Positions 1 to 64,000 of a stretch of 64,000 bases of DNA are shown piece after piece. The DNA comes from Escherichia phage vB_EcoM_G4507: the sequence record NC_054919.1. One strand, written 5' to 3'. The translations under genes were made by a program, and so were the position numbers. Numbering within the stretch: position 1 is the first letter of the stretch; each line of letters opens with the position of its first letter. Under the pieces are notes generated by a model. That model saw only the letters and a program-made list of their open reading frames with translations. It had not been told where the DNA came from and ran no database searches.

Positions 1-2178
1 TTAGGCCGCAAGGGCCTTCATAGTTTTAGCGATTTGGGAAACTTCATCATCACTTAAAGAACTGCGATATCCGATGAAGTCGGAAACAATACGGAATTTC
101 TTGGTAAACTCAGCAACCATTTTATCACTGTTTTTTGAAGCATTATTTGATAATACATCAAAAAGATTAGTTACTGTCCAGATGTCATGACCGATGGTAT
201 CTTTTCCACCATTGAAATATACGCCCCGTAATGAACTAACTATATTAGCGAGTCGTGTATATTCTTCAGAAACTTCATCTGTACTGAAGTACTTCATCAT
301 AAAATCTAGTTCAGGATACTTGATAATTTTATCAATATATCGTTGAGCTGAACTTGAATAACCTACGTACTTATCATAATCTACATCATCAAAAGCATCT
401 ACATATAAATCACGCAGAGTTTCAAAAATACATTGGCACTGACCGAGTTCTTTTACCTTTTTCTGTAAAAGCGGACGAATAACATAAAATTCATTAATGC
501 CAATAAGATTAGCCATACGAATCAAAATATTCATAGATGGATGACAAAGAGATGTAGTACCATCCATAGAGAAAATATCAGAACGATGCATATACGCTAC
601 ATACCCAGTAATTTCATCTGCTTCTGATGTGAGCGTAAATAATTCCTCTTTTTCCCAGCGCCCGTCTTTAATTTCAAACTTAAATGCTGTAGCAGCTTTA
701 GGACGAGGAGCTTTACTTTTAACTACCTTTGGAATATAGCTTTTAACTAAAGCTTCAATTTCTGACAAATAATGAATGTTAACTTCATCACTTTCAAACA
801 TCGCCATAATATCAGGGAGTAAATCAATCTGCGATTCTACTTCTGGATTAATAAACAGAAGACGCTCATTGTGATGAATATTCAAAGTGTTATTAAATTC
901 ACTATCATCTAACGCATGTGCTAATCCACGAACAATATTAACACGATTTTTAATATCATCAATAACGATATTAATTTTTGTTGTATTAATACCAAACAGA
1001 CGATAACTTGATGCAACGGCTGAAGTTTCATGACTTTGCTTAATGCGCTTCAGTCGAGGGTCAAGATTTACTTCATACACAACTCCTGCATTGCATAACT
1101 TACTGTCAGGTTCAAACATGCTCTGCATCTTTTTATATGACAGATTTTTAGTCGTGAATTTGACTGAATTACTAATCATATAATCTCGAGCAGAATACCC
1201 CATCTTCATCAATTCACGATATGTGTGACGAGGAGATGTAGATTCTTTAAATCGTTTTACATCTTCATTAAATGCTTTCTCACTGAGTTCTTTAACTCGT
1301 TCAATAATATTTTTACGAGTACGATCATCCAGCGAAAGAGCCTCGCGTGATGGAGCAATATCAAGTGAACCCATTGGAAACTTAATGTAATTCACTTCAT
1401 TGCGAATGCTTAGCCAGTTACGGTCTCTAATAACACCATCGATAGGATAAACAATACCGCCATAGATAGCATATAATCCACCACGATCAGGCCAGTATCT
1501 TTCTGGATTTACGCCATAATAATCATCGAAATCCGGAAAATAATCAATTTCGCGGTCAAGACCATTAATGATAGCCAAATCTTTGAACGGTCGCATGATA
1601 TAAGAAACTTCATAAGCAAAGTTTCTAAAGTCTTTTTCTTCAACTGGAACTACGATTTCAATACCAGTTTTATCATCTGGACCCATTTCTTTTACGAATG
1701 TAGGTTTAATCTGTGGACCATCACCATCCATGTAAGCTACATAACCACGAATTTCACCTTTATGGTATGAAGTAATACTAAATGTATCAGTATAACTAAA
1801 CGGAGATTTAGAACCTAAACCAAATCCGCCAATGAAATCGTTAGATTCGGCTTTAGATGAACTGAAGTATGAATTATACAGACCAGGAGAATTATCATCA
1901 CCCTGAATATCAAAATCACTCATACCCGGACCAAAATCTCGACAAACAAATCGTGGATCTAATCGTCCTGGAACTTGAATGATAAATTTTTCAGGATTTC
2001 CATTGAGAGCATGAGCATCAATCATGTTAGTAATCAATTCACGAACTACTGCGCGAATCTTGTTTGTATACAAATCAGATGACAGAATTTTAAATACTTT
2101 AGGAGATGCTGTGATGCTAAATGCTTTTGATTTAGAACCATTACCAAGAATTGTTTCTTTTTCAGTGGTGATAATCAT
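1..2178 (-). CDS. rIIA: rIIA protein
   Basis: 725-aa ORF; N-terminus [12 protein letters not shown] and length match T4 rIIA as recalled; stop codon at window positions 1-3. Confidence 0.93.
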
Positions 2179-2188
2179 AATTTCCTCA

Positions 2189-2392
2189 TTAATTCATATT
2201 ACGCTTAATAACTTCAGCAACTTCTAGTAGTTCATCTTTAGTTGCGGTGTCGGATTGAATTTTATCTCTAATATCTTTAAAGCGGTTTTTAAATTCTTCG
2301 GCTTCTCCCATATCGAAAAAGCGTTGAATGATTCTATATTCTCGATGAACTGCTTTATCAAAAAGTTCTAAATTTACTTTATATGATTTCAT
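2189..2392 (-). CDS. small hypothetical protein (rIIA.1-like)
   Basis: 67-aa ORF directly upstream of rIIA on same strand; T-even synteny. Confidence 0.6.
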
Positions 2393-2417
2393 TTCAATAT
2401 CCTCATTTGCCCAATTA

Positions 2418-2447
2418 ATTATACCACATCCTTGTGGTAAAGTAAAC
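2418..2447 (-). promoter_or_regulatory. early-type promoter upstream of rIIA.1/rIIA (GTTTAC -35, TGgTATAAT -10)
   Basis: Minus strand reads GTTTACtttaccacaaggatgtggTATAAT. Confidence 0.6.
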
Positions 2448-4264
2448 TATTGGCTCATCCATTCTTTACGAAGGTCAGCATTATCTCCCATGAGCATTTC
2501 AAAAAGCTCTTTCCAGTTCTCAGGAAGTTTAACAACATCATATACTGGGTTTTGAATCATCTCACGATATTCAGATTTTTCCAAAGAGCCAAGTCCCTTA
2601 ATATAACGGATGCTATGTTTAGGTAGAGCATCTTTGGCACTCTCATATTCAGCGACTGTATAAAACCATTCTTGTTTTTTACCGACCTGAGCGATGATTA
2701 CAGGAGTTTTGACAAAGCGAATTCTTCCTTGTTCAAACAGTTCTGGCCAATTACTAAAAAATCCGAGCAGAGAAGGATAAATGCTTCCTAAACCATCATG
2801 GTCAGCATCGGTCATAATAGCAATATTATGATAATTCAAGTTTTCAGCTTTTTCACCAAGAACTAATCCAGTGATTGCGCAAATATCAAATAGTTCTTTG
2901 TTTTTAAGCATATCAGCATATGACATACCCCAACTGTTGAGAACTTTACCACGCAATGGATAACCACCATGAAGTTCTTTATCACGAACATCAATAAGAT
3001 ATCCGATAGCAGAATCACCCTCAGTCAAGAAAAGAGTAGTGTCAGCATCTTTACCACAAAGATTCGCTTTGATATGTTTATGAACCTTAGCTTTAGAAGC
3101 CTTTTTAGCTGCTTTAGTTTCTGCTGCTTTTTCTGCTGCCAATTTACGTGCTAAAGCAGCTTCAATAATCGGCATTAAAATTGCTTCATTATTTAGAATA
3201 GCGCGTGAAATCTTTTTAGCATCAAGTTGAATATGACTACGAATTTCACCAAAAGGAGAAGTAAGTCGTTCTTTAGTTTGAGAATCAAATCGCATGTTTT
3301 TCATATCACGGACAAACATAACGATAGTCAAACATTCTTTGACACGCGCTTTAGTTACATCAATTTTGAACTTACGTTTGATTTGTGGAATAAGGTCTTC
3401 ACAAATATCATCCATAACACAGTCAATGTGATGGCCACCATTCTTAGTGTGAATGTTATTCACATAAGTTAATTGACGAAAACCATCCGGTGAACGACCA
3501 ACCGCAATAGAACAATTTTCTTGTTCTTGAACAATAGCATGTTCATCATACTGTCGTGCATATTTCTTAAAATTGCCCTGAACCTTTTTACCATTAAAGG
3601 TAAATTGAATATCAGGATAAACAACAGCAAGTGTCTGGAGACGATCTAGTGTAATGTCAAGATAAACTTGAGACAGCTCATTAGTTTCAAATGACATAAA
3701 ATCTGGAATGAAAGTAACACGAGTTCCTTTCCATTTTCCAGGAATAGTTTCCCATGATTTATTTTCCATGCCATTTGAACAACGAACTACAATATTATTT
3801 TGACCATCGCCAGTTTCACCGACAAACATCACAGAAAAAATGTTAGTTAAACTAGAACCAACACCATTCATACCACCGGTGACACGTTCTTTATCATCAC
3901 CAAAGTTACCACCTGCTTTTGGAATAGTCCATGCAGCAACAGGACCAGGAATTTCTTCACCGGTAGGTGTTTTAACCATCGCCTGCGGAATACCACGACC
4001 GTTATCTTCAACTGTTACTTGATTGTTTTTAATAGTAACATTAATTTTATTTGCGAATTTAAACTTAGTACGAATACCTTCATCTACTGAGTTATCGATA
4101 ATTTCATCAATAAGCTTAACAAGACCAGGTACATACTGAACACTTTCCCATTTACCAAACAGAAAGCGCTCATGCATTTCATTAGCAGAAGAGCCAATGT
4201 ACATGCCACTACGCTTTTTGATATGTTCAATATCGCTCAGAATTTTAATTTCATTCTTAATCAT
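2447..4264 (-). CDS. 39: DNA topoisomerase II large subunit (GyrB-like ATPase plus C-terminal part that is separate gene 60 in T4)
   Basis: 605 aa from ATG (track ORF begins one codon earlier at GTG); TOPRIM-type motifs EGDSA and IMTDADHDG; GAGGA RBS. Confidence 0.93.
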   Translation of the reverse strand: MIKNEIKILSDIEHIKKRSGMYIGSSANEMHERFLFGKWESVQYVPGLVKLIDEIIDNSVDEGIRTKFKFANKINVTIKNNQVTVEDNGRGIPQAMVKTPTGEEIPGPVAAWTIPKAGGNFGDDKERVTGGMNGVGSSLTNIFSVMFVGETGDGQNNIVVRCSNGMENKSWETIPGKWKGTRVTFIPDFMSFETNELSQVYLDITLDRLQTLAVVYPDIQFTFNGKKVQGNFKKYARQYDEHAIVQEQENCSIAVGRSPDGFRQLTYVNNIHTKNGGHHIDCVMDDICEDLIPQIKRKFKIDVTKARVKECLTIVMFVRDMKNMRFDSQTKERLTSPFGEIRSHIQLDAKKISRAILNNEAILMPIIEAALARKLAAEKAAETKAAKKASKAKVHKHIKANLCGKDADTTLFLTEGDSAIGYLIDVRDKELHGGYPLRGKVLNSWGMSYADMLKNKELFDICAITGLVLGEKAENLNYHNIAIMTDADHDGLGSIYPSLLGFFSNWPELFEQGRIRFVKTPVIIAQVGKKQEWFYTVAEYESAKDALPKHSIRYIKGLGSLEKSEYREMIQNPVYDVVKLPENWKELFEMLMGDNADLRKEWMSQ

Positions 4265-4316
4265 CACTTATCCTCGTTTGGTTTCGGGAATATTATACTC
4301 CGGCAATTATAAAGCT

Positions 4317-4331
4317 AAAGGCCCGAAGGCC
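4317..4331 (-). terminator. hairpin GGCC-ttcg-GGCC flanked by T-runs on both strands
   Basis: Between lipoprotein gene and gene 39 start. Confidence 0.55.
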
Positions 4332-4333
4332 TT

Positions 4334-4603
4334 TTATTTAAAACGAATAGTTGAATCCTTAAAGAACAGCCCAGAACATACTGTTCCTTCTACTTTCTGC
4401 CCGGTAGGTCCAACAGCACGAAATCCAGTATGTTGGAAATCATTTTCAGAGCAACCGAACCAGTTATATCCAGTGATTTCAATATTCGTAAAACCACTTG
4501 ATGATAAAATTTTAGTTGCATTATCAGCATCAGTACATCCTACTAAAGATACTGCTAATACTAATGCTGCGATAGAACGATTAACATATTTCATAATTTT
4601 CAC
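4334..4603 (-). CDS. putative lipoprotein
   Basis: 89 aa; signal peptide with lipobox LVGC; terminator hairpin just downstream. Confidence 0.6.
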   Translation of the reverse strand: MKIMKYVNRSIAALVLAVSLVGCTDADNATKILSSSGFTNIEITGYNWFGCSENDFQHTGFRAVGPTGQKVEGTVCSGLFFKDSTIRFK

Positions 4604-4968
4604 TTAAATTTAATGGCTTGAAGAAGACTAATAATTCTCAAACGGCTTCTTTCATCTTTAACTGTAAAAGAAAGAGGGTCGCCAGATTTCATAGTAATAG
4701 TGCATTCAAAATCTTCTGTGACTTCTTCGAAGAAGTCAAATTCTTCATCATAAATTAGAACACTACTTTGCAGACTGTGAAGAGTTTTTCCAGCATTTCT
4801 GCTAACTGCTGTACTAATCATTGTAACATTATGACCTTTCATATCTTCAACGATAAATTCACTAGTCAATATTACAGCATTAATAGAACTATTCCTATTA
4901 CTAGCAGAAAGTAGAAATTTCTTTTCTTCGCCTTCGCGAATACGATACTTCTTACCAATTTTAAACAT
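4600..4968 (-). CDS. hypothetical protein
   Basis: 122-aa ORF, 4-nt overlap with downstream gene. Confidence 0.55.
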   Translation of the reverse strand: MFKIGKKYRIREGEEKKFLLSASNRNSSINAVILTSEFIVEDMKGHNVTMISTAVSRNAGKTLHSLQSSVLIYDEEFDFFEEVTEDFECTITMKSGDPLSFTVKDERSRLRIISLLQAIKFK

Positions 4969-4970
4969 AA

Positions 4971-5147
4971 TTACCCTTTAAGTAAGTCGTAAAATCCACC
5001 ATTCACATGCTTAGGAGCAGAAGGCCGACGAGTAGACAAACGATGACATTTAGGACAAACATCATTTTCTCGTTCAGAAATCTTTTTAATTTTTTCATAT
5101 TCATGCCCGCAATCTTCGGATTGGCATTTATAATCATACATTGGCAT
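4971..5147 (-). CDS. small zinc-ribbon protein (two CxxC pairs)
   Basis: 58-aa ORF found by hand (below track cutoff): MPMYDYKCQSEDCGHEYE...CPKCH; AAGGA RBS 7 nt upstream; fills gap between flanking genes. Confidence 0.45.
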   Translation of the reverse strand: MPMYDYKCQSEDCGHEYEKIKKISERENDVCPKCHRLSTRRPSAPKHVNGGFYDLLKG

Positions 5148-5149
5148 AA

Positions 5150-5575
5150 TTATTCCTTAAAATGTGCTTTCAGCATCTGATACAAAGACCATGCCTGTTC
5201 ATTATTTTCAATAGTAACTTTCATGACCGGGAATTCTGTGAAATCTTCTATTTGTTCTTGCTCTTTCTCTTCCTGCTCTTGCTCTTCGGCTGCCTGGTAT
5301 GGATTTTCCACTTCATCAAAGAACGCAGCTTCGCTCGTTGAAAGCCAGATAAAATCTTCATCCAAAATATCTTTACCAGAAGATAACGCCAATTTTCCAC
5401 TAGATGTCACAATTTTAGTAGGACGACCAAGATAGTCAATATCTGTAACTCTAAAAGGTTCCATACCAAGACGACGTGCATAAATTCCATTTTCAGTATG
5501 GTCCTTGATAAAATTTTCTTGAGCTTGTTTATTTTTAAATTGATACCATTTATTAACTTCAAATTTAGTAGCCAT
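5150..5575 (-). CDS. hypothetical acidic protein (position and 141-aa size fit T4 goF, not verified)
   Basis: 141-aa ORF with acidic [12 protein letters not shown] tract. Confidence 0.6.
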
Positions 5576-5790
5576 TAATAAGTTTCCTTCCAGTAAGTTG
5601 TGCCATCTTCAGTAATTTCACGGAATACACCATAAATCGGTTGTTTATCACCGACTTTCTCATACACATAAACCGAAGTCAAGTGAGTAAACTTAACGGT
5701 ATGTTCCTTTTGAACCACTACCAAATCTGGATCAAATAATACATCTTCAAATTCGTCATTAGTGCAATTCTGAACAATTTTACGTTTCAT
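5575..5790 (-). CDS. hypothetical protein (size fits T4 cef, not verified)
   Basis: 71-aa ORF, 1-nt overlap with downstream gene. Confidence 0.55.
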
Positions 5791-5803
5791 TACAATTTCC
5801 TCA

Positions 5804-6073
5804 TTAATTGAACAGTGGAGCGATGCGTTTCAGAAGAGTAGCAGCACCTTTAGCGAATTTTACATCATGAAAAACAGTTTCTTCTTCCGTTACAACACGA
5901 GCTTTAATGTTTTCACAATCCCAATTTTTGCGAACAATCTTCAAAAGCTGCAGTAAATCTTTACATTCAGCAATATCGATAACACATCCACGAGAATCTT
6001 CCATTATCGCACGATAACCGTAAGCCATACCATAATCGTTGAAAGATTGCTCGATGATAATTAAGTTTTCCAT
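5804..6073 (-). CDS. hypothetical protein
   Basis: Track ORF starts at TTG; ATG at codon 5 preceded by TTGGAG RBS; leader shared with two other genes. Confidence 0.55.
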   Translation of the reverse strand: MENLIIIEQSFNDYGMAYGYRAIMEDSRGCVIDIAECKDLLQLLKIVRKNWDCENIKARVVTEEETVFHDVKFAKGAATLLKRIAPLFN

Positions 6074-6097
6074 TTTATTCTCCAAGTTATTTTCTGT

Positions 6098-6140
6098 ATC
6101 AGTAGTTGATATTGATATAGTACCATAATCAACTACTGAT
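6098..6140 (-). repeat. perfect 13-bp inverted repeat (atcagtagttgat / atcaactactgat) with 17-nt spacer
   Basis: Read directly from sequence; intergenic. Confidence 0.7.
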
Positions 6141-6170
6141 GTATATAGTTTTATGAAAAAATTTTAAACT

Positions 6171-6668
6171 TTATGCATAGCGAGCTTTGCTATAGTGTTT
6201 AATCCAACTTTCAGGAATGACTTTGTATGTTCCTAAATATACCGCGTTGTACAGCTTAACACCGTCTTCTACCCACTGATCAGTAATATATGCGCACATA
6301 GCACGAGTACGGTGTTTTTGAACAACCCCTTCCTCATCTTCAGTAAATTCGAATTCATAAGGAGCAACGAACTTAATAGCTTGACCGAGTTTCCACTTAA
6401 AGTCTACGCCTACATGCGAAGTATCAATCGTTTCAATTCCTTTAGCAGGAACAGCTTTCAAAAACGCAGATTCAAGAAATTTCGCACGAACATAGCCAAA
6501 CTGAGGTTTAGACTTTCCATCTTTAGGAATGATACGCACTTTTACTTCAGAATCTTCATCTTTAACACCGTGTTTAAGCTGAATGCTTACAATTTCGACC
6601 AATTTTCCTGCTGCTTTAGAACGGGATTTATCAGATACACGAGCAATTTCACCAATATTAATAATCAT
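6171..6668 (-). CDS. hypothetical protein, paralog of 6745..7287
   Basis: 165 aa; C-terminal ITDQWVEDGVKLYNAVY resembles VTDQWIEDGVELLNVVH in neighbour. Confidence 0.65.
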   Translation of the reverse strand: MIINIGEIARVSDKSRSKAAGKLVEIVSIQLKHGVKDEDSEVKVRIIPKDGKSKPQFGYVRAKFLESAFLKAVPAKGIETIDTSHVGVDFKWKLGQAIKFVAPYEFEFTEDEEGVVQKHRTRAMCAYITDQWVEDGVKLYNAVYLGTYKVIPESWIKHYSKARYA

Positions 6669-6744
6669 AGTTATCTCTCACTTGTTAAAAAGATTTTATA
6701 CTCCACGGGACCAGAGTATAATGGTCCCAAGAGTTTGTAAACTA

Positions 6745-7287
6745 TTAATTTAAAATAGCTACCACCGCACTACGAGGTACTACACTAAAATCACCTGCAT
6801 GAACAACGTTCAGAAGTTCAACACCATCTTCAATCCACTGGTCTGTTACCCAACCACAAACCGAAATAAATGGGGTCTTGATAGCTACCGCACGAGTTAA
6901 AAGGTCAGTAGGATCGCATTCTTGAAAAAGGATGAACTCTGCTTCAAAAACTATAGTTTTAATTACTTCATCATTATCTAAACGTTGTACTCGAATCACG
7001 TAAGCTTTATTCTTATCATACCAGTTACTTTTTGAAAAGCTTTTAACCACAAACTCGCCTTCACCAAAAACATCAGTCAATGCTTTATAACCCAAATTTA
7101 GTTCAGTAGTTTTAATTTCAGTTTCAACTAATTTGTAGATTTTGCCAATTTCGATGGTCCGAGCAGTCATAAATGTTTCCTTAATTTCTAATGGTTTAAC
7201 GAGGGTGCCGTACATGCTTGCTATATCCATATCGAACGGTTTATCTACAGGATTCGGTGTATATTCAGGATTATAATTAAATTTCAT
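6745..7287 (-). CDS. hypothetical protein, paralog of 6171..6668
   Basis: 180-aa ORF; shared C-terminal motif with neighbour. Confidence 0.65.
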   Translation of the reverse strand: MKFNYNPEYTPNPVDKPFDMDIASMYGTLVKPLEIKETFMTARTIEIGKIYKLVETEIKTTELNLGYKALTDVFGEGEFVVKSFSKSNWYDKNKAYVIRVQRLDNDEVIKTIVFEAEFILFQECDPTDLLTRAVAIKTPFISVCGWVTDQWIEDGVELLNVVHAGDFSVVPRSAVVAILN

Positions 7288-7289
7288 AA

Positions 7290-7802
7290 TTATCTCATTT
7301 CAATAAAATCTACGAGTTCAGCATGCGATTTGCGGAACATTACTTGGTGCCCACCAATGATAACTTCATCTTCAGGAACTTCATAAATCGCAATGTACAT
7401 TCCACGATCTTTTAAGTCTTCACGCTCTTCTTGGGTGAACCATCTCATCATATCATATTCACTAGCGAAAGCAAAATGATATAATGCAATAAGCCACAAT
7501 GGAATATAATTTTCAAATTGTGAATAATCTTTATTCCATTTAGTTTTAATAGCATCATTAGCATTTTCAACTAATAACTTATCATCGTGTGGAATAGGAA
7601 TACTTTCATGGCTTTCATAATTATCGCTATGATGATGAAATGACGATGAATTAATACCGCAAAATTTTAGCCAAGTTCGAGTTTTCATAGAATCAAATCC
7701 ACGATAAGGAGTTGATTGAACACATAACTCTTGCCTAATTTTCACTATACCACTATCATCATTTAATGCGCTAAACGATGATTCAACACGATAAATTTTC
7801 AT
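7290..7802 (-). CDS. hypothetical protein
   Basis: Track ORF start lies inside promoter -10; ATG at codon 14 (MKIYRVESS) with GAGGA RBS. Confidence 0.55.
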   Translation of the reverse strand: MKIYRVESSFSALNDDSGIVKIRQELCVQSTPYRGFDSMKTRTWLKFCGINSSSFHHHSDNYESHESIPIPHDDKLLVENANDAIKTKWNKDYSQFENYIPLWLIALYHFAFASEYDMMRWFTQEEREDLKDRGMYIAIYEVPEDEVIIGGHQVMFRKSHAELVDFIEMR

Positions 7803-7829
7803 TTTATTATCCTCAGTAGCTATGGTGTT

Positions 7830-7859
7830 ATAGTACCACAACTAACCGAGGAAGTAAAC
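7830..7859 (-). promoter_or_regulatory. T4 early-type promoter (GTTTAC -35, ~18-nt spacer, TACTAT -10)
   Basis: Motif read on minus strand upstream of 7290..7802. Confidence 0.55.
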
Positions 7860-7865
7860 AACTTT

Positions 7866-8549
7866 TTATCGTTTTGTTGGAAGAGACAAAGGATCGCACT
7901 CTTCCTCTGACGGAGCATCTTCAAGACCCATAGCATACCGCAAAGCATACTTCATCATCAGGATGTCTTTCGCGCAGTCATGAATAGAATCATGTGCAAC
8001 GAATCCATCTAAAGTTCCCTTTGGAAGAGGACACGTGGTCATATCACGAACAAGCAGAAGTGCTTCAATTCTGGTACGAATATCACGCTGATTCCAGAAT
8101 TTACATGGTTCTAACTTAAATGTATCAAGCTCATTCTCGGAAACGCCATTAAGACGTTGAATATCGCGAATGAGATCGACTAAAATTGGAAAATCAAACG
8201 ACATTCCACGGCACCAGCCTTGAGATTTCCAAGGATCGATATTATGTGCATTGATGTAATCGTTGAATTTTGCAATACCATCAATGGTGCTTACATCTTC
8301 ATCGGATGGTGCAATATTTTTTCGAGCTTCAGGAGACTGATTTTTCCACCATTCGATAGTGCTTTTAGTAAAAAGACGATGTCCTTTTTGGCTTTTTAAA
8401 TCAAATTTGATTTTAATGCCACGTGAAACTAGTTCATCGAATGATTCAACTACTTCTGGGTTAGGGTCAAAAGCAATTACAGCCAAATCAATAACAGCTG
8501 CTTTTTCACCGCTTCCCATTGTTTCAAAATCTATAATAAAATCAAACAT
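7866..8549 (-). CDS. dexA: exonuclease A
   Basis: 227 aa; N-terminus MFDFIIDFETMGSGEKAAVIDLA, 3'-5' exonuclease-like; size matches T4 DexA. Confidence 0.88.
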   Translation of the reverse strand: MFDFIIDFETMGSGEKAAVIDLAVIAFDPNPEVVESFDELVSRGIKIKFDLKSQKGHRLFTKSTIEWWKNQSPEARKNIAPSDEDVSTIDGIAKFNDYINAHNIDPWKSQGWCRGMSFDFPILVDLIRDIQRLNGVSENELDTFKLEPCKFWNQRDIRTRIEALLLVRDMTTCPLPKGTLDGFVAHDSIHDCAKDILMMKYALRYAMGLEDAPSEEECDPLSLPTKR

Positions 8550-8806
8550 TAAATTTTCCTCGCTAAATCACGAATTTGACCTACAGTATAGTCTTGAATA
8601 TAAACTTTATTGATAGGCTCATCAATAAATTTTGCCATAGATTCAATGTCTTTTTGTATTTCTTCAAGACTGTATACTATCTTTAAAGCTTTTTCGCGAA
8701 TAGTAATATTTTCAGGACCCTGATTTTCTTCAATGACAGCTTTAACATTTGTCATAAGAGATTTAAATTGGTACCAACTTAATTCAATCATTAATAATCG
8801 CCTCAT
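8549..8806 (-). CDS. hypothetical protein (dexA.x-like)
   Basis: 85 aa; LEEI..D motif shared with 8784..9044. Confidence 0.5.
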   Translation of the reverse strand: MRRLLMIELSWYQFKSLMTNVKAVIEENQGPENITIREKALKIVYSLEEIQKDIESMAKFIDEPINKVYIQDYTVGQIRDLARKI

Positions 8807-9044
8807 AAAGATAGCTAATTTCGCCTAAAACATAATCATTAATTGTAACAGTTTTCACTTCACCACAAAAGAATTCTAACGCAATTAAATCTCGTTCAAT
8901 TTCTTCTAATTGAAGCATCAACTTACTAGATTCAATTTTTACAGTTTCACGATTTTTACCATGAGCAATTTCATAAATTTCGCTAACTTTATCCTGAAGA
9001 AGATAAAACTGATCTTTAGTTATTTCCACGAATAGCTTCCTCAA
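8784..9044 (-). CDS. hypothetical protein (dexA.x-like)
   Basis: 86-aa ORF, paralog-like to 8549..8806. Confidence 0.5.
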   Translation of the reverse strand: MRKLFVEITKDQFYLLQDKVSEIYEIAHGKNRETVKIESSKLMLQLEEIERDLIALEFFCGEVKTVTINDYVLGEISYLYEAIIND

Positions 9045-9276
9045 ATTTAATTAGTAATTTACAGACACTTTCATCTAGTGTAATTACCGTATCTGTATTA
9101 CTGTGATATGATTGTTTTTCAATTCGTTTAATTGCTAATATAGTATCACTTATAAGATAAAGCTTATGAAGGAGCTCAGCTCCTGTTACCATAACATTAA
9201 GATTATCTTGCTTATTAGTATGCTTCCTTATACCATCTATTAGACGATTTAAATATTTTGAATTGATGTTAATCAT
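9016..9276 (-). CDS. hypothetical protein
   Basis: 86-aa ORF between dexA block and dda. Confidence 0.5.
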   Translation of the reverse strand: MININSKYLNRLIDGIRKHTNKQDNLNVMVTGAELLHKLYLISDTILAIKRIEKQSYHSNTDTVITLDESVCKLLIKFEEAIRGNN

Positions 9277-9282
9277 ATATCC

Positions 9283-10602
9283 TCACACATAAAACACATC
9301 ATAACGACCACGAGTGACACCAACATAAAGAAGCTGCTGAGCTAATTCAGCATCTGCATAATGAATACAAGGCGTATAAATGAAAGCACGGTCTACAGAC
9401 ATACCCTGAGCTTTATGGAATGTTGATGCAGGAAGTGCTTTCACTTTACTAAACTGTGATTTAGCATCCCAAAAATCACTCCACGGAGCTTTTCCGCCTT
9501 TGTTCCAATTTTTATAAGTTTCTGCTGTTTTACCTAAAAATAGGTTAAACTTATACAATTCTTCATCAGATGAAATTATTTTAATCTTTTCACGATAATA
9601 TTCATCATCGCCATAAGTTTCTACTGTTAAATCCCAATGACGAATTAAGTATTCCCCAGAAACACCACGAGCTTTAACAAACGTTGATGTATACTCTGCT
9701 TCTATAATACGAACTAATTGTCCGTTATTAAAAATAATTTCTGACACAGGCTTTCCATCAATTTTATATGTTTTAATTAATGGTTCCTGCATTACAATAA
9801 TTTCACCGACAATAAAATCTTTATCAGTTTCAAAAATCTTTTTACGAATGATGTTATTTAACTTGTCAACAGATTTATTCGTAAATGCCATTACGCGATT
9901 TTCAAACAAATCATCTAGTGATTTTACGATTGAAAAATAATTTACCATAAAATCGCGTAAAGCAGTATCACCAGTAAATCCACGTACTCCATGCCCGTCA
10001 ACAACTTTGTCATAAATCCACTTACCGTTGCGAACGTCAGTAGCTACATCAATAATAGGAGCATTACTGCGTTTAACTTCAGTGAGTTCACACTGATAAA
10101 AATCTTTATGTGTAAAGAATGGACTGATATAAGCAGTATTTTCTCCTAGGTCAACAGGTCTAATTTGCTTATTATCACCTATTCCAATTATAGTACACCA
10201 CGGCGGGATAGTTGAAAGCAGAATTTTAAATAGCTTTCTATCATACATTGACACTTCATCGCAGATTAATACCCTGCATTTAGCTAAATCTGGTACTTCC
10301 TTCTGCTCAAAAAGAACGTTTTCTTCATATGTTACTGGGTTAATTTTAAGAATACTATGAATAGTACTCGCTTCTTTCCCTGATAGTTTTGAAAGAATCT
10401 TTTTAGCCGCATGCGTAGGAGCTGCTAAAATAATACCAGTTTCACCCGTAGATATTAAAGCTTCAATGATGAATTTGGTAAGAGTAGTCTTACCGGTGCC
10501 AGCAGGTCCATTAATAGTTACATGATGTTTCTTTTCTTTAATAGCCTTCATAACAATGTTAAAGGCATTTTTCTGGCCTTCGGTCAAATCATCAAATGTC
10601 AT
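9283..10602 (-). CDS. dda: Dda DNA helicase (SF1)
   Basis: 439 aa; Walker A GPAGTGKTT; size and N-terminus match T4 Dda. Confidence 0.92.
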   Translation of the reverse strand: MTFDDLTEGQKNAFNIVMKAIKEKKHHVTINGPAGTGKTTLTKFIIEALISTGETGIILAAPTHAAKKILSKLSGKEASTIHSILKINPVTYEENVLFEQKEVPDLAKCRVLICDEVSMYDRKLFKILLSTIPPWCTIIGIGDNKQIRPVDLGENTAYISPFFTHKDFYQCELTEVKRSNAPIIDVATDVRNGKWIYDKVVDGHGVRGFTGDTALRDFMVNYFSIVKSLDDLFENRVMAFTNKSVDKLNNIIRKKIFETDKDFIVGEIIVMQEPLIKTYKIDGKPVSEIIFNNGQLVRIIEAEYTSTFVKARGVSGEYLIRHWDLTVETYGDDEYYREKIKIISSDEELYKFNLFLGKTAETYKNWNKGGKAPWSDFWDAKSQFSKVKALPASTFHKAQGMSVDRAFIYTPCIHYADAELAQQLLYVGVTRGRYDVFYV

Positions 10603-10910
10603 TGCAAATTCCCTGCAATTGGTATACTAACAATACGCCCAGTATCTAAAATTCGCTGATATAATCTTTGTGTGTCTACGTCAGGCTTAACATGTTTAAC
10701 TTCTATTTTATTAAACCAAAACTTACGTGGAGTCTCAACTAATCTTGGAATTCCCTTACCTAAAGCTAGTCGATACTGTTCTTTAAGAGTAGTAAATACT
10801 TTATCAGCAATCTTCCATTCAAAAAATACAGCAGGACGATGTTCATCAAGCGGAACTGGCGCCGTAAATCCGTCTTTGTCTCGGTAAACTATCGCATATA
10901 CATAAACCAT
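10599..10910 (-). CDS. hypothetical protein (dda.1-like)
   Basis: 103-aa ORF, 4-nt overlap with dda. Confidence 0.6.
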   Translation of the reverse strand: MVYVYAIVYRDKDGFTAPVPLDEHRPAVFFEWKIADKVFTTLKEQYRLALGKGIPRLVETPRKFWFNKIEVKHVKPDVDTQRLYQRILDTGRIVSIPIAGNLQ

Positions 10911-10911
10911 A

Positions 10912-11658
10912 TTATCCTCGGATAAGTTTAAAAATTGAACAATTTAGCGGATATCCTCTTTTCAGTTTAAGTTTATCAATAAAAGACAAATTTTGATACC
11001 GCTCTACACCTTGAATAATTTTATCACACATATCATATTGCATTTCTGCTTCTGACAACTTTTTCACAATTTTCCAATCCGAACCTTTAAGAAGAACGTT
11101 CAGTTTAACAACTTCAGCGCCTTCTGCTATGCGAGAACCATCAATACGTGCTTTAAGTGCTATAATCCTCAGCTTAATGTCAGAGGTCTGTTTTGATTTA
11201 GAAAGCTGAGAAATATGTTCAATTCGGTTTTCACGTTTTTTCTGTATAGCTTTAATTTGATTATAAGTCTTTTTGATTTTAGCCCATTTCTTTTCATCTA
11301 AATTTAGTTTATGAACTTTTTTCGCAGATGAACGACCAATTCGCAAAGCAAATAAATCGCGCTTTTCAATCAACTCTTCTAAAGTATAATCAGAACGAAA
11401 TGTATTATACTTTTTCTTTACTGCAATAACATTCCCTTTAATGTATCCAACGTTATTATCAAAACGTTCTAATGATAATTTCTCTCCTTCAATACGATTA
11501 TCAAAAGGTTCTCCCGAGTAAGCACAAACTTTCTGATCTAAAATGTTCTTAATGTAATTGAAGTCTAAGTTAAAATCTTTAGAACGTCTTTTTGCAGATG
11601 CCTGAGTATGCTCTAAACGACGTTTAATTTTACGAATTTGGTTATTAGACAGCTTCAT
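10912..11658 (-). CDS. srd: Srd host-takeover regulator
   Basis: 248-aa basic protein at T4 srd position between modA and dda.1. Confidence 0.75.
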   Translation of the reverse strand: MKLSNNQIRKIKRRLEHTQASAKRRSKDFNLDFNYIKNILDQKVCAYSGEPFDNRIEGEKLSLERFDNNVGYIKGNVIAVKKKYNTFRSDYTLEELIEKRDLFALRIGRSSAKKVHKLNLDEKKWAKIKKTYNQIKAIQKKRENRIEHISQLSKSKQTSDIKLRIIALKARIDGSRIAEGAEVVKLNVLLKGSDWKIVKKLSEAEMQYDMCDKIIQGVERYQNLSFIDKLKLKRGYPLNCSIFKLIRG

Positions 11659-11781
11659 ATTTTTCTCACATCTTACGGACGGTTAACTACTTATACTATA
11701 ACATTTTTACCTTAACTTGTAAACAACTTTATGTAAAAATGCTTTAAAAATTTCATGGTATAATGAATCTAAGTCCTTCCA

Positions 11782-12384
11782 TTATAGATTAAATCCTTCA
11801 AAATCAAGAGTATAGATAGTGTATGTTGAATACTTTTTGTACTCATATCTATCTGCAATTCTAAATACGCTTCCAGCTGGTATCATTACTTCTTGTTCAT
11901 CTGAAACTAATTCCATATTACGATAACGATGACTATCCGGAAACTTAAAGTTTGGATTGTATTCTTTGCACCGTAAAGCTTTTATAGCATACTCCTGGAA
12001 ATTGAATACCATAGGAGCTTTGAATTCAAAAATAACTTGTGTGTTATACTCTAAACCGGAAGCAAAATGTAGAGCTATATTTTTATCATATGAAGCTGAT
12101 ACTACTTTATCAAATGTAATAATATCAATTCCTTGATTTAATACTTGTTTAGTCTCAGCTGGAACACCTCTCCAAAGAGGTTTATCGTTTGGAACCAAAC
12201 GAGATTTGATTATTTCATTTAACCAAGTATGGTCATCTGGTTTATTAGTAATACAATGAATTAAAAGTTCAATTTCAGATAAATTAAACCCTTCAGAAAG
12301 TAATTCTTCACGAATAGAAGCACGCACCGATGCATCCATTGATTTTATTTTAAAATCTTTTAGTTGCATTACTGAGTATTTCAT
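11782..12384 (-). CDS. modA: ADP-ribosyltransferase ModA
   Basis: 200 aa; adjacent paralogous pair matching T4 modA/modB sizes and order. Confidence 0.8.
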   Translation of the reverse strand: MKYSVMQLKDFKIKSMDASVRASIREELLSEGFNLSEIELLIHCITNKPDDHTWLNEIIKSRLVPNDKPLWRGVPAETKQVLNQGIDIITFDKVVSASYDKNIALHFASGLEYNTQVIFEFKAPMVFNFQEYAIKALRCKEYNPNFKFPDSHRYRNMELVSDEQEVMIPAGSVFRIADRYEYKKYSTYTIYTLDFEGFNL

Positions 12385-13004
12385 TCAACTACCTCAATAT
12401 CATAAACTTTAAATGTTCCAAATGAATCGTGTAATTTTTCTTTTGAAATAGAAGTTATTTTGTACTTTCCAATTGGAATCATCCATTCTTGTTCATGCAC
12501 AATCATCATTAAGTTATCAGTACGCTCTGAATCTAATCCATCAGTATCTTCATATGTATACTTAAACTCAGTATTAGGAGAAGAAAGTATAATATCGCTG
12601 ATATGGTCAGAGTAATTAAAAGCTTTATCAGTTTTTAAACGAAGTATTGTTTCAGTGAAATATTCAGCATAAGAAAAAGAACACGCTGTATGCAAACTAG
12701 TAGTAAATGAATCTACCCTGTTCGTTGAAAACACTTCTCCAACTTGTAAATCTTTAATAAGTTCTTTTGTCGATTTTGATATACCACGATATAATTGATA
12801 AGGCGATTTAGTTAAATGCTTTTTAATGATTTTATTCAACTGTCTGTGAAGAGCTTCATTCTTTTTGGCTTCCATACATTGCCAAAGAACTGACTGCTCA
12901 AAGTCAGTAAATTTTTCACAGACCTTTTTATACATATCATATTGAAAATCAACGCTTTCAGCTTTTATAGATAACTGTTCAACATCTGCAAGATTAATAA
13001 TCAT
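12381..13004 (-). CDS. modB: ADP-ribosyltransferase ModB
   Basis: 207 aa; 4-nt overlap with modA. Confidence 0.8.
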   Translation of the reverse strand: MIINLADVEQLSIKAESVDFQYDMYKKVCEKFTDFEQSVLWQCMEAKKNEALHRQLNKIIKKHLTKSPYQLYRGISKSTKELIKDLQVGEVFSTNRVDSFTTSLHTACSFSYAEYFTETILRLKTDKAFNYSDHISDIILSSPNTEFKYTYEDTDGLDSERTDNLMMIVHEQEWMIPIGKYKITSISKEKLHDSFGTFKVYDIEVVE

Positions 13005-13030
13005 GATAGCCTCCGTATACTTCAGAAGCT

Positions 13031-13060
13031 ATCATATCATTGTTAGAAAGGAAAGTAAAC
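13031..13060 (-). promoter_or_regulatory. early-type promoter (GTTTAC -35, TATGAT -10)
   Basis: Motif on minus strand upstream of modB. Confidence 0.5.
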
Positions 13061-13071
13061 AACTTTTTGAA

Positions 13072-13254
13072 TTATTTTGCCCAGGGAGCCCAAGGCGGAG
13101 GGTCAAGATGGTATGAAGCCAGTTCTTCTAGAAGAGCATCTGGGGCTTCAATTCCATAATTCTGTAATACTATACGGTATTCTTTCTTATAATCACTAGA
13201 ATCATTCTGGATATTCGTAGAATGATTATCTTCTAACATCTCAAATAAATCCAT
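13072..13254 (-). CDS. hypothetical protein
   Basis: 60-aa acidic ORF. Confidence 0.45.
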   Translation of the reverse strand: MDLFEMLEDNHSTNIQNDSSDYKKEYRIVLQNYGIEAPDALLEELASYHLDPPPWAPWAK

Positions 13255-13262
13255 ACTAATTC

Positions 13263-13733
13263 CTAGCGATAAAAACCAAATTGACGATTAGCTTCAATAA
13301 TCTTTCTTTCTTCTTCGGACATTCTCCAACGTAGTCCAACATCAAAATGAGCCCAGACCATCTTAACAAATGCATTTATATCTTTAATATCTTCAATAAT
13401 GAATGTTTTACTTTTAAAAGGCTGACTCGCTAATTTAACTTTATCGTCTTCAAACATGTCAAAAAGACCATATTCATGAGCTCTTTTATAGCCTTTAATA
13501 GTTAAAGCTTCGGAAGAAGAAAATGGTGAATCAGTATTCTGCAAAATATCTTCAGTATGCTTTATAATTAGAATAACATTTTCTGGATATTTTCTTTCTT
13601 TTATATCTTTAATTAAAAAATCCGGATTTTCTGCTAAAGGAATAATTAATGAGCATTTTTTATCAAGTGTATTTACTGATTTACCTTCTTTAGACATAAA
13701 TTCTATTGAATATAATTTTGCTACTTCAATCAT
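13263..13733 (-). CDS. hypothetical protein
   Basis: 156-aa ORF. Confidence 0.6.
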   Translation of the reverse strand: MIEVAKLYSIEFMSKEGKSVNTLDKKCSLIIPLAENPDFLIKDIKERKYPENVILIIKHTEDILQNTDSPFSSSEALTIKGYKRAHEYGLFDMFEDDKVKLASQPFKSKTFIIEDIKDINAFVKMVWAHFDVGLRWRMSEEERKIIEANRQFGFYR

Positions 13734-13886
13734 GTGATTTCCTTTTGCCTACTAATGGACCGTCAGGAACTTTGTTTTCCTAAATGTATTTCTCATTTTC
13801 TTCCATCATTTTACTGCCAATTTTAAGAAGCAAATCCAGTGCTTCATTTGCTTTAGCTTTAGCCTCTTCCAGCGTCATATCTTTGT

Positions 13887-14090
13887 TCACGATTTATCCC
13901 CATAGATGTCTCTCATCAATTTAAGCGCTGAGCGTTCTAATTTCTTTTCTTTCTCAGCACTAATCATTGATTTCATCCATTCTTCCGATTCGTTCTGCAT
14001 TTCTTTATTTGCTTGTTCAACCCAACCATCATCAATGTACATTGAGTTTGGTCTATTGAACCATTCAAGAATCTTCTTGAGAGCTTTCAT
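13887..14090 (-). CDS. hypothetical protein
   Basis: 67-aa ORF; antisense 13906..14103 judged spurious. Confidence 0.5.
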
Positions 14091-14562
14091 TTATTTTACC
14101 TAAAACAATAGTAGGAGCATTGTCAAATTTATGAATTTTTAGCAAATTTGGATTTAAATTATTCCATAAAGAGGTAATAAAATATGATAGCGCACTTTCG
14201 TCCGTAATTATAAATTTATTTCCTTTATCTATTTTCCAATCATATATTGAATCATATGAATAGAAGGATAACGGTTTATTATTATAATATGCTTCAGCAA
14301 CATCAATATAGTTAGATTTAGTAAATGCTTGAATTGCCATAAATGGAGAATTTTGTACAGTTTCAATAATTCCGATCTTTTTAAGTTTTATTTCAACATC
14401 TTCTGGAATTGGCATTGAAATAAAATCTTCTACTAGATACATGTTATTGTCATATCTTTTATCAATCATTACTGCTACGGTAATTGGAACATCCTTGACA
14501 AACGCCATACTAATGCTATTGATAGACATTTCAAACAAAATTGCTTCCATAATTTTCCTCAA
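14065..14562 (-). CDS. hypothetical protein
   Basis: 165-aa ORF. Confidence 0.6.
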
Positions 14563-14900
14563 TCACAAGATGTAGATGAACAACTAGAATCACAAGAACT
14601 TCCACATGAATCGCCCGTCCATACATGAACAGGAACATTTGTATCATATGAATCAGAACTAGACTGTGTTTTCTGTGCATTAGATGATGTAGTAGGTGTT
14701 GACCAGCGCCAAGGATTTTTATAATATTCTTGGGCTTCTTCATAAGTCATAGTAACTGCTTCTACTGTTCCATCTCCCATATAAACATACTCAACTACAG
14801 TTAAAGGAAGGTAGTCATTTGAAATAGGAACTACACCTTCTCCGGGAGTTGTAGAGAAAAAATCTGTAAAGAAACTTTTAAACCAATTAAAGATAAACAT
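14559..14900 (-). CDS. hypothetical protein with Cys/Ser-rich C-terminal tail
   Basis: 113 aa; tail [18 protein letters not shown]. Confidence 0.55.
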
Positions 14901-15106
14901 TACAAAAAGCCTCTCTTGAATTCGACTTGCTTTTCGCCATAATCATATCGAATTTCTGCATTAAATTCGACAGAACCATCTGCGTACATCATAAATGAAT
15001 GAACAACAACTTCTGTAGACCATGGTTGCAGTTCATATTTCTTCATTACATGCCGTGAAATGATAATATCTAAATCTTCATTTGGTTTAATCCAACGATT
15101 TAACAT
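14900..15106 (-). CDS. hypothetical protein
   Basis: 68-aa ORF, 1-nt overlap with upstream gene. Confidence 0.5.
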   Translation of the reverse strand: MLNRWIKPNEDLDIIISRHVMKKYELQPWSTEVVVHSFMMYADGSVEFNAEIRYDYGEKQVEFKRGFL

Positions 15107-15159
15107 AGTGCTCTCCTCTATAAGATAATTCTATTATACCATACTCATTTTGATATGTA

Positions 15160-15198
15160 AACTGCAAAAACGAAAAAAGGAACCCCGAAGGATTCCTT
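15160..15198 (-). terminator. intrinsic terminator after soc
   Basis: Hairpin AAGGAAcCCCGAAGGaTTCCTT followed by U-rich tract on minus strand. Confidence 0.6.
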
Positions 15199-15203
15199 AA
15201 ATT

Positions 15204-15461
15204 TTAACCACCAATACCTGGAGTTGTCGTAACAGTCCAAAGACCTTCATTAGCAGTGATCCATTCAGTACGCTGATTTTCTTCATATACTGTAGAATAT
15301 GCTGCTTTTTCAGAAGGGAATGTCTGATAATGAGCACCAGAAATTTTGTGAACATCAGAATAAAGAGGGAAAGCTACAGAAATTTCTTTACCCTGAATTG
15401 TACCACCATCAACTGCTTGGTCAAATGTTTTGATATTAACATAACCGCGAGTACTAGCCAT
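15204..15461 (-). CDS. soc: small outer capsid protein Soc
   Basis: MASTRGYVNIKTF...ISVAFPLYSDVHKISGAHYQTFPSEKAAYSTVYEENQRTEW matches T4 Soc. Confidence 0.93.
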   Translation of the reverse strand: MASTRGYVNIKTFDQAVDGGTIQGKEISVAFPLYSDVHKISGAHYQTFPSEKAAYSTVYEENQRTEWITANEGLWTVTTTPGIGG

Positions 15462-15477
15462 GTAATTCTCCTTTTAT

Positions 15478-15687
15478 TTAAATTACATGATTATTTATAA
15501 TAAATTCTCGCGGAACGTTAAAATATCCGATTTTAGTTAATATAACAACATCACCGTTAATAATTACCGGAGAATAATCTTCTGGAGCATTAAATTTCCA
15601 ATGGGCTCTAATATTATATCCATCAGAACCAAATGCTCGAGTAGCCGGTCTCCCGGCTTTTTGCCACGCGTAGAAATCAAATTTCAT
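15478..15687 (-). CDS. hypothetical protein
   Basis: 69-aa ORF in the soc-56 interval (T4 segF slot as recalled; no endonuclease here). Confidence 0.5.
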   Translation of the reverse strand: MKFDFYAWQKAGRPATRAFGSDGYNIRAHWKFNAPEDYSPVIINGDVVILTKIGYFNVPREFIINNHVI

Positions 15688-15884
15688 TTTGAATGCTCTA
15701 TAATTAATTTTAAGGCTTCTTCGCTGACAAAAATTTCGTCAGGACCTTCTTCTATAACCCAATCAACCATACGAAGTTGATTAGTTAAGAGCTCACATAC
15801 GAGCTCCTTGTTATAATCTTTAAATAGCTGGTCAATACGTTTCTTATGGGCTTTCTTAAGCTGACGCTTATTTAAACGAGCCAT
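15684..15884 (-). CDS. hypothetical protein
   Basis: 66-aa ORF, overlaps flanking genes by 1-4 nt. Confidence 0.5.
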   Translation of the reverse strand: MARLNKRQLKKAHKKRIDQLFKDYNKELVCELLTNQLRMVDWVIEEGPDEIFVSEEALKLIIEHSK

Positions 15885-16402
15885 TAATAACCTCGGTCTT
15901 GACGAGCGAAGTTTTCAGCATTTTTCAGGTAATAAAGTTTAAAGATTTCTTCAGCTGACATTCCAAGAGCAATAAATTTATTCATGAAAAAGTGAAATTG
16001 GTCAATCAGTTCAAATTTAATTTCAAGCTGATCTTCGGGAGATAAATCTTGAATTTTCTTGGATTGCATTTCAGAATAACGTTTCTTCCAAGGTTTCCAT
16101 ACAGCAGAAGCTTCTTTTTCACCATTACTCATACCACCAAGAGAAGTATATAGTTCGCGAGTTTCATCTGCGATATAATCGTCTTGGTTTCGCAACCAAG
16201 CAAGAACTTCTCCTGCGGTTTCAAGTGAATCAGGATGACGATTTGTTTCTGGTTTATCATTAGCCAAACGAATCTGTAAATGCCGCTGCATATCAAGCAT
16301 AACCTGCAGTGGGTCAATATTGTGCATAATATTCTCAGCATATGCACGATTTGCTTTATCAACACCTTCGATCAAATGAGCACATTCATTAAAGTAAGCC
16401 AT
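15884..16402 (-). CDS. 56: dCTP pyrophosphatase (dCTPase/dUTPase)
   Basis: Track ORF extended upstream; ATG at MAYFNECAHLIEGVDKA preceded by AAAGGA RBS gives ~172 aa, matching T4 gp56. Confidence 0.88.
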   Translation of the reverse strand: MAYFNECAHLIEGVDKANRAYAENIMHNIDPLQVMLDMQRHLQIRLANDKPETNRHPDSLETAGEVLAWLRNQDDYIADETRELYTSLGGMSNGEKEASAVWKPWKKRYSEMQSKKIQDLSPEDQLEIKFELIDQFHFFMNKFIALGMSAEEIFKLYYLKNAENFARQDRGY

Positions 16403-16473
16403 TATTTTTCCTTTCAATTCATGGGTTAGTAGATTAATTATACAATAAATATATAAAGCAATAAGGAGGACAT

Positions 16474-16674
16474 ATGGTACAAAAATTAATGGCACTTGTT
16501 AATGCCATAAAAGGTAATAAAAAACGTATAGCTTTTACTATTTCTGCTATTGTAGGAATTTTACTCTGGAACTTTATTCTATCACCTGTTGCAATTGCGC
16601 ATGGTATTAATATTCCAGTAGTTACTCTTGATACATTTGTAGATTTAGCATTTGCTTTAGTTGGGTTGATTTAA
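16474..16674 (+). CDS. small hydrophobic membrane protein (two predicted TM segments)
   Basis: 66-aa plus-strand ORF with TAAGGAGG RBS 4-5 nt before ATG; sits in 268-nt gap between 56 and 61. Confidence 0.5.
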   Translation: MVQKLMALVNAIKGNKKRIAFTISAIVGILLWNFILSPVAIAHGINIPVVTLDTFVDLAFALVGLI

Positions 16675-17699
16675 ATCTTAGCATATTTAGATAGCCGCAT
16701 TTTAGCCATCAACCCCTGGGCAATATTATTTTTCATATATTCCATAATTTGTTCAGGGGTTGCACCTTCCTTTCTAATCATATCATTGACATCTTTTGAT
16801 TTCCAGGGAGATTTATCCCAAAACATAACCCTTTCTCCTGCATCAACTAATTTAGTCATTCGTTTGATAGTGTCAGGGTGACGAGGTTCATTATCTAAAA
16901 CCCACACTCGTCTATCTTTAAATGGAACAACTTCTAGGTCTAATTGACCACCTGTAATAGCTATACCATTTTCAATAAAAAGTGAATCTATAGGTCCTTC
17001 TAGAACATATACATCACCATCTTTAACTCGTTCAACACCGTAAATTTTTGTTGCCTCAGGATAAGCTTTAATGGTGATATATTTTTGAGGAGCATCTTTC
17101 TTTAATGCACGTCCTTGAAAAGACTCAGCTTTTCCATTAGCATTATAAATTGGAATAACAAGACGAGGCTCAGAAATTTCCTTTTTGTATGTTCCCGGTG
17201 CTATGCTATTAACTAATTTAGGCCATTCGGTTGTAAACCAAAGATATTTCCATTTATCCTTTGGAATACAACGAGCTTTTACATATTTTATAATTGGATG
17301 GTCTTCCGCCAGTTTATCTAATCTAACACATGACGGAAGAGATTTAATTATTTTCTTCTCAGGTTGCTTAGGAAGTTCTTTAGGTTTTTCTACTGGACGA
17401 CTTTTACCTTTTTCTTTTCTTATTTCAAAGATATACTCACGATATAAATCAGGTTCAAACTCCTTTAAATATATTCCGATTGGTGCATGATAATTACAGT
17501 TATAACAATGAATATTTCCTTCATTATTATCACCATAATACCATCCACGAGCTTTATTCTGGTCGGTTTTTGAATCTCCACAAACAGGACATCTAAACCG
17601 CAATTTAAAAGTTGAACTATTATTTACTTGTGTGAATTTAGGTAAATGAGCCAATGCACGATACGCAAACTCATTATCAATCCAAGGTATTGATGACAT
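16671..17699 (-). CDS. 61: DNA primase
   Basis: 342 aa; zinc-ribbon CPVCGDS...CYNC and TOPRIM-like core; matches T4 gp61. Confidence 0.93.
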   Translation of the reverse strand: MSSIPWIDNEFAYRALAHLPKFTQVNNSSTFKLRFRCPVCGDSKTDQNKARGWYYGDNNEGNIHCYNCNYHAPIGIYLKEFEPDLYREYIFEIRKEKGKSRPVEKPKELPKQPEKKIIKSLPSCVRLDKLAEDHPIIKYVKARCIPKDKWKYLWFTTEWPKLVNSIAPGTYKKEISEPRLVIPIYNANGKAESFQGRALKKDAPQKYITIKAYPEATKIYGVERVKDGDVYVLEGPIDSLFIENGIAITGGQLDLEVVPFKDRRVWVLDNEPRHPDTIKRMTKLVDAGERVMFWDKSPWKSKDVNDMIRKEGATPEQIMEYMKNNIAQGLMAKMRLSKYAKI

Positions 17700-17701
17700 T
17701 T

Positions 17702-17866
17702 TTACTCTTCTTTTTCTTTAGATTCCTCTTTTTTCTTTTTAGGAATCTGTTCAGGACCTTTATTTACTACAGCACCTGATGTTGTTCCAGTAGAGATATT
17801 TTCAGGATTACCACCTGAATCTCCAGCGACCATATCTTCTTTAATAAATTCTTTATATGTTTTCAT
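17702..17866 (-). CDS. small protein with capsid-targeting-sequence-like N-terminus (MKTYKEFIKE)
   Basis: 54-aa ORF found by hand; GAGG RBS; TAAtATG junction with upstream gene. Confidence 0.45.
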   Translation of the reverse strand: MKTYKEFIKEDMVAGDSGGNPENISTGTTSGAVVNKGPEQIPKKKKEESKEKEE

Positions 17867-17914
17867 ATTAACCTCTATTCATAAAAGCATTAAAAATTTG
17901 GTCATCAATAGATG
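17866..17914 (-). repeat. direct repeat copy A (~46 bp) spanning gene 3' end and stop/start junction
   Basis: Near-identical to 18225..18270 (3 mismatches). Confidence 0.7.
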
Positions 17915-18224
17915 GCGCAGTAATATTTTCTGCATCATTTAGCAAATCATTAATTTCATCAGATAGCATAACACATGTACCTTTATTTCCTGTAATTGTT
18001 ACTGCACAATTACGAACGTTTTCTTTATCAAATTTTAGGTTAATATTTTCGTAGTGAAAATCCTTTAATGCCGAATATATCTTTAAAATGAAATTGTCTT
18101 TTACTACAATAAACCCAACCTCACTATTAAAACGCGGTTCATGGAAACTGTAATAAACCTTTTCATCTATAAAATCGTATGAAATTTTTTCCATTTTTAA
18201 ATATGAAAATTCAGAACTATACAT
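17868..18224 (-). CDS. hypothetical protein (61.1-like)
   Basis: 118 aa; C-terminus SIDDQIFNAFMNRG shared with next gene. Confidence 0.6.
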   Translation of the reverse strand: MYSSEFSYLKMEKISYDFIDEKVYYSFHEPRFNSEVGFIVVKDNFILKIYSALKDFHYENINLKFDKENVRNCAVTITGNKGTCVMLSDEINDLLNDAENITAPSIDDQIFNAFMNRG

Positions 18225-18270
18225 ATTAACCTTTATTCATAAAAGCATTAAAAATTTGATCGTCAATAGA
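18225..18270 (-). repeat. direct repeat copy B
   Basis: attaacctttattcataaaagcattaaaaatttgatcgtcaataga vs copy A. Confidence 0.7.
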
Positions 18271-18858
18271 AACTTTTACTTTAGGCTGTTCTTCAAACGG
18301 TAATTCATATCCACATATTACAATTTTGTGATCGATACCAAAATACACAGAAGCAATATTATTAATATTATTTTCAGTGAAATCTAAATCAACATCAATA
18401 TCTTTTTGACTAACGCTCAAAGGATAATTAATACGAATAATTCGATTATCTTTAACAAAGATTCCACCGACATACTCTGTGCTGCGTTTAAAGTTTACAC
18501 GTTTCCTAAATGAAAAATATTCAGGTTCTTTATGGGCTCGACTCATAGGGCTTAAAGTGTATTCCGAATATGAAATATCAAATCCTACACCTTCAATATG
18601 AGCCAAAGTGTCATGATTAAACCAATTATAATCGTATGCCAAATCCATTAAATTGTAATATGTGAAAGGCACCGGATTAACATCATATGTTGTACCTTTA
18701 AAATCTGCCCAGGCAACGATTTCGTTATCTTTAACAATTACAAAAATTGTGCCAATAAGATATCCACGGTTATTTTCATCAGGCGTTATATTATAACATT
18801 GTGCATCAGGAAATTTACCGTATTTAAACGGTGGATTTTTGTGCATATAATAAATCAT
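18226..18858 (-). CDS. hypothetical protein (61.2-like)
   Basis: 210 aa; C-terminus SIDDQIFNAFMNKG. Confidence 0.6.
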   Translation of the reverse strand: MIYYMHKNPPFKYGKFPDAQCYNITPDENNRGYLIGTIFVIVKDNEIVAWADFKGTTYDVNPVPFTYYNLMDLAYDYNWFNHDTLAHIEGVGFDISYSEYTLSPMSRAHKEPEYFSFRKRVNFKRSTEYVGGIFVKDNRIIRINYPLSVSQKDIDVDLDFTENNINNIASVYFGIDHKIVICGYELPFEEQPKVKVSIDDQIFNAFMNKG

Positions 18859-18859
18859 A

Positions 18860-19153
18860 TTATTCGCCTGTGATTTCGGTTACGATATTTTTGTTATTAA
18901 AGTTTTTATCGCAATAAAGAACATAATTATACTGCATTACACCACCAGACTTAAGTTGTTTTTGCACTTCAGCTTTCATTTCAGGACGATCGCGCTCAAC
19001 GATATTCATAATATCCGCTTCAATTTGAGTTTCAACTTCAGTCTGATCTGCAGTCATAGACCATTCACACAAATCTTTATCATATCCTGCCATAGCAGGC
19101 TGAGCAGCACAAGAAGCCAAAGTAAAAATTGTAGCAAAAATAAATTTTTTCAT
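18860..19153 (-). CDS. sp: Spackle periplasmic protein
   Basis: 97 aa; signal peptide MKKFIFATIFTLASCAAQPAMAG; matches T4 Sp. Confidence 0.88.
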   Translation of the reverse strand: MKKFIFATIFTLASCAAQPAMAGYDKDLCEWSMTADQTEVETQIEADIMNIVERDRPEMKAEVQKQLKSGGVMQYNYVLYCDKNFNNKNIVTEITGE

Positions 19154-19213
19154 GATAATCTCCTCAGTAGTTTATGTTTATATAGTATCTCAATTTCCAA
19201 CAAAAGTAAACAG

Positions 19214-19471
19214 CTATTTTAAAACTTCTGCGTAATCACATGTTACAAACTGTTTCTCTAGCTTAACGATTTTACGAAAATACCTTTTATACTGACGAAT
19301 CTGCCTCTTCGTAGGACGTACAGCAAACTTAATAAATTCCACTCGACCAAATGGAGGACTTTCTTCTGCTGGAATATCTAACACCAATTCCCACGTATCT
19401 GCAATAAGTGCTTTGAATTGAGTATTTTTCCTGACGTTATACGGAGTAGGTTTAAATAAAACAATATGCAT
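19214..19471 (-). CDS. hypothetical protein (61.4-like)
   Basis: Track ORF overlaps dmd; ATG at codon 19 with GAGGA RBS right after dmd stop. Confidence 0.5.
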   Translation of the reverse strand: MHIVLFKPTPYNVRKNTQFKALIADTWELVLDIPAEESPPFGRVEFIKFAVRPTKRQIRQYKRYFRKIVKLEKQFVTCDYAEVLK

Positions 19472-19472
19472 A

Positions 19473-19655
19473 TTATCCTCGGCAATCCACTTCGCACACT
19501 TTCTTGTCATCAATGAAAGCTTCAACTAATGCTTTATTAACTTCAGCATATTGAGTAGTAGCCCATTGAACGTCATCTTTCATCATTGTGATTTCTTTAG
19601 TAAACATGCTTTCATTCTTAAACCACCCCATAAAAACTACCTTTACCAATTCCAT
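19473..19655 (-). CDS. dmd: Dmd antitoxin (inhibitor of host RnlA/LsoA)
   Basis: 60 aa, MELVKVVFMGWFKNESMFTKEITMMKDDVQW matches T4 Dmd. Confidence 0.92.
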   Translation of the reverse strand: MELVKVVFMGWFKNESMFTKEITMMKDDVQWATTQYAEVNKALVEAFIDDKKVCEVDCRG

Positions 19656-19683
19656 AACAATCTCCTCATTTAACCAACAAGAC

Positions 19684-19714
19684 TACTATACCATAGTCTT
19701 GTCAGCTTGTAAAC
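19684..19714 (-). promoter_or_regulatory. early-type promoter upstream of dmd
   Basis: GTTTAC -35 and TATAGT -10 on minus strand. Confidence 0.5.
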
Positions 19715-21141
19715 TAAAATTTTAATTCATTTGCCAAAGCATCTAACTGAGCTCGAGCTGATTCGTTTCTTTGATAGCGATTCTGTTCAGCCTGAATCTG
19801 TTGTGAACCTGCTACTTCACTCACTTCAGTTGGAGTAGAATCTTGTTCAATTTCTACCCATTTCTGATTTCCCTTTTGAACACCCATTAAAAACTTATTC
19901 CACTTATTCTTATCGCCATATCGTGATTTGATTTGCTTAATGAGTTGTTGTTCAGCAGCTGCTAGCTCCTCGGTTTCAATGACCGCAAGCATAAAATCAG
20001 CTGTTGCTGGAAGACCAGCAGATTCTGCAATATCGCTCATGTTAACATCAGAAGAGTCCCAAGCTTGCTTACCAACCTGTGCTGCAGTCCAAAGAACAGT
20101 TTCGGTTTCAACAGCAAGAGCACGCAATTCCTCTGCAATAGCTTTAACAGTTGTGTAACTATTTTCTGAATAAACTCTAATGCGGCAAGATTTACAAATA
20201 CCTAGATAGTCGACAATAATGATTGTTGGAACAAAATTCTTCTTGAGCTTTAATTCGTTTAAAAGCGATCGAAATGTATTAGCGTCTGCTCCACCAGTAG
20301 GATACTGTTTAACGATTAAACGGCCGAGAGTAGATTTCTCACGCCATTTTTCCATTTTTCCTTTATACTCAGCGTAAGAAATATGCCCATCATCAATGTC
20401 ATCAAGAGAAACATCAAGCATATTAGCATCAATACGTTTAGCACAGACTTCTTCTGCCATTTCCATGGAAATATAAAGAACGTTATGACCAAGCTGCAAA
20501 TAATCTGCTGCTAATGAACAAAGTCCTAATGATTTACCAACGTTAACGCCAGCCATTAAAACGTTCAGTGTTCCTGTTTCAGCTCCGCCTTTAGTAATTT
20601 TATTTAGAATTTTGAGTCTAAATGGAACCTTACGAGCTTTATTCATATAAGATAGCCAGCGTGCTTCGTAGTCATCCATCCAATCATGACCAACGTAGCT
20701 ATCAAATGAAATTGATAATGCTTGACGCATGATGTCAGGAATAGCACCAACATCCGGCATTTTCTTATTTCGTTTTTCTGGAGGAAGCTCAGCATTAGTT
20801 TGAATTTCAATTATTTTAGACGTAGCATTAAACATCGCCCTTTGCTGAACATATTTTTCTGTTTCTTTTACTAACCAGCTGTGGTCTTCTGGAGAATCAG
20901 CCAGTTTTGAAATAAGTGTTTTTACACCAGAATATTCTGTTTCAGTAAATGAACTATTTTCTAATGCAACATTTAACGCATTAATAGATGGAACGCTATG
21001 GTACTCATTAACATGAGATTTAATTAATTTGAATGTATTTTTAGCTGGACCACTTTCAAAATATTCTGAATCCATATATGGCCAAACTTTTGAAAAATAA
21101 GCTTGATCAAATATAAGATGAGAAAGAATAATTTCTACCAC
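19714..21141 (-). CDS. 41: replicative DNA helicase
   Basis: 475 aa; DnaB-family Walker A GVNVGKS; matches T4 gp41. Confidence 0.93.
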   Translation of the reverse strand: MVEIILSHLIFDQAYFSKVWPYMDSEYFESGPAKNTFKLIKSHVNEYHSVPSINALNVALENSSFTETEYSGVKTLISKLADSPEDHSWLVKETEKYVQQRAMFNATSKIIEIQTNAELPPEKRNKKMPDVGAIPDIMRQALSISFDSYVGHDWMDDYEARWLSYMNKARKVPFRLKILNKITKGGAETGTLNVLMAGVNVGKSLGLCSLAADYLQLGHNVLYISMEMAEEVCAKRIDANMLDVSLDDIDDGHISYAEYKGKMEKWREKSTLGRLIVKQYPTGGADANTFRSLLNELKLKKNFVPTIIIVDYLGICKSCRIRVYSENSYTTVKAIAEELRALAVETETVLWTAAQVGKQAWDSSDVNMSDIAESAGLPATADFMLAVIETEELAAAEQQLIKQIKSRYGDKNKWNKFLMGVQKGNQKWVEIEQDSTPTEVSEVAGSQQIQAEQNRYQRNESARAQLDALANELKF

Positions 21142-21150
21142 ACTTACTCC

Positions 21151-21513
21151 TTAAAAGAATTTAAATTTTTTCTTTGACCTTTTATTAAATGCATCTTGTA
21201 GTTGCATTGTAATACATTTTTCTACATGAGGAGCTAACTCAGCTTTTCTTTCTTGGTCAAGAACAGCAAAGTCCATTACAACCTTTCCATCAACCCAATC
21301 TAATTTTGTCACATACACAATGTGTGTAGAACCATCTTCTAGTTTAATGACAATCTCCTGGATAACATTTTCCATGGCAGATTTAATTATCTTAAGAGAT
21401 TCATTAAAAAGACGTTCTTTTCTTTCTTCTTCCCCCTCTTCGGAGGGGGATTCATCGATAATTTCTAGATCTAAATCTAAATCATCTTTATTCATTAAAT
21501 TCTTCCATATCAC
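21151..21513 (-). CDS. hypothetical acidic protein at gene 40 position
   Basis: 120-aa ORF between uvsX and 41. Confidence 0.55.
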   Translation of the reverse strand: MIWKNLMNKDDLDLDLEIIDESPSEEGEEERKERLFNESLKIIKSAMENVIQEIVIKLEDGSTHIVYVTKLDWVDGKVVMDFAVLDQERKAELAPHVEKCITMQLQDAFNKRSKKKFKFF

Positions 21514-22669
21514 TTAACTGCTCGAGGTCAATTTCTAAATCAGCAGCTGATTTACTTTTACTTTCTGGAGATTTAAATTTTTCAACCTTTGAGTTAATCA
21601 ATTCATCAACTTCAGCTTCAACAATTTCATTACTATCAATAGCACCTAACTGATAAGCGCGTTTAATAGCATCTCGGAATGGTTGATGCTTAAATAAAGG
21701 ACCCCAGAATGTAGTGCAGTTAGTATCTTTTGCACGCCAAGATTTTTCTTCGCGAATCATCTCGCCGGTTTCTTCGTCAAGAAATTCACGAGCATACCAA
21801 CCATTTTTAGGTTTTACTACAAATCCTAATTCTAGAGCCATATCTAACAATCCAGAATAAGGATCGATACCCCCGTCAAATTTAACATCAATAAAGAATT
21901 TACTTTTTTCTTTAACGGTACGAGATTTTTCTACATTTAGAACAAATTGATACCCCTGAAGATCAGAACCATCTTTAATCTGACGCTTACCGATAATGAA
22001 TACAGTATCAGCCGAATACATTACGCCTGTACCGCCTGTCATCACGGTTTTACTAAACATTTCAATTGTTTCAATTGTATGGTTAACCGCAACGCATGGA
22101 ATGTTTTTAATGCTAAAGTAAGGAGTAACAATACGGAATAATGACTTCAGTGATTTAGCACGAGTCATATCTGCCACAGATTTTTCATTTAAGGCATCTT
22201 CCGTTTCTTTCTTAGAAGCCATATTACCAATTGAGTCGATGAATACAATAACCTTTTCACCACGCTCAATAGCTTCAAGCTGGTTCACCATATCAATTTT
22301 CAGCTGTTCAACTGACTGAATCGGCGTATGAATTACTCGTTCCGGGTCAACTCCCATGGATCGCAAATAAGCTGGAGTAATACCAAATTCACTATCATAG
22401 AATAGACAAACCGCGTCAGGATATTTGTTCAAATATGCCGCAACCATAGTCAAAGACATATTTGATTTAAAGTGTTTAGAAGGCCCTGCGAAAATAGTTA
22501 AACCAGACTGCATACCGCCATCAATCGCACCAGAAATAGCAATATTAAGCATTGGGATTTTTGTACGGATTACATCCTTTTCATTAAAGAATTTAGATGT
22601 AGTCAGTTCAGCAGTCATTTTAGAAGTGGAAGCTTTAATCAAACGGGATTTTAAATCTGCGATAGACAT
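21488..22669 (-). CDS. uvsX: RecA-like recombinase UvsX
   Basis: 393 aa; Walker A GPSKHFKS; near-identical to T4 UvsX. Confidence 0.95.
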   Translation of the reverse strand: MSIADLKSRLIKASTSKMTAELTTSKFFNEKDVIRTKIPMLNIAISGAIDGGMQSGLTIFAGPSKHFKSNMSLTMVAAYLNKYPDAVCLFYDSEFGITPAYLRSMGVDPERVIHTPIQSVEQLKIDMVNQLEAIERGEKVIVFIDSIGNMASKKETEDALNEKSVADMTRAKSLKSLFRIVTPYFSIKNIPCVAVNHTIETIEMFSKTVMTGGTGVMYSADTVFIIGKRQIKDGSDLQGYQFVLNVEKSRTVKEKSKFFIDVKFDGGIDPYSGLLDMALELGFVVKPKNGWYAREFLDEETGEMIREEKSWRAKDTNCTTFWGPLFKHQPFRDAIKRAYQLGAIDSNEIVEAEVDELINSKVEKFKSPESKSKSAADLEIDLEQLSDMEEFNE

Positions 22670-22746
22670 TCATTTTTTCCATAGGCATCATTATATTTTC
22701 CTCACTGGTTAAAGATAAAGTAATTATAACACAATAAATTTAGGCA

Positions 22747-23595
22747 TTAATCAACTGCTATCGGATGAATAGCATTAAACTTATGAAATGCTTCTGATTT
22801 TTCTTTACGTGAAACACACATGCGAAGAACCTTTAATGGCTCATCTTCTTCACCCAACGATTTTCGTTTTTCAATATTCGATGTTTTCCAACGAGCTTGT
22901 TCTGGAAACTCTCTATTGATTTGCTCAAGCGCTCTATTATGTTTAGAATTACTACGAATTGAACTGCACCCGCCAGGAGCTTGTGCTTTTCCAGATACAA
23001 CCAGATATTTGAACAAGGCCAAATGCGGATAACCTTGATTAATTAAATTGAGAAATGCATACATATCTTCGCACAAATCAATTTTTCCATACCCAATTTT
23101 TTCTGTCGTAAGTTTTCCGAGGTCATACCATGTATTCGTGAATCCATATGAATTTTCACGATAATTACCCCAAGATGAAGTAATTTTAAAAATAGGTAGA
23201 CGAGCATGACCATGATAATACCCGCAATCCATGGCATCCTCAACATATTGAATCAATTCATAGAACTGTTCACGAGTTAATTGATTAATTTTATCTACAC
23301 AACGACGATCATCTCTTTTTCGCATTGAACTCATACGAATAGTAGTATCATCGTCAATCATCCAGATTCGTTGACCTGCATACATATCAGTAATTGCTTT
23401 ACGAGTACCGGCAATTCCGTTTACATCATCAGGAATAGTTATAATTTTAGCTCTAGACCCATAAGCGTCATGATAAGCTTTTTCTTCATGTTCACGCACT
23501 ACAATATGGGGTTCATAATCAGTCGGAAACATATCAAGGGCAGAAACTGCCCCGACACGCTGATAACTTGGAATTACGAATTGAATCATTTCCAC
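22747..23595 (-). CDS. GT-A-like glycosyltransferase at the beta-gt locus
   Basis: 282 aa; DXD-type motif IWMIDDDTTI; between uvsX and 42. Confidence 0.65.
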   Translation of the reverse strand: MEMIQFVIPSYQRVGAVSALDMFPTDYEPHIVVREHEEKAYHDAYGSRAKIITIPDDVNGIAGTRKAITDMYAGQRIWMIDDDTTIRMSSMRKRDDRRCVDKINQLTREQFYELIQYVEDAMDCGYYHGHARLPIFKITSSWGNYRENSYGFTNTWYDLGKLTTEKIGYGKIDLCEDMYAFLNLINQGYPHLALFKYLVVSGKAQAPGGCSSIRSNSKHNRALEQINREFPEQARWKTSNIEKRKSLGEEDEPLKVLRMCVSRKEKSEAFHKFNAIHPIAVD

Positions 23596-24326
23596 TCACC
23601 GTTATAATCTTTTTTCACAATATGAGTTTCGCCAGTATTCCACCAATGATCAACCAAGTAAAAATGACGAGAATATACATGAAGACTTCCAACATTCCAT
23701 ATAATAGAACCTGCTTTATACTGACGAGTTGAATCGCCTGCATTCAAATCAGATACTAATTTATCTAATACGTATTTTTGCCATGCATAATCATTACGGA
23801 ATCCGAAGACCACGTCATTTGAGCGCATGCTTACTACTGCATTGACTTTCTTATCACGAATCAGATACTGTACTGTATTCGTACACATGAAATCTGACAT
23901 ACCATCTTTATTGTAGTCAAATTGCATGGATGGACGAGTATAAATCATGATACCACGTCGAGAATCAGGATTTTGACCAAGTTCAGCTAAACACATATCA
24001 TACTGGGCATAGTTATCTTCTGACCAAATAGCCCAACCATAATTCGAGTTAATTTCGCCTTTAGAAGATGCTACTTGTTGCCAAATCTTCGGTGTTTCAC
24101 CCGGAATATCTTTAACGAACAAGCTCTTAGATTTATACCATTCAAGTTCACGCTGAATGTATTCATCATTAAGAGCGCCAAAAATAAACGGTTCATCTGC
24201 TACAAATGATGCGCCAATAATTTCAATAGTTTTAACACCAGTTTTATCAACTACGAAATCTTTTTCTTTTAATGCAAGCCCCAAATGAAGACGGATTTCT
24301 TCAACTGTCATAGAGTCACTAATCAT
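23586..24326 (-). CDS. 42: dCMP hydroxymethylase
   Basis: 246 aa; thymidylate-synthase-like fold; matches T4 gp42. Confidence 0.93.
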   Translation of the reverse strand: MISDSMTVEEIRLHLGLALKEKDFVVDKTGVKTIEIIGASFVADEPFIFGALNDEYIQRELEWYKSKSLFVKDIPGETPKIWQQVASSKGEINSNYGWAIWSEDNYAQYDMCLAELGQNPDSRRGIMIYTRPSMQFDYNKDGMSDFMCTNTVQYLIRDKKVNAVVSMRSNDVVFGFRNDYAWQKYVLDKLVSDLNAGDSTRQYKAGSIIWNVGSLHVYSRHFYLVDHWWNTGETHIVKKDYNGEWK

Positions 24327-24476
24327 TTAAACCTCAATTGATACATTCATATTTAACTTGTAACAGTAATAAGCTCCAACCTAAAATAATAGTTGGAATC
24401 ATAAGAGGAACCGTTACACTATAGTATATACTTATAATCATCAAGATTAAAAGCAACACTGCTATAATTTTGCTTT

Positions 24477-24728
24477 TCATTCCTTCTCTCTGATGATAAT
24501 TACTTGATTTGGTTGTGCAGACTTTTTAGTTTCACCAGCAATTGACCAAATAAATGTAATAAACCAACCAATAATTGACCAGTTAAACAGTAAAGATGTG
24601 AAAAAGATTCCTACTGTCGATTTTGACCCACGCATCAAGGCAATAAACCATGGAAGCATGTATATAATAATAGCCAACACACCTGAAACTAAAACCATAA
24701 AAATTGAACCTGCTACTAAAGTTTCCAT
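24477..24728 (-). CDS. imm: superinfection immunity membrane protein Imm
   Basis: 83 aa, two TM segments; matches T4 Imm. Confidence 0.9.
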   Translation of the reverse strand: METLVAGSIFMVLVSGVLAIIIYMLPWFIALMRGSKSTVGIFFTSLLFNWSIIGWFITFIWSIAGETKKSAQPNQVIIIREKE

Positions 24729-24735
24729 GTTTTCC

Positions 24736-25116
24736 TCACTTAGTCAAATTTTTTACACATGAATTATAAGAATTCACTACATACTCCATCGGAGCATTTT
24801 TACCGGTACGCCATTGGTAATTATTAGCCCAATTTGCCCAAAGCTCGGCGCAGTAGTTTTCAATTTTTTCTTCGCGTGTAATTACATCCGAATTACGATA
24901 TACTTGAGCAGATTCATCTGGACGAATAGCTTCGTCAAAATTTGCCTGCATTTGTTCTACTGTTTGCTTTGGAGCTTCTTTATAACACTTGACATTAGGA
25001 TTATAAAATTTGCTTGAACAGTTTACAATTTTTCCTACATCAGACTGATTTACTACCGGTCCTTGAGCTACACAACCAGTAAGACCTAATGCAATAACCA
25101 AAATAGCGATTTTCAT
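24736..25116 (-). CDS. putative lipoprotein (imm.1-like)
   Basis: 126 aa; signal peptide with lipobox LTGC. Confidence 0.65.
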   Translation of the reverse strand: MKIAILVIALGLTGCVAQGPVVNQSDVGKIVNCSSKFYNPNVKCYKEAPKQTVEQMQANFDEAIRPDESAQVYRNSDVITREEKIENYCAELWANWANNYQWRTGKNAPMEYVVNSYNSCVKNLTK

Positions 25117-25126
25117 AATAATTTCC

Positions 25127-25363
25127 TCAAATGCAAGTAGTAATTACTCCAGTAGTGCTTATGCAGATATTACCCATTTGCACACCTAAAGACCCATTTG
25201 TATTCACATGAAGATTATCATCAATTTTAACTGATATTTTACCATTAGTGTGAATAACGGTGCTAGATTCAATCACAGGTTGAGTATCATTTTCAACACT
25301 AACAAATGGAACTGCTGCTAATGCAACTAAACAAACTGCTAAGCATCCCATAACAATTTTCAT
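25127..25363 (-). CDS. small secreted protein
   Basis: Track start is TTG; ATG at codon 5 after GGAG RBS; signal peptide. Confidence 0.55.
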   Translation of the reverse strand: MKIVMGCLAVCLVALAAVPFVSVENDTQPVIESSTVIHTNGKISVKIDDNLHVNTNGSLGVQMGNICISTTGVITTCI

Positions 25364-25400
25364 TTTATTCTCCAAATCTGTATCAGTAGTTGATAGTTGT

Positions 25401-25430
25401 ATAGTACCATGGAAGAACAGTCTTGTAAAC
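25401..25430 (-). promoter_or_regulatory. early-type promoter (GTTTAC -35, TACTAT -10)
   Basis: Upstream of 25127..25363; coordinates +/-1. Confidence 0.55.
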
Positions 25431-25508
25431 AGTTTTGTGAAAATTTTTTAGGGAATTCTAAAGGTCCAGAATCATCTGTTTTTCATAAGTATAGATTTAT
25501 ATTACTTG

Positions 25509-25533
25509 TATGAAAAAGGGACCCGGAGGTCCC
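25509..25533 (-). terminator. intrinsic terminator after gene 43
   Basis: Hairpin GGGACC-cgga-GGTCCC followed by U-tract. Confidence 0.6.
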
Positions 25534-25546
25534 TAGATTTATTCTA

Positions 25547-28243
25547 TCAGCCAAACAGGAAGTCTAACGAAGCTTTTTCTTCATAGTCCATACCAGCCGA
25601 TTCACACATGCCTGCAAGCGGTTTAACAAACGATTTTTGGAACAAAGTTGAGTAGTCAATCCAAGACAGTACGTCAGAACGAATTTCTTTTGGAAGTTCT
25701 GTGCCCGACGGCCAAGCAATGCACTTGTCACCAAATGGATTTCCCTCACGTAATGGAAGAACCATTACCTTATTTCCATCCAAAATTGGAGCTACACCTA
25801 AACCGTTAACAGCTCGACGATAAGTTAGCACCCCACGAATATGGAACGGGCATTTAAATCCTGGCCAACCTTTATCATCATATTTCGCTATATCGTTCGC
25901 AGTTTTTACTTCAGCAATAACTTTATAGTCAAGTTGACGATATTCTTTCTCGAAGTTCTTGTAATATTCTTGGACAGACTCTTCACCTTCCTGAAGAATA
26001 CGACGAATACTTTCTTCGAGAGCTTCTTGCACTGCCTTTGGTGTTGAACTCTGCTGAGTTTCCATACCCATGATTTTTAGATGCGGTTCAGCAAATCGCT
26101 TATCTTCCATATCATAAACGTTCAGAGCATAACGCTTTTTCGCTTTCCAAAATCCACCAACGCCCTTTGAACCAAGCGGAGGGCAAGAAATAGCTTCACG
26201 GTCCATATGCATCAGATGCTCGCGGTTATTCATATAATCACATAACTCACGATATGCAACATCAATCATAGGTTCCATCTTTTTCTTACCGAACTGATTC
26301 ATGAATTCAACTAAATCGTTCTGCTCTTTGAATCGGTCAAGACCAACTTTTTCAATAACTTTATCTACACAAACATATACCGAATCAGTATCACCTGCTG
26401 CAATGAAATCTTCACCATTAGTTCCGCATACTTTATTCAGATATTCATTAATTTTACGAGCAATCCACTGAATACCAACTTGGCCGAAAATTGTGATAGC
26501 AGTAGCATTTCGCAAATCATAGTAACGGAAATGAATATTACCAAGAGCACCATAAAGACTGTTAATAAGAATTTTACGGTTCAGCTGATTTGTGTTAGCA
26601 AGTGTAGCCGCTTTTTCGCATTCCTCAATCAGACTATTGAGAACAGATTCAGTATAATTCGATAGTTCATTTAAGAAATCATCACTGAACTTAACATATC
26701 GTTCAACTTCTGGTTTAGTTGAACAGGACCCTGCGCCTTTCATAATAATCTTTTTAATAGCTTCGGCATTCATTTCTTCAGCGAACATTTTCTTTTTCCA
26801 ATCTTTACGCTGGAAAAATACTTTAGCGATTTCCTTTGGAATGATACCTTCTTGATGCTTATCATACATCCATCCATTCGGAGAACAAGAATATTCATCA
26901 CTCGGTTTAGGAGCTGTTCCTGCGATATATTCATGAATTGGATGAACTTTAAACTGCCCACGAATAGTCTCAGGACTAATGTTAACCTGACGAATAATGC
27001 TCGGATACAGAGACGTCAAGTCAAAACTCATAATATATCGACGAGCAATTGGTTTAGGTTCAAATACAAATGCACCCGGAAAACTTTGTTTAACGTGCGA
27101 ACCTTGTTGAGGAATAACCTTGTGTTCACCTTTCAATGAGTTAAAAATAATAGCATCCCAAGTTTTAATAGGACTCATTACACCAGAAAAAGGCATTTTA
27201 GCGTAATAAGACATACTTAAAACTAGATCGATAAACCCGCGAATTTTATCAATTGCTTGAACTGATTCTACGTCAATGATGTTATAACTAATGTATCGTT
27301 GATGATTAGTCTCACGAAGTTTATTAATAGGACCGTCGTATGGTAATTTACCTTTTTTGGTTTCATGTTGAGCAACTGATTCCAAAGAGAATGACGGCAA
27401 ATTAGTAAAAGCGAATTTCTTGTACAAATCTAAATAATCAAGAATAGATACGCCATCAATAGAATAAATTTCTTTGCTACCGTACATATTTTGAATTAGT
27501 TTAGATTTTACTCGACCGATTGGAGAGAAGCGTTTCATACTGCGTTCACCTAGAATCATTTTAACACGATTCATGATATACGGAACGTCAAACCCCTCAA
27601 TATTCCAACCAGTAAAAATAGCAGGTCGTTTCTGTTCCCAGAGATTAATATATTCCATGAGCATATCACGCTCATTATCGAATGGCATATAAATTACTCG
27701 GTCAAGAATTTCTTGAGGAACTTCATCACCACCTTCACAGTCAAGCTTAGCAGCTAACTTTGCATCCCATTTTGATACTGAACCGTACATTGAATTCAAA
27801 AGGTCGAAAACATAAAAACGGTCATCAATTGAATCGTAATGAGTGATAGCATCAATTTCATATTCAGCTTTCATTGGGTCAGGAAATTTATCACCAGTAA
27901 CCTCAATGTCACAGTTAGCTACACGAACAAATTTTCGGTCATAAACAATTTCTGAACCATACGTATCACTGATATAAGCGAGTTTAAAATCGTTCATACC
28001 GAGAGCTTCGAGACCGATGTCTTCCATTCGCTTCATCCAATCTCGAGCATCTTTCATTGATGGAAATTTTTGAGGAGCGCAATTTTTACCATAAATGTCT
28101 TTGTATTTTGACTCTTCCTTACAATGCCTAAACATAGTCGGAAGATATTCTACTTCACGAGTACGTTCCTTTCCGTTTTCATCAATATAACGTTCAACAA
28201 TGTTATTTCCGACTGTTTCAATAGAGATATAAAATTCTTTCAT
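25547..28243 (-). CDS. 43: DNA polymerase (family B) with 3'-5' exonuclease
   Basis: 898 aa; polymerase motifs DxxSLYPS and GDTDS; matches T4 gp43. Confidence 0.96.
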   Translation of the reverse strand: MKEFYISIETVGNNIVERYIDENGKERTREVEYLPTMFRHCKEESKYKDIYGKNCAPQKFPSMKDARDWMKRMEDIGLEALGMNDFKLAYISDTYGSEIVYDRKFVRVANCDIEVTGDKFPDPMKAEYEIDAITHYDSIDDRFYVFDLLNSMYGSVSKWDAKLAAKLDCEGGDEVPQEILDRVIYMPFDNERDMLMEYINLWEQKRPAIFTGWNIEGFDVPYIMNRVKMILGERSMKRFSPIGRVKSKLIQNMYGSKEIYSIDGVSILDYLDLYKKFAFTNLPSFSLESVAQHETKKGKLPYDGPINKLRETNHQRYISYNIIDVESVQAIDKIRGFIDLVLSMSYYAKMPFSGVMSPIKTWDAIIFNSLKGEHKVIPQQGSHVKQSFPGAFVFEPKPIARRYIMSFDLTSLYPSIIRQVNISPETIRGQFKVHPIHEYIAGTAPKPSDEYSCSPNGWMYDKHQEGIIPKEIAKVFFQRKDWKKKMFAEEMNAEAIKKIIMKGAGSCSTKPEVERYVKFSDDFLNELSNYTESVLNSLIEECEKAATLANTNQLNRKILINSLYGALGNIHFRYYDLRNATAITIFGQVGIQWIARKINEYLNKVCGTNGEDFIAAGDTDSVYVCVDKVIEKVGLDRFKEQNDLVEFMNQFGKKKMEPMIDVAYRELCDYMNNREHLMHMDREAISCPPLGSKGVGGFWKAKKRYALNVYDMEDKRFAEPHLKIMGMETQQSSTPKAVQEALEESIRRILQEGEESVQEYYKNFEKEYRQLDYKVIAEVKTANDIAKYDDKGWPGFKCPFHIRGVLTYRRAVNGLGVAPILDGNKVMVLPLREGNPFGDKCIAWPSGTELPKEIRSDVLSWIDYSTLFQKSFVKPLAGMCESAGMDYEEKASLDFLFG

Positions 28244-28303
28244 AGATATTCCTTAGTTTATAGCCCGAGTTATTAGGCTCTTGATATATTATACTCCAAT
28301 TAA

Positions 28304-28317
28304 GGGGCCGAAGCCCC
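28304..28317 (-). terminator. GC hairpin (GGGGC-cgaa-GCCCC) between regA and 43, followed by TATAAT
   Basis: Read from sequence; weak U-tract. Confidence 0.45.
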
Positions 28318-28321
28318 TTGC

Positions 28322-28690
28322 TTAATTACCAATCGTATATTTAGGAACGAGTTTCCATTCATGTTTTTGTTTAAAAGAAATAACTCGGAAGTTATTAGTT
28401 AAATCTTTCATAAAAGTTCTTTGACCAGGAACGATTTCAATCAGTCCCCAATCTTCTAATAGCCATGCAATCGAATCACGACGAACTTCATCTTCTTCTG
28501 TCATTTCAACTTGGCGACCATCCATACGAAGCATTTCTTTAAAATGAACGATATAGTATAGTCCTTTTTTCTGAAGAATATGACAGGACTGATACAGAAC
28601 TTTATCTTTATTATTAGCAATTCCCATACGAGTCAAAGTTTCTTTTACTTTCAGAAAATCTTCAGGTTTTTTAAGAGTAATTTCAATCAT
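28322..28690 (-). CDS. regA: translational repressor RegA
   Basis: 122 aa, MIEITLKKPEDFLKVKETLTRMGIANN matches T4 RegA. Confidence 0.93.
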   Translation of the reverse strand: MIEITLKKPEDFLKVKETLTRMGIANNKDKVLYQSCHILQKKGLYYIVHFKEMLRMDGRQVEMTEEDEVRRDSIAWLLEDWGLIEIVPGQRTFMKDLTNNFRVISFKQKHEWKLVPKYTIGN

Positions 28691-28691
28691 T

Positions 28692-29255
28692 TTACCATTC
28701 CAATGCTAGTTTTTTGAGTTGTTTCTGTTCTTTTACGTTCTTAGTCACTTCTTTCAAAAAATCATCCGTGACTAATCCTTTAAGTTCTTTTAATACTAAA
28801 GGTAGTTTTCCATTTTTAGTAAGAATTGATTTATAGTTAATTGCATCATTTGTATTAACTTGATACCGCTTAGCAAGTAACTTAATAATCAATACTTCGG
28901 TGGAATCTTCAACCAGTTTTGCCCATTTACCATATCTTTTACCACGAGGAACTGCAGCCATTAGATAATTAAAATGAGCTTCATCACTTAAGCCTGATCC
29001 AATTAAATTCATAGCATATACAGCTGGCATGCACTCTGGAAATTGTGATAATGCATTTTCGACCATGAATTTTGAATAATCTTTTTGAGCAATAGAGCAT
29101 TTAGTTTTATTATTGATAGCTCCAATTATTTCAAAAAATTCATTTTCAGCTTTTTCTTTAAAAGAATCAGCAGCGGATTGGACAGCTGTCCAATCTTTTG
29201 AATACCAAGCAACTTGATGCTCGTTTAATTGAATATCATCTTCAAATAAGCTCAT
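28692..29255 (-). CDS. 62: clamp loader small subunit
   Basis: Start at [10 protein letters not shown] (track ORF 7 codons longer); 187 aa as in T4. Confidence 0.88.
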
Positions 29256-29256
29256 A

Positions 29257-30216
29257 TCACTTCCACTGCATTTCACATGCTAATTGAATGAAAAGATAAG
29301 CTAAATGTAATTCAGTGTTAGCTGCAATACCATGATACTGATTATTTTCGCCGACAATTTCGTACATACGAATAATACTCTGTGGAGTTACACGTGAATA
29401 GATTTCTTCGGCAAGTTTACCCACGAACCACGAATAATCGGCTGCATATTTTGGTGCTAAAGCTCTGAGTTGTTTAACATCTTTATTTTTGAGAGACTCA
29501 AGAACATCATCAATAGCGCCACGATCGTTAGTAACCAGTGATAAAATACCAGCATCCAAAACACCTTTAGATGAATAACTATCGAGCTCGCCAATAGTTT
29601 TACGAAAATCAGGAAAATTCTTTTTAACCAAAGCTGCTACAACTTTCATATCAGCTATAGCAATTCCTTCATGCTTACAGATTTCAGTCAATCGACGAAT
29701 CATCTGCTTCATCATTTCAATTTTATCTTCATCGGTCGGTTGACCGAATGTAATAACTCGGCAGCGTGACTGAAGCGGTTTAATAATACCATCAATATTG
29801 TTAGCAGTAATAATAATACTACAGTTTGAACTATAAGCTTCCATAAATGAACGAAGATGTCGCTGAGACTCTGCTAGCCCTGAACGGTCAAATTCATCAA
29901 TAACGATTACTTTTTGACGACCATCAAATGAAGCTGCACTGGCAAAATTAGTCAAAGGACCACGAACGAAATCAATTTTACAATCTGATCCATTCACAAA
30001 CATCATATCAGCATTTACATCATGACACAATGCTTTTGCTACAGTTGTTTTACCTGTTCCTGGAGAAGGAGAATGAAGAATAATATGTGGAATCTTACCT
30101 TTACTTGTAATAGATTTAAAGGTTTCTTTATCAAAGGCGGGAAGAATACATTCATCGATAGTAGATGGACGATATTTCTGTTCAAGAATGTGTTCTTTTT
30201 CATTTACGGTAATCAT
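29257..30216 (-). CDS. 44: clamp loader large subunit (AAA+)
   Basis: Start at MITVNEKEH after GAGGA RBS (track start is TTG); Walker A GTGKTT; 319 aa. Confidence 0.92.
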
Positions 30217-30251
30217 AATTTCCTCATTCAAGTTTTAGTGTAAATTATAAA

Positions 30252-30263
30252 GGGCCGAAGCCC
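30252..30263 (-). terminator. GC hairpin (GGGC-cgaa-GCCC) after gene 45
   Basis: Flanked by A/T runs on both strands. Confidence 0.5.
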
Positions 30264-30267
30264 TTTA

Positions 30268-30954
30268 TTAAAAATCGTGGGTAGAATCAGCTTCAAGAGC
30301 TACCACATAATTCGCGTGTTCACCTTCAAATTTAGCAGCACCTTGTTTACCTTTTGCCCAGAGCAGAAGTTTATAATTTCCTGGTTGCATTTTCATATTT
30401 GCCATATTGATAATGAAATTAAATGTATTTTCACCATCATAATCACCAAGAGTCAAAGAATATTTAACACGGGTCAGAGCAGAATCTTCTACTTTATTAA
30501 AACCGTTAATTACGATTTTACCTTCTTTTACCGTGATAGCAATTGTATCAATTTGCAGACCACGAGATACACGCAACAGTTGTTGAAGGTCTTCAGCTTT
30601 AATTTCAGTAACAACAGATGCTACCGGGAATGGAATTGGTTTATTAGGAGCAACTACTGTACTCGGATCGGCTGCTGGCCAAAAAATTGTTGAACGAGCA
30701 TCAGCAATTTTAATATTTCCATCTTCTGACTGGGAAATTTCTGCGTCATCATTAACTAGAGACAGAATACCGAGAAAACCGTTCAAATCGTAAATTGCTA
30801 CATCAAAATCAATAACGTCAGAAATATTTGCTTCCGCATAAGTTGTACCATTAACTGCGCGAGTCATAATAAATTGACCGGATTTAAGCATAATACCAGA
30901 GTTAATAGTAGCGAAATTTTTAAGCAGAGCAGTAGTATCTTTAGACAGTTTCAT
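30268..30954 (-). CDS. 45: sliding clamp
   Basis: 228 aa, matches T4 gp45. Confidence 0.93.
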   Translation of the reverse strand: MKLSKDTTALLKNFATINSGIMLKSGQFIMTRAVNGTTYAEANISDVIDFDVAIYDLNGFLGILSLVNDDAEISQSEDGNIKIADARSTIFWPAADPSTVVAPNKPIPFPVASVVTEIKAEDLQQLLRVSRGLQIDTIAITVKEGKIVINGFNKVEDSALTRVKYSLTLGDYDGENTFNFIINMANMKMQPGNYKLLLWAKGKQGAAKFEGEHANYVVALEADSTHDF

Positions 30955-31009
30955 GTAATTTCCTTCAATTCAAATGAGATTTAATTTTATAACTAATTAA
31001 ATAAAGCAA

Positions 31010-31399
31010 TTAACGATTAAAATCAGCTGCGATTGTTTCGGCAACAATTTGAGCAGCAACAATCAGACGTTCATCTGCATTGCCGCAATATTCATCTTCA
31101 AGGCGTTCACCACATGAAGTCATAATAAATTTAGCACCGGCGTTTAGAGATTCTGTAGTATGTTTGCGCATTAGTTCAATCCATTTATTACTTACTTCAC
31201 GATCGATAGCTTCATAATACGCATGACGAGCAGGTGCAGATTTAATTTTGTTCTGAATAACTTCCATTGCGTTATCAGAAAGAGACAAAACCCATGCTCG
31301 ACGAATTTTATTTTGGTTTTGTGGATTTGATTCAGAACGCACGTGTTTTGGCTGAATATCTTTTACATCAACAGTATAATTCACAGTAATTTTAGTCAT
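31010..31399 (-). CDS. rpbA: RNA polymerase-binding protein RpbA
   Basis: 129-aa ORF downstream of 45, T4 synteny. Confidence 0.75.
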
Positions 31400-31408
31400 A
31401 ATACACCT

Positions 31409-31597
31409 TTAGTCATAATAATCAGTAACAGTCCAAGCTTCATTTCTATTGGACATTATTTTTGTATATTCTGCTTTAAATGCATTCCTAAGCATAGATT
31501 CAGTAACTATATGCTCTTCATTAGAAAAATTATTTCTCAGAATATATCGTTTTATTTCAGGAAAAGTTAATAAATGCTGTCCAGTTGAATATTCCAT
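31409..31597 (-). CDS. hypothetical protein (45.2-like)
   Basis: 62-aa ORF. Confidence 0.5.
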   Translation of the reverse strand: MEYSTGQHLLTFPEIKRYILRNNFSNEEHIVTESMLRNAFKAEYTKIMSNRNEAWTVTDYYD

Positions 31598-31652
31598 GTT
31601 TTTCCTCCATAGAGATTATACTCTAATAAATTAAAGCATAATCTCTTATAAA

Positions 31653-33335
31653 TTAAACCATTACAGTAAATCGACCAACTTTCTTCATTTGAAGATGCTG
31701 ACCATATTCTTGCGGGTCATGGTCTTTATGCGAAATTATAAAAACATTAGTGTTTTTCATTGAATTTATAATATTAGCTACACCTTTAATACCTTCGGCA
31801 TCAAATGACCCATCAAACACTTCATCAAGAATTAATGTACTAATACTAACACCAGATACGATAGAAGCAATATCACGCCAAGTAAATAAAAGAGCAATAT
31901 CAATTCGTGCCTTTTCACCTTCACTAAATGAAGCATAACTAAAATCTTCACGACCACGGGATTTAATTGTCTCATTAAATTCTTCATCTAATGTAAACAC
32001 ATAATCCGCTTCCATTATTTTAAGATAATGGTTAATCTGCTTATTAAATAATGGAATGTACTTTTTAATAATAGCACCTTTAATACCAGAATCTTTGAGC
32101 ATATCAGTCAAAATTCCTCGGTGGTATTTTTCCATTACTAAATTAGTTTTTGTCTTAACAATTTTATCAAGTTCTTCTTGAAGCAATGCTATTTCATCAG
32201 CATGGTCAATAAACTCGGATGATGCTTTTTCTATAGCTGCTTTAACTTTTTTAGCTTTATCTACTGTCGTGATTAGAGATTGCTTTTTATTGCGAATATC
32301 ATTTGCCAACGACTGCTGGGTTTTAATATTATCTCGGTATTCATCAACAAGAACTTTTAAATTATCACGGTGTGTTGAAAGCTGTTCAAACGAATGCGTA
32401 CATTCAGAAACTTTATCTTTAATTTTAGAAACAACTTTATCACCGGAACTTAATTGTGACAAACAGGTTGGACATAATCCACCTTCGTGATACATATTAA
32501 TGACTTTATTATACGAGTCAATTTTTGATTTAATTAAAACTGCTTCTTGACCGATTTTATTAAATGCATCAGTCGGGTCTTCATCTAAAACAATATTAAC
32601 TAATCTTTCATTAGCTTCTTCTATTTCCGATTTTAGCGTTCTAGCTTCTTTTGCCAAATCATCATACATATTTTGAAGACGAGTAAGGTTGTCACCCGTT
32701 AATTTTTTCTGGCGTTCAACGTTATCATTATATATTTTAATTTGTTGGATAATACTATCTTTTTTAACATCAAGCACTTGGTTCTGTGAGTTTAATTCAC
32801 GTATTAGTGCTTTATTAAGCTTATCCATTTCAGCTAATGTTCCTACCTCAAGCAGGTCTTCCACAAGCTTTCTTCGCGCAGGGGTCGACAAACCCATGAA
32901 AGGGGTATACCCTGCTGTACCAAGGACAACAATCTGCTTGAAACTGGCATATGACATTCCGATAAGCTGTTCAAATTCTGCTTGGAAATCTTTACTGCTG
33001 GCAGATTCATTAAGACGTGTACCGTTAACGGTGATTTCAAAAACGTTCGGTTTTTGTCCTCTTTTGATATAGTACTTTTTCTCATCATATTCCATCCACA
33101 GTTCAACTAAAAGTTCTTTCTTATTTGTGCTGTTTATTAATTGACCTTTCTTTACATCACGAAATGGCTTGCCAAAAAGCCCAAATGTGATGGCTTCTAG
33201 CATAGTAGACTTACCACCGCCATTTCGTCCAGTAATAAGAGTTTTTTGAACCTTATCTAATTGAATGTCAATAGGATTTCCACCTACTGACATTATATTT
33301 TGATACCTAACTCGGTTTAGTTTAAAATTCTTCAC
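31653..33335 (-). CDS. 46: recombination endonuclease subunit (Rad50/SbcC-like ATPase)
   Basis: 560 aa; Walker A GRNGGGKST, coiled-coil with CPTC zinc hook, signature and Walker B at C-terminus. Confidence 0.93.
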   Translation of the reverse strand: MKNFKLNRVRYQNIMSVGGNPIDIQLDKVQKTLITGRNGGGKSTMLEAITFGLFGKPFRDVKKGQLINSTNKKELLVELWMEYDEKKYYIKRGQKPNVFEITVNGTRLNESASSKDFQAEFEQLIGMSYASFKQIVVLGTAGYTPFMGLSTPARRKLVEDLLEVGTLAEMDKLNKALIRELNSQNQVLDVKKDSIIQQIKIYNDNVERQKKLTGDNLTRLQNMYDDLAKEARTLKSEIEEANERLVNIVLDEDPTDAFNKIGQEAVLIKSKIDSYNKVINMYHEGGLCPTCLSQLSSGDKVVSKIKDKVSECTHSFEQLSTHRDNLKVLVDEYRDNIKTQQSLANDIRNKKQSLITTVDKAKKVKAAIEKASSEFIDHADEIALLQEELDKIVKTKTNLVMEKYHRGILTDMLKDSGIKGAIIKKYIPLFNKQINHYLKIMEADYVFTLDEEFNETIKSRGREDFSYASFSEGEKARIDIALLFTWRDIASIVSGVSISTLILDEVFDGSFDAEGIKGVANIINSMKNTNVFIISHKDHDPQEYGQHLQMKKVGRFTVMV

Positions 33336-33595
33336 AAAAGATTCCTTTTAATGTATCTTTTAGACCATTCTATCATATCATCATAATCTAAAAAGTATTC
33401 ATCAAATTCAGCCATGCAAACAACGCCTTGTGCTGTTTTTGATGTAATATAAATTATTCCAACATATCTAGAATCTTCTTCGGTGTAATCAATATTTGCT
33501 ATGAATTCATCATTAATGTCAAATGTCGAAAACTTCACAGTATGCATCCTTAATACAAGATACAGCCATATCTCGTAATGATTTAGGTGTGTCAT
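33332..33595 (-). CDS. hypothetical protein (46.1-like); start uncertain
   Basis: 87-aa track ORF; overlaps next ORF. Confidence 0.45.
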   Translation of the reverse strand: MTHLNHYEIWLYLVLRMHTVKFSTFDINDEFIANIDYTEEDSRYVGIIYITSKTAQGVVCMAEFDEYFLDYDDMIEWSKRYIKRNLL

Positions 33596-33782
33596 TATCT
33601 AAAATGTTGAAGTTAAAAGATACAGCCCAGTCAGTGCAGACCGTGACCTTTTTAATACAATTATCTTCAACCTCTAGCGGTTCAAACCAATATTCAATAA
33701 TTTCTTTATGACCAATATCATCTTTTACTTCGCATTCAAAATGCTGACTCATCATAACATTTTTAAATTCATCAAAAGTCAT
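33519..33782 (-). CDS. hypothetical protein (46.2-like)
   Basis: 87-aa ORF, 4-nt overlap with gene 47. Confidence 0.5.
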   Translation of the reverse strand: MTFDEFKNVMMSQHFECEVKDDIGHKEIIEYWFEPLEVEDNCIKKVTVCTDWAVSFNFNILDNDTPKSLRDMAVSCIKDAYCEVFDI

Positions 33783-34798
33783 TGTGTTGCCTCTACATAT
33801 AGCTGATTCGCATATTGAATAAGTGCTTCACGGTCAGAATCAGTGATGTCTGGAATTGCATTAATGTATTCTTCCATCAACGTCTGAAGAGATTGAACTT
33901 CAACTTCTTCACTGTCATCTGACTCGACAGAGTTATCAATCTTTGACACAACTCGTAATGAATGCACAACTTTTTCTAGTTCAGATTCGAACTTCGTTAG
34001 ATTTTTGTCTACTTCAGTTACTATAACACGTACTGATAGATTTGTAAAATCTTTATAGTCAATTTTTCCTTTAAATGGATAATGAATTCTACGATGCCAG
34101 GTAGTGTTGTTTGGAATAAATTCCATTCGTTCTGTTTCTGTATCAAACATCCAGAACCCACGAGGGTCATTCTCGTCACCTGCAGTTAGTGTCCATGGTG
34201 TCCCAATATATCTGACGTTAGCAGCCTCAGAGATAGTATGGAAGTGACCAGACCACACCTCTTTATAAGTCTTAAGGAAATCAGGTTCAAGACCGTGAGA
34301 TTTCATTCCTTTATAAAAATAAAATCCATTCAGTTCCCAGTGACCGACGCAAAAAGAAGCAGATGAAGTTTTGATGTGCTCAAGAATTTCACCAGTATTT
34401 TCTTCACACATCCAAGGAATTAAATCAATTAAACATCCGTCAAAATCTACTGTAGTAGGCTTATCATATACTTTAACATTAGGATATTTAGCCAAAAGCT
34501 CAGTAGAGGCATTTGGATGCATTACATTTTTGTAGTGGAGATCGTGATTTCCTACAATAGTATGTAATGTGATTCCAGCGTCATCAAGCATTTGAACTAT
34601 TTCACGGGCAAACTCCATAGTTTTATGCGTGATTGCTTTTCGCACATCAAAAATATCACCATATTGAATCCATACAGTAATTCCATTTTTCTTAGAATAT
34701 TCTATCGCTTGCTTAATTCCATCAATTTGAATACCGCGAATCCACTCATCATCAGCTTTAACGCCTAAATGCCAATCACCCAAGTTTAGTATTTTCAT
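33779..34798 (-). CDS. 47: recombination endonuclease subunit (Mre11/SbcD-like phosphoesterase)
   Basis: 339 aa; metallophosphoesterase motifs GDWHLG, GNHD, GHWE. Confidence 0.93.
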   Translation of the reverse strand: MKILNLGDWHLGVKADDEWIRGIQIDGIKQAIEYSKKNGITVWIQYGDIFDVRKAITHKTMEFAREIVQMLDDAGITLHTIVGNHDLHYKNVMHPNASTELLAKYPNVKVYDKPTTVDFDGCLIDLIPWMCEENTGEILEHIKTSSASFCVGHWELNGFYFYKGMKSHGLEPDFLKTYKEVWSGHFHTISEAANVRYIGTPWTLTAGDENDPRGFWMFDTETERMEFIPNNTTWHRRIHYPFKGKIDYKDFTNLSVRVIVTEVDKNLTKFESELEKVVHSLRVVSKIDNSVESDDSEEVEVQSLQTLMEEYINAIPDITDSDREALIQYANQLYVEATQ

Positions 34799-35399
34799 GG
34801 TGTCTTTTCCATCCTAATTTAGCTGCTTTTGAAACCAGTTCTTTAATTTTTCCTTTTGTCCATTCAGGACCAGGAGGTTCATGACATAACATTTGCTTAA
34901 CTCCGTTATTATACCATTTTTTACCTTTATTATGTGATGAAGCTTTAAATTTATTTGACCTTCCTTTTACATAACCTTCTGGAATATAAGGCAAAAAGGC
35001 AGATTTTCCTGTTAATGGATCATGTGAATGTATATTTCCTTTACAATTATGAGAACCATATAATGGATGATTTTGTCCTTTATTATCTCTTCCAAACGAA
35101 CCTTTTGGAGCAGCATATGACATATTAAAGAATAATGGATTTTTAACTGCATCATGCAATCGTTGATAATATAACTCGCATTTAATAGCTTCTTCACGCG
35201 TATCAAATTCAGCTAAAATGCATGAATCAAATAAGTGAGGATTATCTGAAAGCTCTTTATTATAAATTTTCTTATACTTTTTAGATAAAACTGAACCATG
35301 ATATCCAGCTAAATGCCTATCTAAAGACGTAGATCCAATATAAAAAGGAGGAAGTTTATCTCCACTATATATTGTTAAATAAGTTATATATTTTTTCAT
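34776..35399 (-). CDS. GIY-YIG homing-endonuclease-like protein
   Basis: 207 aa; YITYL...FYIGST...R...GYHG...E pattern; K/G-rich C-terminal half; overlaps start of gene 47. Confidence 0.6.
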   Translation of the reverse strand: MKKYITYLTIYSGDKLPPFYIGSTSLDRHLAGYHGSVLSKKYKKIYNKELSDNPHLFDSCILAEFDTREEAIKCELYYQRLHDAVKNPLFFNMSYAAPKGSFGRDNKGQNHPLYGSHNCKGNIHSHDPLTGKSAFLPYIPEGYVKGRSNKFKASSHNKGKKWYNNGVKQMLCHEPPGPEWTKGKIKELVSKAAKLGWKRHHENTKLG

Positions 35400-35562
35400 A
35401 TATCAAGAACCGTCATTGAAATGCAAAATAAAATTATTGAAATAAATCCATCTGGAGTGCTAAAGAACCCAATCCAACATGCTCTAGTGAATAAATAAAA
35501 TGCAAGAAAAAGTATCACATATCCAAGAAATATCATTATATCAAACTCCGTATAAAGCTAAA

Positions 35563-35574
35563 GGGCCGAAGCCC
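35563..35574 (-). terminator. GC hairpin (GGGC-cgaa-GCCC) after alpha-gt
   Basis: Immediately downstream of alpha-gt stop. Confidence 0.55.
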
Positions 35575-35575
35575 T

Positions 35576-36778
35576 TTATTTTGTAATAATGTCAAACTGT
35601 TCTTTAAAGCAGAAGCTTGAATCTTGGTGCTGATATAAAAATTCATATGCTTTTTCTCGCTCACGGTCATAAAGAGCTCGGTCAGATGACAGTTCTTTAA
35701 TACGTTCAAATGTTGATTCCATATCATTTTCATCAAACCAAATGATACCGCTATCATGCGAGGTCAAAGGAGTATTATCAACACGGAATTTTAAATTTTC
35801 GCCAGTAGATTTCCAAAATACCGGAATTGTTCCACATGCACCAAGCTCGAGATGAGTATATTCTAAAGAACGTTGTAGATATTTTTTGTCCAACTTACTC
35901 AGCTGATAACCAAATCCGGATTTACTCATGCGTTCAAGCATTTCGCTATTTACATAACGGTCAAGAATTTGCGTTGGCAAATTAGGAGCAATTTTAATTT
36001 GGTCTACTTGATGAAGACGATAATACTCGTATGGAATTCCTTTTTCTTTAATAGGAATGAACGCTGGAGAACGTTCCAGACCTTCCATAATAGTACTTAG
36101 TCCTGCAGGTTTAAGATGTTTTTCATGAAAATCAAACATCTGATAAAAGCCTTTCCATGTAGTCGTACGACCAATCCAACGGTTGATATTCATGTTAATT
36201 TCAGAAACATCTTTCCAGTAGGTTGACCGAACCTTCGCAATATCCATAGGAGGCTGAAAGTTATATACGGTCGGCGCTTCTTCAATATCATCAAACAGAG
36301 AAACTGTTTCTGGATACCATTCTTTCATCAAAACTTTATTAAAGTCACCATTATCAGAATGGCTAAAAATAACATCAGCTCGACGAACAGTTTCTTCTAA
36401 TCCCAAATTTCGGCGCAAAGAAAGAGAAGAATGGTCATGTTGATAAACTACAACACGAACCGAAGGTTTAATGTTATCAATAATTTTTTTATAGTTATTA
36501 ATAGTGTCTTCTTCAACCGAAGTAGCAGGAACTGAATTAATAATTAGAATATCACAATCATTTACCAGCTTAAGTGTTTTATCATATTCTTTTGCCAATA
36601 AAACCGGAATTGAAAATGATTTATAATCATGCGCGCAATTACGAGTAAATGATTTATCTTTAGCATAAACCAAAGTTACTTCATGACCATTTTTAATAAA
36701 CCAATCACGTTGCTCGAGTGAGAATTTTGTTACACCACAACCTTCAAGACCTCGAGCCATAAAAATACATACTTTCAT
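35576..36778 (-). CDS. a-gt: DNA alpha-glucosyltransferase
   Basis: 400 aa, CIFMARGLEGCGVTKFSLEQRDWFIKNGHEVTLVYAKDKSF matches T4 alpha-gt. Confidence 0.93.
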   Translation of the reverse strand: MKVCIFMARGLEGCGVTKFSLEQRDWFIKNGHEVTLVYAKDKSFTRNCAHDYKSFSIPVLLAKEYDKTLKLVNDCDILIINSVPATSVEEDTINNYKKIIDNIKPSVRVVVYQHDHSSLSLRRNLGLEETVRRADVIFSHSDNGDFNKVLMKEWYPETVSLFDDIEEAPTVYNFQPPMDIAKVRSTYWKDVSEINMNINRWIGRTTTWKGFYQMFDFHEKHLKPAGLSTIMEGLERSPAFIPIKEKGIPYEYYRLHQVDQIKIAPNLPTQILDRYVNSEMLERMSKSGFGYQLSKLDKKYLQRSLEYTHLELGACGTIPVFWKSTGENLKFRVDNTPLTSHDSGIIWFDENDMESTFERIKELSSDRALYDREREKAYEFLYQHQDSSFCFKEQFDIITK

Positions 36779-36844
36779 TTAATATCCTCTTTGTTTTGGT
36801 TTATTTTACCAAAAATTTATAAAGCAATATAGGAGCCGAAGCTC

Positions 36845-37036
36845 CTATCCACATAATACGCCATACAGAGGCTCGTTAGAACTTTTAAATTTTATGCGCT
36901 TATATTTTATAGTTCCTTCTGCTTTAGCTTTATCATGAGACTCTTTAAAGCGTCTCATCATTTCCTCTTGAGAGGAACGAATTTTATTATAATCTATTTC
37001 AGAAGTCTGGTGTTCATCTTTCATAACTGCCACCAT
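36845..37036 (-). CDS. hypothetical protein
   Basis: 63-aa ORF. Confidence 0.5.
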   Translation of the reverse strand: MVAVMKDEHQTSEIDYNKIRSSQEEMMRRFKESHDKAKAEGTIKYKRIKFKSSNEPLYGVLCG

Positions 37037-37227
37037 TTTTTGACTTGATAAGAATCAACCCACACTTTCATATTAGGGTCTGCTCTTACAATAGGAGGAT
37101 TAACTTCTTTAATTGAACTATCATGGTATTCTTTTTCAGAAATTTTCACACAAAGATGACCATTCAAAGATTCAGTAAATCCTGCATTAATTTTAAGACG
37201 CTTGAATTTTACGTGTGTAAGCATCAA
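37021..37227 (-). CDS. hypothetical protein
   Basis: 68-aa ORF. Confidence 0.45.
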   Translation of the reverse strand: MMLTHVKFKRLKINAGFTESLNGHLCVKISEKEYHDSSIKEVNPPIVRADPNMKVWVDSYQVKKWWQL

Positions 37228-37510
37228 TCATATCCTCAATCTGCGATCTAGTAGTCTTCCAAAGAATACTGATGAGTTCATCGTTATATGGCTGTTTCAG
37301 AATATCCCGACTTTTCTTGATAGCATATTCGTATTGAGCAAAATTATTGTTTTCAGCTGCGATCTGAGCGTGCTTATAAAGACGATTCAGTTCGCGTTTG
37401 TTTTTAGACAATAACTTATTTGCTTTTCTTTCTGCTTCAAGACGGTTCTTTTCTTCAATAGAAGAAATAAGCTTTTCCACTTCATCATTAATTTCGGGTT
37501 TATCAGTCAT
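37193..37510 (-). CDS. hypothetical protein
   Basis: 105-aa ORF. Confidence 0.55.
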   Translation of the reverse strand: MTDKPEINDEVEKLISSIEEKNRLEAERKANKLLSKNKRELNRLYKHAQIAAENNNFAQYEYAIKKSRDILKQPYNDELISILWKTTRSQIEDMIDAYTRKIQAS

Positions 37511-37511
37511 A

Positions 37512-37730
37512 TTATTTCTCTAATATAAAATAAAAATCATCATCTGTTAAATGATACCGATAGTTTAATTCTACACCATTAGATTTAAAAGCGGTATCAT
37601 ACGGATTTTCTGGATCAATATCAATGTCAAGAGCTAAAACTTCCCTGAGATACATTTTAAGTAAATAGGGAATAGCTTCAACTTCAGGTATTTCTTCCAA
37701 GAATCCGGAGAGGTTAATCGTTAGCCTCAT
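37512..37730 (-). CDS. hypothetical protein
   Basis: 72-aa ORF. Confidence 0.5.
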
Positions 37731-38271
37731 ATAAAAAATCCAAACTAGGAGAATCGTCTACAACACTTTTCTTTTCAGCCCCCGGTGTTCTATAGGTTGA
37801 TTCTTCGTAATGCGTCATTTTATCGTAGATGTCTTGAATAAAAGTTTCATCTACTAACGCAACCATATCGTCGTCACGACTGTCATAGACATTGTGAACG
37901 AAGTAACTGTATTTCTTTGCAACTTCCTTACGTTCTTTTTTAATACGTTGGACGAATGCATTAAAACAAGCTTGAGTTATATATGCATGCGGGTTTTTAT
38001 ATTTCGTTTCATCAAAATTGTGAAGCCCCTTAATAGAAGCTTCTATACCATCTGCAATCATTTCTTGTTTCCAAGACTGGGTGTATCCTGAAAAGTTGAA
38101 ACGTTTAGATAAGCCTTCTGCAATAAGCATAATGGCTAATCCGATAGTATCATTCTGACGAACTACTTTATTTGGGTCTTTATTATTTGCTAATTCTGTT
38201 TTCCAATCAATAATAGCTTGTAAAAGCTCTTTATTGTTTACGTAATTATATTTAGGCTTAGTTTCTGACAT
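37714..38271 (-). CDS. 55: late-transcription sigma factor
   Basis: Start at [23 protein letters not shown] (third codon of track ORF); 185 aa as in T4 gp55. Confidence 0.93.
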
Positions 38272-38349
38272 TTTCACCTCTTAGCTCAATTCATAGATCT
38301 ATTATATCATAATATTTGAAGATCTATCTTAAAGCATAGAGGATATCAG

Positions 38350-38619
38350 TTATCTAAGTAAGCAGTATGCTTGGAACACTTTCTCCATCATCTTTTTAAA
38401 TTCATGAATATCTATATAATGACTAGTTAAATCAGCATGATATAAAAAGTCTAAAAACTTTTCATGTGTGCTAACATATTCACTTTCATTTAATTCAGAA
38501 ACATGACTTTCCCAATATCCAACACCAGTCTTATTTGGGAAAAATGAAATTTTCATGTATTGGTCAACATAGAAAATGCCATAATTTTCAATAGTAATAG
38601 AAATATTAATAAATTTCAT
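38350..38619 (-). CDS. hypothetical protein
   Basis: 89-aa ORF. Confidence 0.5.
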   Translation of the reverse strand: MKFINISITIENYGIFYVDQYMKISFFPNKTGVGYWESHVSELNESEYVSTHEKFLDFLYHADLTSHYIDIHEFKKMMEKVFQAYCLLR

Positions 38620-38831
38620 TCATTCATCAACTTAGCCGCTTCAAGAGCTGCATCTAGTGAATCAAATTGGTCAACATATTCAATCAATTCGCCATAATTG
38701 GCATATAACCACCATTGGCTAAATTCATACTCAAGGATGAATCCATTTCCTTCAATTTGAGTTAAACCATTGCCGTTTGTATTTACTTCATATCCGGCAA
38801 GACGCAAATCGTTAATAAGAGCTTCGTTCAT
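38616..38831 (-). CDS. hypothetical protein
   Basis: 71-aa ORF. Confidence 0.5.
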   Translation of the reverse strand: MNEALINDLRLAGYEVNTNGNGLTQIEGNGFILEYEFSQWWLYANYGELIEYVDQFDSLDAALEAAKLMNE

Positions 38832-38833
38832 AA

Positions 38834-39160
38834 TTATACCTTAGTAATTTTCAGGTCTGCAAATTTTTTCTTACGTTGATTTTTCATGCGACGAATAGTT
38901 TTATCGGAAATTTCATGCTTTTGATAAGCTTTAGATTCTACACCAAAAGCTTTAACATCAAATTCTGACAAGATATATTGAACCAACAATTCACGGACAG
39001 TATTGCGTCCAATCTTCTGATCATTCTGTTTCATCGTCTGATGAAGCTCTTTTTCCCATTTATCCAAAATTTGAGGAGTTACAATATCGCCTTTTTCTAG
39101 CAAAGAAACTACTTTATCATATGCGTAAGAATTGATGGCGTTTTTAATTTGAATAGTCAT
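38834..39160 (-). CDS. hypothetical protein
   Basis: 108-aa ORF. Confidence 0.55.
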   Translation of the reverse strand: MTIQIKNAINSYAYDKVVSLLEKGDIVTPQILDKWEKELHQTMKQNDQKIGRNTVRELLVQYILSEFDVKAFGVESKAYQKHEISDKTIRRMKNQRKKKFADLKITKV

Positions 39161-39195
39161 ACATTATCCTCAATTACGTTAAAATTTTATTATCC

Positions 39196-39212
39196 AAAAA
39201 GGGCCGAAGCCC
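39196..39212 (-). terminator. intrinsic terminator
   Basis: Hairpin GGGC-cgaa-GCCC followed by UUUUU on minus strand. Confidence 0.65.
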
Positions 39213-39413
39213 TTAGCTAAACTTTTTGGCACCCTTCCAGCCTTCGTACATCATTGCGACTGACAATGACAAAGCTCCTTCACATGCTGCATACTTATTA
39301 TTCCAGAACCAATTTAGAAAAACTTCATCCTCAATACCATTGTGTTTCATGTTCTGGAAAAATTTGGCGCGTTCTTCAGCAATTCGCTGCGATAATTTAG
39401 ATTCAGGATTCAT
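39213..39413 (-). CDS. hypothetical protein
   Basis: 66-aa ORF; antisense 39226..39417 judged spurious. Confidence 0.5.
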   Translation of the reverse strand: MNPESKLSQRIAEERAKFFQNMKHNGIEDEVFLNWFWNNKYAACEGALSLSVAMMYEGWKGAKKFS

Positions 39414-39545
39414 TTAAATTTCCCAATTACCATTTTCATCAATAAATTTAATCCAGTCATTTACTGACCACTTAGTTGTATCACCTTTTGGGGTAACATT
39501 TAAAATATATAGCCCTTGCTTAAAAAGCATTCGTTTGATATTCAT
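39414..39545 (-). CDS. small hypothetical protein; start uncertain
   Basis: Internal ATG with GAGGA RBS chosen to avoid 77-nt overlap. Confidence 0.35.
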   Translation of the reverse strand: MNIKRMLFKQGLYILNVTPKGDTTKWSVNDWIKFIDENGNWEI

Positions 39546-39552
39546 ATTTTCC

Positions 39553-39846
39553 TCAGCTGTAACGATAGCACTCGTTTGATTTACGTTTAGCAACTCGTTG
39601 AGAAATATTATAATCAAAATCATCGTCAATGTAAACTGATTTTTTCAACTTTCTTACTTCACCACGTAATTGACGATTCAATTCATTCTTAACCTCTGAA
39701 TCAACACCTCGCATACGTCGCCATTTATCTGAGCGAAAAATGTTTTCAACCATATCTTTATGACTTACACCATCAGGAGCTTTACGCTTTCCGAAATAGT
39801 CATAATCACGCACTTTTAAGTCTTTACGACGATACGTTTTACCCAT
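39553..39846 (-). CDS. basic hypothetical protein
   Basis: Start moved to MGKTYRRKDLK to limit overlap. Confidence 0.45.
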   Translation of the reverse strand: MGKTYRRKDLKVRDYDYFGKRKAPDGVSHKDMVENIFRSDKWRRMRGVDSEVKNELNRQLRGEVRKLKKSVYIDDDFDYNISQRVAKRKSNECYRYS

Positions 39847-40021
39847 GGATTTTAATTTCCTTAGCAACTGAACTAAATGCAGCACGATCGCAAATCATGC
39901 GTTTATGTAACTTGAGTATAATATAGCAAACTTCAAAACTATTTACATGAGTAACACGAACAGCATTACCATTAATGAGATAATACTGTCCCTTTTTAAT
40001 TTCTTTATCAACCATAACCAT
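39839..40021 (-). CDS. hypothetical protein
   Basis: 60-aa ORF with early-type promoter upstream. Confidence 0.45.
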   Translation of the reverse strand: MVMVDKEIKKGQYYLINGNAVRVTHVNSFEVCYIILKLHKRMICDRAAFSSVAKEIKIHG

Positions 40022-40051
40022 ATCAATTCCTCAAAGGCAATTCATATGTTA

Positions 40052-40081
40052 ATAATACCACAGTTTGAGCTCGTTGTAAAC
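40052..40081 (-). promoter_or_regulatory. early-type promoter (GTTTAC -35, TATTAT -10)
   Basis: Minus-strand motif upstream of 39839..40021. Confidence 0.45.
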
Positions 40082-40179
40082 AACTTTGTGAAAATTATTT
40101 TAGGGAATGATAAGAAGGGAACGATAGCTTAGAATGGTAATATACAGAATGTGAGAAAGAAGGACCCAGAGGGCCCGTC

Positions 40180-40503
40180 TTAGTCTTCTATGATATCTCT
40201 ATCATATCCAAGTGAAATGAGAGTTTCTTTGAAGTGTTTAATGTTCTTTTGTCTAGAATCATTAATGAAAATGACTGGATAACGAATGTTAAGAGATGTG
40301 AATCCAGCGCGTTTAGCAAGAGATACAATCAGCGGACGATCATACTCAATCTTACCGTTATTTGTAAGAACTTTATAGAAAGTAAAAGGAGCATTGAGCT
40401 CCTTTAGAAGTTTTGTAACTGATTGACATCCAGGACAACGACCTACTTCTTCGGGGATGCCATAGATTTCAATCTTATTCTTTAAGTTCGAGTTTTGTTC
40501 CAC
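40180..40503 (-). CDS. nrdH: glutaredoxin-like protein (NrdH-like); start uncertain
   Basis: CPGC redox motif; track ORF runs far upstream; GTG at codon 44 is first in-frame start. Confidence 0.55.
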   Translation of the reverse strand: MEQNSNLKNKIEIYGIPEEVGRCPGCQSVTKLLKELNAPFTFYKVLTNNGKIEYDRPLIVSLAKRAGFTSLNIRYPVIFINDSRQKNIKHFKETLISLGYDRDIIED

Positions 40504-40786
40504 GAGAAATAATTCCTTGATAAGCCCAGTATGGCGGGTTAACAGAATCCTCACCAGAGTTTTCTTCAGGAAAATAAACCTGGATAACGAAGCCGGATTC
40601 ATCAAAGGTGAAATAAGTAGTAGGCAGTTCACCTAACAAATCGGCACGAGCGTTGATTTCTTCGAGGTCTTGTTCACGTCCAGCCCAGAAGCTTGGGTTC
40701 AGACTACATTCATAGAAATAATAGTCATTACCGAACATATCAAAACCATTCCAACTCTCTACTACATACCGCTCAAAACTAATCAT
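40475..40786 (-). CDS. hypothetical protein
   Basis: 103-aa ORF. Confidence 0.55.
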   Translation of the reverse strand: MISFERYVVESWNGFDMFGNDYYFYECSLNPSFWAGREQDLEEINARADLLGELPTTYFTFDESGFVIQVYFPEENSGEDSVNPPYWAYQGIISRGTKLELKE

Positions 40787-40788
40787 AA

Positions 40789-41004
40789 TTAAGCCTTTTT
40801 ATCAAGAACAGCATTCAGCTTGTTAGTAATTTTATCCAGACGCTCATTAAACTCACTAGAAGATAATCCCTTTTCTGGAGAAATTAAACTAATCACGAAA
40901 AATACAACAATAAAAGGAATAAGAAAAATAGCTCCAACTGCCATAAACAGAAAGAACGTTACAGTTGTAAGAAAATCAGCTAAACCTTTACGAAATTTAT
41001 ACAT
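40789..41004 (-). CDS. small membrane protein
   Basis: 71 aa with one long hydrophobic segment. Confidence 0.5.
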   Translation of the reverse strand: MYKFRKGLADFLTTVTFFLFMAVGAIFLIPFIVVFFVISLISPEKGLSSSEFNERLDKITNKLNAVLDKKA

Positions 41005-41119
41005 ATTTTACCCTTAATTGATTAACCAAGCATTGATAAGCACTAAACTATATTGCGAATAAAATTCTGGACCAAAATGAAAAATCATATCATTTATAGT
41101 ATCCATAATGTAATTCAGT

Positions 41120-41590
41120 TTAATCATGTTTCCACACCCCATCGGTATTTGACCAAAGTCGCTGATTATCTGATCCTCGCCACAGCTTTTTAGTCGGAAG
41201 ATTTTTCTCATACTTCCCATCAATAATAACATCAACATATTTAAGCATTTCTAGCTGTTTAATATCTTCAAACTTATATCCTGTCCACAACCAAATGCTT
41301 TTATTGGGATAAAGATTTTTTACTGTTTGAACCACAGAGTGAATCACGTCTCTGTTATCAGGATAAAGAGGGTCACCTCCGGTTATAGTTAATCCTTCTA
41401 TATAATCATTATTCAAACATTCAATTAATTGTTCTAGTGTTTCACCAGTGAATGGAATACCATTTCTAGCATTCCATGTTGATTTATTATAACACCCTTC
41501 GCATTTATGCAAACAACCTGTAACGAAAAGAACGACCCTGCAACCAGGGCCATTAACAAAATCGCAAGGATAAAATCTATCATAATTCAT
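41120..41590 (-). CDS. nrdG: anaerobic ribonucleotide reductase activating protein (radical SAM)
   Basis: 156 aa; cysteine cluster GCLHKCEGC. Confidence 0.92.
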   Translation of the reverse strand: MNYDRFYPCDFVNGPGCRVVLFVTGCLHKCEGCYNKSTWNARNGIPFTGETLEQLIECLNNDYIEGLTITGGDPLYPDNRDVIHSVVQTVKNLYPNKSIWLWTGYKFEDIKQLEMLKYVDVIIDGKYEKNLPTKKLWRGSDNQRLWSNTDGVWKHD

Positions 41591-43404
41591 TGGTGTTTAA
41601 CCCTATGCATGATTTCTTTATTTTTACCGAGATTAAATCCGCGTTCGTTTGGATTTCCCAAATAACCACATGTTCTTCTTATGGTGTTCATCTTTTTAGG
41701 ATCAGTTTCTCCACAAATAGAACAAACAAATCCGTTTTCAGTAGGAGTCATTTCATGGGTACTTCCACATGTAAAACATTTATCTACTGGCATATTAACA
41801 CCAAAATAATCTAAATGTTGTGCAGCATAATCCCATACGGCCTCAAGGCCTTTCAAGTTATTTTTCATATCAGGAAGTTCAACATAAGAAATGTGACCAC
41901 CTGTCGCAATGAAATGATATGGCGCTTCACGAGAAATCTTTTCAAACGGAGTAATATTTTCTTCTACTGAAACGTGGAAACTGTTAGTGTACCAGCCTTT
42001 ATCGGTAACATCTTTTACACTTCCATATTTTTCTGTATCAAGTTTACAGAAGCGATAACAAAGGTTTTCAGCAGGAGTAGAATACAAACTAAAAGCAAAC
42101 CCAGTTCTTTCAGTCCACTGTTTAAGACGAGCATTCATTTTAGTTAAAATTTCTCGTCCAATATCACGACCGACAAGAATATTCAATTCGTGAATACCAA
42201 TGTATCCTAGAGACACTGAACTTCTGCCATTTTTAAATAACTCAATTATATCGTCATCAGGTTTAAGACGAACCCCGAATGCACCTTCTTGGTAAAGAAT
42301 AGGAGCAACAGTTGCTTTAACTCCTTTTAAGGAACTAATTCTACACATCAAAGCTTCAAAACACAAATCCATTCGCTCATTGAACAATTCGATAAATTTC
42401 TGTTCATTGAACTGTGTTCCAATATAAGAATCTAATGCGATACGAGGAAGATTCAGTGTTACAACACCGAGATTATTACGTCCATCAAGAATTTCATTAC
42501 CGGTTGAATCTTTCCACACACTCAAAAAACTGCGGCAACCCATTGGAGAAACAGGAATAGATGAGCCGGTGATAGCTTTATTGTTCTTAGCTGAAATAAT
42601 ATCAGGATACATTCTTTTGCTTGCGCACTCTAAAGCAAGCTGTTTAATATCATAGTTCGGATCGTCTTTATAAAGATTAACACCTTCTTCAACAAACATA
42701 ACAAGCTTAGGGAAAATAGGAGTTATCCCATCACGACCAAGACCTTTAATACGATTTTTCAGAATTGCTTTCTGAATCATTCGTTCAGTCCAGTCAGTTC
42801 CTGTACCAAATGTAATTGTTACAAAAGGTGTTTGTCCGTTTGAACTAAAGAGAGTATTTACTTCATATTCATAAGCTTGGAATGCATCGTATACGTCTTT
42901 TTCTGTTTTAGACTGGGCATAATTCAACGCATCAGTGATTTGCCATTTTTCTGCATCCTCAATATGTTTTGCATAGGTGCGTTTAACATAAGGAGAAAGT
43001 ACTTTATCTACATTCGCAAAAGTCGTTCCGCCATATTGATGGGAAGCAACCTGTGCAGTAATTTGCGCCATAATTGCAGTAGCAACTCCAATTGATTTAG
43101 GAGTTTCAATCTGTGCATTACCTAGCTTAAATCCGTTTTCAAGCATTCCTTTTAAATCTACTAAACAACAATTAGTAAATGGAAGAGCAGGGGAATAATC
43201 AATATCGTGGAAATGGATAATTCCGCTTTCATGCGCTTTCATAATAAAAGACGGGACCATATTTTTGGCAATGTGTTTAGACACAATACCAGCCATAAGG
43301 TCCCGTTGAGTTGGAAAAACACGAGAATCTTTATTAGCATTCTCGTTTAAAAGGTCTTTATTAGTTTTATGAATCAATCCTTCAATTTCTTTTTCAATTG
43401 TCAT
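41587..43404 (-). CDS. nrdD: anaerobic ribonucleoside-triphosphate reductase (continuous ORF)
   Basis: 605 aa; C-terminal glycyl-radical motif RRTCGYLGN; zinc ribbon CFTCGS...CSICG. Confidence 0.93.
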   Translation of the reverse strand: MTIEKEIEGLIHKTNKDLLNENANKDSRVFPTQRDLMAGIVSKHIAKNMVPSFIMKAHESGIIHFHDIDYSPALPFTNCCLVDLKGMLENGFKLGNAQIETPKSIGVATAIMAQITAQVASHQYGGTTFANVDKVLSPYVKRTYAKHIEDAEKWQITDALNYAQSKTEKDVYDAFQAYEYEVNTLFSSNGQTPFVTITFGTGTDWTERMIQKAILKNRIKGLGRDGITPIFPKLVMFVEEGVNLYKDDPNYDIKQLALECASKRMYPDIISAKNNKAITGSSIPVSPMGCRSFLSVWKDSTGNEILDGRNNLGVVTLNLPRIALDSYIGTQFNEQKFIELFNERMDLCFEALMCRISSLKGVKATVAPILYQEGAFGVRLKPDDDIIELFKNGRSSVSLGYIGIHELNILVGRDIGREILTKMNARLKQWTERTGFAFSLYSTPAENLCYRFCKLDTEKYGSVKDVTDKGWYTNSFHVSVEENITPFEKISREAPYHFIATGGHISYVELPDMKNNLKGLEAVWDYAAQHLDYFGVNMPVDKCFTCGSTHEMTPTENGFVCSICGETDPKKMNTIRRTCGYLGNPNERGFNLGKNKEIMHRVKHQ

Positions 43405-43874
43405 TTTAAACTCTTTCTAAGCTGCTTCTTAAATGAAGCTATTAACTGTGTTTTAGTGTCAGATTCATTATATTCAAATCCTCTTTGAAGCATCTCAGCC
43501 ATCATTTCCTCTTTTCCTAAACGAGAAAATTCCTTTGATTTATCTCCAACGAAGTTAGGGTGAATATTATTTTGGGTGTAATCGGATTTTAAATAAGTAA
43601 GTAAATTTTCTAACCATTCAAGATAATCAACACCTTGTCCCTTTAAGCCAGAACGATTAAATTTATGCTTCATTTGACCTTCTGCGGCATTGCAGAGATT
43701 ACAAAGCAATCCACGCACCTTTCCTGCTTTTGGTCCATTTAATTCATGGTCATGGTCGAGGTGATTAGCTTGAACGTCAGGATTTAGTTCTCGTTGGCAA
43801 ATTAAGCATTTACCATTTTGTGCATCATAAAATTTCTGTTTTTCTTCTTTATATAATTTGCCAGTCAATAACAT
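43401..43874 (-). CDS. 49: endonuclease VII (Holliday junction resolvase)
   Basis: 157 aa, matches T4 gp49. Confidence 0.92.
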   Translation of the reverse strand: MLLTGKLYKEEKQKFYDAQNGKCLICQRELNPDVQANHLDHDHELNGPKAGKVRGLLCNLCNAAEGQMKHKFNRSGLKGQGVDYLEWLENLLTYLKSDYTQNNIHPNFVGDKSKEFSRLGKEEMMAEMLQRGFEYNESDTKTQLIASFKKQLRKSLK

Positions 43875-43916
43875 AATAAAACCCTTACCTTAAATAGATA
43901 AGGGTATTTATTATTT

Positions 43917-44402
43917 TCAAGTATTGTAAAACATTTGATGCAATCGCTTATATTGCTGAATCATTCGGTCAGAAAAAGAAATTTGAGTTTCAAGCCATTC
44001 AATGTATTCTGCGGCAGCTTGCATCAGGTTACCTTCATAGCCATCGTTATTTTCTTGCGCAGCTAATTTAGCTAATGCGTATGAAATACGTTCACCTTGA
44101 AAATCGGCTTTAGGCTTCTGAACAACTTGATTAGTTCGCTCTACAACTTCTTCAATTTCGCCATTTTCAACGGATTCAGTATTCCATAAGCACCAATACG
44201 TAATTGGCTTATCGTAGATGTTAATAATCTTTCCATCAGAAAGTTCAATTTCAATAATTCCAGTATCAGGCTCTATATCATCTTCACATTCTTTTGCAAG
44301 TTCACGAACTTTAAAGACAGTACCTGCACTAAGTTCCGGCCAGTAATTACACAGCCCTGTATCAGCACGATTAATTCTAAACCACTTATCTACTGTAATC
44401 AT
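43917..44402 (-). CDS. pin: Pin, inhibitor of host Lon protease
   Basis: 161 aa from MITVDKWFRINRAD (track ORF 6 codons longer); position after 49. Confidence 0.7.
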   Translation of the reverse strand: MITVDKWFRINRADTGLCNYWPELSAGTVFKVRELAKECEDDIEPDTGIIEIELSDGKIINIYDKPITYWCLWNTESVENGEIEEVVERTNQVVQKPKADFQGERISYALAKLAAQENNDGYEGNLMQAAAEYIEWLETQISFSDRMIQQYKRLHQMFYNT

Positions 44403-44525
44403 GTCCCATCTCCATATCAATTAAGTCATTTATCGTTGGTTCATTATATACTGTTTCTTCATCAGTGTAAACCGGTTCTTCCGGCTCTGGCTCTACAGTT
44501 TCCCATCTAGCCGCCCACCAAGGTT

Positions 44526-44846
44526 TTATAGCGTAATCCATTCTCTTACTGTCTGAGTTACTACACGTTCTCGAAGCTCAACCAGTTCAACGGTAGGAAC
44601 TGCATAATACCAGTCAGAATGGTAAGAACCTGAGCGAGATTCATTTACGGAAACATATACGTAGTGTTTTGGGCTAAAGTAAATTACTCGACGATATTGG
44701 CATTTGCCTTGTTGAGTCCATTCTTCGGATTCAATCGGAATAAGATAGTCGGAAAAATCGAAATCATAGTTTTCCGAAAATGCATCATGGTCTTCAATAA
44801 TTTCGCTCAGAACTGCATCAACATCTAATTTATTTTCAGTATTCAT
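44526..44846 (-). CDS. hypothetical protein
   Basis: 106-aa ORF. Confidence 0.55.
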   Translation of the reverse strand: MNTENKLDVDAVLSEIIEDHDAFSENYDFDFSDYLIPIESEEWTQQGKCQYRRVIYFSPKHYVYVSVNESRSGSYHSDWYYAVPTVELVELRERVVTQTVREWITL

Positions 44847-44854
44847 TTTTTCAC

Positions 44855-45028
44855 CAATTAATTTCGCAATTTATTAAGTTCTTCATAATCAATCCAGGAT
44901 TCTAATCCTGATGGCAAATCAGATTCAATTTCCCAAAGAAGTTCTTCAATTTTATGAAGACGATCTAGTTCTTCAGCAGGAATAGTAACCATTGACGGAG
45001 CTCTTGCTACATTAATATCGTAAATCAT
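44855..45028 (-). CDS. small acidic hypothetical protein
   Basis: 57-aa ORF found by hand in gap. Confidence 0.35.
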
Positions 45029-45030
45029 AT

Positions 45031-45246
45031 TTACCCCAGTTTAACCATGCAATCGCCGTATTTCCATTTAGAAATAGACTTTTCGCCATTAGAATAATAA
45101 ACTTCGAGTTTAGCACGATTATTTTTAATTTGAATAACCTTGGCTGTCATCAAAGTTCCATACCCATAGTAAACTGCAACTTCATCACCTACATATACCG
45201 CGTTTCCACGGTAGTCATGGATATAATCAGTTCCTTCGAGCATCAT
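45031..45246 (-). CDS. hypothetical protein
   Basis: 71-aa ORF, 4-nt overlap with nrdC. Confidence 0.55.
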   Translation of the reverse strand: MMLEGTDYIHDYRGNAVYVGDEVAVYYGYGTLMTAKVIQIKNNRAKLEVYYSNGEKSISKWKYGDCMVKLG

Positions 45247-45506
45247 TTAAAATATTCTCGCAGTTGGTCAAATCCACCAATATGACTTCCATCAGGAGCA
45301 AATACTTGTGGCATTGTCAAACCAATTTGAGTATCACGACCTAGTTTAGCCAGAAGCTCAGCGATTTTCTCATCATCAAAAACACCTTTTTCCGGCATAA
45401 TGTTGATAAATTCAAACGGCTGTTTCTTCACGGTCAAAAGACGTTTTGCATTATCGCAATACACACATTTATGAATGTTGCTATCATAACCATATACTTT
45501 AAACAT
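45243..45506 (-). CDS. nrdC: thioredoxin/glutaredoxin
   Basis: 87 aa, MFKVYGYDSNIHKCVYCDNAKRLL with CVYC site matches T4 thioredoxin. Confidence 0.93.
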   Translation of the reverse strand: MFKVYGYDSNIHKCVYCDNAKRLLTVKKQPFEFINIMPEKGVFDDEKIAELLAKLGRDTQIGLTMPQVFAPDGSHIGGFDQLREYFK

Positions 45507-45507
45507 A

Positions 45508-45750
45508 TTATTCCTTAATTCCTAGTACTCGTTTAAAAGTCTCGTCGTAATCAAGACTTTGGCCCGTTTGTTCTTTATGTTTGTATATAATATCACTTAC
45601 TTCTGATAGCATATTTTTATATGAACGAGTTAAAGCAGATTTAAGCACGCTGTATCTATCAGGAAATTTACCATGTTCATTATAATACGCTATTGCTAAT
45701 TCACGGACTGCCTTTTCAGCAGTCTCCATATATTCTTTACGCTTTGTCAT
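45508..45750 (-). CDS. hypothetical protein
   Basis: 80-aa ORF. Confidence 0.55.
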
Positions 45751-45752
45751 TT

Positions 45753-46142
45753 TTAATCCAAAATATTATTAGGCATTGGTTGAACACTCACAAGTTCTTT
45801 AAAGAACTCAGTAGAATCAGGCAATTTAACCATTTCCGGAGCATGCTTACTGAATTTATGTTTACATTGACGGCATTTATATTCAAGCTCTGGTTTACGC
45901 CAGTTAATCAATTGAACTTGTTCAGTACCGCATTCAGGGCAATTAGGAACGTTTTTAGAAGCTCTTTCACGTCGTTCAACCATAGCCATAATAGCATCCC
46001 ATGCTGGAGGTTTAAAATCTAAATCGTCGCAGCCGTGAATCTTTCCACGCATTTCCATATCATCTTCCTCACCAGCCATAATAATTTTAATTAAACTGGA
46101 ATTACTTGAAGCTGCAATGTCTTCTAATAAACGCTTTTTCAT
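45753..46142 (-). CDS. hypothetical protein with zinc-ribbon motif
   Basis: 129 aa; CPECG...CRQCKHKF. Confidence 0.55.
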
Positions 46143-47068
46143 TTCAATACCTCAATAGCATTACGTAAACCATTTGCTTTGGCGGTTAAAGCCTTAAGAA
46201 CTTTAGTATGCTCTTCAATTTGTTTTTCAACTTCAGTCAAACGGGCATTGAGATATTCACGTTCTTCACCCAGATTATCAACCTTTTCTACTTTAGGCTC
46301 TTTTACAACTGTCTTATATGTATTAGGGTTCTTCAGTTTAATTAGAATGCGTGAACTGTATAACATTGAACCATTATCTTCGGTTTCGTCATACATTTCC
46401 ACTACGTCCATAATTTTTAACATCATGCGGAGTTTATAAGACAACGAACGAATAGTTTTGTTGTGCTTATTAATTTCTTTAGCTGTCATGGTGCCGAGAT
46501 TACGTGAGTAATAATAAGGAACCTGGATATTAATTAATACTGATGAACCACCTGGCTTGTGTGTTACTTCATCAGCAATAACCCAGTCCTTAACATGAAC
46601 TGTATTTGTACGGTCATTGCCCGCGGTAAATAGTTTGCGAGCATGCTTAAAAAGCATATTCACTTGGGTATTGAATTGACAAGCAAATTTATCAGCAAAT
46701 TTAGTTTCAGGAATGGTAGATAACCAATCAGCCAAATGGGTCTTTTTAACATCGTTAACAATAGTAAATTGAACCAAATCGGTTATAGATGTCTCAGATT
46801 TAATAAAGCTCGGCTTCATAAAGTTTTTAATGTTATCGCGAGCTACAGTAGAAGATAACATACGAGAACGTTTAAACCATTCAAGCAAATTGCCTAACGA
46901 ATGAGAATAAGCGTTTTGAGTATCTTTACAGATATGATTTTCCTGGCCAACATATTGAAGGAAATCACGAAGAATATTATTGATTACTGCTCTGTGTCCG
47001 ATCTGATAATTACGATGTTTAGTAATAAGACTGTCAAAATAATCAATATAATGTTTACGAGTTTTCAT
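46139..47068 (-). CDS. hypothetical protein with C-terminal coiled coil (family member 1 of 4)
   Basis: 309-aa ORF. Confidence 0.6.
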   Translation of the reverse strand: MKTRKHYIDYFDSLITKHRNYQIGHRAVINNILRDFLQYVGQENHICKDTQNAYSHSLGNLLEWFKRSRMLSSTVARDNIKNFMKPSFIKSETSITDLVQFTIVNDVKKTHLADWLSTIPETKFADKFACQFNTQVNMLFKHARKLFTAGNDRTNTVHVKDWVIADEVTHKPGGSSVLINIQVPYYYSRNLGTMTAKEINKHNKTIRSLSYKLRMMLKIMDVVEMYDETEDNGSMLYSSRILIKLKNPNTYKTVVKEPKVEKVDNLGEEREYLNARLTEVEKQIEEHTKVLKALTAKANGLRNAIEVLK

Positions 47069-47119
47069 GTTCTTCTCACTTGTTAATGATTTATACTCCG
47101 AGCCATCCTTGGCTTTAAA

Positions 47120-48121
47120 TTACTTAATTAACTGTAAAGCTTGTTCAAGACGATCCAAGCGATTAACAGATTCTTCCCAAATCTTTTTAGCCTTCTCATA
47201 TTCTTTCTGCGCTTTATTAGAAATTTCTAGAACTTCTTTATAAGCTTTTTCTAGTGCAACAACTTCTGGACGAATTTCTACCGGTTCAAGTGAATCGTCA
47301 AGATTATCCATTAGTTCCTCAAGGGTAGTTTCTTCTTTAGGAGTATTCACAATTTCTTCGCATTTTTGTTGGTAAATTTCTTTATCAGTTAGTGAATAAG
47401 CACATTTCACTTCACGAAGACTAATTACAATTTTATATCCTTCCCAACCACCAATATTTTTGAAAGGATATGTATGAATACTTTTTACAGTTTCCATACA
47501 ATCCAAAGCCGTCTCTAATTGATGAGTTATAGTGCTAGCAATTGAGAAAAATTTATTAATATTCTTTTGGTTAGCTTCTGGTGTAAAAAATTCATAATTC
47601 ACAAAAATAGCTACTTTATTTTTATCAAGCTCATATTCTTTTACGATAATCATATCAGAAGCCAAAGGATGAATTTGACGATAATCGCCATAACATAATT
47701 TAGAAGCTGATTTTAGAATTTGTCCTTTAAAAAGTCTGAAATTACTAATCCAACGACGAGTAAAAATATTCTTAGGGTCTTCTTTGATATTAAGATGATA
47801 AGAATTAACATCACCGAACCAATTGTATCCTATTACACCTTTAGTTCGTTTAATTTCTTTCCCAAAATTACCAAGAATATCCCGATTAACTAAATATGAA
47901 AGAAGACGAGACCCTTTAAAGATTATCTTAATATCATCTTTATCTACACGGCTAGAAATTTCACGAACTTCATGAATAAATTTACTGGAAGAAACAATAC
48001 TTGCATCAATACTGCTGAGCCATTGATTGATAATAGAAAGAACAGCGTTCTGACTAGACATGGGTTTAACTTTATCATCAATAACCCCATTGAATGATTT
48101 GATATATTCGTTACGAGTCAT
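47120..48121 (-). CDS. hypothetical protein with C-terminal coiled coil (member 2)
   Basis: Start moved to MTRNEYIKSF (GAGGAG RBS); track start overlaps promoter. Confidence 0.6.
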   Translation of the reverse strand: MTRNEYIKSFNGVIDDKVKPMSSQNAVLSIINQWLSSIDASIVSSSKFIHEVREISSRVDKDDIKIIFKGSRLLSYLVNRDILGNFGKEIKRTKGVIGYNWFGDVNSYHLNIKEDPKNIFTRRWISNFRLFKGQILKSASKLCYGDYRQIHPLASDMIIVKEYELDKNKVAIFVNYEFFTPEANQKNINKFFSIASTITHQLETALDCMETVKSIHTYPFKNIGGWEGYKIVISLREVKCAYSLTDKEIYQQKCEEIVNTPKEETTLEELMDNLDDSLEPVEIRPEVVALEKAYKEVLEISNKAQKEYEKAKKIWEESVNRLDRLEQALQLIK

Positions 48122-48149
48122 ATTAATCTCCTCAGTAGAAAGTAAGAAC

Positions 48150-48179
48150 ATTATACCACATCCTTGTGGCAAAGTAAAC
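48150..48179 (-). promoter_or_regulatory. early-type promoter (GTTTAC -35, TGgTATAAT -10)
   Basis: Near-identical to promoter at 2418..2447. Confidence 0.55.
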
Positions 48180-49198
48180 TAGTTCAGTGCATTTAATGCA
48201 TTGTTCAGTTTAGAACGTTGCTTTGTCAGATTTTGAACCCTTGACTGAGCTTGTTCTAACACCTTTTCAGCTTCTAGCACTTCATTGGTCGCTTTAACGA
48301 GTTCAGCATCTACTGCCTTAAGAGACTTCTCAATCGCGTCAGCGTGCCATTTTTCTACAGGTTTAAAATTTGAATTTTCAGTAGGAAGAAAACTCACTTT
48401 ATTAAGTTTACATGCATCATTATTACCTGAACTATACATCCAAAATTTAGGATCGTTTGATAAGTAATTGGATAAATTTAAGTTATCTTGTACTTCTTGC
48501 TTTTTCTCTTGCGTGACTTCGTCCTTTCTCAAAAAATCATATTTAAATGAAACGATCATATCAAGTTCATATGATGTTGTATCTAACTTAAATCGTTCAA
48601 AACGAGGTAAAATCTTAGATTGAACAGCAGCAACAACATCCATATACTTAAATGCTTCTATCAGCTGTGATTTAAGGCATTCACAAATTGAAAGAGAATT
48701 TTTAGTATTAGGCTTAAAGCTAATTCGTGCAGTTCTATTATTTTCTTTTAACGGTCTTACTTCCATCTGAAGAGTATAACCATCAAATTTCAGGTTCTTT
48801 AAGTTAATGTCAGAACCTTTTAATCGACTAGCCGTCGACAAAATTTGCTTTAATTGTTTACGGAATAGAGCAATAAATCTCCATTCAATACGATAATGAT
48901 TTGGATTGAAAAATCCAGATGATAAATCGACCTTACTTTGACCAACGCCTTGAACAAATAGAGGATTTTTATAATCAATAGTTTTACAGAAATCGGTGAG
49001 CTGCTCACGAGCAGTCATTTGTGTAATATACCCTGCTTCATTAAAATTACGCACCCATTCACTGCTATTCATATATTTAAAGTGAATATCACGATTAACT
49101 TTATCAGGGTCTAAATTATTTTGGCACAAAAATGTCATAACATCACGAGTATAGCTGGCATTACGAACCATATCTTCAATTTGAGAACGAGTTTTCAT
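48179..49198 (-). CDS. hypothetical protein with C-terminal coiled coil (member 3)
   Basis: 339-aa ORF. Confidence 0.6.
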   Translation of the reverse strand: MKTRSQIEDMVRNASYTRDVMTFLCQNNLDPDKVNRDIHFKYMNSSEWVRNFNEAGYITQMTAREQLTDFCKTIDYKNPLFVQGVGQSKVDLSSGFFNPNHYRIEWRFIALFRKQLKQILSTASRLKGSDINLKNLKFDGYTLQMEVRPLKENNRTARISFKPNTKNSLSICECLKSQLIEAFKYMDVVAAVQSKILPRFERFKLDTTSYELDMIVSFKYDFLRKDEVTQEKKQEVQDNLNLSNYLSNDPKFWMYSSGNNDACKLNKVSFLPTENSNFKPVEKWHADAIEKSLKAVDAELVKATNEVLEAEKVLEQAQSRVQNLTKQRSKLNNALNALN

Positions 49199-49206
49199 GG
49201 TGTTCC

Positions 49207-50094
49207 TTAAGATTTAAGTAAATCAACAATTTTAATTAATTTTTCACGTTCAGATTTAGCTTTACTACTCAGTCCAGATAGTCTGAAAATTTCATCGTCA
49301 TATTGTTGAATAGAAATATTCAGCTCTTCAATCTGTTTATTAAAATAATCAATTTGTTCAGAATGTTTTTCGTTACTACGAACTGGTACAGGGTTTGTAG
49401 GCAATTTAGTTGAACTGGATTCATCCGGGCGATAAATTAAAATACAACTTGAACCAATCGGGCATTTTGCACCAGATGAATATTCTAATGTTCCGGCTTC
49501 TTTTAAAACTTCAAAAGCTAAACAGAGATGATGCCCCATATTAACATAATCTGTAGAGCGAGCTCTGACGTAATAATCATCGCCGCGAATACTAAATTTA
49601 AAGCATTTAAGGTCTTCTGTGTTATTGGTCTTAAAAATCATTTGTTTATCTAGACCTTTAGCTAATCGAGCGCCTAATGCTAATAATCGTCGTTGATTTT
49701 CCCACAAATCTGCGATCATTTGGTCAAATGATAATTTCGGCATTAGTCGACCATAAAGGTCATATCCTTTATTATAATTACGAAGGATTTCACTCGCGTT
49801 AATACGAGACAATGCTCCAATTTTATTAAGGGCTTTCATAATGCGATTAGATAAACCCATTCCAGACCCGTTTGTTCGCTGCAAATGTTTTTCTAATCCA
49901 AATCCAATATCAACTTTAAACTTATCTAAAATTTCTGCATGAACATCTCTGTCAATAACATTCAAATCCAAAGTTGGGTTAAATCTATGAAAAAATTTAT
50001 CTGGCTCTCCACGACGAAGTACAGTCCATTCATTCATTTTTTTATTAACTAAAGATTTAATTACTGTATTGACATTATTAATTACTACTGACAT
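49207..50094 (-). CDS. hypothetical protein with C-terminal coiled coil (member 4)
   Basis: Start at MSVVINNVNT (GAGGA RBS); track start overlaps upstream gene. Confidence 0.6.
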   Translation of the reverse strand: MSVVINNVNTVIKSLVNKKMNEWTVLRRGEPDKFFHRFNPTLDLNVIDRDVHAEILDKFKVDIGFGLEKHLQRTNGSGMGLSNRIMKALNKIGALSRINASEILRNYNKGYDLYGRLMPKLSFDQMIADLWENQRRLLALGARLAKGLDKQMIFKTNNTEDLKCFKFSIRGDDYYVRARSTDYVNMGHHLCLAFEVLKEAGTLEYSSGAKCPIGSSCILIYRPDESSSTKLPTNPVPVRSNEKHSEQIDYFNKQIEELNISIQQYDDEIFRLSGLSSKAKSEREKLIKIVDLLKS

Positions 50095-50101
50095 ATTTTC
50101 C

Positions 50102-50509
50102 TCACTCAATTTCAATTTTACTAAATACACAGAATATGATGGAAAAGACTATATAAGCACCGCATATAGATTGAACTAATACCATTCCAAAGAACCAAAC
50201 GATATTATCAAACAATGTCTGTTTTACGTCGAAAGGACGTAAACTTACAGTAATATTATCACCTTTTTCTATTGAAGAATACATCTCTGGGGAAATATAT
50301 TCACTAAATCTATAACCGTCTTTGAGTTCATATACAGCAATAAACGATAAACTAGACCCCTTTCCTTGGGTTCCTGTGATAGTATTAACTACAGTAACAT
50401 CATAATCTTTATAGTGCATATAATCATTAATAGCATAATAACTATATGCAACTACTATACATAAACAACATATCAATAAATTCAATCTTTTAATTATCAA
50501 CTGTTTCAT
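50102..50509 (-). CDS. membrane protein
   Basis: 135 aa; N- and C-terminal hydrophobic segments. Confidence 0.55.
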   Translation of the reverse strand: MKQLIIKRLNLLICCLCIVVAYSYYAINDYMHYKDYDVTVVNTITGTQGKGSSLSFIAVYELKDGYRFSEYISPEMYSSIEKGDNITVSLRPFDVKQTLFDNIVWFFGMVLVQSICGAYIVFSIIFCVFSKIEIE

Positions 50510-50564
50510 AATAATCTCAATTAAAAGGGCTTAGAACCATTATACCATCCTTGGTATAAAGCGG

Positions 50565-51092
50565 TTATGCGAGTACCGTCTTTAACCGTTCTTCAAACTT
50601 CCGAAGAGTATTCTGGCGTTCAGCTCTTTGCTTTTTGTAAGTTTCAATACGCTCTGAAATGAGAGTGTATCGTTCATTTACTGATTCTTTCATAAAATCA
50701 GGAATTTCACGAGAAGCTTTAATCTCGTCAAATTTATCAATAACAGCTTGCTCTTCAGCAATTAAGTTATCATACATCAAAATATCTTTCTTGATGAACT
50801 CAATATCTTCTTGAGTTACACGAGATAATTTAGATGCTTTATCCTTTTTGTACTGTTCGTTAGTATCACGAGACCAGTGTAATGTACGATTTTTATTCGT
50901 ATTTTTGTAAATTTCTACAATACCAATCTCATCAATAATAACGATCCAATTCCAACGGGATTTGTAAATTTGTCCTCCATCAACTGTGATTTCACCTCCG
51001 ATTGAGATGTCATTAAAGAACTTGCTTTGTGCTTCAGATTTAAATTTACCATCGTTGTAATTTACCAAGTTGAAAATATCTTTAGCGTTCAT
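50565..51092 (-). CDS. hypothetical protein
   Basis: Start at MNAKDIFNLV with GGAGG RBS; track ORF extends into promoter. Confidence 0.55.
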   Translation of the reverse strand: MNAKDIFNLVNYNDGKFKSEAQSKFFNDISIGGEITVDGGQIYKSRWNWIVIIDEIGIVEIYKNTNKNRTLHWSRDTNEQYKKDKASKLSRVTQEDIEFIKKDILMYDNLIAEEQAVIDKFDEIKASREIPDFMKESVNERYTLISERIETYKKQRAERQNTLRKFEERLKTVLA

Positions 51093-51119
51093 TTTCTGTT
51101 CCTCCGTAGTTGATATGGT

Positions 51120-51149
51120 AATAGTACCACAGAGGAACAGTCTTGTAAA
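51120..51149 (-). promoter_or_regulatory. early-type promoter (GTTTAC -35, TACTAT -10)
   Basis: Minus-strand motif upstream of 50565..51092. Confidence 0.55.
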
Positions 51150-51152
51150 CAA

Positions 51153-51467
51153 CTAAAAGAAACTTCTTTCACAATTTTTTCCACTGAACCACGCGCTCAC
51201 TGCTTTCTTAGTCTCAGGAGCAGTGTTATCCATAAACCATTCAAAGGCAGCCTTTTTATGATTCTGGAGGGCTTCTCGGGCTTTAATCTGCTCACGGTCT
51301 ATTAACACTAACATATGAGCCTTTCTTGTCACCATGGGCTTCTTATGATTTTTTGAATATTCCCAATCATTTGTCCATCGCATCGTTGTTGCGAATTGAA
51401 GTACAGCTTCTTTAATTTTAGTTTCGTAAATTTCACGAGCCTTTGAGTATAACATTACTACCTCCAT
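51153..51467 (-). CDS. hypothetical protein
   Basis: 104-aa ORF. Confidence 0.55.
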   Translation of the reverse strand: MEVVMLYSKAREIYETKIKEAVLQFATTMRWTNDWEYSKNHKKPMVTRKAHMLVLIDREQIKAREALQNHKKAAFEWFMDNTAPETKKAVSAWFSGKNCERSFF

Positions 51468-51556
51468 TTACCAGTTTAATTCTAGTCATCTTTTTGATGG
51501 CAGTCCATATAATCTATTTCTGAACTGCCTTTTTATCTTAGAAGGCCTCTTATGAA

Positions 51557-52525
51557 TTATTTCAGAAGAGTAACCTCAGCGATTTCTTCCCAACCGTTTT
51601 TGTCGGTCATAATAAAGTCAGCAAGATAAAGAGCAGTACGCAGTGAAACATTGCGTAAACGATTAACATTGACTTTCATCCATGATAATGCTTTATAAGT
51701 TTCTTCATCAGAAAGACCGCGCTTTTGCATCATGTCAGTTGAAAGAATAACATCTTCAACCCTGACCATAATTTCTTCATTAGTGTGAACACCCAAATCC
51801 AAATAAACTGAGCGGGACACTAATGCTTGTAAATGTGGAGCAAGTTTAGTACCACGGTCTAATTCGCGGTCAATGTCAACGTTTGTGATAAAAACAATCG
51901 TTCCTTTAAATTCAAACTCACGCTCAATGCCTTTTTCTTCTAAGTAAGAAGATGCAGTGCTCCAGCAGACTTTACGGGTCTCTCCAGTGTCCAGAGCAGC
52001 TTTCAGAAGATTAAGAATGTCCATATCAGAGAAAACATCCACATCATCAATCAAAAGGACAGAATTCTCTTCACGATTATTCCAAAGCTGCTCATAAAGA
52101 CCAATACCAGAGATTTTACCATTAATGCTTTTATATTCAATGTATCCAATATCATTTGCTTTATTTAAAGCTTTATCTAAAGAATACGTTTTACCAATAC
52201 CCGCCGCACCAGAGATAATTAATGAACGAATGTTTCCGTTAATAATACCATTCGTCATCATTCCCATAACATTAAATCTTTTATTAATGCGGGTTTTCAT
52301 ATCTTCATATGATTCTTTAACTTCTTCAACTTTTACACCATCATATGAAATGTCTGATTTGTAAACCCAAACACCGCGACGTTTACCGTCAATTTCAACA
52401 AAAACTTTACCATCTCCTTGTGCATCTACCGGAGCATTATCTGGGAACCATTCACCTAAGAGCTCAAAAGTTCCAGAGATTTCTTTACCGAAGTAGATAC
52501 CCTTATTGATAGTTACAGTTTTCAT
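51557..52525 (-). CDS. P-loop AAA-type ATPase
   Basis: 322 aa from MKTVTINKG; Walker A GAAGIGKT, Walker B VLLIDDVD; leader shared with two other genes. Confidence 0.65.
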   Translation of the reverse strand: MKTVTINKGIYFGKEISGTFELLGEWFPDNAPVDAQGDGKVFVEIDGKRRGVWVYKSDISYDGVKVEEVKESYEDMKTRINKRFNVMGMMTNGIINGNIRSLIISGAAGIGKTYSLDKALNKANDIGYIEYKSINGKISGIGLYEQLWNNREENSVLLIDDVDVFSDMDILNLLKAALDTGETRKVCWSTASSYLEEKGIEREFEFKGTIVFITNVDIDRELDRGTKLAPHLQALVSRSVYLDLGVHTNEEIMVRVEDVILSTDMMQKRGLSDEETYKALSWMKVNVNRLRNVSLRTALYLADFIMTDKNGWEEIAEVTLLK

Positions 52526-52559
52526 TTTATTCTCCAAATCCGTATCAGTTGATAGTTGT

Positions 52560-52589
52560 ATAGTACCATAAAGCTTTATGCTTGTAAAC
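52560..52589 (-). promoter_or_regulatory. early-type promoter (GTTTAC -35, TACTAT -10)
   Basis: Upstream of AAA ATPase gene. Confidence 0.55.
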
Positions 52590-52605
52590 TGTTTTGTGAA
52601 AAAAT

Positions 52606-52628
52606 TTTTTGAAATAAAAAGGGAGCCC
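52606..52628 (-). terminator. intrinsic terminator
   Basis: Hairpin GGGAGCC-cgaa-GGCTCCC followed by UUUUU. Confidence 0.65.
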
Positions 52629-52640
52629 GAAGGCTCCCTA

Positions 52641-53654
52641 TCATTTATAATAACTTCGGTGGTTTTCAAGATAAACCCTCTCAAGGAAGTCATCCCAGAA
52701 ACCCATGTCTACTTTTTGCTGCATACCGTTCTTAGAAGCTTCAGTAGATGCTGCTTCTACTTGATCGACCACATCTTCCAAAAACTCTTGAACTATTTTA
52801 AATGGATGTTTACCCAACTTCACGTCGAGAATAAATGGAGCATCTTGAAGTGGATAAATCAAGTCACCAGTTTTGTAAATTTCCAATAGTTGAAGTCCAC
52901 CACGACAAGCATGACTCAGAGCTTTCCAGTCAATGCCTTCATTGGCTTCGGCCTTACGAGCACGTTCACCATATTCAGCATCTAATTTGTTCAGTGACTG
53001 CTTAAGCTCAATAAGAGAAAGCGTTGTCTGATATTTACGACCCAACACAGTGTAGAACGTTTGAGGACCTGTTTTCTCGTGGTTATGGAATACCCATTCA
53101 CAGAATTCGTTCTCTGGAAGACGATGCTTAATATCTTCAACTTTAGTACGACGATGCTTAATGGAACCGTCTTCTTGGTAATCAACCCACTGATCGGGGA
53201 TTTGATTAACGACTTTCAATACATCGCGTAATGCAGCCAAACGAGAACCTTTAACACCATATTTAGAGGCTTGTTTACGAACATATCCTAAATAAGATTT
53301 CATGTTCGTCGTATAAAAACGAGAACGGTTGTCTTGAATAAACTTCCACACATCAGGCAAATCAGATTTAACCACTAGTTCAGGTGGAGTGTGAAGCATA
53401 TCCAATGCTACAGTTTCACCATCTGCTGCTAATTTAAAGAAATACTTAAGACTATACAATTCATGGTCAATATCATCTTTAGTGTTTTTAGATGATGTGT
53501 TGTTGGTATTTTTACTCATATGCTCTTTAACATTTCCGATAAGAATATCACGAGCAGGAGGAACAAAAATTTCTTTAAAATCTACATCAGATTCTGGAGT
53601 AGAAGTTCCATAAAGATGACTACCAAAATAGCTTTTCATTACTGTTTTCATCAT
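52641..53654 (-). CDS. predicted nucleotidyltransferase (Pol-beta superfamily-like)
   Basis: 337 aa; N-terminal GSHLYGTSTPESDVDF (GS...DxD). Confidence 0.6.
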   Translation of the reverse strand: MMKTVMKSYFGSHLYGTSTPESDVDFKEIFVPPARDILIGNVKEHMSKNTNNTSSKNTKDDIDHELYSLKYFFKLAADGETVALDMLHTPPELVVKSDLPDVWKFIQDNRSRFYTTNMKSYLGYVRKQASKYGVKGSRLAALRDVLKVVNQIPDQWVDYQEDGSIKHRRTKVEDIKHRLPENEFCEWVFHNHEKTGPQTFYTVLGRKYQTTLSLIELKQSLNKLDAEYGERARKAEANEGIDWKALSHACRGGLQLLEIYKTGDLIYPLQDAPFILDVKLGKHPFKIVQEFLEDVVDQVEAASTEASKNGMQQKVDMGFWDDFLERVYLENHRSYYK

Positions 53655-54112
53655 TCAGCCTTATATTCAATAACAGGACATACTTTAGCTTTACGAGCTT
53701 TTAAAAATTCAACGATAATCGATTTCTTGGATTGAATAGGAGTTAAACCTTTATACGCCCTATCAATATTTTCTACGTGTAAAGCATAATCCTTTTTCCA
53801 TTTATAATCTTTATATTTTTCACGCAAATGTGCAGGAATAACAAATGAACTGATAATAAGTAAAACAACCAAAAGCGCAAGTATAAATGCCGATGGAAGA
53901 AGAGTCCATAAACTGCCAAAAATAAACCAACGCTGTAGGCTTTCTGCACAAATAATTGTTAGTCCTACGAGTATAGCACATCCAAAAATAGAAACGAAAA
54001 ATGTAGGAATAACAATAGACCAAAAATACGCGCATAGTGTCTTAGGTCGTTGCCATTCATCGTTAAACAATTTGAATAATTTATAGTGCCAAGAGTTTTC
54101 ATTAATAATCAT
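53651..54112 (-). CDS. integral membrane protein
   Basis: 153 aa with about three hydrophobic helices. Confidence 0.6.
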   Translation of the reverse strand: MIINENSWHYKLFKLFNDEWQRPKTLCAYFWSIVIPTFFVSIFGCAILVGLTIICAESLQRWFIFGSLWTLLPSAFILALLVVLLIISSFVIPAHLREKYKDYKWKKDYALHVENIDRAYKGLTPIQSKKSIIVEFLKARKAKVCPVIEYKAE

Positions 54113-54114
54113 AA

Positions 54115-54636
54115 TTATCCTTTCATTGAAGGCGTAACGGTTGTTAAATACTTAATCATAGCTTCAGCTTCTGATTTTGATAATGAAATTTCTCCATTGT
54201 TTTGACGAATAGAAATAAAATCCGGATGACGGTCACCACCAGCTTTTAAAACGCACATATAAGTATCAACTTCGCCTTCAATATTTGAAATGATTGAAGC
54301 AGTTCCACATGAATGTGGTTTTTGATAAATCAATACAGCTTTTCTTCCACCGTTTGACTGTTCATAGGCTTTTAATACATCAAGCAAATCAGTTCTTTTA
54401 TCAATAGCTAAAATGTTATTTTCATCTTCAATGTTAAATCCTTCGGATACTTCATAAAGTGTTACCCATAAATCACCGATGTCAATAACAGCATTTACTT
54501 TTCCACGACTTTCAAGAGTATGACAAATTTTCTTGATTTCGTCATAACTCATTTTAATAATATCATCTCCTTGACTAAGGAAGATGTCATTTTTAAATTC
54601 AACACGAATTAAACCGCTTCCACTTGAAATAAACAT
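54115..54636 (-). CDS. hypothetical protein, paralog of 54643..55197
   Basis: 173 aa; C-terminus EAEAMIKYLTTVTPSM resembles neighbour. Confidence 0.6.
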   Translation of the reverse strand: MFISSGSGLIRVEFKNDIFLSQGDDIIKMSYDEIKKICHTLESRGKVNAVIDIGDLWVTLYEVSEGFNIEDENNILAIDKRTDLLDVLKAYEQSNGGRKAVLIYQKPHSCGTASIISNIEGEVDTYMCVLKAGGDRHPDFISIRQNNGEISLSKSEAEAMIKYLTTVTPSMKG

Positions 54637-54642
54637 ATTTCC

Positions 54643-55197
54643 TCACTTTGAAATCATAGTTGGAATAACAGAATCAAGATAAGTCTTTAGTGCAATAGCT
54701 TCGTCTTTGGTAAATGTGACAATATGTGCTCGAGAATCATCAATTTGGCGAACAAGTACGACATCGCCATCTTCATAAGAAGTCTTGACATCCAAAGTCG
54801 TAGTATAATTTGCAGCTACTGGATTAATAATGCTAGCACCGCGATCTTTAGCCCATTGAAGTTTAGCCTTTTCGGGTGTTTCGATTGTTTCAGATTCCAA
54901 GAATTCTTTCACCTTGGTAACGAATGTTGCCCAATTGTTGATAGAAAGACACATAAATTCAGTTTCAATATTACCGCCGTAAAGGCCACGATAAAAACGA
55001 ACTTGGAGGTCGCCTGTAATATTAGTTACACCGGTAACTCCTGAGGGAGCATAAGATAAAATCGCAGCCAGTTCCATAGGAAGAATAGTAATACTATCGT
55101 CTTCCTGCGTCAGAACGTATACATTATCACGTTTTTCGATAACCAGGTCACCTAACAAATCAGTTGTTTCAATTACAGCTTTCATATTATTTACCAA
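54643..55197 (-). CDS. hypothetical protein, paralog of 54115..54636
   Basis: 184 aa; C-terminus DEAIALKTYLDSVIPTM. Confidence 0.6.
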   Translation of the reverse strand: MVNNMKAVIETTDLLGDLVIEKRDNVYVLTQEDDSITILPMELAAILSYAPSGVTGVTNITGDLQVRFYRGLYGGNIETEFMCLSINNWATFVTKVKEFLESETIETPEKAKLQWAKDRGASIINPVAANYTTTLDVKTSYEDGDVVLVRQIDDSRAHIVTFTKDEAIALKTYLDSVIPTMISK

Positions 55198-55372
55198 TTA
55201 AAGTTTCAATATAAGAATCAAGATTTACTTTAGCTTCTTCCATAAGAGTTTTGTATTTAATCTTGTTAGCATGTCCGGAGAAAGCTGATTCATCAATAAT
55301 TGTTGATGTATGAACAGCTCTACTATACGTCTCAATTAATTCTCTTAATTTAAAAGCCTGCTCACTTGTCAT
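55187..55372 (-). CDS. hypothetical protein
   Basis: 61-aa ORF with AAGGAG RBS. Confidence 0.5.
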   Translation of the reverse strand: MTSEQAFKLRELIETYSRAVHTSTIIDESAFSGHANKIKYKTLMEEAKVNLDSYIETLIGK

Positions 55373-55530
55373 TACATACTCCTTTGAATAATATCAATAA
55401 TGTTGTTCACCAAATTATACGTAAACATTGGGTAATTATATTGAATCATCACATACACAACAAACAAAACTTTCATTCTCTTCTCCTTGGCAGTTGACAA
55501 GATTACTATACCATAACCTTGCCAACTTGT

Positions 55531-55710
55531 AAACCATTAAATGACGTTTTCGATAAAATTCTGAAGCTTTGTATGAGCATCAACCATGATTTTCATTTCT
55601 TCCTTTGCGAAAGCTGTGCCTCTTTCACGAGAAGAACATTCATAGTCAGAAACTGCATTAGCATATTCTTCAATTAGCTTCATTAAAAACATCTGCTTTT
55701 CAGTTTTCAT
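55531..55710 (-). CDS. small hypothetical protein
   Basis: 59-aa ORF found by hand; AGGTGG RBS. Confidence 0.35.
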
Positions 55711-55894
55711 TATTCCACCTAATCATTTCAAGATATTGAACTAACTTAGCTTTGGATTTATCCAAATCCTTTTTAGCTGTTTCTATACCGTCGTATGAAT
55801 ATCCTTCACAATGCTCAACTGCTAATTGATATGAATCTATTTCAACATCACGTGCTAATTTAATGATTTTTTCAAACTGTTCGTGTGTTAACAT
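55700..55894 (-). CDS. hypothetical protein
   Basis: 64-aa ORF. Confidence 0.5.
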   Translation of the reverse strand: MLTHEQFEKIIKLARDVEIDSYQLAVEHCEGYSYDGIETAKKDLDKSKAKLVQYLEMIRWNNEN

Positions 55895-55896
55895 AA

Positions 55897-56136
55897 TTAA
55901 ACTCTCATATTATGATCGATAATTTCATCAAGAAACATATCTAACGCTTCTATAGCATTATCCACTTTAGTTTCAAAGTCTTTAATGCCTTTATTCGAAA
56001 TACCCGATGAATACCAAGCAAAGTCAATCAGCTCTTCATCTGCTTTGCGAATTGAAGCCACTAATTCCTTGATTTTATCTGCTTGCTCTACGCTAATCAT
56101 TATTCCACCACATATGACAGAGAGAATATTGCACAC
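55897..56136 (-). CDS. hypothetical protein
   Basis: 79-aa ORF. Confidence 0.5.
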
Positions 56137-56333
56137 GCCATGTGAGTTGCAACTTCATCACACATATTATAACGTTTCTTAAGAAGTTCTACAAGTTCTT
56201 CACTAGTAACTTCATCCATGTCGACGAAAAAATCACCATTAATGATGACGTAGATATTTCCTTCTTGATTAAGTGCTTCAATTTTCATGATGTTCTCCTC
56301 TTTATCCGATGGTTGTATAGTATCACAGCTCAA
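56100..56333 (-). CDS. hypothetical protein
   Basis: 77-aa ORF with promoter upstream. Confidence 0.5.
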
Positions 56334-56346
56334 ACGGAAAGTAAAC
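56317..56346 (-). promoter_or_regulatory. early-type promoter (GTTTAC -35, TACTAT -10)
   Basis: Minus-strand motif. Confidence 0.55.
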
Positions 56347-56356
56347 CGGTAAAATG

Positions 56357-56378
56357 AAAAAAGTCTCCCGAAGGAGAC
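56357..56378 (-). terminator. intrinsic terminator
   Basis: Hairpin GTCTCC-cgaa-GGAGAC followed by UUUUUU. Confidence 0.65.
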
Positions 56379-56383
56379 TAATG

Positions 56384-56770
56384 TTATTCGAGGGAAAGAA
56401 GATACTTACTCTGGTAAAACATTCCAGTAATATCATCTATCGTGCTTTGAATGGCTGGAGGCATTTCTTTATAAATGCTGTTAGATTGGTCTAGTATGCG
56501 ATCAATCATTTTAATTGTGTCGGTAGGAAGTTTACTGGCATCTGGAATTGAAGGCGTGTATTTTCTACCAGAATACCCCAAATATTGCTCACCAAATTTA
56601 TCAATCAAATCTGGCAATTCGGAGAAAATAAAATCGTATGCTTTGTGTCTAGCATAACTTTTAGTTTCAAAATGCGCAGAATGAAAATAAGCTTGTGCAG
56701 CCATTAATAAACCTAAGTATTCATCTGCCTTTGAAGGTTTTCCACTTTGTGAAAAGTCGCTGAATTTCAT
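56384..56770 (-). CDS. hypothetical protein
   Basis: 128-aa ORF. Confidence 0.55.
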
Positions 56771-57060
56771 TCAGTCTCCAATTTAATGTTCATAATTCTA
56801 GTGTATGATTGTGCCATCTCCGCGCCTCGTTCTATACATTCGAAATCAGAAGAGCACGGGTCATTTTTATAGGTCGTTCTCATAAAACTATAGAACTGTT
56901 CAGATGATTCTACGCTTTTATTTTCAAAAAGCATATAAACATGTCTAATACCAGATTCCATAAATTTATCAAAATGAGGATCGACATTCGCTTCAATTGG
57001 TGGAGATAAAGCAAATGACAATCCTAGCATGGCAAATAGTGCCGTTGCTTTTAAGGCCAT
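56767..57060 (-). CDS. rI: lysis inhibition regulator (antiholin) rI
   Basis: 97 aa with signal anchor; MALKATALFAMLGLSF...DPHFDKFMESGIRHVYMLFENKSVE matches T4 RI. Confidence 0.9.
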   Translation of the reverse strand: MALKATALFAMLGLSFALSPPIEANVDPHFDKFMESGIRHVYMLFENKSVESSEQFYSFMRTTYKNDPCSSDFECIERGAEMAQSYTRIMNIKLETE

Positions 57061-57072
57061 AAAGGCCTCCTA

Positions 57073-57285
57073 TCATTTTTGTCCTGTATTTACTTTATGC
57101 CGATGCACGGCCTTAACTTTATCAAGGTATTTTTCAAAATTTCGCAATCTAGTATAGTCTGCCGGAGATTGGTTGAGTGATACTTCTCGACGCAAAGCTG
57201 AAATGATATTTCCAACTTCCCTACGAATTTCATCTAATTGAAGCACAGTAAGATTGCGAAGTTGCTTTTCAGTTAATTGTAGCAT
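57073..57285 (-). CDS. hypothetical protein
   Basis: 70-aa ORF. Confidence 0.5.
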
Positions 57286-57327
57286 ATATACCCCTTTAGT
57301 TAGATAAACCTATTTATAACTTTTGCA

Positions 57328-57909
57328 CTAACCGAGCTTTTTAGTTAATTCGTTCCAGTGTTTTCTACACAAAGAAACATAAATTTCATCACCAATACAG
57401 ATTTGATTACCTTCTTTAACTGGTGTTCCATCTTCCATTAATCGAGCTGTCATAATCGCTTTTTTGCCGCAATGACAAACTGCCTTTAGTTCAATAAGTT
57501 TATCTGCAATCGCTAAAAGTTCTTTAGAACCTTCAAACAATTTTCCAGCGAAATCAGTCCTTAACCCATAAGCCATAACAGGAACATTATATGTATCAAC
57601 AATTCGACTCAATTGATGCACTTGTTCAGTTTTTAAAAACTGGGCTTCATCTACAAATACGCAATGAATATCTTTTTGTGCTTCAGCCCATTTATAGAAC
57701 TCGAAAATATCCATATCATCTGTAATAATATTCGCTTCCTGTTTAATTCCAATGCGAGAAACAACTTCACAGACAGAATCACGAGTATCAATAGCAGGCT
57801 TAAGAACTAATACACTCATTCCACGTTCTTTATAATTATGTGCAGCAGTCAAAAGAGAAGCAGATTTTCCAGCATTCATTGCTGCATAAGTAAAAATTAA
57901 ACTCGCCAT
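57328..57909 (-). CDS. tk: thymidine kinase
   Basis: 193 aa; P-loop AAMNAGKS; zinc ribbon CHCGKK...CRKH. Confidence 0.93.
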   Translation of the reverse strand: MASLIFTYAAMNAGKSASLLTAAHNYKERGMSVLVLKPAIDTRDSVCEVVSRIGIKQEANIITDDMDIFEFYKWAEAQKDIHCVFVDEAQFLKTEQVHQLSRIVDTYNVPVMAYGLRTDFAGKLFEGSKELLAIADKLIELKAVCHCGKKAIMTARLMEDGTPVKEGNQICIGDEIYVSLCRKHWNELTKKLG

Positions 57910-57910
57910 C

Positions 57911-58099
57911 TTAGTCCTTAGTTAAATTTTCTAAATATGTTTCTAAATCATTTTCAGCTTTATCGATAGATTTTACTAATTCGTAATATGTTTCGGCATC
58001 TCCATATTCAGAAGATATTTCAAAAGACAAATCCTTTTCTAAACTAATAATTTCACCAACTAAAAATAATATTTCGTTCTTTTGTTCGCGAGTAATCAT
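57911..58099 (-). CDS. hypothetical protein
   Basis: 62-aa ORF. Confidence 0.5.
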   Translation of the reverse strand: MITREQKNEILFLVGEIISLEKDLSFEISSEYGDAETYYELVKSIDKAENDLETYLENLTKD

Positions 58100-58281
58100 A
58101 AGGAATTTATATAATCAATGAGTTCTTGTTCTTTATTATCAAATTCTTTGGAAAGTTCTTCATATTCATTTGCGCTAAAAGGACCGCATTCATTACAAAC
58201 TTTTTCCAATTCACTATTTTTATCCATAATTTCGTGGATAAGAGAAAAGAGTTTGTCTTTTTGTTCTTTGCTTAGGCTCAT
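58096..58281 (-). CDS. hypothetical protein
   Basis: 61-aa ORF. Confidence 0.5.
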   Translation of the reverse strand: MSLSKEQKDKLFSLIHEIMDKNSELEKVCNECGPFSANEYEELSKEFDNKEQELIDYINSL

Positions 58282-58447
58282 ATATTAATTTCCAGAAGTT
58301 TTAAAATAATTCGCTTTTGCTTAAATATTTCCACAGTTAAATGATCAGTATCTTTTTGACCAATTCCAATGGCAAAACCTTTATTAACAGCGAGTTCAAT
58401 TAAATTATCAAGTTCACGTAACACTTCATATTGTAACTCAGAACTAT

Positions 58448-58675
58448 TCATTTCGGTTTACCTTCTTTAACGAAATCTGGATAAGGATAAAATCCCGAAT
58501 AAAATCCTTCACCTTTATGATTGATGCATCCTTTATTAGAACAATAGCACCAATAATCGAAATCACAAGCCATTTCATCGTTACATAAAGCAAAAACAAC
58601 CGGCCACTTACACTTTTCACAGTGGGCATTTTTAAGAATACTAGTTTGGCTCATAACCATGTAACCTTTAAGCAA
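58448..58675 (-). CDS. cysteine-rich small protein
   Basis: 75 aa, 8 Cys; overlapping 58444..58629 in other frame rejected. Confidence 0.5.
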   Translation of the reverse strand: MLKGYMVMSQTSILKNAHCEKCKWPVVFALCNDEMACDFDYWCYCSNKGCINHKGEGFYSGFYPYPDFVKEGKPK

Positions 58676-58863
58676 TATTCTTCTACATGTTGTTTACGAC
58701 CTTTCTTATCAATAAAGGTATATTCAACGAATGTTCCAATGTAGTCTTTATCTACATCATGTGGACTATTAATTGGGCATTTAGTACGGCAAATGCGTTC
58801 CCATTGACGAATAATTACTGCTTTGTTTTTAGGATCAAACGGATGTGGGTAATGTACTTTCAT
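58651..58863 (-). CDS. hypothetical protein
   Basis: 70-aa ORF. Confidence 0.5.
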   Translation of the reverse strand: MKVHYPHPFDPKNKAVIIRQWERICRTKCPINSPHDVDKDYIGTFVEYTFIDKKGRKQHVEEYCLKVTWL

Positions 58864-59314
58864 AATCCACCACTATTAAATCAATATCAGGAGTAAACAT
58901 GTCGATTAATTTAGAAACCTTATCCCAATCGCCGCCAGCAATACCACAACCTATACGTGGAATGTAAATTACTGGTTTAAACAAAAGGGTTTCTGCCTGT
59001 AGATTTAATTCTATCATGCAGTTTACTAAAGCACCATAATCAAGATTAGGACCTGGTTCGTATTGCGTATACAAGTTATAACATATGCCAAACCCATTAG
59101 GTTTATGTTTAAAAACAATAGACATATCGCCTAATTTATCACGAGAACCGTACTCAGTAGTGGTTTTATCTATTTCTAAAATTTTGGGATAGGCTCTTGC
59201 TAATTGACCAGCTACACCACTGCCCATTGTATGAAAACAGTTACACCCGTGCGCAATAATATTACCTTCAAGAAAGAGGGCGACAATATCGCCCTTGATA
59301 TATTTTACAATCAT
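58835..59314 (-). CDS. macro-domain protein (predicted ADP-ribose binding/processing)
   Basis: 159 aa; GDI...IAHGCNCFHTMGSGVAGQ and IPRIGCGIAGGDWD resemble macro-domain motifs. Confidence 0.6.
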   Translation of the reverse strand: MIVKYIKGDIVALFLEGNIIAHGCNCFHTMGSGVAGQLARAYPKILEIDKTTTEYGSRDKLGDMSIVFKHKPNGFGICYNLYTQYEPGPNLDYGALVNCMIELNLQAETLLFKPVIYIPRIGCGIAGGDWDKVSKLIDMFTPDIDLIVVDYESTLPTSV

Positions 59315-59658
59315 CTAGTACTCAATCCTCGATTATAAGAATCTACTAAACGGTCAACCATTGAATGACAAGCGGCTTTATCTTTTTCCTCCGCAACTGA
59401 ACATTCTAGGGTATTCCACTTTTTAGCATATCGTTTTAATAATGTATCGTTTTTGTATCTGCTTGATTTATCTCTTTCTCCGTCTTTATATGCATATATT
59501 AATTTCTGCGCAAATTCAGCTTGGCATGCTTTATTTTTCCCGCAATAATCTGCCGCAGTGCGGTTCACATACTCCCTAATTTCAGTATATGATGTATCTG
59601 CTGACGCATAAGCAGAAAATGAAATTAATCCTATACATAAAACCAAAATTTTAGTCAT
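59311..59658 (-). CDS. secreted hypothetical protein
   Basis: 115 aa with signal peptide MTKILVLCIGLISFSAYASA. Confidence 0.6.
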   Translation of the reverse strand: MTKILVLCIGLISFSAYASADTSYTEIREYVNRTAADYCGKNKACQAEFAQKLIYAYKDGERDKSSRYKNDTLLKRYAKKWNTLECSVAEEKDKAACHSMVDRLVDSYNRGLSTR

Positions 59659-60196
59659 TTACTATTTCCAAAAGTTTATTATTTTTAAGGTAATTAGCCT
59701 TTTCTAGGACTTCAGAAGCATATTTAGAACCTGCTTTAACATTCCATCCCGAATTATAAGAGGATATTGCTTTTCTTATATCGCCCTTATGTATATTTAA
59801 CCAATAAGAAAGTTCAATGTACGCCCAGGAAGCTGAATTGGATCGTTTATTCAACATTCTTTTTATTTCAGCATCGGTCATATTATAACCAAGTTCCTTA
59901 ACTCTCGCTCGCATAGTAGGCAAATAATTTTGGAACATTCCGTAAGCATGATGTTTTGGTTTAGATTTTAAATTAACTCCGCCAGAGCTTTCTTGCCATA
60001 AAATAGCAGCCATTATATGACCTAATCCGCTCTTGTGGATATTTTTGTGTGTTTTATATTTTCCATCCTTAGAAAATTGTTCCCCGAATTGATACGCGTA
60101 ACGCATGTTATCGAGTTGGACATTACTGAAAGTATGCTCGGAGCTATGTGCCATCATTGAAATGGCCAATAGACCAGCGAGTAGTGCTTTTCTCAT
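59651..60196 (-). CDS. secreted lytic-transglycosylase-like protein
   Basis: 181 aa; signal peptide; SLT-like motifs LWQESSGG and YGMFQ. Confidence 0.6.
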   Translation of the reverse strand: MRKALLAGLLAISMMAHSSEHTFSNVQLDNMRYAYQFGEQFSKDGKYKTHKNIHKSGLGHIMAAILWQESSGGVNLKSKPKHHAYGMFQNYLPTMRARVKELGYNMTDAEIKRMLNKRSNSASWAYIELSYWLNIHKGDIRKAISSYNSGWNVKAGSKYASEVLEKANYLKNNKLLEIVND

Positions 60197-60203
60197 GTTT
60201 ACC

Positions 60204-60665
60204 TCATTGAGTTTTAATTACTGCTTTAGAAGCCTTTCCTGGTAAACGACGACTGTTGATAATTGCCATCCTACATTGAAGTGACGGGTCTTTGAACTTC
60301 TCATTAGGTTTACAAACTGTAAATCCAAGCCAAAGATTTCCATCTGTAATTTCTAAACGTCCAGGACGATATTCAACTCCATCAATAAAATCCTCATCAA
60401 TGTCAGGACGCGGAGGCATACTCAGGAATTCATTAACTTCTAAAACATGGTCTTTTATTTTATGGAATAATTCAAAAACATATGTCTCATCAATCTCCCG
60501 TTGAATTGCACGATCAAGAAGATGTTGAGAATATTTTAGATGAAACGATGAGACCCCTGCTGCTTTTGATGCCTCACGAATCTCATTGTTAATTTGACGA
60601 AACTCCGACTCAAAGTGACGACGAAGCTTATTTCGACGGATAAAAACTTCTGTATTGATAGTCAT
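60204..60665 (-). CDS. regB: endoribonuclease RegB
   Basis: 153 aa; size and position match T4 RegB. Confidence 0.85.
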   Translation of the reverse strand: MTINTEVFIRRNKLRRHFESEFRQINNEIREASKAAGVSSFHLKYSQHLLDRAIQREIDETYVFELFHKIKDHVLEVNEFLSMPPRPDIDEDFIDGVEYRPGRLEITDGNLWLGFTVCKPNEKFKDPSLQCRMAIINSRRLPGKASKAVIKTQ

Positions 60666-60692
60666 GTTATTCTCCTCTTAACTGATAGAAAA

Positions 60693-60722
60693 ATTATACC
60701 ACAGTCAAGAGGAAAAGTAAAC
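60693..60722 (-). promoter_or_regulatory. early-type promoter upstream of regB (GTTTAC -35, TATAAT -10)
   Basis: Minus-strand motif. Confidence 0.55.
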
Positions 60723-60796
60723 AGTTATTCTTTAAATCTAATCAATTTATTCATAGACTTTGAAACTTCTGCACGAACCTCATGTAAGTTTTTAAG

Positions 60797-61045
60797 CTAT
60801 TCAAGACGCTGCGTATAGTAAGCAATTTCATCTTCTTCGAGACAGTCCTGTGAATCTTCTTTAAGATAACGTGCATAGTCCTGAAAAGCTTTACGGACTA
60901 CTTCCTGGAAGTCATCAAGACTTTGAATTTTCTTAGGAGCGGCAGATACACGACGAGGTGCAGTATAATACTCATAACCAAACCCTGCACTTAATTGAGC
61001 CATTAGTATTTTTCCTCTGGTTGGAACACTGCACGACAAGCCCAC
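60797..61045 (-). CDS. hypothetical protein (vs.3-like)
   Basis: 82-aa ORF. Confidence 0.5.
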
Positions 61046-61305
61046 ATACTGGCTTCTTTGAGTTTCGTTTTAGCAATAGTTAACTGATCGAGGCTTTCAG
61101 CATAATTCTTCGCGAGTTCATCATCTTCACAGCTATCAAATGCTTCCCAAAATTCATCGTATAAAGCATCAAAGATAAGTCCTAAACGAACTTCAGCGTC
61201 TTTGATAGCATTCACTTTACTGATTTTCTCTTCGGTATGCGGCTTATAACCCTTAATATCTTCAATCATATTTGACTTCCTCACCAGTACATAAATCATA
61301 TTCAA
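61003..61305 (-). CDS. hypothetical helical protein (vs.4-like); start uncertain
   Basis: 100-aa track ORF overlapping upstream gene. Confidence 0.5.
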
Positions 61306-61483
61306 CTAAACGAATAGGTTCATGAATGCCATATCCCTGAACAGAAATTTCTGTCGTGGGATAAATTCCATCAATATCACCCATATTCCAGGCTTCATTA
61401 AATTGCTGTTCGCCTGAATTACTAAACCACTCGGCGAAAGCATTTAGCACATCTTCAGAACCTTCAATAATTATCTTTGCCAT
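61262..61483 (-). CDS. hypothetical protein (vs.5-like)
   Basis: 73-aa ORF. Confidence 0.5.
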   Translation of the reverse strand: MAKIIIEGSEDVLNAFAEWFSNSGEQQFNEAWNMGDIDGIYPTTEISVQGYGIHEPIRLVEYDLCTGEEVKYD

Positions 61484-61845
61484 TACAAACTCTCGGTGAA
61501 GGTACGAGCGATAACGTCGCGCTGCTGTTCCGGAGTCAGAGAGTTAAAGCGAACTGCATAACCGGATACACGGATGGTCAGCTGCGGATATTTTTCCGGA
61601 TGCTTAACTGCATCTTCCAGAGTTTCACGACGCAGAACGTTAACGTTCAGGTGTTGACCACCTTCAATTTTAACTGTAGGTTGTGTTTCAATTTCAATTT
61701 CACGGGCATGCAAACCGTAGAAAATTTCCGGGTCTACAAAAGAGTCCTCTTTAAAGGTTTTAGAGACAATAATTCGTGCTTGAATACCATCTTCAAAATA
61801 AATAGTACCTTTATGTGTGCCTTCAAGAATTTGATATGCTTTCAT
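61483..61845 (-). CDS. autonomous glycyl-radical cofactor (GrcA/YfiD-like; T4 Y06I-like)
   Basis: 120 aa; C-terminal ~60 aa including [31 protein letters not shown] match E. coli GrcA as recalled; 3' half markedly GC-richer than flanks. Confidence 0.8.
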
Positions 61846-61852
61846 ATAAACC

Positions 61853-62182
61853 TCAATTAGAAAATAAATTTATCCAAGATTGTTCTTTAATTAAAAACGG
61901 CTCAGAATCATATGCCATTAAACTTTGCGTAATTAATCCTTTAAAAGGTCCATCAATAAATTCCATGGTAAAATATGGAATTTTATTCATTAGCCGTGCA
62001 TTAGGAGCAGTACATAAAACTCTGCATCCTTTGAATACACCTTTTTGTAATTTGTATTGCTTGGGATAAAATTCGCTCAAAATGTTATTATTTGCTAAAA
62101 TTTCAAAATGATTCACCAATTTATTTTTAATAGTTTTTGGCGAAAAATAAAGATATTCGAAAAGTTGCGTATCTGTCATCAT
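61853..62182 (-). CDS. hypothetical protein
   Basis: Start at MMTDTQ giving ATGA overlap with upstream gene. Confidence 0.5.
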
Positions 62183-62721
62183 TGCATTCCAATTACGAAA
62201 AACTGCGGACGAGTAATACCACCAATACAGCATTTACTATTGCAGCAATATTGCACAGTTTCAATATGAATATCGTAAATTTTATCCATATCAGGAGATT
62301 TAACAGGCTCATCGATTATATACAAAATTCGAGAAAGCGATAAACCTCTGAACTTGCTACCTCTATTACCAACAAAACTACGGACAGAATCAGTAAATAA
62401 ACGGAATCGAATATCATCGCTAGAATAACGAGAAAATTCTTTTTTAATGCGGCCCACAGAAATTTTAGCGTAAGCTGAAGTATTAGAAAGAACAATAACT
62501 GTTCCACCATCATACAACCAATTAGCGGCAAAATTAGTTGCTGCAGTTGATTTACCGGATTGTCTGCCACCATCTAAACGAAGTGTACAATATTCTTTAA
62601 ATAAATACGACGAATCAGGTACATAAAATCCACTATTACAAATTTCTTCTACTCTAGCGTCAGAATGGTGTGTAAAAGCATTCATCAGGGATAGATAAGG
62701 ACCAGTTAAAAATGTTCTCAT
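62179..62721 (-). CDS. small P-loop NTPase
   Basis: ~180 aa from MRTFLTGPY; Walker A GGRQSGKST, Walker B ILYIIDEP; Cys-rich C-terminus. Confidence 0.55.
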   Translation of the reverse strand: MRTFLTGPYLSLMNAFTHHSDARVEEICNSGFYVPDSSYLFKEYCTLRLDGGRQSGKSTAATNFAANWLYDGGTVIVLSNTSAYAKISVGRIKKEFSRYSSDDIRFRLFTDSVRSFVGNRGSKFRGLSLSRILYIIDEPVKSPDMDKIYDIHIETVQYCCNSKCCIGGITRPQFFVIGMQ

Positions 62722-62865
62722 GTTATTTCTCTTAAGGTTTTTGGGCCATTCCGTGGCGCATGAATTGTCCATTTCTGTATTTACCCATTACCGCACTTGG
62801 GCTCGACCTTATTACAGGTTGGCGGGAATCCCTCATAGAATCATGAGGTCCAGGTTGTTCCCATA

Positions 62866-63340
62866 TTATTTGAACGATTTAACGTACTGAATAGAACCTT
62901 TACTATTTACAAAGGCAATTTTACCATTTTTATTATACATGGTAGCAGTACGCTGATAGCCATAAGTTTGCTTACCAGATTGATAACCAACTAATGCAAA
63001 ATTATCTTCACCCATTTTATTCTGTTTAGCGCGAATGCGTTCATGACCATGTGCCATAAGAACCTTAGCATCACCAGTTACAATGGATCGACGAGTTTTT
63101 TCATCTTCAACTGTATTAACAAAGTCGTCAAATGAATCAAATTTAGCATGAGATTTATTATACAGTTTTCCATCTACTGCATAATTATATCCCTGTACAT
63201 CCATCTCAACTTCTGTACCATCATCCAATACAGCAGTAATTTTCTGTCCTTTTTTTAAATTTCAAAAGATCAGTAAAAGATTCAGCAATAATTTGAGAAT
63301 TAATAGCTGCTTCAGTGATAAATTCTTGATATGTTTTCAT
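62866..63340 (-). pseudogene. internal-protein (ip)-like gene interrupted by +1 frameshift at an A7 tract
   Basis: ATG at 63340 encodes MKTYQEFITEAAINSQIIAESFTDLLKFKK then hits a stop after the A7 run (63250..63256); remaining 120 codons continue in +1 frame; A6 would give one ~158-aa ORF. Confidence 0.55.
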
Positions 63341-63394
63341 GTGTTTCCTTTAAATATTTTAATTAGTAATTTGTCTCTTCAAGCAACTGTGAAT

Positions 63395-63424
63395 ATACTA
63401 TCACAATTCTAGGAGAAAGTAAAC
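63395..63424 (-). promoter_or_regulatory. early-type promoter upstream of ip-like gene (GTTTAC -35, TAGTAT -10)
   Basis: Minus-strand motif. Confidence 0.5.
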
Positions 63425-63428
63425 AACT

Positions 63429-63959
<531 letters not shown>

Positions 63960-64000
63960 TTAAAAGAGGCTGTTCATTATTCGGTAAAGTGAAGGACCCA

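Follow-up and report, generated by a model that had tools for sequence, protein, structure and literature searches.

Four diverged tandem paralogs with heptad-repeat tails in a T4-like phage, among them the orthologue of the anti-Dsr1 gene nrdC.5

The nrdC.3-nrdC.6 locus

The window, the whole 64,000-nt stretch of Escherichia phage DNA analyzed here, comes from a Tequatrovirus (T4-like phage), and its minus strand carries four consecutive ORFs that are nrdC.3, nrdC.4, nrdC.5 and nrdC.6 (Table 1). A first-pass annotation made from the sequence had placed these ORFs in a T-even genome, and it was right on both counts; their starts also agree with the RB14 and T4 annotation of the four genes. An ATG preceded by a GAGGAG Shine-Dalgarno sequence sets the length of NrdC.4, within a longer TTG-started ORF that extends to 48172, and a longer GTG-started ORF extends nrdC.6 to 50130. 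MKTR stands at the N-terminus of NrdC.3 and NrdC.5, as the annotation had said of two of the proteins, and MTR at that of NrdC.4. The consensus site directly upstream of nrdC.4 should be read as a consensus match only, since the total count of sigma-70-type sites was no higher than in shuffles.

NrdC.3 matches phrog_1435 at E 7e-114, and its homologues at 81-94% identity carry PF26897, whereas NrdC.5 matches DUF7235 over its full length (384 bits, cut-off 30). PF26897, PF26899 and PHROGs 1435, 2351 and 2257 are families of unassigned function, kept as three separate entries.

Table 1. Genes and features of the nrdC.3-nrdC.6 array, in window coordinates
Feature	Position	Strand	Basis or remarks
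nrdC.3 CDS, 309 aa	46139..47068	(-)	PF26897 (Phage_T4_Y04OP) / phrog_1435; RB14 and T4 annotation
NrdC.3 C-terminal heptad helix, residues 265-309	46142..46276	(-)	85% hydrophobic a/d; top-scoring window 275-309
NrdC.3 variable middle, residues about 81-265	46274..46828	(-)	Alignment with T4 NrdC.3
nrdC.4 CDS, 333 aa	47120..48121	(-)	PF26897 / phrog_1435 (E 2e-164), as nrdC.3
NrdC.4 C-terminal heptad helix, residues 282-333	47123..47278	(-)	87% hydrophobic a/d
Sigma-70-type promoter-like site, TTTACT-17-TATAAT + TG	48150..48178	(-)	Consensus scan, 10/12 matches
nrdC.5 CDS, 339 aa	48179..49198	(-)	Pfam DUF7235 (PF23882); orthologue of T4 anti-Dsr1 gene
NrdC.5 C-terminal heptad helix, residues 283-339	48182..48352	(-)	AlphaFold2 helix 283-338, block pLDDT 79-90; 94% hydrophobic a/d
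NrdC.5 predicted disordered linker, residues 224-280	48359..48529	(-)	pLDDT <50 for 224-280
nrdC.6 CDS, 295 aa	49207..50094	(-)	PF26899 (Phage_T4_Y05B) / phrog_2257; divergent fourth paralog
NrdC.6 C-terminal heptad helix, residues 242-295	49210..49371	(-)	AlphaFold2 helices 242-271 and 277-294; 80% hydrophobic a/d

The third ORF is the orthologue of T4 nrdC.5, an early gene (PMC9391042) that occupies the same place between nrdC.6 and nrdC.4. T4 nrdC.5 counteracts the Dsr1 defence, a SIR2 NADase (Srikant et al. 2022, eLife, PMC9391042); T4 resists Dsr1, and nrdC.5 alone restored plating of an evolved T4 clone (PMC9391042). T4 NrdC.5 and its window counterpart share 94.7% identity; in this one case of the four the annotation was mistaken in writing "no assigned function". 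Anti-Dsr1 activity has been demonstrated for the T4 protein only; a search of the accessible literature found no publication on its mechanism, and the effect on Dsr1 may be indirect.

A common architecture with heptad-repeat tails

All four proteins begin with a helical part, followed by an αα-ββ-α-ββ core and a flexible linker whose length varies, and close with an amphipathic heptad helix of 45-56 residues. AlphaFold2 models of NrdC.5 and NrdC.6, of moderate confidence (pLDDT 69.5 and 77.4), have an identical order of secondary-structure elements and one topology, with the linker disordered, the C-terminal helix long and conserved sequence blocks sitting on the same helices. In BFVD, both models also match the same uncharacterized proteins of T4-like phages, at E 5.5e-7 and 2.1e-4 for that of Klebsiella phage Mineola and at E 4e-6 and 1.4e-3 for that of Erwinia phage Cronus. 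The annotation had described a divergent N-terminal domain of about 270 aa in each protein; the single domain resolves into a globular part, about 220 aa long, and a low-confidence linker of 15-60 aa. In NrdC.5 this linker is the least conserved segment of the family, and indels are located there.

The coiled-coil character that the annotation had seen in the C-termini is strong, as judged by a heptad score ranking and by the AlphaFold2 helices. In the best register, the tails of NrdC.3-NrdC.6 run uninterrupted for 45-56 residues with hydrophobic a/d positions at 80-94%. A home-made register-aware score was used to rank every minus-strand ORF of 100 aa or more in the window, 70 in all; these four proteins and NrdC.8 took five of the top six places, and the remaining one went to a long coiled-coil protein encoded in another part of the window. 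The NrdC.5 tail gives weak Pfam and PDB matches to coiled-coil proteins only, and the predicted break at residues 272-276 of the NrdC.6 tail keeps the heptad phase. The similar C-terminal motif that had been noted is present in all four proteins as L-x-x-(A/I)-(L/I/V)-x-x-L-(K/N), one of them reading KLIKIVDLLKS, and a permissive form occurs in 29/29, 47/47, 52/53 and 62/100 full-length members of the families, inside each of which the tail is the best-conserved segment or among the best. An analysis of e/g charges did not tell homo- from hetero-pairing of the tails. The T4 reference nrdC.6 has lost its tail through a 1-nt deletion; the tail may therefore not be required, or the T4 copy may no longer be functional.

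Ancient paralogy within one superfamily

Do these proteins descend from one ancestor, or did four unrelated proteins each acquire a coiled-coil tail? Compared with one another by blastp, the four proteins of the window gave no significant match, and three Pfam families cover them, which would suit convergence. Profile comparisons with hhalign argue otherwise. NrdC.3 and NrdC.4 match with a probability of 97% (E 1.5e-11, 237 columns), and T4 NrdC.4 finds window NrdC.3 even by blastp (E 7e-7); NrdC.4 and NrdC.5 match at E 1e-5 to 2.5e-5 over 233 collinear columns; and the NrdC.6 family matches an extended NrdC.3/4/5 profile with a probability of 90% (E 1.5e-6, controls E 0.16-0.95). Reversed and column-shuffled profiles, used as controls, gave E 0.003-0.95. 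Profiles of the N-terminal domains only still match (E 4.9e-12, 4e-4 and 7e-5), which places the signal in the non-coiled part, and NrdC.8, despite its heptad tail, has no relation of this kind to NrdC.3-NrdC.6, so the method does not merely join coiled-coil proteins. Distant members bridge the families: P0251 matches NrdC.4 and NrdC.5, and P0256 matches NrdC.5, NrdC.3 and NrdC.6. The NrdC.6 link draws on low-diversity profiles (Neff about 2) together with the topology and the common third-party structural matches. Set against this evidence and the identical order of predicted secondary structure, convergence is very improbable.

NrdC.3-NrdC.6 thus belong to one superfamily, as tandem paralogs that arose by ancient duplication and have diverged strongly, and profile-profile comparison and structure prediction together support the paralog family with a common architecture that the first-pass annotation had proposed. 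The mutual paralogy of NrdC.3 and NrdC.4 is already in the databases, which hold both in PF26897 and phrog_1435. What is new here is the union of PF26897, PF26899 and DUF7235 as one superfamily, which no paper found in our literature search states. Relative to NrdC.5, the proteins NrdC.3, NrdC.4 and NrdC.6 are remote paralogs, below the DUF7235 threshold and less than 25% identical to it.

Plasticity of the array and a possible role in counter-defence

Members of the superfamily occur only in T4-like phages and make up 20 of 1.84 billion cluster representatives; phage records contain NrdC.3 in 652 cases, NrdC.4 in 552, NrdC.5 in 531 and NrdC.6 in 740. Phages can do without the array, and it is plastic through recombination: deletions, frameshifts and in-frame fusions of paralogs occur naturally, and related phages differ in copy number, with one copy in a Jiaodavirus, three in both pEC-M719-6WT.2 and a metagenome contig, and four in Tequatrovirus. 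Many genomes without nrdC.5 or nrdC.4 retain nrdC.6, which in ACG-C40 is the sole member left.

This patchiness bears on whether the four proteins might form one hetero-oligomeric complex through their similar C-terminal helices and work as a single machine, for example against Dsr1. The genes are adjacent and co-oriented, the four tails have in common a register with the same end point and a similar terminal motif, and the evolved T4 clone rescued by nrdC.5 alone may retain other paralogs, so that NrdC.5 may need partners. Such a complex nonetheless appears improbable to us, given the variable copy number, the genomes that keep nrdC.6 without nrdC.5 or nrdC.4, the Dsr1 resistance of T4 despite its tailless reference NrdC.6, and the fact that the paralog tails are alike only over their last ten residues (tail-only hhalign E 6e-4 to 0.19).

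The tail could also serve a purpose other than oligomerisation, its conserved free-ended helix being the active element that inserts into TPR-type sensor domains, such as that of Dsr1, while the head tunes specificity or stability. The sensor of Dsr1 is indeed a TPR-repeat domain (PMC12803255); nothing is better conserved among the paralogs and their distant relatives than the tail and the precise point at which the protein ends; and a metagenomic protein, P0255, joins a NrdC.5 tail to an unrelated N-terminal part. However, a/d heptads this long and regular usually mark self-association, P0255 is absent from the phage genome records searched and may be a chimera produced by assembly, and in T4 the reference NrdC.6 has no tail. 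We give this possibility little credence.

The alignment of NrdC.3 with T4 NrdC.3 is mosaic: the ends are near-identical (14-19/20 identical columns per block in columns 1-80; 19/20 and then 10/10 in columns 281-310), whereas blocks in the middle mostly have 5-12/20, apart from 15/20 in block 201-220, and the flanking genes are 97-99% identical to T4. As an alignment pattern this is compatible with diversification of the globular part, and it agrees with the annotation's suggestion of a diversifying family.

We consider it reasonably probable that, as a whole, these observations are best explained by an old set of tandem paralogs that expanded into a family of counter-defence binders acting as oligomers. 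NrdC.3-NrdC.6 would be host-range proteins, expressed early and dispensable, with a non-catalytic mode of action; searches of Pfam, NCBIfam, PADLOC and PDB sequences, which gave no match to an enzyme family or of a catalytic type, suggest this mode. The globular head would bind a host immune protein directly; the C-terminal helix would form a homo-oligomeric coiled coil, giving avidity or fitting an oligomeric target; and duplication and divergence of the head would have yielded paralogs against different targets. The annotation had likewise raised the possibility of different specificity domains on a common oligomerisation module. As NrdC.5 is known to disarm Dsr1, NrdC.3, NrdC.4 and NrdC.6 become candidates for undiscovered anti-immunity proteins, and we infer anti-defence roles and targets for them on this basis.

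Alternatively, NrdC.3, NrdC.4 and NrdC.6 could be host-takeover or regulatory proteins that have nothing to do with immunity, for example modulators of the nucleic-acid metabolism of host or phage, with only NrdC.5 recruited to counter-defence. NrdC.3 weakly matches tyrosine recombinases in their N-terminal SAM-like domain; all but one of the four proteins have a net positive charge; and NrdC.6 is 95-99% identical in most Tequatrovirus records, unlike a fast-evolving arms-race gene. But the recombinase matches lie far below the cut-offs and involve 5/43 members, which all belong to a single subfamily; the genes can be lost and have a patchy distribution; and the sole characterized family member is a counter-defence factor. 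This alternative is rather unlikely, though it deserves serious consideration.

Counter-defence by the NrdC.3-NrdC.6 family would have parallels in other phages and in T4 itself. Judging by abstracts, the anti-DSR2 protein DSAD1 is a functional analogue, a phage protein that represses a defence-associated sirtuin NADase; it comes from another phage group and targets DSR2, which senses the tail tube. DSAD1 is not known to have a coiled-coil tail. The dmd-tifA-adfA "anti-TA island" of T4 likewise consists of small, dispensable early genes, each neutralizing a host defence and lost in compensatory deletions (PMC9391042), but its genes are mutually unrelated, whereas the nrdC.3-nrdC.6 cluster is a tandem duplication of one scaffold.

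The nrdC.3-nrdC.6 locus and its family assignments

The window belongs to a Tequatrovirus (T4-like) genome, and a 4.6-kb stretch at this locus, which matches 739 phage records, shares 99.5% identity with Escherichia phage ECP52 and 95.7% with RB14. The four tandem open reading frames that the first-pass annotation had singled out do exist; their claimed starts are preceded by Shine-Dalgarno sequences and agree with the RB14 and T4 annotation, in which the genes are named nrdC.3 to nrdC.6. The minus strand carries every gene of the region, with nrdC.2, nrdC.1 and nrdC as upstream neighbours, and nrdC.7 (a membrane protein), nrdC.8, nrdC.9, nrdC.10 (AAA-type) and nrdC.11 (a nucleotidyltransferase) downstream, at higher window coordinates. 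The order nrdC.6-nrdC.5-nrdC.4 is common to the window, T4 and RB14. Searches for DNA-level repeats and Rfam families across the region returned nothing above chance.

Window coordinates of the four array genes and of other features at the locus
Feature	Coordinates	Strand	Length	Basis or description
nrdC.2	45753-46142	minus	129 aa	double CxxC zinc-ribbon
nrdC.3	46139-47068	minus	309 aa	RB14 and T4 annotation
nrdC.4	47120-48121	minus	333 aa	RB14 and T4 annotation
nrdC.5	48179-49198	minus	339 aa	RB14 and T4 annotation
nrdC.6	49207-50094	minus	295 aa	RB14 and T4 annotation
nrdC.8	50565-51092	minus	175 aa	PF26901; heptad-like end
mechanical nrdC.10 ORF	51557-52693			starts 56 codons upstream of the annotated start; overlaps the hairpin and nrdC.11
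hairpin	52620-52639	minus		strong, GC-rich, followed by a T-run just past the nrdC.11 stop; terminator-like

What kind of proteins do these genes encode? In numerous phage GenBank records the label "thioredoxin" is attached to nrdC.1-nrdC.11, these four included. No thioredoxin or glutaredoxin family is found among the Pfam and NCBIfam matches of the four proteins at E up to 1, and none of the four contains a CxxC motif; lacking both, we reject this identity, and the label seems to be a carry-over from the neighbouring nrdC gene-name prefix. NrdC.5 matches DUF7235 (PF23882) over its full length with 384.2 bits (gathering cut-off 30), and NrdC.3, NrdC.4 and NrdC.6 have no match to it at E up to 1; in a 43-member scan, 17 members match DUF7235, only 15 of them of NrdC.5 type. 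NrdC.3 and NrdC.4 both match phrog_1435 (E 7e-114 and 2e-164, respectively) and fall into PF26897 ("Phage_T4_Y04OP"), a family carried both by cluster representatives 81-94% identical to NrdC.3 and by the NrdC.4-type representatives retrieved with NrdC.4 in the query alignment. NrdC.6 matches phrog_2257 (E 6e-153) and falls into PF26899 (Phage_T4_Y05B), which is carried by representatives 95-98% identical to it.

Further database matches were few. Neither NCBIfam nor the PADLOC defence models gave a meaningful match, the sole PADLOC one being that of the NrdC.4 coiled-coil region to BrxC (15 bits, E 0.0012). Residues 30-86 of NrdC.3 resemble the tyrosine-recombinase N-terminal SAM-like domain in Pfam (13 bits, cut-off 22.3), and the protein scores 18 bits against a tyrosine-recombinase model in NCBIfam (cut-off 279); we rejected this assignment as sub-threshold and limited to one subfamily, the SAM-like match appearing in only 5 of the 43 members (best E 0.087). 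A PHL-domain match, also below threshold, was likewise rejected.

Paralogy and the head-linker-tail design

Compared pairwise by blastp, the four window proteins show no significant similarity, and profiles were needed. T4 NrdC.4 matches the window NrdC.3 with E 7e-7, the family profiles of NrdC.3 and NrdC.4 align over 237 columns (E 1.5e-11), and those of NrdC.4 and NrdC.5 align collinearly over 233 columns (E 1e-5 to 2.5e-5); when the tails are removed and the N-terminal domains alone are compared with hhalign, the two pairs give E 4.9e-12 and 4e-4, respectively. Run exhaustively with HMMER against 1.84 billion cluster representatives, a merged NrdC.3/4/5 profile retrieved only 20 proteins, six of which are distant members of full length encoded by T4-like phages of Klebsiella type. 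Direct hhalign profile comparisons of NrdC.6 with NrdC.3, NrdC.4 and NrdC.5 were not significant. Extended with the distant members, the NrdC.3/4/5 profile matches the NrdC.6 family at 90% probability (E 1.5e-6) and NrdC.6 without its tail at E 7e-5, against E 0.003-0.95 in controls with reversed or column-shuffled target alignments. Two of the distant proteins act as bridges, P0251 matching NrdC.4 and NrdC.5, and P0256 matching NrdC.5, NrdC.3 and NrdC.6.

These alignments make us highly confident that NrdC.3, NrdC.4 and NrdC.5 are paralogs; NrdC.6 probably belongs to the same superfamily, of which it is the most divergent copy and least secure member. The earlier suggestion of a paralog family, made from the sequence by eye, thus holds up in profile-profile comparison above the reversed and shuffled controls, and those same controls disfavour a convergent origin of the resemblance. 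A further check comes from the neighbouring NrdC.8, which we rejected as a fifth member: it has the heptad tail in common with the four, yet shows no detectable similarity elsewhere (hhalign E 0.08-0.5), which argues that the paralogy signal is not a coiled-coil artefact. The superfamily is phage-restricted, confined to T4-like phages, with four tandem copies here. Parts of this picture are already known: the genes are long-annotated T4 ORFs, the function of nrdC.5 is published, and the relation between NrdC.3 and NrdC.4 is recorded in Pfam and PHROGs. What we add is the proposal, drawn from profiles and models, that the PF26897 pair, DUF7235 and PF26899 join in one head-linker-coiled-coil superfamily.

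AlphaFold2 models of NrdC.5 (from the merged NrdC.3/4/5 alignment, pLDDT 69.5) and NrdC.6 (from its own family alignment, pLDDT 77.4) have BFVD matches in common and, at moderate pLDDT, present the same order of predicted elements. The predicted chain begins with N-terminal helices that include a helix pair (F-K-x-S-R-x-L-S...F-G-K; in NrdC.6, L-N-K-x-G-x-L-S-R...Y-N-K), and continues with a short hairpin, a second helix pair (F-R-x-x-x-x-x-I-L-K-x-A-S-K-L-x-x-G-D; in NrdC.6, N-Q-R-R-L-L-A-L-G-A-R-L-A-K-G-x-D), a β-hairpin, a helix with Q-L-x-x-A-x-x-x-M-D-V-V, a second β-hairpin, a low-confidence linker and a terminal helix. The first-pass annotation had described a single N-terminal domain followed by a heptad tail. 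The tail stands; the single domain gives way to a globular head of ~220 residues and a low-confidence linker of 15-60 residues. By segment, the tail is the best conserved or among the best in each family, and in three of the four families conservation is lowest in the linker.

Scored for heptads in a simple, register-aware way, the four proteins and NrdC.8 are among the first six of the window's 70 minus-strand ORFs of 100 aa or longer, NrdC.8 ranking fourth. The best register is unbroken for 45-56 residues and runs to the final residue or the one before it; 80-94% of its a/d positions are hydrophobic, so that continuous heptads, hydrophobic a/d positions and a length of at least four heptads are found together, as expected of a coiled coil. 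In the AlphaFold2 models, NrdC.5 ends in a helix of 56 residues and NrdC.6 in two helices that are in phase. Score, register and predicted helices all agree with the coiled-coil-like tails and similar terminal motif first noticed in the sequence; members of the NrdC.3, NrdC.4 and NrdC.5 families nearly all carry a permissive form of the motif, as do 62 of 100 NrdC.6 members, KLIKIVDLLKS being one of the four ends. At the other terminus, two of the proteins begin with MKTR, as noted before, and a third with MTR. Weak Pfam and PDB sequence matches in the tail stretches are to coiled-coil proteins only, and profile searches of PDB sequences as a whole gave weak matches only, mostly to coiled-coil proteins. 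The tails are most probably coiled coils; counting e/g charge pairs was uninformative as to homo- or hetero-oligomers.

An anti-Dsr1 gene of T4 and three candidate counter-defence genes

The first-pass annotation had left all four genes without an assigned function, which is wrong for nrdC.5. After a compensatory deletion, a T4 clone no longer plated on ECOR17, the cause being the defence protein Dsr1, and expression of the early gene nrdC.5 alone regained plating on dsr1-carrying cells (Srikant et al., eLife 2022; PMC9391042). Over its full length, the window copy shares 94.7% identity with T4 NrdC.5, and synteny is conserved. In Dsr1 a SIR2 NADase is joined to a sensor of TPR repeats; the sensor, according to a 2026 preprint, recognises major capsid proteins of phages (PMC12803255). 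No paper that our literature search turned up treats the mechanism of NrdC.5, a function of nrdC.3, nrdC.4 or nrdC.6, or the paralogy, and about 4 kb of the T4 early region is still called "hypothetical", or wrongly "thioredoxin", despite T4 being the best-studied lytic phage.

Because the proposed superfamily includes NrdC.5, which in T4 counteracts Dsr1, it nominates three candidate counter-defence genes. If nrdC.3, nrdC.4 and nrdC.6 are indeed remote paralogs of NrdC.5, they are specific and cheaply testable candidates, and we tentatively suggest, with slightly more doubt than confidence, that at least one of them encodes a counter-defence protein. A rival reading is that the three are host-takeover proteins with non-immune roles; should they prove to have no defence phenotype, the finding would come down to tidily uniting three Pfam families in a single superfamily. 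The counter-defence hypothesis is concrete and testable, yet not surprising in kind.

How might such proteins act? We found no enzyme family and no superfamily-wide catalytic-type motif, which, together with the lack of CxxC, leads us to infer that the proteins are non-catalytic. The head would be the target-binding part, the tail would self-associate as a coiled coil and so provide avidity or a fit to an oligomeric target, and the paralogs would have diverged towards different host targets. The common design suggests that NrdC.5 may act as an oligomeric binder of the sirtuin/TPR immune protein. Another suggestion, consistent with the conserved extreme C-terminus and with the TPR type of the Dsr1 sensor, is that the tail itself is an active plug for TPR-type sensors.

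Plasticity of the array

The array is accessory, dispensable and recombinationally plastic. At E up to 1e-3, NrdC.6 matches 740 phage records, NrdC.3 652, NrdC.4 552 and NrdC.5 531, and copy number ranges from one in a Klebsiella Jiaodavirus, through three in phage pEC-M719-6WT.2 and a metagenomic contig, to four in Tequatrovirus. In the T4 reference (NC_000866, locus L002 about 4240-4365; window 49210-49320) a 1-nt deletion in nrdC.6, CTGAATATT becoming CTG-ATATT, shifts the frame, so that the product is 275 aa long and lacks the coiled-coil tail; past the frameshift the tail-coding DNA, otherwise conserved, now forms a 70-nt 'intergenic' gap. The tail-less T4 NrdC.6 and the varying copy number argue against the four proteins forming a single hetero-oligomeric complex.

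Rearrangements within the array take several forms. In phage ACG-C40 (locus L003 6305-6716) a deletion runs from nrdC.5 into nrdC.3, and in the protein cluster P0056 NrdC.5 is fused to NrdC.3 with nrdC.4 removed; a "C-terminus only" match in ACG-C40, which might have passed for a head swap, is this nrdC.5-to-nrdC.3 deletion and was rejected as such. Salmonella phage Manna (locus L008 3715-4752) carries an in-frame hybrid of NrdC.6 residues 1-262 and NrdC.4 residues 251-333, in which the NrdC.6 head and first part of the helix are joined to the NrdC.4 linker and tail, and nrdC.5 and most of nrdC.4 are deleted. NrdC.3 of the window is 61% identical to its T4 counterpart, compared with 97-99% for nrdC.1, nrdC.8, nrdC.9 and nrdC.10, and its differences lie at residues about 80-265; variation between near-identical ends marks it as a mosaic allele. 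The adjoining nrdC.2 is a second strongly diverged allele, identical to the RB14 copy and sharing only 61% identity with the T4 protein of 104 aa.

Natural paralog hybrids suggest a route by which such inhibitors may evolve. A more ambitious picture, which we regard as rather unlikely, is that the array mirrors, on the virus side, an expanded family of immune receptors: a scaffold would have been duplicated and its heads re-tuned, each paralog acting against a different immune sensor (Dsr1 for NrdC.5, and other sensors, possibly of the TPR class, for NrdC.3, NrdC.4 and NrdC.6), with head/tail hybrids as the route to new specificities.

The exhaustive search also returned P0255, a protein of 173 aa whose 53-residue NrdC.5 tail matches some Tequatrovirus alleles exactly and whose N-terminal part, of 120 residues, is unrelated and was found in no phage genome record; the head may have been genuinely replaced in P0255, or the protein may be a chimera created in assembly. 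The match to P0255 in Ec_YwIITB1 was set aside, being merely a broken nrdC.5. Gene content around the array differs as well: RB14 has a seg-like endonuclease gene beside nrdC.10, and in three-paralog phages the gene for a predicted membrane protein of 71 aa separates the NrdC.6-like gene from the NrdC.5-like one (loci L004 6263-6478 and L007 5777-5992), both absent from the window.

Follow-up and report, generated by a model that had tools for sequence, protein, structure and literature searches.

The tk.4 locus and its neighbourhood

The window analysed here is a stretch of 64,000 nucleotides of Escherichia phage vB_EcoM_G4507 (NC_054919.1). On its minus strand, an ORF starting with ATG at 58835..59314 is a gene of the tk.4/adfM type, encoding a single-domain macrodomain protein of 159 aa. 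The ORF is found exactly as quoted in the initial annotation, with its GDI motif (residues 8-10) and the stretches IAHGCNCFHTMGSGVAGQ and IPRIGCGIAGGDWD, and its strand, on which that annotation was silent, is given by the ORF listing. The largest of the plus-strand ORFs lying under tk.4 is 44 aa long, and none of them is a competitor of note.

The genes follow each other on the minus strand in the order regB, vs.1, vs, the tk.4 ORF, tk.3, two small ORFs, tk.2, tk.1, and tk. The regB gene (60204-60665, minus) matches the Pfam family REGB_T4 with about 230 bits, and tk lies at 57328-57909 (minus). The vs.1 homologue (59651-60196) carries an SLT domain and the tk.3 homologue (58651-58863) a DUF7202 domain. 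In the T4 reference, the gene standing between vs and tk.3 is tk.4, described as "phosphatase; contains A1pp phosphatase motif". The same window includes the ModA gene (11785-12384, minus, 99% identity to T4) and the ModB gene (12384-13004, minus, 98% identity to T4), arranged in tandem with a one-base overlap. The initial annotation, which had situated the ORF in the tk-regB region of a DNA also encoding ModA and ModB, agrees with these coordinates and identities.

Over the 2.7 kb surrounding the tk.4 ORF, the identity is 100% with Escherichia phage ECP52 and 96-99% with hundreds of Tequatrovirus genomes. The ORF is labelled "hypothetical protein" in the ECP52 record, and GenBank already holds a protein identical to the Tk.4 of the window. 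In the same ECP52 record, the vs.1 homologue is called "endoribonuclease", yet Pfam assigns it an SLT lytic-transglycosylase domain, and the tk.3 homologue (DUF7202) is called "putative ABC transporter ATP-binding protein"; both labels look like annotation-transfer errors.

The two small minus-strand ORFs between tk.2 and tk.3 (window 58278-58675) encode products of 57 aa (PHROG 3452) and 75 aa (Pfam PF23895 "phage zinc binding domain", PHROG 2306). T4 possesses neither of them, the blastn comparison of the window with T4 leaving a gap at 58283-58649. Further along, window 53656-55360 and T4 56450-57816 align in short pieces only, and the T4 mobD homing-endonuclease region appears, from this alignment, to be replaced or absent in the window.

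Both ends of tk.4 overlap a neighbouring gene. The stop codon of vs and the start codon of tk.4 share an ATGA sequence (59311..59314, minus; ORF coordinates and sequence), an arrangement that is identical in T4, and translational coupling from vs to tk.4 through this overlap is likely. At the other end, the 3' end of tk.4 overlaps the start of tk.3 by 29 nt (58835..58863, minus; DNA alignment and ORF coordinates). This overlap and the tail added to the protein are due to a 13-nt deletion relative to T4; the tail, residues 157-159, is disordered, with a pLDDT below 50 in the AlphaFold2 (AF2) model.

A candidate early promoter, TTTACT-17-TATAAT with TG, is located upstream of regB (60693..60721, minus) by a consensus scan only, in a region where promoter-like sites are not more numerous than in shuffles. 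It could drive regB-vs.1-vs-tk.4, and tk.4 is probably co-transcribed early with regB-vs.1-vs. The T4-type Tk.4 protein was detected in T2-infected cells (bioRxiv 10.64898/2026.06.19.733364). A RIL-seq report describes a contact between the host sRNA ArcZ and the T2 tk.4 transcript, and a "terminator" feature is placed under tk.4 in one GenBank record. A GC-rich hairpin of 8 bp (AGGGCGAT-ATT-GTCGCCCT, 59277-59295) is found within 40 nt of the tk.4 start, in the coding sequence and just inside the stretch shared with T4, the divergent block described below starting immediately 3' of it. This hairpin was rejected as a regulatory RNA or terminator, being not exceptional against shuffles (z -1.55) and having no Rfam match; indeed, an Rfam search of 56500-62500 at E <= 1 returned zero matches.

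Fold and macrodomain class

The protein matches the Pfam family PF01661 (Macro) with an E-value of 6.2e-8 and 33.1 bits for a gathering cut-off of 22, over profile positions 2-117 of 118 (116/118), which is far beyond chance. A sequence search of the PDB retrieved BT1257 (E 1.9e-10) and Poa1p (E 1.8e-9); it yielded no solved structure of the window Tk.4 itself, the best match, BT1257, being 26-29% identical. The AlphaFold2 model, built with 64 homologues, reaches a mean pLDDT of 94.2 and a pTM of 0.89, with disorder limited to the last three residues, and displays the three-layer alpha/beta/alpha macro fold. The top Foldseek match of the model is TARG1 (E 1.4e-9, TM 0.73-0.82), and its nearest structural neighbours belong to the ALC1/TARG1/DarG-like class, clearly apart from the MacroD, viral Mac1, and PARG types. 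A profile of the Tk.4 family matches BT1257 (9e-20), TARG1 (1e-16), SCO6735 (3e-15), and Poa1p (1e-14), as well as the macrodomains of DarG (2e-11 and 2e-9). The best NCBIfam and PADLOC models for the window protein are both DarG, for the macro part only. The window Tk.4 is a macrodomain of the ALC1/TARG1/DarG-like class. The macrodomain call of the initial annotation is thus borne out by the Pfam score, the AF2 model, and the TARG1 match, the profile search and structure prediction having been the checks proposed there. The family is large, with 6219 clusters at 50% identity for E <= 1e-3.

Conserved loops and active site

Two loops predicted by alignments to bind ADP-ribose can be recognized. 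The first one, IAHGCNCFHTMGSGVAGQ (residues 20-37; 59204..59257, minus), lines up with the corresponding loop in TARG1 and BT1257. Its residues H22, G23, N25, C26, G33, and A35 are invariant in an alignment of 64 sequences, and its columns are kept in 249-257 of 258 homologues. The codon of N25 occupies 59240-59242 (minus), and the column is shared with N23 of the PhiKZ AdfM protein, whose N23A mutant displays a reduced activity (PMC13309987). The second one, IPRIGCGIAGGDWD (residues 118-131; 58922..58963, minus), is the predicted diphosphate-binding glycine loop. Its aligned counterparts are PRIGCGLAGGKW in BT1257 and SCO6735 and PRIGCGLDRLQW in TARG1; P119, G122, G124, and W130 never vary, A126, G127, and G128 hardly do, and A126 stands at the position of Asp125 of TARG1. 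Among the 258 homologues, N25 is conserved in 255, Y82 and D49 in 256 each, H22 in 249, G33 in 257, and G122 and G124 in 253 each.

The active-site position is occupied by Gln84 (codon 59063..59065, minus), present in all 256 homologues aligned there. In profile alignments, this column corresponds to the catalytic K84 of TARG1, to Lys80 of DarG from T. aquaticus, and to the Gln of the NMIGQ motif of BT1257. The whole family thus resembles SCO6735 in having a Gln as its catalytic-position residue, where DarG and TARG1 have a Lys. When the C-terminal half of the protein was queried against the PDB, the glycine loop alone aligned with SCO6735, so that the equivalence of Q84 to Gln85 of SCO6735 is drawn from the alignments with BT1257 and TARG1 and from what PMC9411070 states. 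That study equates Gln85 with the catalytic Lys of TARG1/DarG and shows that its replacement (Q85A) abolishes activity, and the mechanism is likely water-mediated with the Gln in a positioning role (PMC9411070). SCO6735 clears dT-ADPr, leaves dG-ADPr in place, and protects E. coli against DarT (PMC9411070). Since Q84 replaces the Lys of DarG/TARG1, the chemistry of Tk.4 is probably of the Gln- and water-dependent kind proposed for SCO6735.

A mobile loop longer by about five residues is characteristic of the SCO6735/BT1257 subclass and was proposed as the source of the high DNA activity of both proteins (PMC9411070). In BT1257, a 6-residue insertion follows the Gln, which is missing from the window Tk.4, T4 Tk.4, and TARG1.

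A divergent allele in a conserved background

The ORF occupies the slot between vs and tk.3 and is homologous to T4 Tk.4 over its full length (58% identity over 155 aa, zero gaps, E 4e-70), and is thus its orthologue. Both proteins share the locus, the length class, and the invariant motifs including Q84; they differ by the extension of the window C-terminus into tk.3 and by an identity of 58% in a background that is 96-100% identical to T4, with 99% for vs, 96% for tk.3, 97% for tk.2, and 100% for tk.1. T4 tk.4 is located at 4923-5390 of the T4 locus used for comparison.

Sliding identity along the DNA alignment delimits the divergence sharply. The identity to T4 is 97-100% across vs and the first 30 nt or so of tk.4, falls to about 33-82% in a divergent cassette (58864..59285, minus), and is back to 95-100% at the start of tk.3. 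Base composition gives no signal of a recent foreign origin in the divergent block, the GC content (0.35-0.38) being like that of the flanks. Proteins sharing 90% identity or more with the window allele occur in 317 phage records, and those equally close to T4 Tk.4 in 224, with a further 159 at 80-90%; T2 has the T4 allele. The allele groups are 54-60% identical to each other and equally distant from the versions of Salmonella, Yersinia, and Klebsiella T4-like phages. More widely, Tk.4-like proteins are found in 2772 phage records, including 293 Salmonella, 184 Pseudomonas, 137 Vibrio, and 93 Acinetobacter phages.

Most of the substitutions between alleles are outside the strictly conserved active-site motifs. 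The second glycine loop reads GCGIAGG in the window allele and in the family consensus, against GAGIGKG in T4, in which a Lys stands in the diphosphate loop where 240 of 258 homologues have a Gly. Judging from these loops, the T4 enzyme may be less typical than that of the window. To go by the alignments, tk.4 looks like a swapped cassette, both allele types being common among sequenced phages, and such a replacement would fit a pattern typical of counter-defence loci.

Tk.4, AdfM, and related macrodomains

A match of tk.4 orthologues to A1pp, the macro domain, was reported in 2006 (PMC1524935). Homologues are referred to in public phage records as "phosphatase", "macro domain protein", or "Poa1p-like", and "phosphatase" is also the label used by PHROG 335 and RefSeq. 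In a 2026 preprint, T2 tk.4 is wrongly called a "putative thymidine kinase". According to a preprint of November 2025, tk.4 was the sole significant match when a T4 transposon library was used on E. coli carrying DarTG2, and a clean tk.4 deletion makes T4 sensitive to DarTG2; the gene was therefore renamed adfM, for anti-DarT factor Macrodomain (bioRxiv 10.1101/2025.11.20.689424). Among the defence systems reported in this preprint, T4 tk.4 was significant on DarTG2 only, and the structural similarity of T4 Tk.4 to M. tuberculosis DarG was noted. The evidence for T4 is genetic and comes from this preprint, in which the hydrolysis of DNA-linked ADP-ribose is a proposal. The trial of a knockout phage on hosts with ADP-ribose-based defences, suggested by the initial annotation, has in this way been carried out for T4. 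The tk.4/adfM gene and its macrodomain were thus already known, and the additions made here, namely the divergent-allele cassette and the Gln catalytic position, are minor.

The name AdfM was given independently to two remotely related proteins, T4 Tk.4 and PhiKZ gp104, the latter removing DarT2-made ADP-ribose from DNA in vitro (Cell Rep 2026, PMC13309987). Like Tk.4, gp104 is a single phage macrodomain with an Asn equivalent to N25, but it carries a DarG-like ...FPTK... motif whereas the Tk.4 family has ...LYTQ..., and it is imported into the phage nucleus. A close relationship was rejected, as the translated gp104 construct gives a BLASTP E-value of 0.001 over 23 residues and scores 32 bits with the profile of the Tk.4 family. 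Judged by sequence, T4 Tk.4 and PhiKZ gp104 are functional analogues in one fold class, not members of one sequence family. ICP1 AdfB was likewise discarded as a relative, being a 77-aa DarT binder and not a macrodomain (PMC11481870).

The proteins SCO6735 of Streptomyces coelicolor and BT1257 of Bacteroides thetaiotaomicron are stand-alone ALC1-like macrodomains with a Gln and no TARG1-type Asp, as in Tk.4. They differ from it by their mobile loop, 5-6 residues longer, and by an identity of about 26-29%, Tk.4 being moreover phage-encoded. Human TARG1/OARD1, which removes dT-ADPr and U-ADPr (PMC13036486), has the same loop length as Tk.4 after the catalytic position but possesses a Lys84/Asp125 dyad in place of Q84/A126 and is about 20% identical. 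DarG (T. aquaticus, M. tuberculosis) is more distant: the window protein scores 27.8 bits against the equivalog model NF048014 of NCBIfam, whose cut-off is 250, over model positions 2-142 of 338. DarG includes a C-terminal DarT-binding domain and is adjacent to darT, neither of which is found in the window, where the neighbours of tk.4 are vs and tk.3, and its catalytic residue is a Lys (Lys80 in the T. aquaticus protein) instead of Gln84. The longer members of the Tk.4 family were considered as true DarG proteins with a Gln and dismissed, since they score 60 bits at most, below the cut-off of 250.

Yeast Poa1p, an ADP-ribose-1''-phosphate phosphatase, acts on a small-molecule substrate. The residues probed in its structures are reportedly His23, Ser30, and Phe152. 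In the alignment with Tk.4, H22 faces His23 and T29 faces Ser30, and the Phe152 region lies outside the alignment. The similarity to Poa1p is about as strong as that to SCO6735, and therefore the choice of substrate cannot be read from homology alone.

Function of Tk.4

Fold, class, motifs, and orthology are what the present analysis itself establishes for the window protein; the activity and target of T4 Tk.4 are extended by inference to this 58%-identical allele. On this basis, the ORF is probably tk.4 (adfM) acting as a free-standing early macrodomain ADP-ribosyl glycohydrolase that counters DNA ADP-ribosylation by DarT2. A firmer wording is not adopted because the activity is deduced from homology for the window allele and is a proposal for T4. 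In the mechanism envisaged, infection would release the host DarT2 toxin, which would ADP-ribosylate thymidine in phage single-stranded DNA, so that replication stalls. Tk.4 would then use N25 and both of its glycine-rich loops to bind the ADP-ribose, Q84 would position the distal ribose, and hydrolysis of the ribose-thymine N-glycosidic bond would restore the DNA and allow replication to proceed. Speaking against this explanation are the absence of the Lys of DarG/TARG1 and of Asp125 of TARG1, replaced by Q84 and A126, and that of the longer mobile loop, together with the identity of no more than 58% to the T4 protein, the genetic nature of the T4 evidence, and the similarity to Poa1p. The initial annotation had suggested a counter to ADP-ribose-based immunity. 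The area was rightly chosen; the mechanism was not, as what T4 Tk.4 is documented to counter is the ADP-ribosylation of DNA by DarTG2 and not a diffusible NAD+-derived signal.

Other explanations can be considered, starting with the suggestion, also made in the initial annotation, that the protein regulates the modification by ModA and ModB. Tk.4 would in this case erase the ADP-ribose, or the ADP-ribose-linked RNA chains, put on host proteins by Alt, ModA, and ModB, and so tune the take-over of the host. Both mod genes are indeed present in the same window (11785-13004), and both gene sets stand in early regions. However, arginine is the residue modified by Mod and Alt (GenBank notes and established knowledge), a linkage wrong for a class whose characterized activities concern thymidine and uracil N-glycosides and Glu/Asp esters (PMC9411070, PMC13036486). 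In a survey that covered ModA/B, without Alt, homologues of these enzymes occur in 1009 phage records against 2772 with Tk.4-like proteins; they include 30 Salmonella phages only, and Pseudomonas, Vibrio, and Acinetobacter are outside their ten commonest host names. With the significance of T4 tk.4 on DarTG2 only, this makes such a regulatory role very improbable. A hydrolase of small molecules is unlikely too, whether an ADP-ribose-1''-phosphate phosphatase, an O-acetyl-ADP-ribose deacetylase, or a degrader of Thoeris-type cyclic ADPR isomers. The "phosphatase" labels of PHROG 335 and RefSeq and the similarity to Poa1p point to it, and such side activities are frequent among macrodomains in vitro, so that small-molecule turnover may be a side activity of Tk.4. 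Nevertheless, the label derives from the old name of the A1pp domain and not from an assay, DarTG2 sensitivity is the only phenotype known for the orthologue, and a literature search found no macrodomain hydrolase of Thoeris signals.

The two remaining explanations stay closer to DarT2. Protection could be conferred mainly by stoichiometric binding of DarT2 or of its DNA substrate, and not by hydrolysis. Catalytically dead SCO6735, DarG, and TARG1 do inhibit DarT in vitro, an effect called "interaction-inhibition" (PMC9411070), ICP1 AdfB counters DarT through binding alone (PMC11481870), and the location of the allele substitutions, mostly outside the active-site motifs, would suit a blocker, for which allele divergence would mean co-evolution with toxin surfaces. 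By contrast, the active-site residues are almost invariant in 258 homologues from many phage groups and from bacteria, which argues for selection on catalysis, and Tk.4 is devoid of the C-terminal DarT-binding domain of DarG. A contribution from non-catalytic binding is plausible, whereas binding as the main mode of protection is improbable. Little weight is given, finally, to a broader de-ADP-ribosylase of nucleic acids directed at the product of another transferase, such as uracil-linked ADP-ribose on RNA, DarTG2 being then one of several systems countered. TARG1, DarG, and SCO6735 also clear uracil-linked ADP-ribose from RNA (PMC13036486), and some bacterial members of the very large family are free-standing genes without a DarT in the vicinity; against this, a literature search found no bacterial defence that ADP-ribosylates uracil. 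The reversal of mRNA ADP-ribosylation by CmdTAC was considered in the same context and discarded, as this system, which modifies mRNA adenines, defends strongly against wild-type T4 (PMC11618068).

Implications for T4-like phages

The cassette pattern and the Gln position can be joined in a tentative proposal, possible but rather doubtful as a whole, according to which tk.4 of T-even phages would be a hot-swapped counter-defence cassette and its family would descend from free-standing bacterial macrodomains of the Gln type, not from a captured DarG. One free-standing bacterial homologue, from Pelagimonas, is surrounded by housekeeping genes and has no DarT in its vicinity. If the first part holds, the alleles may differ in the DarT2 variants, or in the other nucleic-acid ADP-ribosyltransferases, that they neutralize. 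If the second part holds, Tk.4 would have an SCO6735/BT1257-like ancestry and a lysine-independent mechanism, with a short loop that is new to biochemistry.

If the DarT2-countering reading of Tk.4 is right, a T4-like phage would carry an enzyme of the kind that bacteria use as the DarTG2 antidote, that is, a direct phage counter to DNA ADP-ribosylation. This is already known for T4, and the window adds a very different allele, about as common in sequenced phages as that of T4. The Gln position is relevant to the chemistry of thymidine de-ADP-ribosylation, and both the allele and the Gln would matter for generalizing the T4 result and for predicting the resistance of phages to DarT2 variants.

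Follow-up and report, generated by a model that had tools for sequence, protein, structure and literature searches.

The two early-region open reading frames (ORFs) studied here are the catalogued and already known T4 genes vs.1 and vs, and they hold one surprise: vs, annotated for decades as a cytoplasmic synthetase modifier, looks like the gene of a secreted, disulfide-bonded partner, placed after vs.1 in nearly all T4-like phages. Vs.1 is very probably an exported lytic transglycosylase. We put the chances at about even that vs.1 and vs, taken as a whole, form a co-translated periplasmic enzyme–partner module, and at somewhat below even that Vs is the regulator of Vs.1.

The window analysed comprises 64,000 nucleotides of Escherichia phage vB_EcoM_G4507 (NC_054919.1), a Tequatrovirus, with 100% nucleotide identity to phage ECP52. 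Both ORFs are present as a preliminary description had outlined them (181 and 115 aa), on the minus strand. That description placed them upstream of regB; in fact, they are transcriptionally downstream of regB, within its early unit. It did not recognise them as T4 genes vs.1 and vs, nor the valyl-tRNA synthetase (ValRS) modifier annotation. The locus contains the following features:

60693..60721, minus strand: early-type promoter of the T4 class (GTTTAC ... TGgTATAAT), 5' of regB, with 10 of 12 consensus matches and an extended -10 TG
60204..60665, minus strand: regB endoribonuclease gene (context), next gene 5' of vs.1; Pfam REGB_T4, E 8e-69; its own Shine-Dalgarno sequence contains GGAG
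59651..60196, minus strand: vs.1 (181-aa precursor); the product is predicted to be exported and to resemble GH23 / family-1 lytic transglycosylases (T4 identity, Pfam SLT, fold)
60143..60196, minus strand: predicted Sec signal peptide of vs.1, codons 1-18, MRKALLAGLLAISMMAHS; candidate cleavage AHS/SE, n/h/c heuristic
59735..60016, minus strand: SLT domain of Vs.1, residues 61-154, from the Pfam alignment; Glu69 codon at 59990..59992, GMFQ at residues 86-89, YNSG at residues 147-150
59651..59658, minus strand: vs.1 stop and vs start overlapping by 8 nt, AATGACTAA; preceded by no more than a weak GGAA
59311..59658, minus strand: vs (115-aa precursor); the product is predicted to be an exported four-helix protein with two disulfides; phrog_1256, E 1.4e-39; T4 annotation valyl-tRNA synthetase modifier
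59599..59658, minus strand: predicted signal peptide of vs, codons 1-20, MTKILVLCIGLISFSAYASA; candidate cleavage AYA/SA or ASA/DT, heuristic
58835..59314, minus strand: tk.4 / adfM macrodomain gene (context), Pfam Macro; its start and the vs stop share 4 nt

The promoter at 60693..60721 probably drives a regB-vs.1-vs-tk.4 unit, and the pattern used found no MotA-box middle promoter in 59250..60900. T4 omics data assign the RNAs of vs and vs.1 to the early class, with both proteins detected in infection. The product of tk.4 / adfM has been described as an anti-DarTG2 factor (bioRxiv 10.1101/2025.11.20.689424).

vs.1 is present in about 2000 phage records. A Vs-family ORF lies directly 3' of it and co-oriented in 50 of 53 vs.1-bearing loci, the two being -8 to +3 nt apart, and both products of these adjacent pairs (50/53) carry predicted export signals. 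The 8-nt stop/start overlap in our phage suggests that translation of vs.1 and vs is coupled. Such tight gene pairing lends comparative support to the earlier proposal that the small protein is a partner of the enzyme; the modulating role given to it in the same proposal is one that we infer only. Aeromonas phage phiAS4, Kuttervirus, and Felixounavirus have vs.1 but lack vs, and Vs.1 is therefore not strictly dependent on Vs. Moreover, adjacency alone is a weak sign of a functional link, because T4-like genomes are broadly syntenic.

Vs.1 and Vs both begin with a basic n-region followed by a hydrophobic core, with AXA-like sites near residues 18-20, and neither protein has another hydrophobic segment. 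Signal peptides were called with our own n/h/c heuristic, not a trained predictor. The heuristic is selective, passing 7 of the window's 155 ATG-initiated ORFs that are 60 aa or longer; among these seven are ORFs at 18860..19153 and 56767..57060, which from sequence and position we take to be Spackle and RI. Spackle and RI are exported proteins. The signal peptides noticed earlier on both ORFs were recovered by this heuristic prediction, and export-signal character was found in every homologue of either protein examined (33 homologues). The character of the Vs.1 signal peptide is conserved while its sequence varies (20 homologues). For Vs, an N-terminal export-like signal is present in 43 of 43 distinct full-length sequences, five of which, from one lineage, carry a lipobox (LSGC) instead. 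T4 Vs itself was ruled out as a lipoprotein: Cys8 in LVLC comes too early in the chain, is preceded by Leu (-1), and lacks conservation.

The 115-aa product shares 99.1% identity with Vs of wild-type T4 (UniProt P13310). Its family membership is given by phrog_1256 and by precomputed PF26829 matches on all homologues. A tblastn search with T4 Vs alone understates the range of the family (794 records), which a broadened HMM corrects, and an Acinetobacter phage likewise has a member. The protein is Cys-containing and basic, as noted before, with 5 Cys and a pI of 8.9. Four of these Cys lie beyond the N-terminal hydrophobic segment, and four Cys in the pattern C-x5/6-C ... C-x8/10-C are kept in all 43 distinct full-length sequences, at an overall identity of only about 37%. 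The AF2 model is a four-helix bundle (pLDDT 84), and we infer disulfides Cys39-Cys45 and Cys86-Cys97. Removal of the predicted signal peptide would give a mature exported protein of 11.0-11.2 kDa. Full-length Vs with an N-terminal His tag has been reported as insoluble in E. coli.

Comparisons beyond the family supplied no cellular homologue that might suggest a function. Sequence searches of Vs against solved structures gave chance matches only, its model retrieved only its own family from BFVD, and NCBIfam and PADLOC had no match for Vs or Vs.1. The Vs profile found 8 matches among 1.84 billion representative proteins, in a library without names or context, and none was tied to a cellular protein. 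Vs showed no similarity to any solved inhibitor fold and, by hhalign, no relationship to Spackle. The suggestion in the preliminary description of a role in superinfection control or on a host lysozyme inhibitor found no support.

Since the export signal or lipobox and the four Cys on a four-helix bundle are kept across the family, the sequence indicates a periplasmic protein, a poor fit with binding of cytoplasmic ValRS. This stands against a long-held assignment. Vs is annotated as a factor that binds the cytoplasmic host ValRS, and the literature states such binding. In classical work, T4 is reported to stabilise a temperature-sensitive ValRS in vivo, an effect that calls for a factor in the cytoplasm. 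The features seen here, namely a conserved signal peptide or lipobox, two Cys pairs, and a place after the gene of an exported enzyme, contrast with the cytoplasmic role given in the T4 annotation; the sequence predicts export rather than a cytoplasmic location.

It is nevertheless possible, if doubtful, that the annotation is sufficient and that Vs is a cytoplasmic ValRS binder of ~10 kDa. The N-terminus would then not serve export, the adjacency of vs and vs.1 would reflect T4 synteny, and Vs.1 would act on the cell wall alone. The ValRS-modifier annotation is uniform, statements of Vs–ValRS binding are in print, regB-vs.1-vs-tk.4-tk is syntenic as a whole block, and three lineages have vs.1 without vs, all of which favour this explanation. 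However, all 43 distinct family members carry a Sec-type signal or, in one lineage, a lipobox, which is at odds with it, and a four-Cys pattern held at about 37% identity is typical of periplasmic, not cytoplasmic, proteins. Our literature search found no paper on a Vs signal peptide. The occurrence of the family in an Acinetobacter phage also speaks against a cytoplasmic ValRS binder; Acinetobacter ValRS is expected to differ from that of E. coli.

Published T4 transposon data (HIDEN-SEQ) bear on the same question from both sides. In liquid LB, mean insertion reads per TA site were 26.6 for vs and 22.6 for vs.1, compared with 178.6 for regB, 289.6 for tk.4, and 652 for vs.3. The LB fitness cost of vs.1 insertions is thus similar to that of vs, which argues against a separate, cytoplasmic Vs. 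In the LB-versus-M9 comparison, vs had a log2FC of -2.19 (adjusted p reported as 0.00000), and no T4 mutants were more depleted in minimal medium than those with vs insertions; a clean vs deletion impaired plaques in M9. Such a defect is in keeping with a role tied to translation when nutrients are limiting. The effect on vs.1 was weaker (log2FC -0.87, p 0.0055, adjusted p 0.155) and could reflect partial polarity of vs.1 insertions on vs.

An arrangement in which one gene gives two products is very unlikely. Here, full-length Vs would be exported, while a start at GTG codon 31 would yield an 85-aa, 9.8-kDa cytoplasmic form corresponding to the classical ValRS-binding peptide of ~10 kDa. The GTG codon has AGGGAG 3 nt upstream, and phage IME340 has an 85-aa Vs entry that is 100% identical to the C-terminal part of our query, which we read as an internal-start call. 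The factor of Muller and Marchin (1977) was reportedly about 10 kDa in size, in agreement with the 85-aa form, but the mature exported protein fits almost equally well. In addition, a spacing of 3 nt between Shine-Dalgarno sequence and start does not allow efficient initiation, the start codon lacks conservation, with Thr or Ala at residue 31 of many homologues, and the short form would hold four cysteines in a reducing compartment.

With respect to the enzyme, the 181-aa product is 100% identical to T4 Vs.1 (UniProt P13311; ORF 61.4 of X04567), with no sequence-level difference between them, and the gene order regB-vs.1-vs-tk.4 is common to both phages. The core finding of SLT similarity is already known: it has been in print since Nolan et al. 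(2006), where it was said to corroborate earlier T4 PSI-BLAST matches. No experimental function for vs.1 was found in the searchable literature.

The reading of this ORF as SLT-like in the preliminary description agrees with profile, motifs, and predicted fold. Pfam SLT (PF01464) matches residues 61-154 above its gathering cut-off (25.1 bits against 21.3, E 1.4e-5), and several homologues have a precomputed PF01464 match. The motifs named at the time, LWQESSGG and YGMFQ, are at residues 66-73 and 85-89. In an alignment of 20 Vs.1 sequences, with identity down to 40%, E69, G86, F88, Q89, Y147, N148, and G150 are invariant and S70 is nearly so; the motifs ES, G-x-F-Q, and Y-N-x-G correspond to the family-1 motifs ES, GLMQ, and AYNxG. 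By hhalign, WQES of Vs.1 is placed opposite RQES of Slt70, with E69 equivalent to precursor Glu505, the mature catalytic Glu478, in an alignment that is weak overall (E 0.083). The AF2 model (pLDDT 86) has a lysozyme-like alpha-helical fold, and the top Foldseek matches in the PDB were MltD, a GH23 chitinase, a g-type lysozyme, LtgA, and Slt70, with probabilities of 0.85-1.00 and E-values of 5e-3 to 0.2. Even the best of these E-values (5e-3) is modest. The Vs.1 profile gave nothing significant against PDB sequences, and the relation to lytic transglycosylases is visible through Pfam, motifs, and fold only.

Vs.1 shares the fold, the E-S glutamate, and the motifs of the family-1 lytic transglycosylases / GH23 (E. 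coli Slt70 catalytic domain, P. aeruginosa MltD, Neisseria LtgA), and Sec export is predicted for it. It differs from them in size, its 163 mature residues forming one small domain without superhelical, LysM, or lipoprotein anchor modules, and its identity to solved lytic transglycosylases is about 15%. Unlike virion or lysis enzymes, this phage-encoded protein is made early. We consider it very unlikely that Vs.1 lacks lytic transglycosylase chemistry and is instead a muramidase that hydrolyses its substrate like goose-type lysozyme, or a protein that binds peptidoglycan without catalysis: GH23 does take in hydrolases and chitinases, both represented among the fold matches, the Pfam score barely exceeds its threshold, and the Slt70 alignment is weak, but the invariant motifs match those of the family-1 enzymes, an invariant Asp fit to serve as a second catalytic acid is absent, and the strict conservation of Glu69 speaks against a non-catalytic protein.

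Taken together as a lytic transglycosylase and its exported partner, the two proteins may function as follows. Early transcription from the regB promoter would cover vs.1 and vs, whose translation is probably coupled through the 8-nt overlap. The Sec signal peptide would direct Vs.1, basic and about 18.8 kDa in size, to the periplasm, where Glu69 of its GH23 / family-1 lytic transglycosylase fold would serve in cleaving the MurNAc-GlcNAc bond of host peptidoglycan. Vs, exported too, would mature to a four-helix bundle of about 11 kDa with two disulfides. In the periplasm, it would work with Vs.1, most likely as a binding partner that restrains or directs the enzyme, like the immunity or inhibitor protein of a secreted muramidase.

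Pairs of a periplasmic enzyme and a small partner are known from T4 gp5 lysozyme and Spackle, from muramidase-immunity pairs of the T6SS Tge-Tgi type, and from Ivy-type lytic transglycosylase inhibitors. Their logic resembles that of vs.1–vs in combining a peptidoglycan-cleaving enzyme with a small disulfide-bonded or lipoprotein partner, and in immunity pairs of the Tge-Tgi type the partner gene is immediately 3' of the enzyme gene, as vs is after vs.1. Tentatively, and with less conviction than for either the module or the regulatory role, we propose that the vs product is not, or not only, a cytoplasmic ValRS modifier, but a regulator or immunity-like partner for Vs.1 that resides in the periplasm and is held by disulfides. 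The two would then constitute an unrecognised envelope-remodelling module across T4-like phages that is needed in minimal medium, with the classical ValRS peptide encoded elsewhere or a minor internal-start product.

These results identify vs.1 as a widespread early phage gene for a predicted exported peptidoglycan-cleaving enzyme, with a measurable fitness cost in insertion mutants, and show a conflict between the sequence features of Vs and the annotation given to it in textbooks. Were Vs periplasmic, the T4 transposon screen's strongest phenotype in minimal medium would have to be explained through the cell envelope rather than translation, and the label 'valyl-tRNA synthetase modifier', which has spread to hundreds of phage genomes, would need revisiting.

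The window is a segment of a Tequatrovirus (T4-like) genome. Over 58800-60700 it matches Escherichia phage ECP52 at 100% identity, and some 500 further T4-like records at 95-99%. Every gene of the stretch containing vs.1 and vs lies on the minus strand, in the transcriptional order regB, vs.1, vs, tk.4:

60721..60693 (-), T4 early-type promoter, GTTTAC ... TGgTATAAT
60204..60665 (-), regB
59651..60196 (-), vs.1, 181 aa, 100% identical to T4 ORF 61.4, now named Vs.1
59311..59658 (-), vs, 115 aa, T4 vs, annotated "valyl-tRNA synthetase modifier"
58835..59314 (-), tk.4, macrodomain protein

The preliminary description had placed the two ORFs upstream of regB; since regB precedes both in transcription, they are in fact downstream of it. 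The vs.1 stop overlaps the vs start by 8 nt, and the vs stop overlaps the tk.4 start by 4 nt. Published T4 omics data report early RNA for vs and vs.1 and detection of both proteins. According to a 2025 preprint (bioRxiv 10.1101/2025.11.20.689424), tk.4 is AdfM, an anti-DarTG2 factor, so that one early operon encodes an RNase and a counter-defence enzyme alongside two putatively exported proteins.

A perfect 8-bp GC-rich hairpin (59277..59296, both strands), AGGGCGATATTGTCGCCCT followed by CTTTCTT on the minus strand, sits 16 nt past the vs stop within the first tk.4 codons, and could act as a partial terminator or RNA 3'-end stabilizer of the regB-vs.1-vs message. GGAG, the RegB cleavage motif, is present in the regB Shine-Dalgarno (60672..60675, minus strand) and within the coding regions of both vs.1 and vs, and is absent from the Shine-Dalgarno regions of vs.1 (GAGG) and vs (GGAA).

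Divergent Vs relatives adjoin vs.1 in Salmonella phage S16 and an Acinetobacter phage, and further ones were found in a large representative library. Using an HMM built from Vs sequences including divergent relatives (alignment A3), we surveyed loci carrying a vs.1 homologue, with vs.1 identities ranging from 100% down to 43%. A Vs-family ORF lies directly downstream of vs.1 in 50 of the 53 loci, the two being separated by -8 to +3 nt; loci lacking Vs belong to Aeromonas phage phiAS4, a Kuttervirus, and a Felixounavirus. In Felixounavirus HY02 (L010, 1501..2049), which has no vs, the vs.1 homologue directly follows rIIA-rIIB and precedes polynucleotide kinase and an Rz-like spanin. The homologue of Kuttervirus PLL1 is a 205-aa form with extra Cys residues. 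Three loci carry a damaged vs (L007/L030, 1501..1758 and 3041..3298; L016, 2501..2828). Dhakavirus vB_EcoM_005 encodes an 85-aa Vs whose internal deletion takes out helix 2 together with the first Cys pair. In an IMG/VR contig, vs is broken into two ORFs. Such variants are natural loss-of-function cases, open to phenotypic comparison. The gene of a third exported protein intervenes between vs and tk.4 in S16 and in a 172-kb lineage related to it (L013, 2818..3237; L009, 2366..2767), giving three exported products in a row; this protein measures 133-139 aa, has a signal peptide, and is assigned to phrog_4957 (function unknown).

The signal peptides first noticed on both ORFs are borne out by a simple heuristic of our own, by which the N-termini of Vs.1, Vs, and all aligned homologues have the n/h/c layout of Sec signal peptides. 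The heuristic is selective, passing 7 of the window's 155 ATG-ORFs of 60 aa or longer; among the seven are 18860..19153 and 56767..57060, which we take from sequence and position to be Spackle and RI. Both Spackle and RI are exported proteins. Three more small ORFs pass (4334..4594, 24736..25116, and 25127..25363, all minus strand); they correspond to phrog_902, phrog_1754, and phrog_4189, all of unknown function, and two have lipobox-like LVGC or LTGC.

As initially described, Vs is basic (pI 8.9) and Cys-containing, with five Cys, four of them past residue 22. Cys39, Cys45, Cys86, and Cys97 are kept in 13 close homologues, whose first ~20 residues vary in sequence and retain hydrophobicity. 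In the AF2 model (pLDDT 84), Vs folds into a four-helix bundle whose two Cys pairs flank the turn joining helices 1 and 2 and the turn joining helices 3 and 4, as would be expected if two disulfides stapled them. All 43 distinct full-length Vs sequences, at a mean pairwise identity of ~0.37, combine an N-terminal export-type segment with C-x5/6-C ... C-x8/10-C; in one lineage the lipobox MKKLFVLLIVFALSGC takes the place of the signal peptide. By these features Vs looks exported, at odds with its name. Our literature search found no paper that mentions Vs by name alongside a signal peptide, and the 1986 sequence record names the ORF only "ORF 60.9". Searches of PDB, BFVD, NCBIfam, and PADLOC detected no Vs relatives, and comparison with Spackle showed the two to be unrelated. 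Full-length Vs with an N-terminal His tag formed inclusion bodies in a structural-genomics attempt, an outcome expected of, though not specific to, an exported precursor.

The export features and the coupling to vs.1 have to be weighed against the possibility, which we consider real yet doubtful, that the ValRS-modifier annotation is correct and the vs.1-vs adjacency mere synteny. In its favor, classical genetics and biochemistry established that T4 stabilizes a temperature-sensitive ValRS in vivo via a phage peptide of ~10 kDa. Dual products of vs, the shorter from an internal GTG start at codon 31, seem improbable: the GTG follows AGGGAG and would yield an 85-aa, 9.8-kDa protein, and phage IME340 has an 85-aa Vs entry that matches the C-terminal part at 100% identity and was seemingly called from codon 31, but the AGGGAG-GTG spacing is just 3 nt and the start is not conserved.

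Vs.1, in turn, is predicted from its sequence and model to be a GH23 / family-1 lytic-transglycosylase-type protein. The SLT-like motifs attributed to the 181-aa ORF are present (LWQESSGG, residues 66-73; YGMFQ, residues 85-89), and the protein scores 25.1 bits against Pfam SLT, above the gathering cut-off of 21.3. Glu69, G86-x-F88-Q89, and Y147-N148-x-G150 are invariant in 20 homologues (to 40% identity); family-1 lytic transglycosylases carry these as their ES, GLMQ, and AYNxG motifs. Aligning its profile with that of the E. coli Slt70 C-terminal domain, a match weak overall (E 0.083), sets WQES opposite RQES at precursor Glu505, which is the catalytic Glu478 once the 27-residue signal peptide is subtracted. 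The best PDB matches of the AF2 model (pLDDT 86) are MltD, GH23 chitinase, goose-type lysozyme, LtgA, and Slt70 (probability 0.85-1.0, E 5e-3 to 0.2). Because the 20-homologue alignment holds no invariant Asp as a possible second catalytic acid, lytic-transglycosylase chemistry is favored over hydrolysis, short of proof. We think it unlikely that Vs.1 is a hydrolase or non-catalytic.

The preliminary description was correct in its observation and structural inferences, but both ORFs are T4 genes already catalogued, and the resemblance to lytic transglycosylases has been published before. Nolan et al. (2006) reported the SLT match of vs.1 across six T4-like genomes, stating that it corroborated prior PSI-BLAST matches of T4 vs.1 to a lysozyme domain, and several GenBank records carry the label "transglycosylase SLT domain-containing protein". 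Our literature search found no paper giving an experimental function for Vs.1. Other records (L001, 3852..4397, and further GenBank entries) mislabel it as 'endoribonuclease', carried over from regB (ECP52, O157 typing phage 13, and others), as 'C-type lysozyme/alpha-lactalbumin family protein' (one record), or as 'Endoribonuclease RegB' (an Acinetobacter phage).

We propose a module of an exported Vs.1 enzyme and a periplasmic Vs partner, to which, as a whole, we give an even chance. It builds on the observed gene identity, domain, motifs, fold, pairing, and signal and cysteine conservation, with timing, protein detection, and fitness taken from published papers. Early in infection, the regB promoter would drive a transcript with coupled translation of vs.1 and vs, and both precursors would pass through Sec. 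Mature Vs.1 (18.8 kDa, pI 9.7) would attack the murein sacculus via Glu69, while mature Vs (~11 kDa), with two disulfides from DsbA, would bind Vs.1 and limit or direct it. Envelope remodelling, lysis priming, or peptidoglycan turnover under nutrient limitation could be the purpose.

In a HIDEN-SEQ transposon study of T4 (bioRxiv 10.1101/2025.11.20.689424), vs and vs.1 were non-essential on LB plates. In liquid LB competition, mean reads per TA site were 26.6 for vs and 22.6 for vs.1, against 178.6 for regB, 289.6 for tk.4, and 652 for vs.3. In the comparison of LB with M9-glucose, vs was the paper's most depleted gene (log2FC -2.19, adjusted p reported as 0.00000), and vs.1 gave a log2FC of -0.87 (p 0.0055, adjusted p 0.155). 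A clean vs deletion impaired plaques in M9. We read the two fitness contributions as having the same direction, with loss of Vs worse than loss of Vs.1. This pattern fits Vs as an enzyme-restraining partner, and would be accounted for just as well if vs.1 insertions were partially polar on vs. What remains of interest is a conflict: Vs is annotated as a ValRS modifier, yet its export features are strongly conserved and it is coupled to Vs.1. Testing this conflict would be inexpensive and could overturn a label of long standing.

Follow-up and report, generated by a model that had tools for sequence, protein, structure and literature searches.

Three small open reading frames (ORFs) lie beside regB in the DNA of Escherichia phage vB_EcoM_G4507 that was analysed here, a stretch of 64,000 nucleotides from sequence record NC_054919.1 (referred to below as the window). 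The initial annotation of this region placed them in the slot where T4 carries a protein that binds the cyclic oligonucleotides of CBASS, and it did not decide which of the three, if any, is the counterpart of that protein. The locus thus raises the question of which ORF encodes the sponge, and what the other two encode. We consider it very probable that the answer, taken as a whole, is the following: the three ORFs are orthologues of T4 vs.5, vs.4 and vs.3; Vs.4 is the sponge Acb2; Vs.3 is the Thoeris inhibitor TadIV-1, predicted to be inactivated by an amber codon; and the role of Vs.5 is obscure.

Identity of the three ORFs beside regB

The program-made list of ORFs contains three entries in this region, all on the minus strand, at positions 60797-61045 (82 aa, GTG start), 61003-61305 (100 aa, TTG start) and 61262-61483 (73 aa, ATG start), in agreement with the three small ORFs that had been noted next to regB. 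The sizes originally given for them, 82, about 90-100 and 73 aa, are those of the listed ORFs, and the last of these is also the size of the protein. For the other two, homology and the annotation of Escherichia phage ECP52 place the true start of vs.3 (68 aa in this phage) at ATG 61003 and that of vs.4 (88 aa) at ATG 61269; the lengths of 82 and 100 aa stem from upstream GTG and TTG codons located within the preceding genes. The description of the trio as lying after regB was correct in plus-strand coordinates only. These genes are all encoded by the minus strand and are transcribed in the order vs.8>vs.7>vs.6>vs.5>vs.4>vs.3>regB, which places the trio upstream of regB.

A megablast search with region 60100-62300 matched 810 phage records. 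The best match was ECP52, which differs from the window at a single position in 2201 bases; over the whole 64 kb the identity to this phage is only 95-98.7%. Genes vs.5, vs.4 and vs.3 are present in identical order in hundreds of Tequatrovirus records. In addition, a search of IMG/VR with a Vs.5 profile revealed 14 loci with the order vs.8-vs.7-(vs.6)-vs.5-vs.4-vs.3-regB-vs.1, down to an identity of about 50% for Vs.5. The conserved order of the trio in these hundreds of records and 14 loci shows that the three ORFs are genuine genes and not the result of chance. Gene losses were also seen among the IMG/VR loci: one of them lacks both vs.3 and vs.4 (L015) and two others lack vs.3 (L014 and L021). 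Judged by their sequences, the three ORFs are orthologues of the T4 early genes vs.5, vs.4 and vs.3, located in the Tequatrovirus gene string that runs from vs.8 to regB.

The genes are tightly packed (Table 1). The stop codon of vs.6 and the start codon of vs.5 share the sequence TAATG, as do the stop codon of vs.4 and the start codon of vs.3, and the 3' end of vs.5 overlaps the start of vs.4 by 8 nt. The genes have GAGG ribosome-binding sites of their own: the sequence GAGGA is present about 9 nt upstream of the vs.4 start, and the vs.3 start is also preceded by GAGGA. The putative promoter listed in Table 1 is only a pattern match, in a region that, taken overall, is not enriched in promoter-like sites.

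Table 1. Positions of the trio, its neighbours and associated features in the window.
Feature	Coordinates	Strand	Description
vs.6	61483..61845	minus	GrcA-like glycyl-radical protein; Pfam Gly_radical E=2e-18; 118/120 identical to T4 Vs.6; upstream boundary of the trio
vs.5 / vs.4 / vs.3 trio		minus	flanked by vs.6 (grcA-like) and regB; genes overlap
vs.5	61262..61483	minus	73 aa, acidic, pI 4.05; ATG overlaps vs.6 stop (TAATG)
vs.4 = acb2	61003..61269	minus	88 aa; ATG 61269, TAA 61003-61005; GAGGA Shine-Dalgarno ~9 nt upstream
vs.3 = tadIV-1, truncated	60797..61003	minus	68 aa; ATG 61003; amber TAG 60797-60799 = codon 69
vs.3 untranslated remnant	60725..60796	minus	codons 70-92 and original TAA, still in frame: LKNLHEVRAEVSKSMNKLIRFKE
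Putative sigma-70-like promoter	60693..60721	minus	TTTACT-17-TATAAT with TG, 10/12 consensus; between original vs.3 end and regB
regB	60204..60665	minus	site-specific endoribonuclease, landmark gene; Pfam REGB_T4 E=8e-69; 153/153 identical to T4 RegB

The genes of the trio appear in public records as "hypothetical" or under the erroneous names "endoribonuclease" and "pyrimidine dimer glycosylase". When the region was compared with Pfam family REGB_T4 (PF10715), only the true regB gene (60204-60665) matched, and Vs.3, Vs.4 and Vs.5 did not. As judged by these profile comparisons, the labels "endoribonuclease" and "RegB domain" that are attached to vs.3, vs.4 and vs.1 in GenBank, and to PDB entry 9WIW, are a propagated misannotation.

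Vs.4 is the anti-CBASS sponge Acb2

Comparison of Vs.4 with all sequences in the PDB produced a match over its full length (residues 1-88) to entry 7UQ2, the crystallised T4 protein named "Vs.4" (E=1.3e-52). Vs.4 also matched Pfam family PF24729 (Acb2_Tad1_hairpin) at profile positions 1-58 of 58, with 70.8 bits against a gathering cut-off of 27 bits, as well as PHROG 717 (E=1e-31), which is the family used by Jenson et al. 2023 (PMC10097602). These matches, together with the conserved residues described below, bear out the expectation that one of the small vs genes in this slot encodes an anti-CBASS sponge, and they assign this function to the middle ORF. The possibility that the Acb2 orthologue is instead one of the outer ORFs is extremely remote, as neither Vs.3 nor Vs.5 matches PF24729 or 7UQ2 and the middle ORF matches both. 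The alignment to Vs.4/Acb2 and its relatives that had been proposed beforehand as a check shows that two of the three ORFs, Vs.4 and Vs.3, match known sponge families. The exact Vs.4 sequence is present in the databases as QBO66087.1 (G4507) and UTQ80498.1 (ECP52).

T4 Vs.4 is a hexamer that binds three molecules of cGAMP with a Kd of ~30 nM (PMC10097602). Stacking interactions with the bases involve Y8 and F82; Y8, H11, K23 and R79 contribute hydrogen bonds and salt bridges, and L29, A66, A73 and A77 (and F33) make up the hexamer interface; each of the mutations T12I, S74N and A77I destroys its function (PMC10097602). The window protein is identical to T4 Vs.4 at 83 of 88 positions (94%). It has the same length, is encoded in the same slot between vs.5 and vs.3, and shares the contact and interface residues as well as D61 and T68. 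Five substitutions (G17S, L44F, N46S, C50D and F52L) constitute the only difference between the two proteins, and all five are located away from residues with a published function. The cyclic-dinucleotide pocket residues Y8, H11, K23, S74, R79 and F82 (T4 numbering) and the hexamer-interface residues L29, F33, A66, A73 and A77 are all identical in Vs.4, and T12 and L60 are kept too.

The Acb2 protein of PaMx33 (8H2J/8IXZ) was matched with E=0.04. It is a distant homologue (PMC10312549) that aligns over the full length, its cyclic-dinucleotide residues Y11 and K26 corresponding to Y8 and K23 of Vs.4. The cyclic-trinucleotide pocket, an optional feature of the family, is not found in Vs.4, which contains D61 at the position of PaMx33 R67; T68 is the equivalent of T74. 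T4 Acb2, in which D61 likewise replaces R67, binds cyclic dinucleotides and not cA3 or cAAG (PMC10312549). Because D61 is present as in T4 Acb2, Vs.4 is predicted not to bind cyclic trinucleotides.

We conclude with high confidence that Vs.4 is Acb2, and that the ability to sequester CBASS cyclic dinucleotides would carry over by homology. By analogy with the T4 protein, from which its oligomeric state and ligand binding are deduced, Vs.4 would form a hexamer with three pockets at the dimer interfaces. Within each pocket, Y8 and F82 would clamp one molecule of 3',3'-cGAMP or of another cyclic dinucleotide, which H11, K23 and R79 would contact, and in this way the CBASS second messenger would be kept away from its effector.

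Vs.3 is TadIV-1 truncated by an amber codon

In the window, the vs.3 frame reads MAQLSAGF...YYTQRLE, followed by TAG, by LKNLHEVRAEVSKSMNKLIRFKE and finally by TAA. The ancestral frame comprises 92 aa and runs to position 60725, and the internal stop shortens its product to 68 aa. All aligned full-length homologues, like T4 and ECP52, have CAG (Gln) as codon 69. Compared with T4 Vs.3, 89 of the 92 codons match, the differences being TAG at codon 69, A21V and K38N, and the remnant downstream of the stop is identical at the protein level to residues 70-92 of T4 Vs.3.

The 68-aa product matched PDB entry 9WIW, the TadIV-1 protein of phage UPEC07, with E=1e-25. T4 vs.3 encodes TadIV-1, an inhibitor of type IV Thoeris that sequesters the signal N7-cADPR, and deletion of vs.3 makes T4 sensitive to this defence system (Chen et al. 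2026, PMC13243611). The likeness to T4 Vs.3 and UPEC07 TadIV-1 consists of a long-form N-terminus, an intact helix 1 and a slot directly upstream of regB. Based on these alignments, vs.3 is a TadIV-1 orthologue by descent, and its product is not a complete member of the family.

According to published work (PMC13243611), the two helices of TadIV-1 form a hairpin, its N-terminal loop is flexible, and two such protomers make up a homodimer, 9WIW being the apo structure. Each pocket in the published model combines the loop from one protomer with helix 1 from its partner, and the protomers contact each other via the terminal regions of the hairpin. R17, R18 and K24 are important for the activity of T4 TadIV-1, homologues with a short N-terminus are inactive, and the triple mutant K57/K60/H83A of U07 TadIV-1 is impaired in activity; the published truncations are all N-terminal (PMC13243611). 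Since the pocket spans the loop and helix 1 of different protomers, binding of N7-cADPR requires the dimer.

An AF2 model of full-length Vs.3 agrees with the published description of the crystal structure: residues 1-28 are disordered, and residues 29-51 and 57-91 form helices. The mean pLDDT of this model is only 65, with values of about 70-80 across most of both helices. With helix 2 modelled as residues 57-91, the amber codon removes 23 of its 35 residues, and the product therefore lacks the complete two-helix hairpin of TadIV-1. The residues R17, R18 and K24 of the long-form N-terminal loop are kept, but H74 and R77 are lost, and the positions corresponding to U07 H83 and R86 fall within the missing part. 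The segment removed from Vs.3 (residues 69-92, 24 residues) is among the best conserved when 25 homologues, with identities as low as 52%, are aligned. Vs.3 of the window thus differs from the "short group" of TadIV-1 proteins described in PMC13243611: those lack the N-terminal loop, whereas Vs.3 lacks the C-terminus. A Foldseek search with the Vs.3 model gave no match in a PDB library that runs to 2026-04-08 and from which 9WIW, whose paper dates from 2026-04-13, is possibly absent.

Origin of the amber codon

Between 60100 and 62300 (2.2 kb), the window departs from ECP52 only at the amber codon (base 60799). This codon is absent from 498 related phage records, none of which is identical to the window across 60690-61010. 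The exact 32-mer containing the vs.3 TAG is also absent from IMG/VR, in which the control version with CAG had one match. The 68-aa product, QBO66086.1, is known from vB_EcoM_G4507 only. A second private disruption is located 2.4 kb from the amber codon. An additional T in a run of T residues near position 63250 (T7 for T6) splits IpIV into fragments of 39 and 120 aa (QBO66094.1 and QBO66093.1), which are also known from vB_EcoM_G4507 only, and this extra T is absent from 328 records. In 6.4 kb that are otherwise nearly identical to ECP52 there are three differences, two of which are disruptive.

The private nature of the amber codon, among 498 records and in IMG/VR, is what would be expected if it were an error of sequencing or assembly in the deposit, or a mutation of the sequenced stock, the natural phage having an intact and functional TadIV-1 of 92 aa. 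The private T7 that splits IpIV lies close by, and with it two disruptive changes fall among only three differences in 6.4 kb, which points in the same direction. So does the conservation of the 23 codons past the stop, which are still identical to T4 at the protein level: because these codons have not decayed, any inactivation of vs.3 would be very recent. On the other hand, the amber codon results from a base substitution and not from an error in homopolymer length, and the 68-aa product is annotated as such both in the original deposit and in RefSeq. Moreover, disrupted alleles are present in other assemblies, namely frameshifted Vs.3 variants (P0093 and P0098) and a frameshifted vs.4 (L014), and the losses of vs.3, or of vs.3 and vs.4, at L014, L021 and L015 are further cases. 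We regard an error or a stock mutation as a serious possibility, if not the one we favour. Our preferred reading is that TadIV-1 of vB_EcoM_G4507 is probably inactivated by the amber codon.

Predicted consequences of the truncation

An intact Vs.3 would be a homodimer in which the loop with R17, R18 and K24 would sequester N7-cADPR. The C>T change at codon 69 would lead to a product that retains this loop and helix 1, and that loses most of helix 2. As the pocket and the dimer contacts need the hairpins of both protomers and helix 2 is mostly gone, the truncated protein is probably non-functional; most likely, judging from the model, it is unable to fold or to dimerise. The phage is predicted from these sequences to lack activity against type IV Thoeris and to keep activity against CBASS.

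We also considered whether the 68-aa protein might still be an active N7-cADPR sponge, or whether read-through or suppression might be frequent enough to matter. The residues found to be important in T4 TadIV-1 (R17, R18 and K24) are indeed all encoded upstream of the stop, but binding requires the dimer according to the published pocket model, with contacts that run through the hairpin ends, and two thirds of helix 2 are gone, including the equivalent of H83. The high conservation of the lost segment within the family argues in the same sense. As to suppression, a supE-type suppressor would turn the CAG>TAG codon back into Gln, and a host carrying such a Gln-inserting amber suppressor (supE/glnV44) would restore the exact wild-type Vs.3. 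A search for tRNA genes found none, and hence no suppressor, within the 64-kb window; a tRNA cluster of the T4 type is presumably located past the end of the window. Residual activity of Vs.3, by either route, seems improbable to us, and we hold to the reading in which the truncated protein is inactive.

Vs.5 belongs to a small family restricted to T-even-like phages

Vs.5 is identical to the 73-aa T4 entry D9IEF0_BPT4. The T4 reference genome (NC_000866) contains instead a frameshifted form of 58 aa, which indicates that Vs.5 is dispensable in the laboratory. The protein matched over residues 1-73 to PHROG 1986 (E=1e-43), a family to which no function has been assigned. This family is small: its members among 5.8 billion proteins fall into 11 clusters at 90% identity, and a search with its profile against 1.84 billion representatives gave 16 matches, of which the credible ones are a few phage-like proteins of 62-118 aa. 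The long proteins matched by the profile contain FG-GAP repeats and have only a WFxNxGxQxF motif in common with it; we attribute these matches to chance. The position of the gene, between vs.6 or vs.7 and vs.4, is kept in the 14 IMG/VR loci, and at the locus without vs.3 and vs.4 (L015) it adjoins regB.

Similarity searches gave few other leads. Among Pfam families only UvsW_N appeared, far below its cut-off, and the search of NCBIfam gave nothing. The sequence match of Vs.5 to SurE in the PDB (E=0.009 over 38 residues), and the best match of the family profile to the PDB (E=1.2), are both regarded as chance. The AF2 model of Vs.5 has a strand-helix-strand-strand topology with low confidence (pLDDT 60). 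Stalk subunits of V-ATPases were the PDB structures retrieved with this model by Foldseek (best E 0.2), which is meaningless for a model so weak.

Our best guess is that Vs.5 is an accessory early protein, possibly involved in anti-defence by association. A more specific proposal is that this gene group encodes, in Vs.5, a third and as yet undescribed anti-defence protein, acting as a sponge or as an inhibitor of another immune pathway. Several properties are consistent with this: the gene is translationally coupled to those of two proven sponges, the protein is small, acidic and restricted to phages, it can be dispensed with in the laboratory, and the gene stays next to regB in L015 despite the loss of vs.3 and vs.4. 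Neighbourhood constitutes weak evidence, however, as the early region of T4 is full of unrelated small genes. The searches of PDB, Pfam, PHROG and NCBIfam revealed no similarity to sponge or anti-defence families, and the low-confidence beta-alpha-beta-beta model is unlike the helical sponges. In addition, when Vs.3 to Vs.8 were tested singly, type IV Thoeris was impaired by vs.3 only (PMC13243611). We consider the specific proposal rather doubtful, and regard Vs.5 tentatively as an accessory early protein.

Discussion

The results presented here show that the trio represents already-known biology, in which Acb2 had been guessed correctly as Vs.4, and they leave current understanding unchanged. 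Only two points are new, namely the truncated and probably inactivated TadIV-1 of G4507, and the unexplained Vs.5.

A broader interpretation would join all three genes: vs.3, vs.4 and vs.5 would form a variable anti-signalling cassette that is repeatedly inactivated in nature since sponges can be sensed, the amber codon would reflect a genuine, selected loss of TadIV-1, and Vs.5, which is always retained, would be a third and structurally new inhibitor, directed at another immune pathway. There is a precedent for sensing, as T4 Acb2 is sensed by, and triggers, the Panoptes defence system (PMC12657218), and the authors who described TadIV-1 have speculated about sensing of that protein as well (PMC13243611). 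We find this interpretation unlikely as a whole, and keep to the explanation given at the outset, that of three T4 orthologues with Vs.4 acting as Acb2 and Vs.3 being a probably inactivated TadIV-1.

On this basis, the names acb2 and tadIV-1 can be given to vs.4 and vs.3. The results also draw attention to Vs.5, which shares the cassette with two proven immune-signal sponges and is its only uncharacterised product. The assignments further allow host range to be forecast. By homology, vB_EcoM_G4507 should resist CBASS systems of the cGAMP type as T4 does, and it should be vulnerable to Panoptes systems that sense Acb2. If the amber codon is real, the phage should, unlike T4, be sensitive to type IV Thoeris. 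Such forecasts would serve both phage biology and the prediction of host range in phage therapy.

Gene content of the vs.8-to-e interval

In T4, denV, ipII and ipIII lie between vs.8 and gene e, which encodes lysozyme, whereas the corresponding interval of vB_EcoM_G4507 contains only a single, frameshifted gene of the IpIV type. Searches with tblastn across the whole 64-kb window gave no match to denV, ipII or ipIII. The IpIV-type gene, which encodes an internal virion protein, is split into two ORFs by one extra T, giving T7 instead of T6 in a T-run; in the relatives listed the protein is 157 aa long. None of the 328 records compared has the extra T, and five records differ from the window by this base alone. 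The two fragments are both annotated in vB_EcoM_G4507 only. Further 39-aa fragments are present in Logan/ENA assemblies, and slippage at this T-run may therefore be recurrent.

Within 57600-64000, the third and last difference from Escherichia phage ECP52, the nearest record over 60100-62300, lies in codon 123 of gene e. This residue of the lysozyme is Gln in the window and in T4; the ECP52 base would give Arg.

Features of the window and of the comparison loci
Feature	Source	Position	Strand	ORF length
vs.8-to-e interval	window	62179-63429		
vs.8-to-e interval	T4, NC_000866 (locus L007)	64253-66503		
IpIV-type gene	window	62866-63340	minus	39 aa + 120 aa
T-run of IpIV-type gene	window	near 63244-63250		
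Gene e, codon 123	window	63556		
ORF at tk.4 position	window	58835-59314	minus	159 aa
vs.3, vs.1 (RegB-type labels)	window	60725-61003, 59651-60196		
vs.5, T4 reference	L007	3882-4058		58 aa
Broken vs.4/acb2	L014 (IMG/VR contig)	3224-3504		26 aa (N-terminal ORF)

Annotation of the vs genes and the tk.4 position

The labels 'endoribonuclease' and 'RegB domain-containing' are widespread on vs.3, vs.4 and vs.1, and PDB 9WIW, TadIV-1 of phage UPEC07, likewise carries the name 'Endoribonuclease'; at times vs.3 also goes by 'pyrimidine dimer DNA glycosylase'. Scans with the RegB Pfam model covered Vs.3, Vs.4 and Vs.5 and matched none of them. The N-terminus of Vs.1 is a signal-peptide-like sequence.

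About 1.5 kb from the sponge genes vs.4 and vs.3, the window has an ORF where T4 has tk.4. In the T4 record, tk.4 is described as a phosphatase carrying an A1pp (macro-type) motif. The ORF of the window is a possible candidate for a further ADP-ribose-related countermeasure.

Reading frame of vs.5 in the T4 reference, and disruption or loss of vs.4 and vs.3

The vs.5 product of the T4 reference agrees with the 73-aa Vs.5 of the window and of the T4 entry D9IEF0_BPT4 over residues 1-17 only; past residue 17 the reference product is read in another frame. The vs.5 gene of NC_000866 is frameshifted, which is either real or a sequence error.

Two IMG/VR contigs of about 158-160 kb bear on the sponge genes. 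In L014, a more distant T4-like phage, vs.4/acb2 is broken: one ORF covers the N-terminus, and the C-terminal part lies out of frame. L015, a close relative of L014, is without vs.4 and vs.3, and vs.5 still adjoins regB there. Loss of the sponge genes appears to be sporadic.
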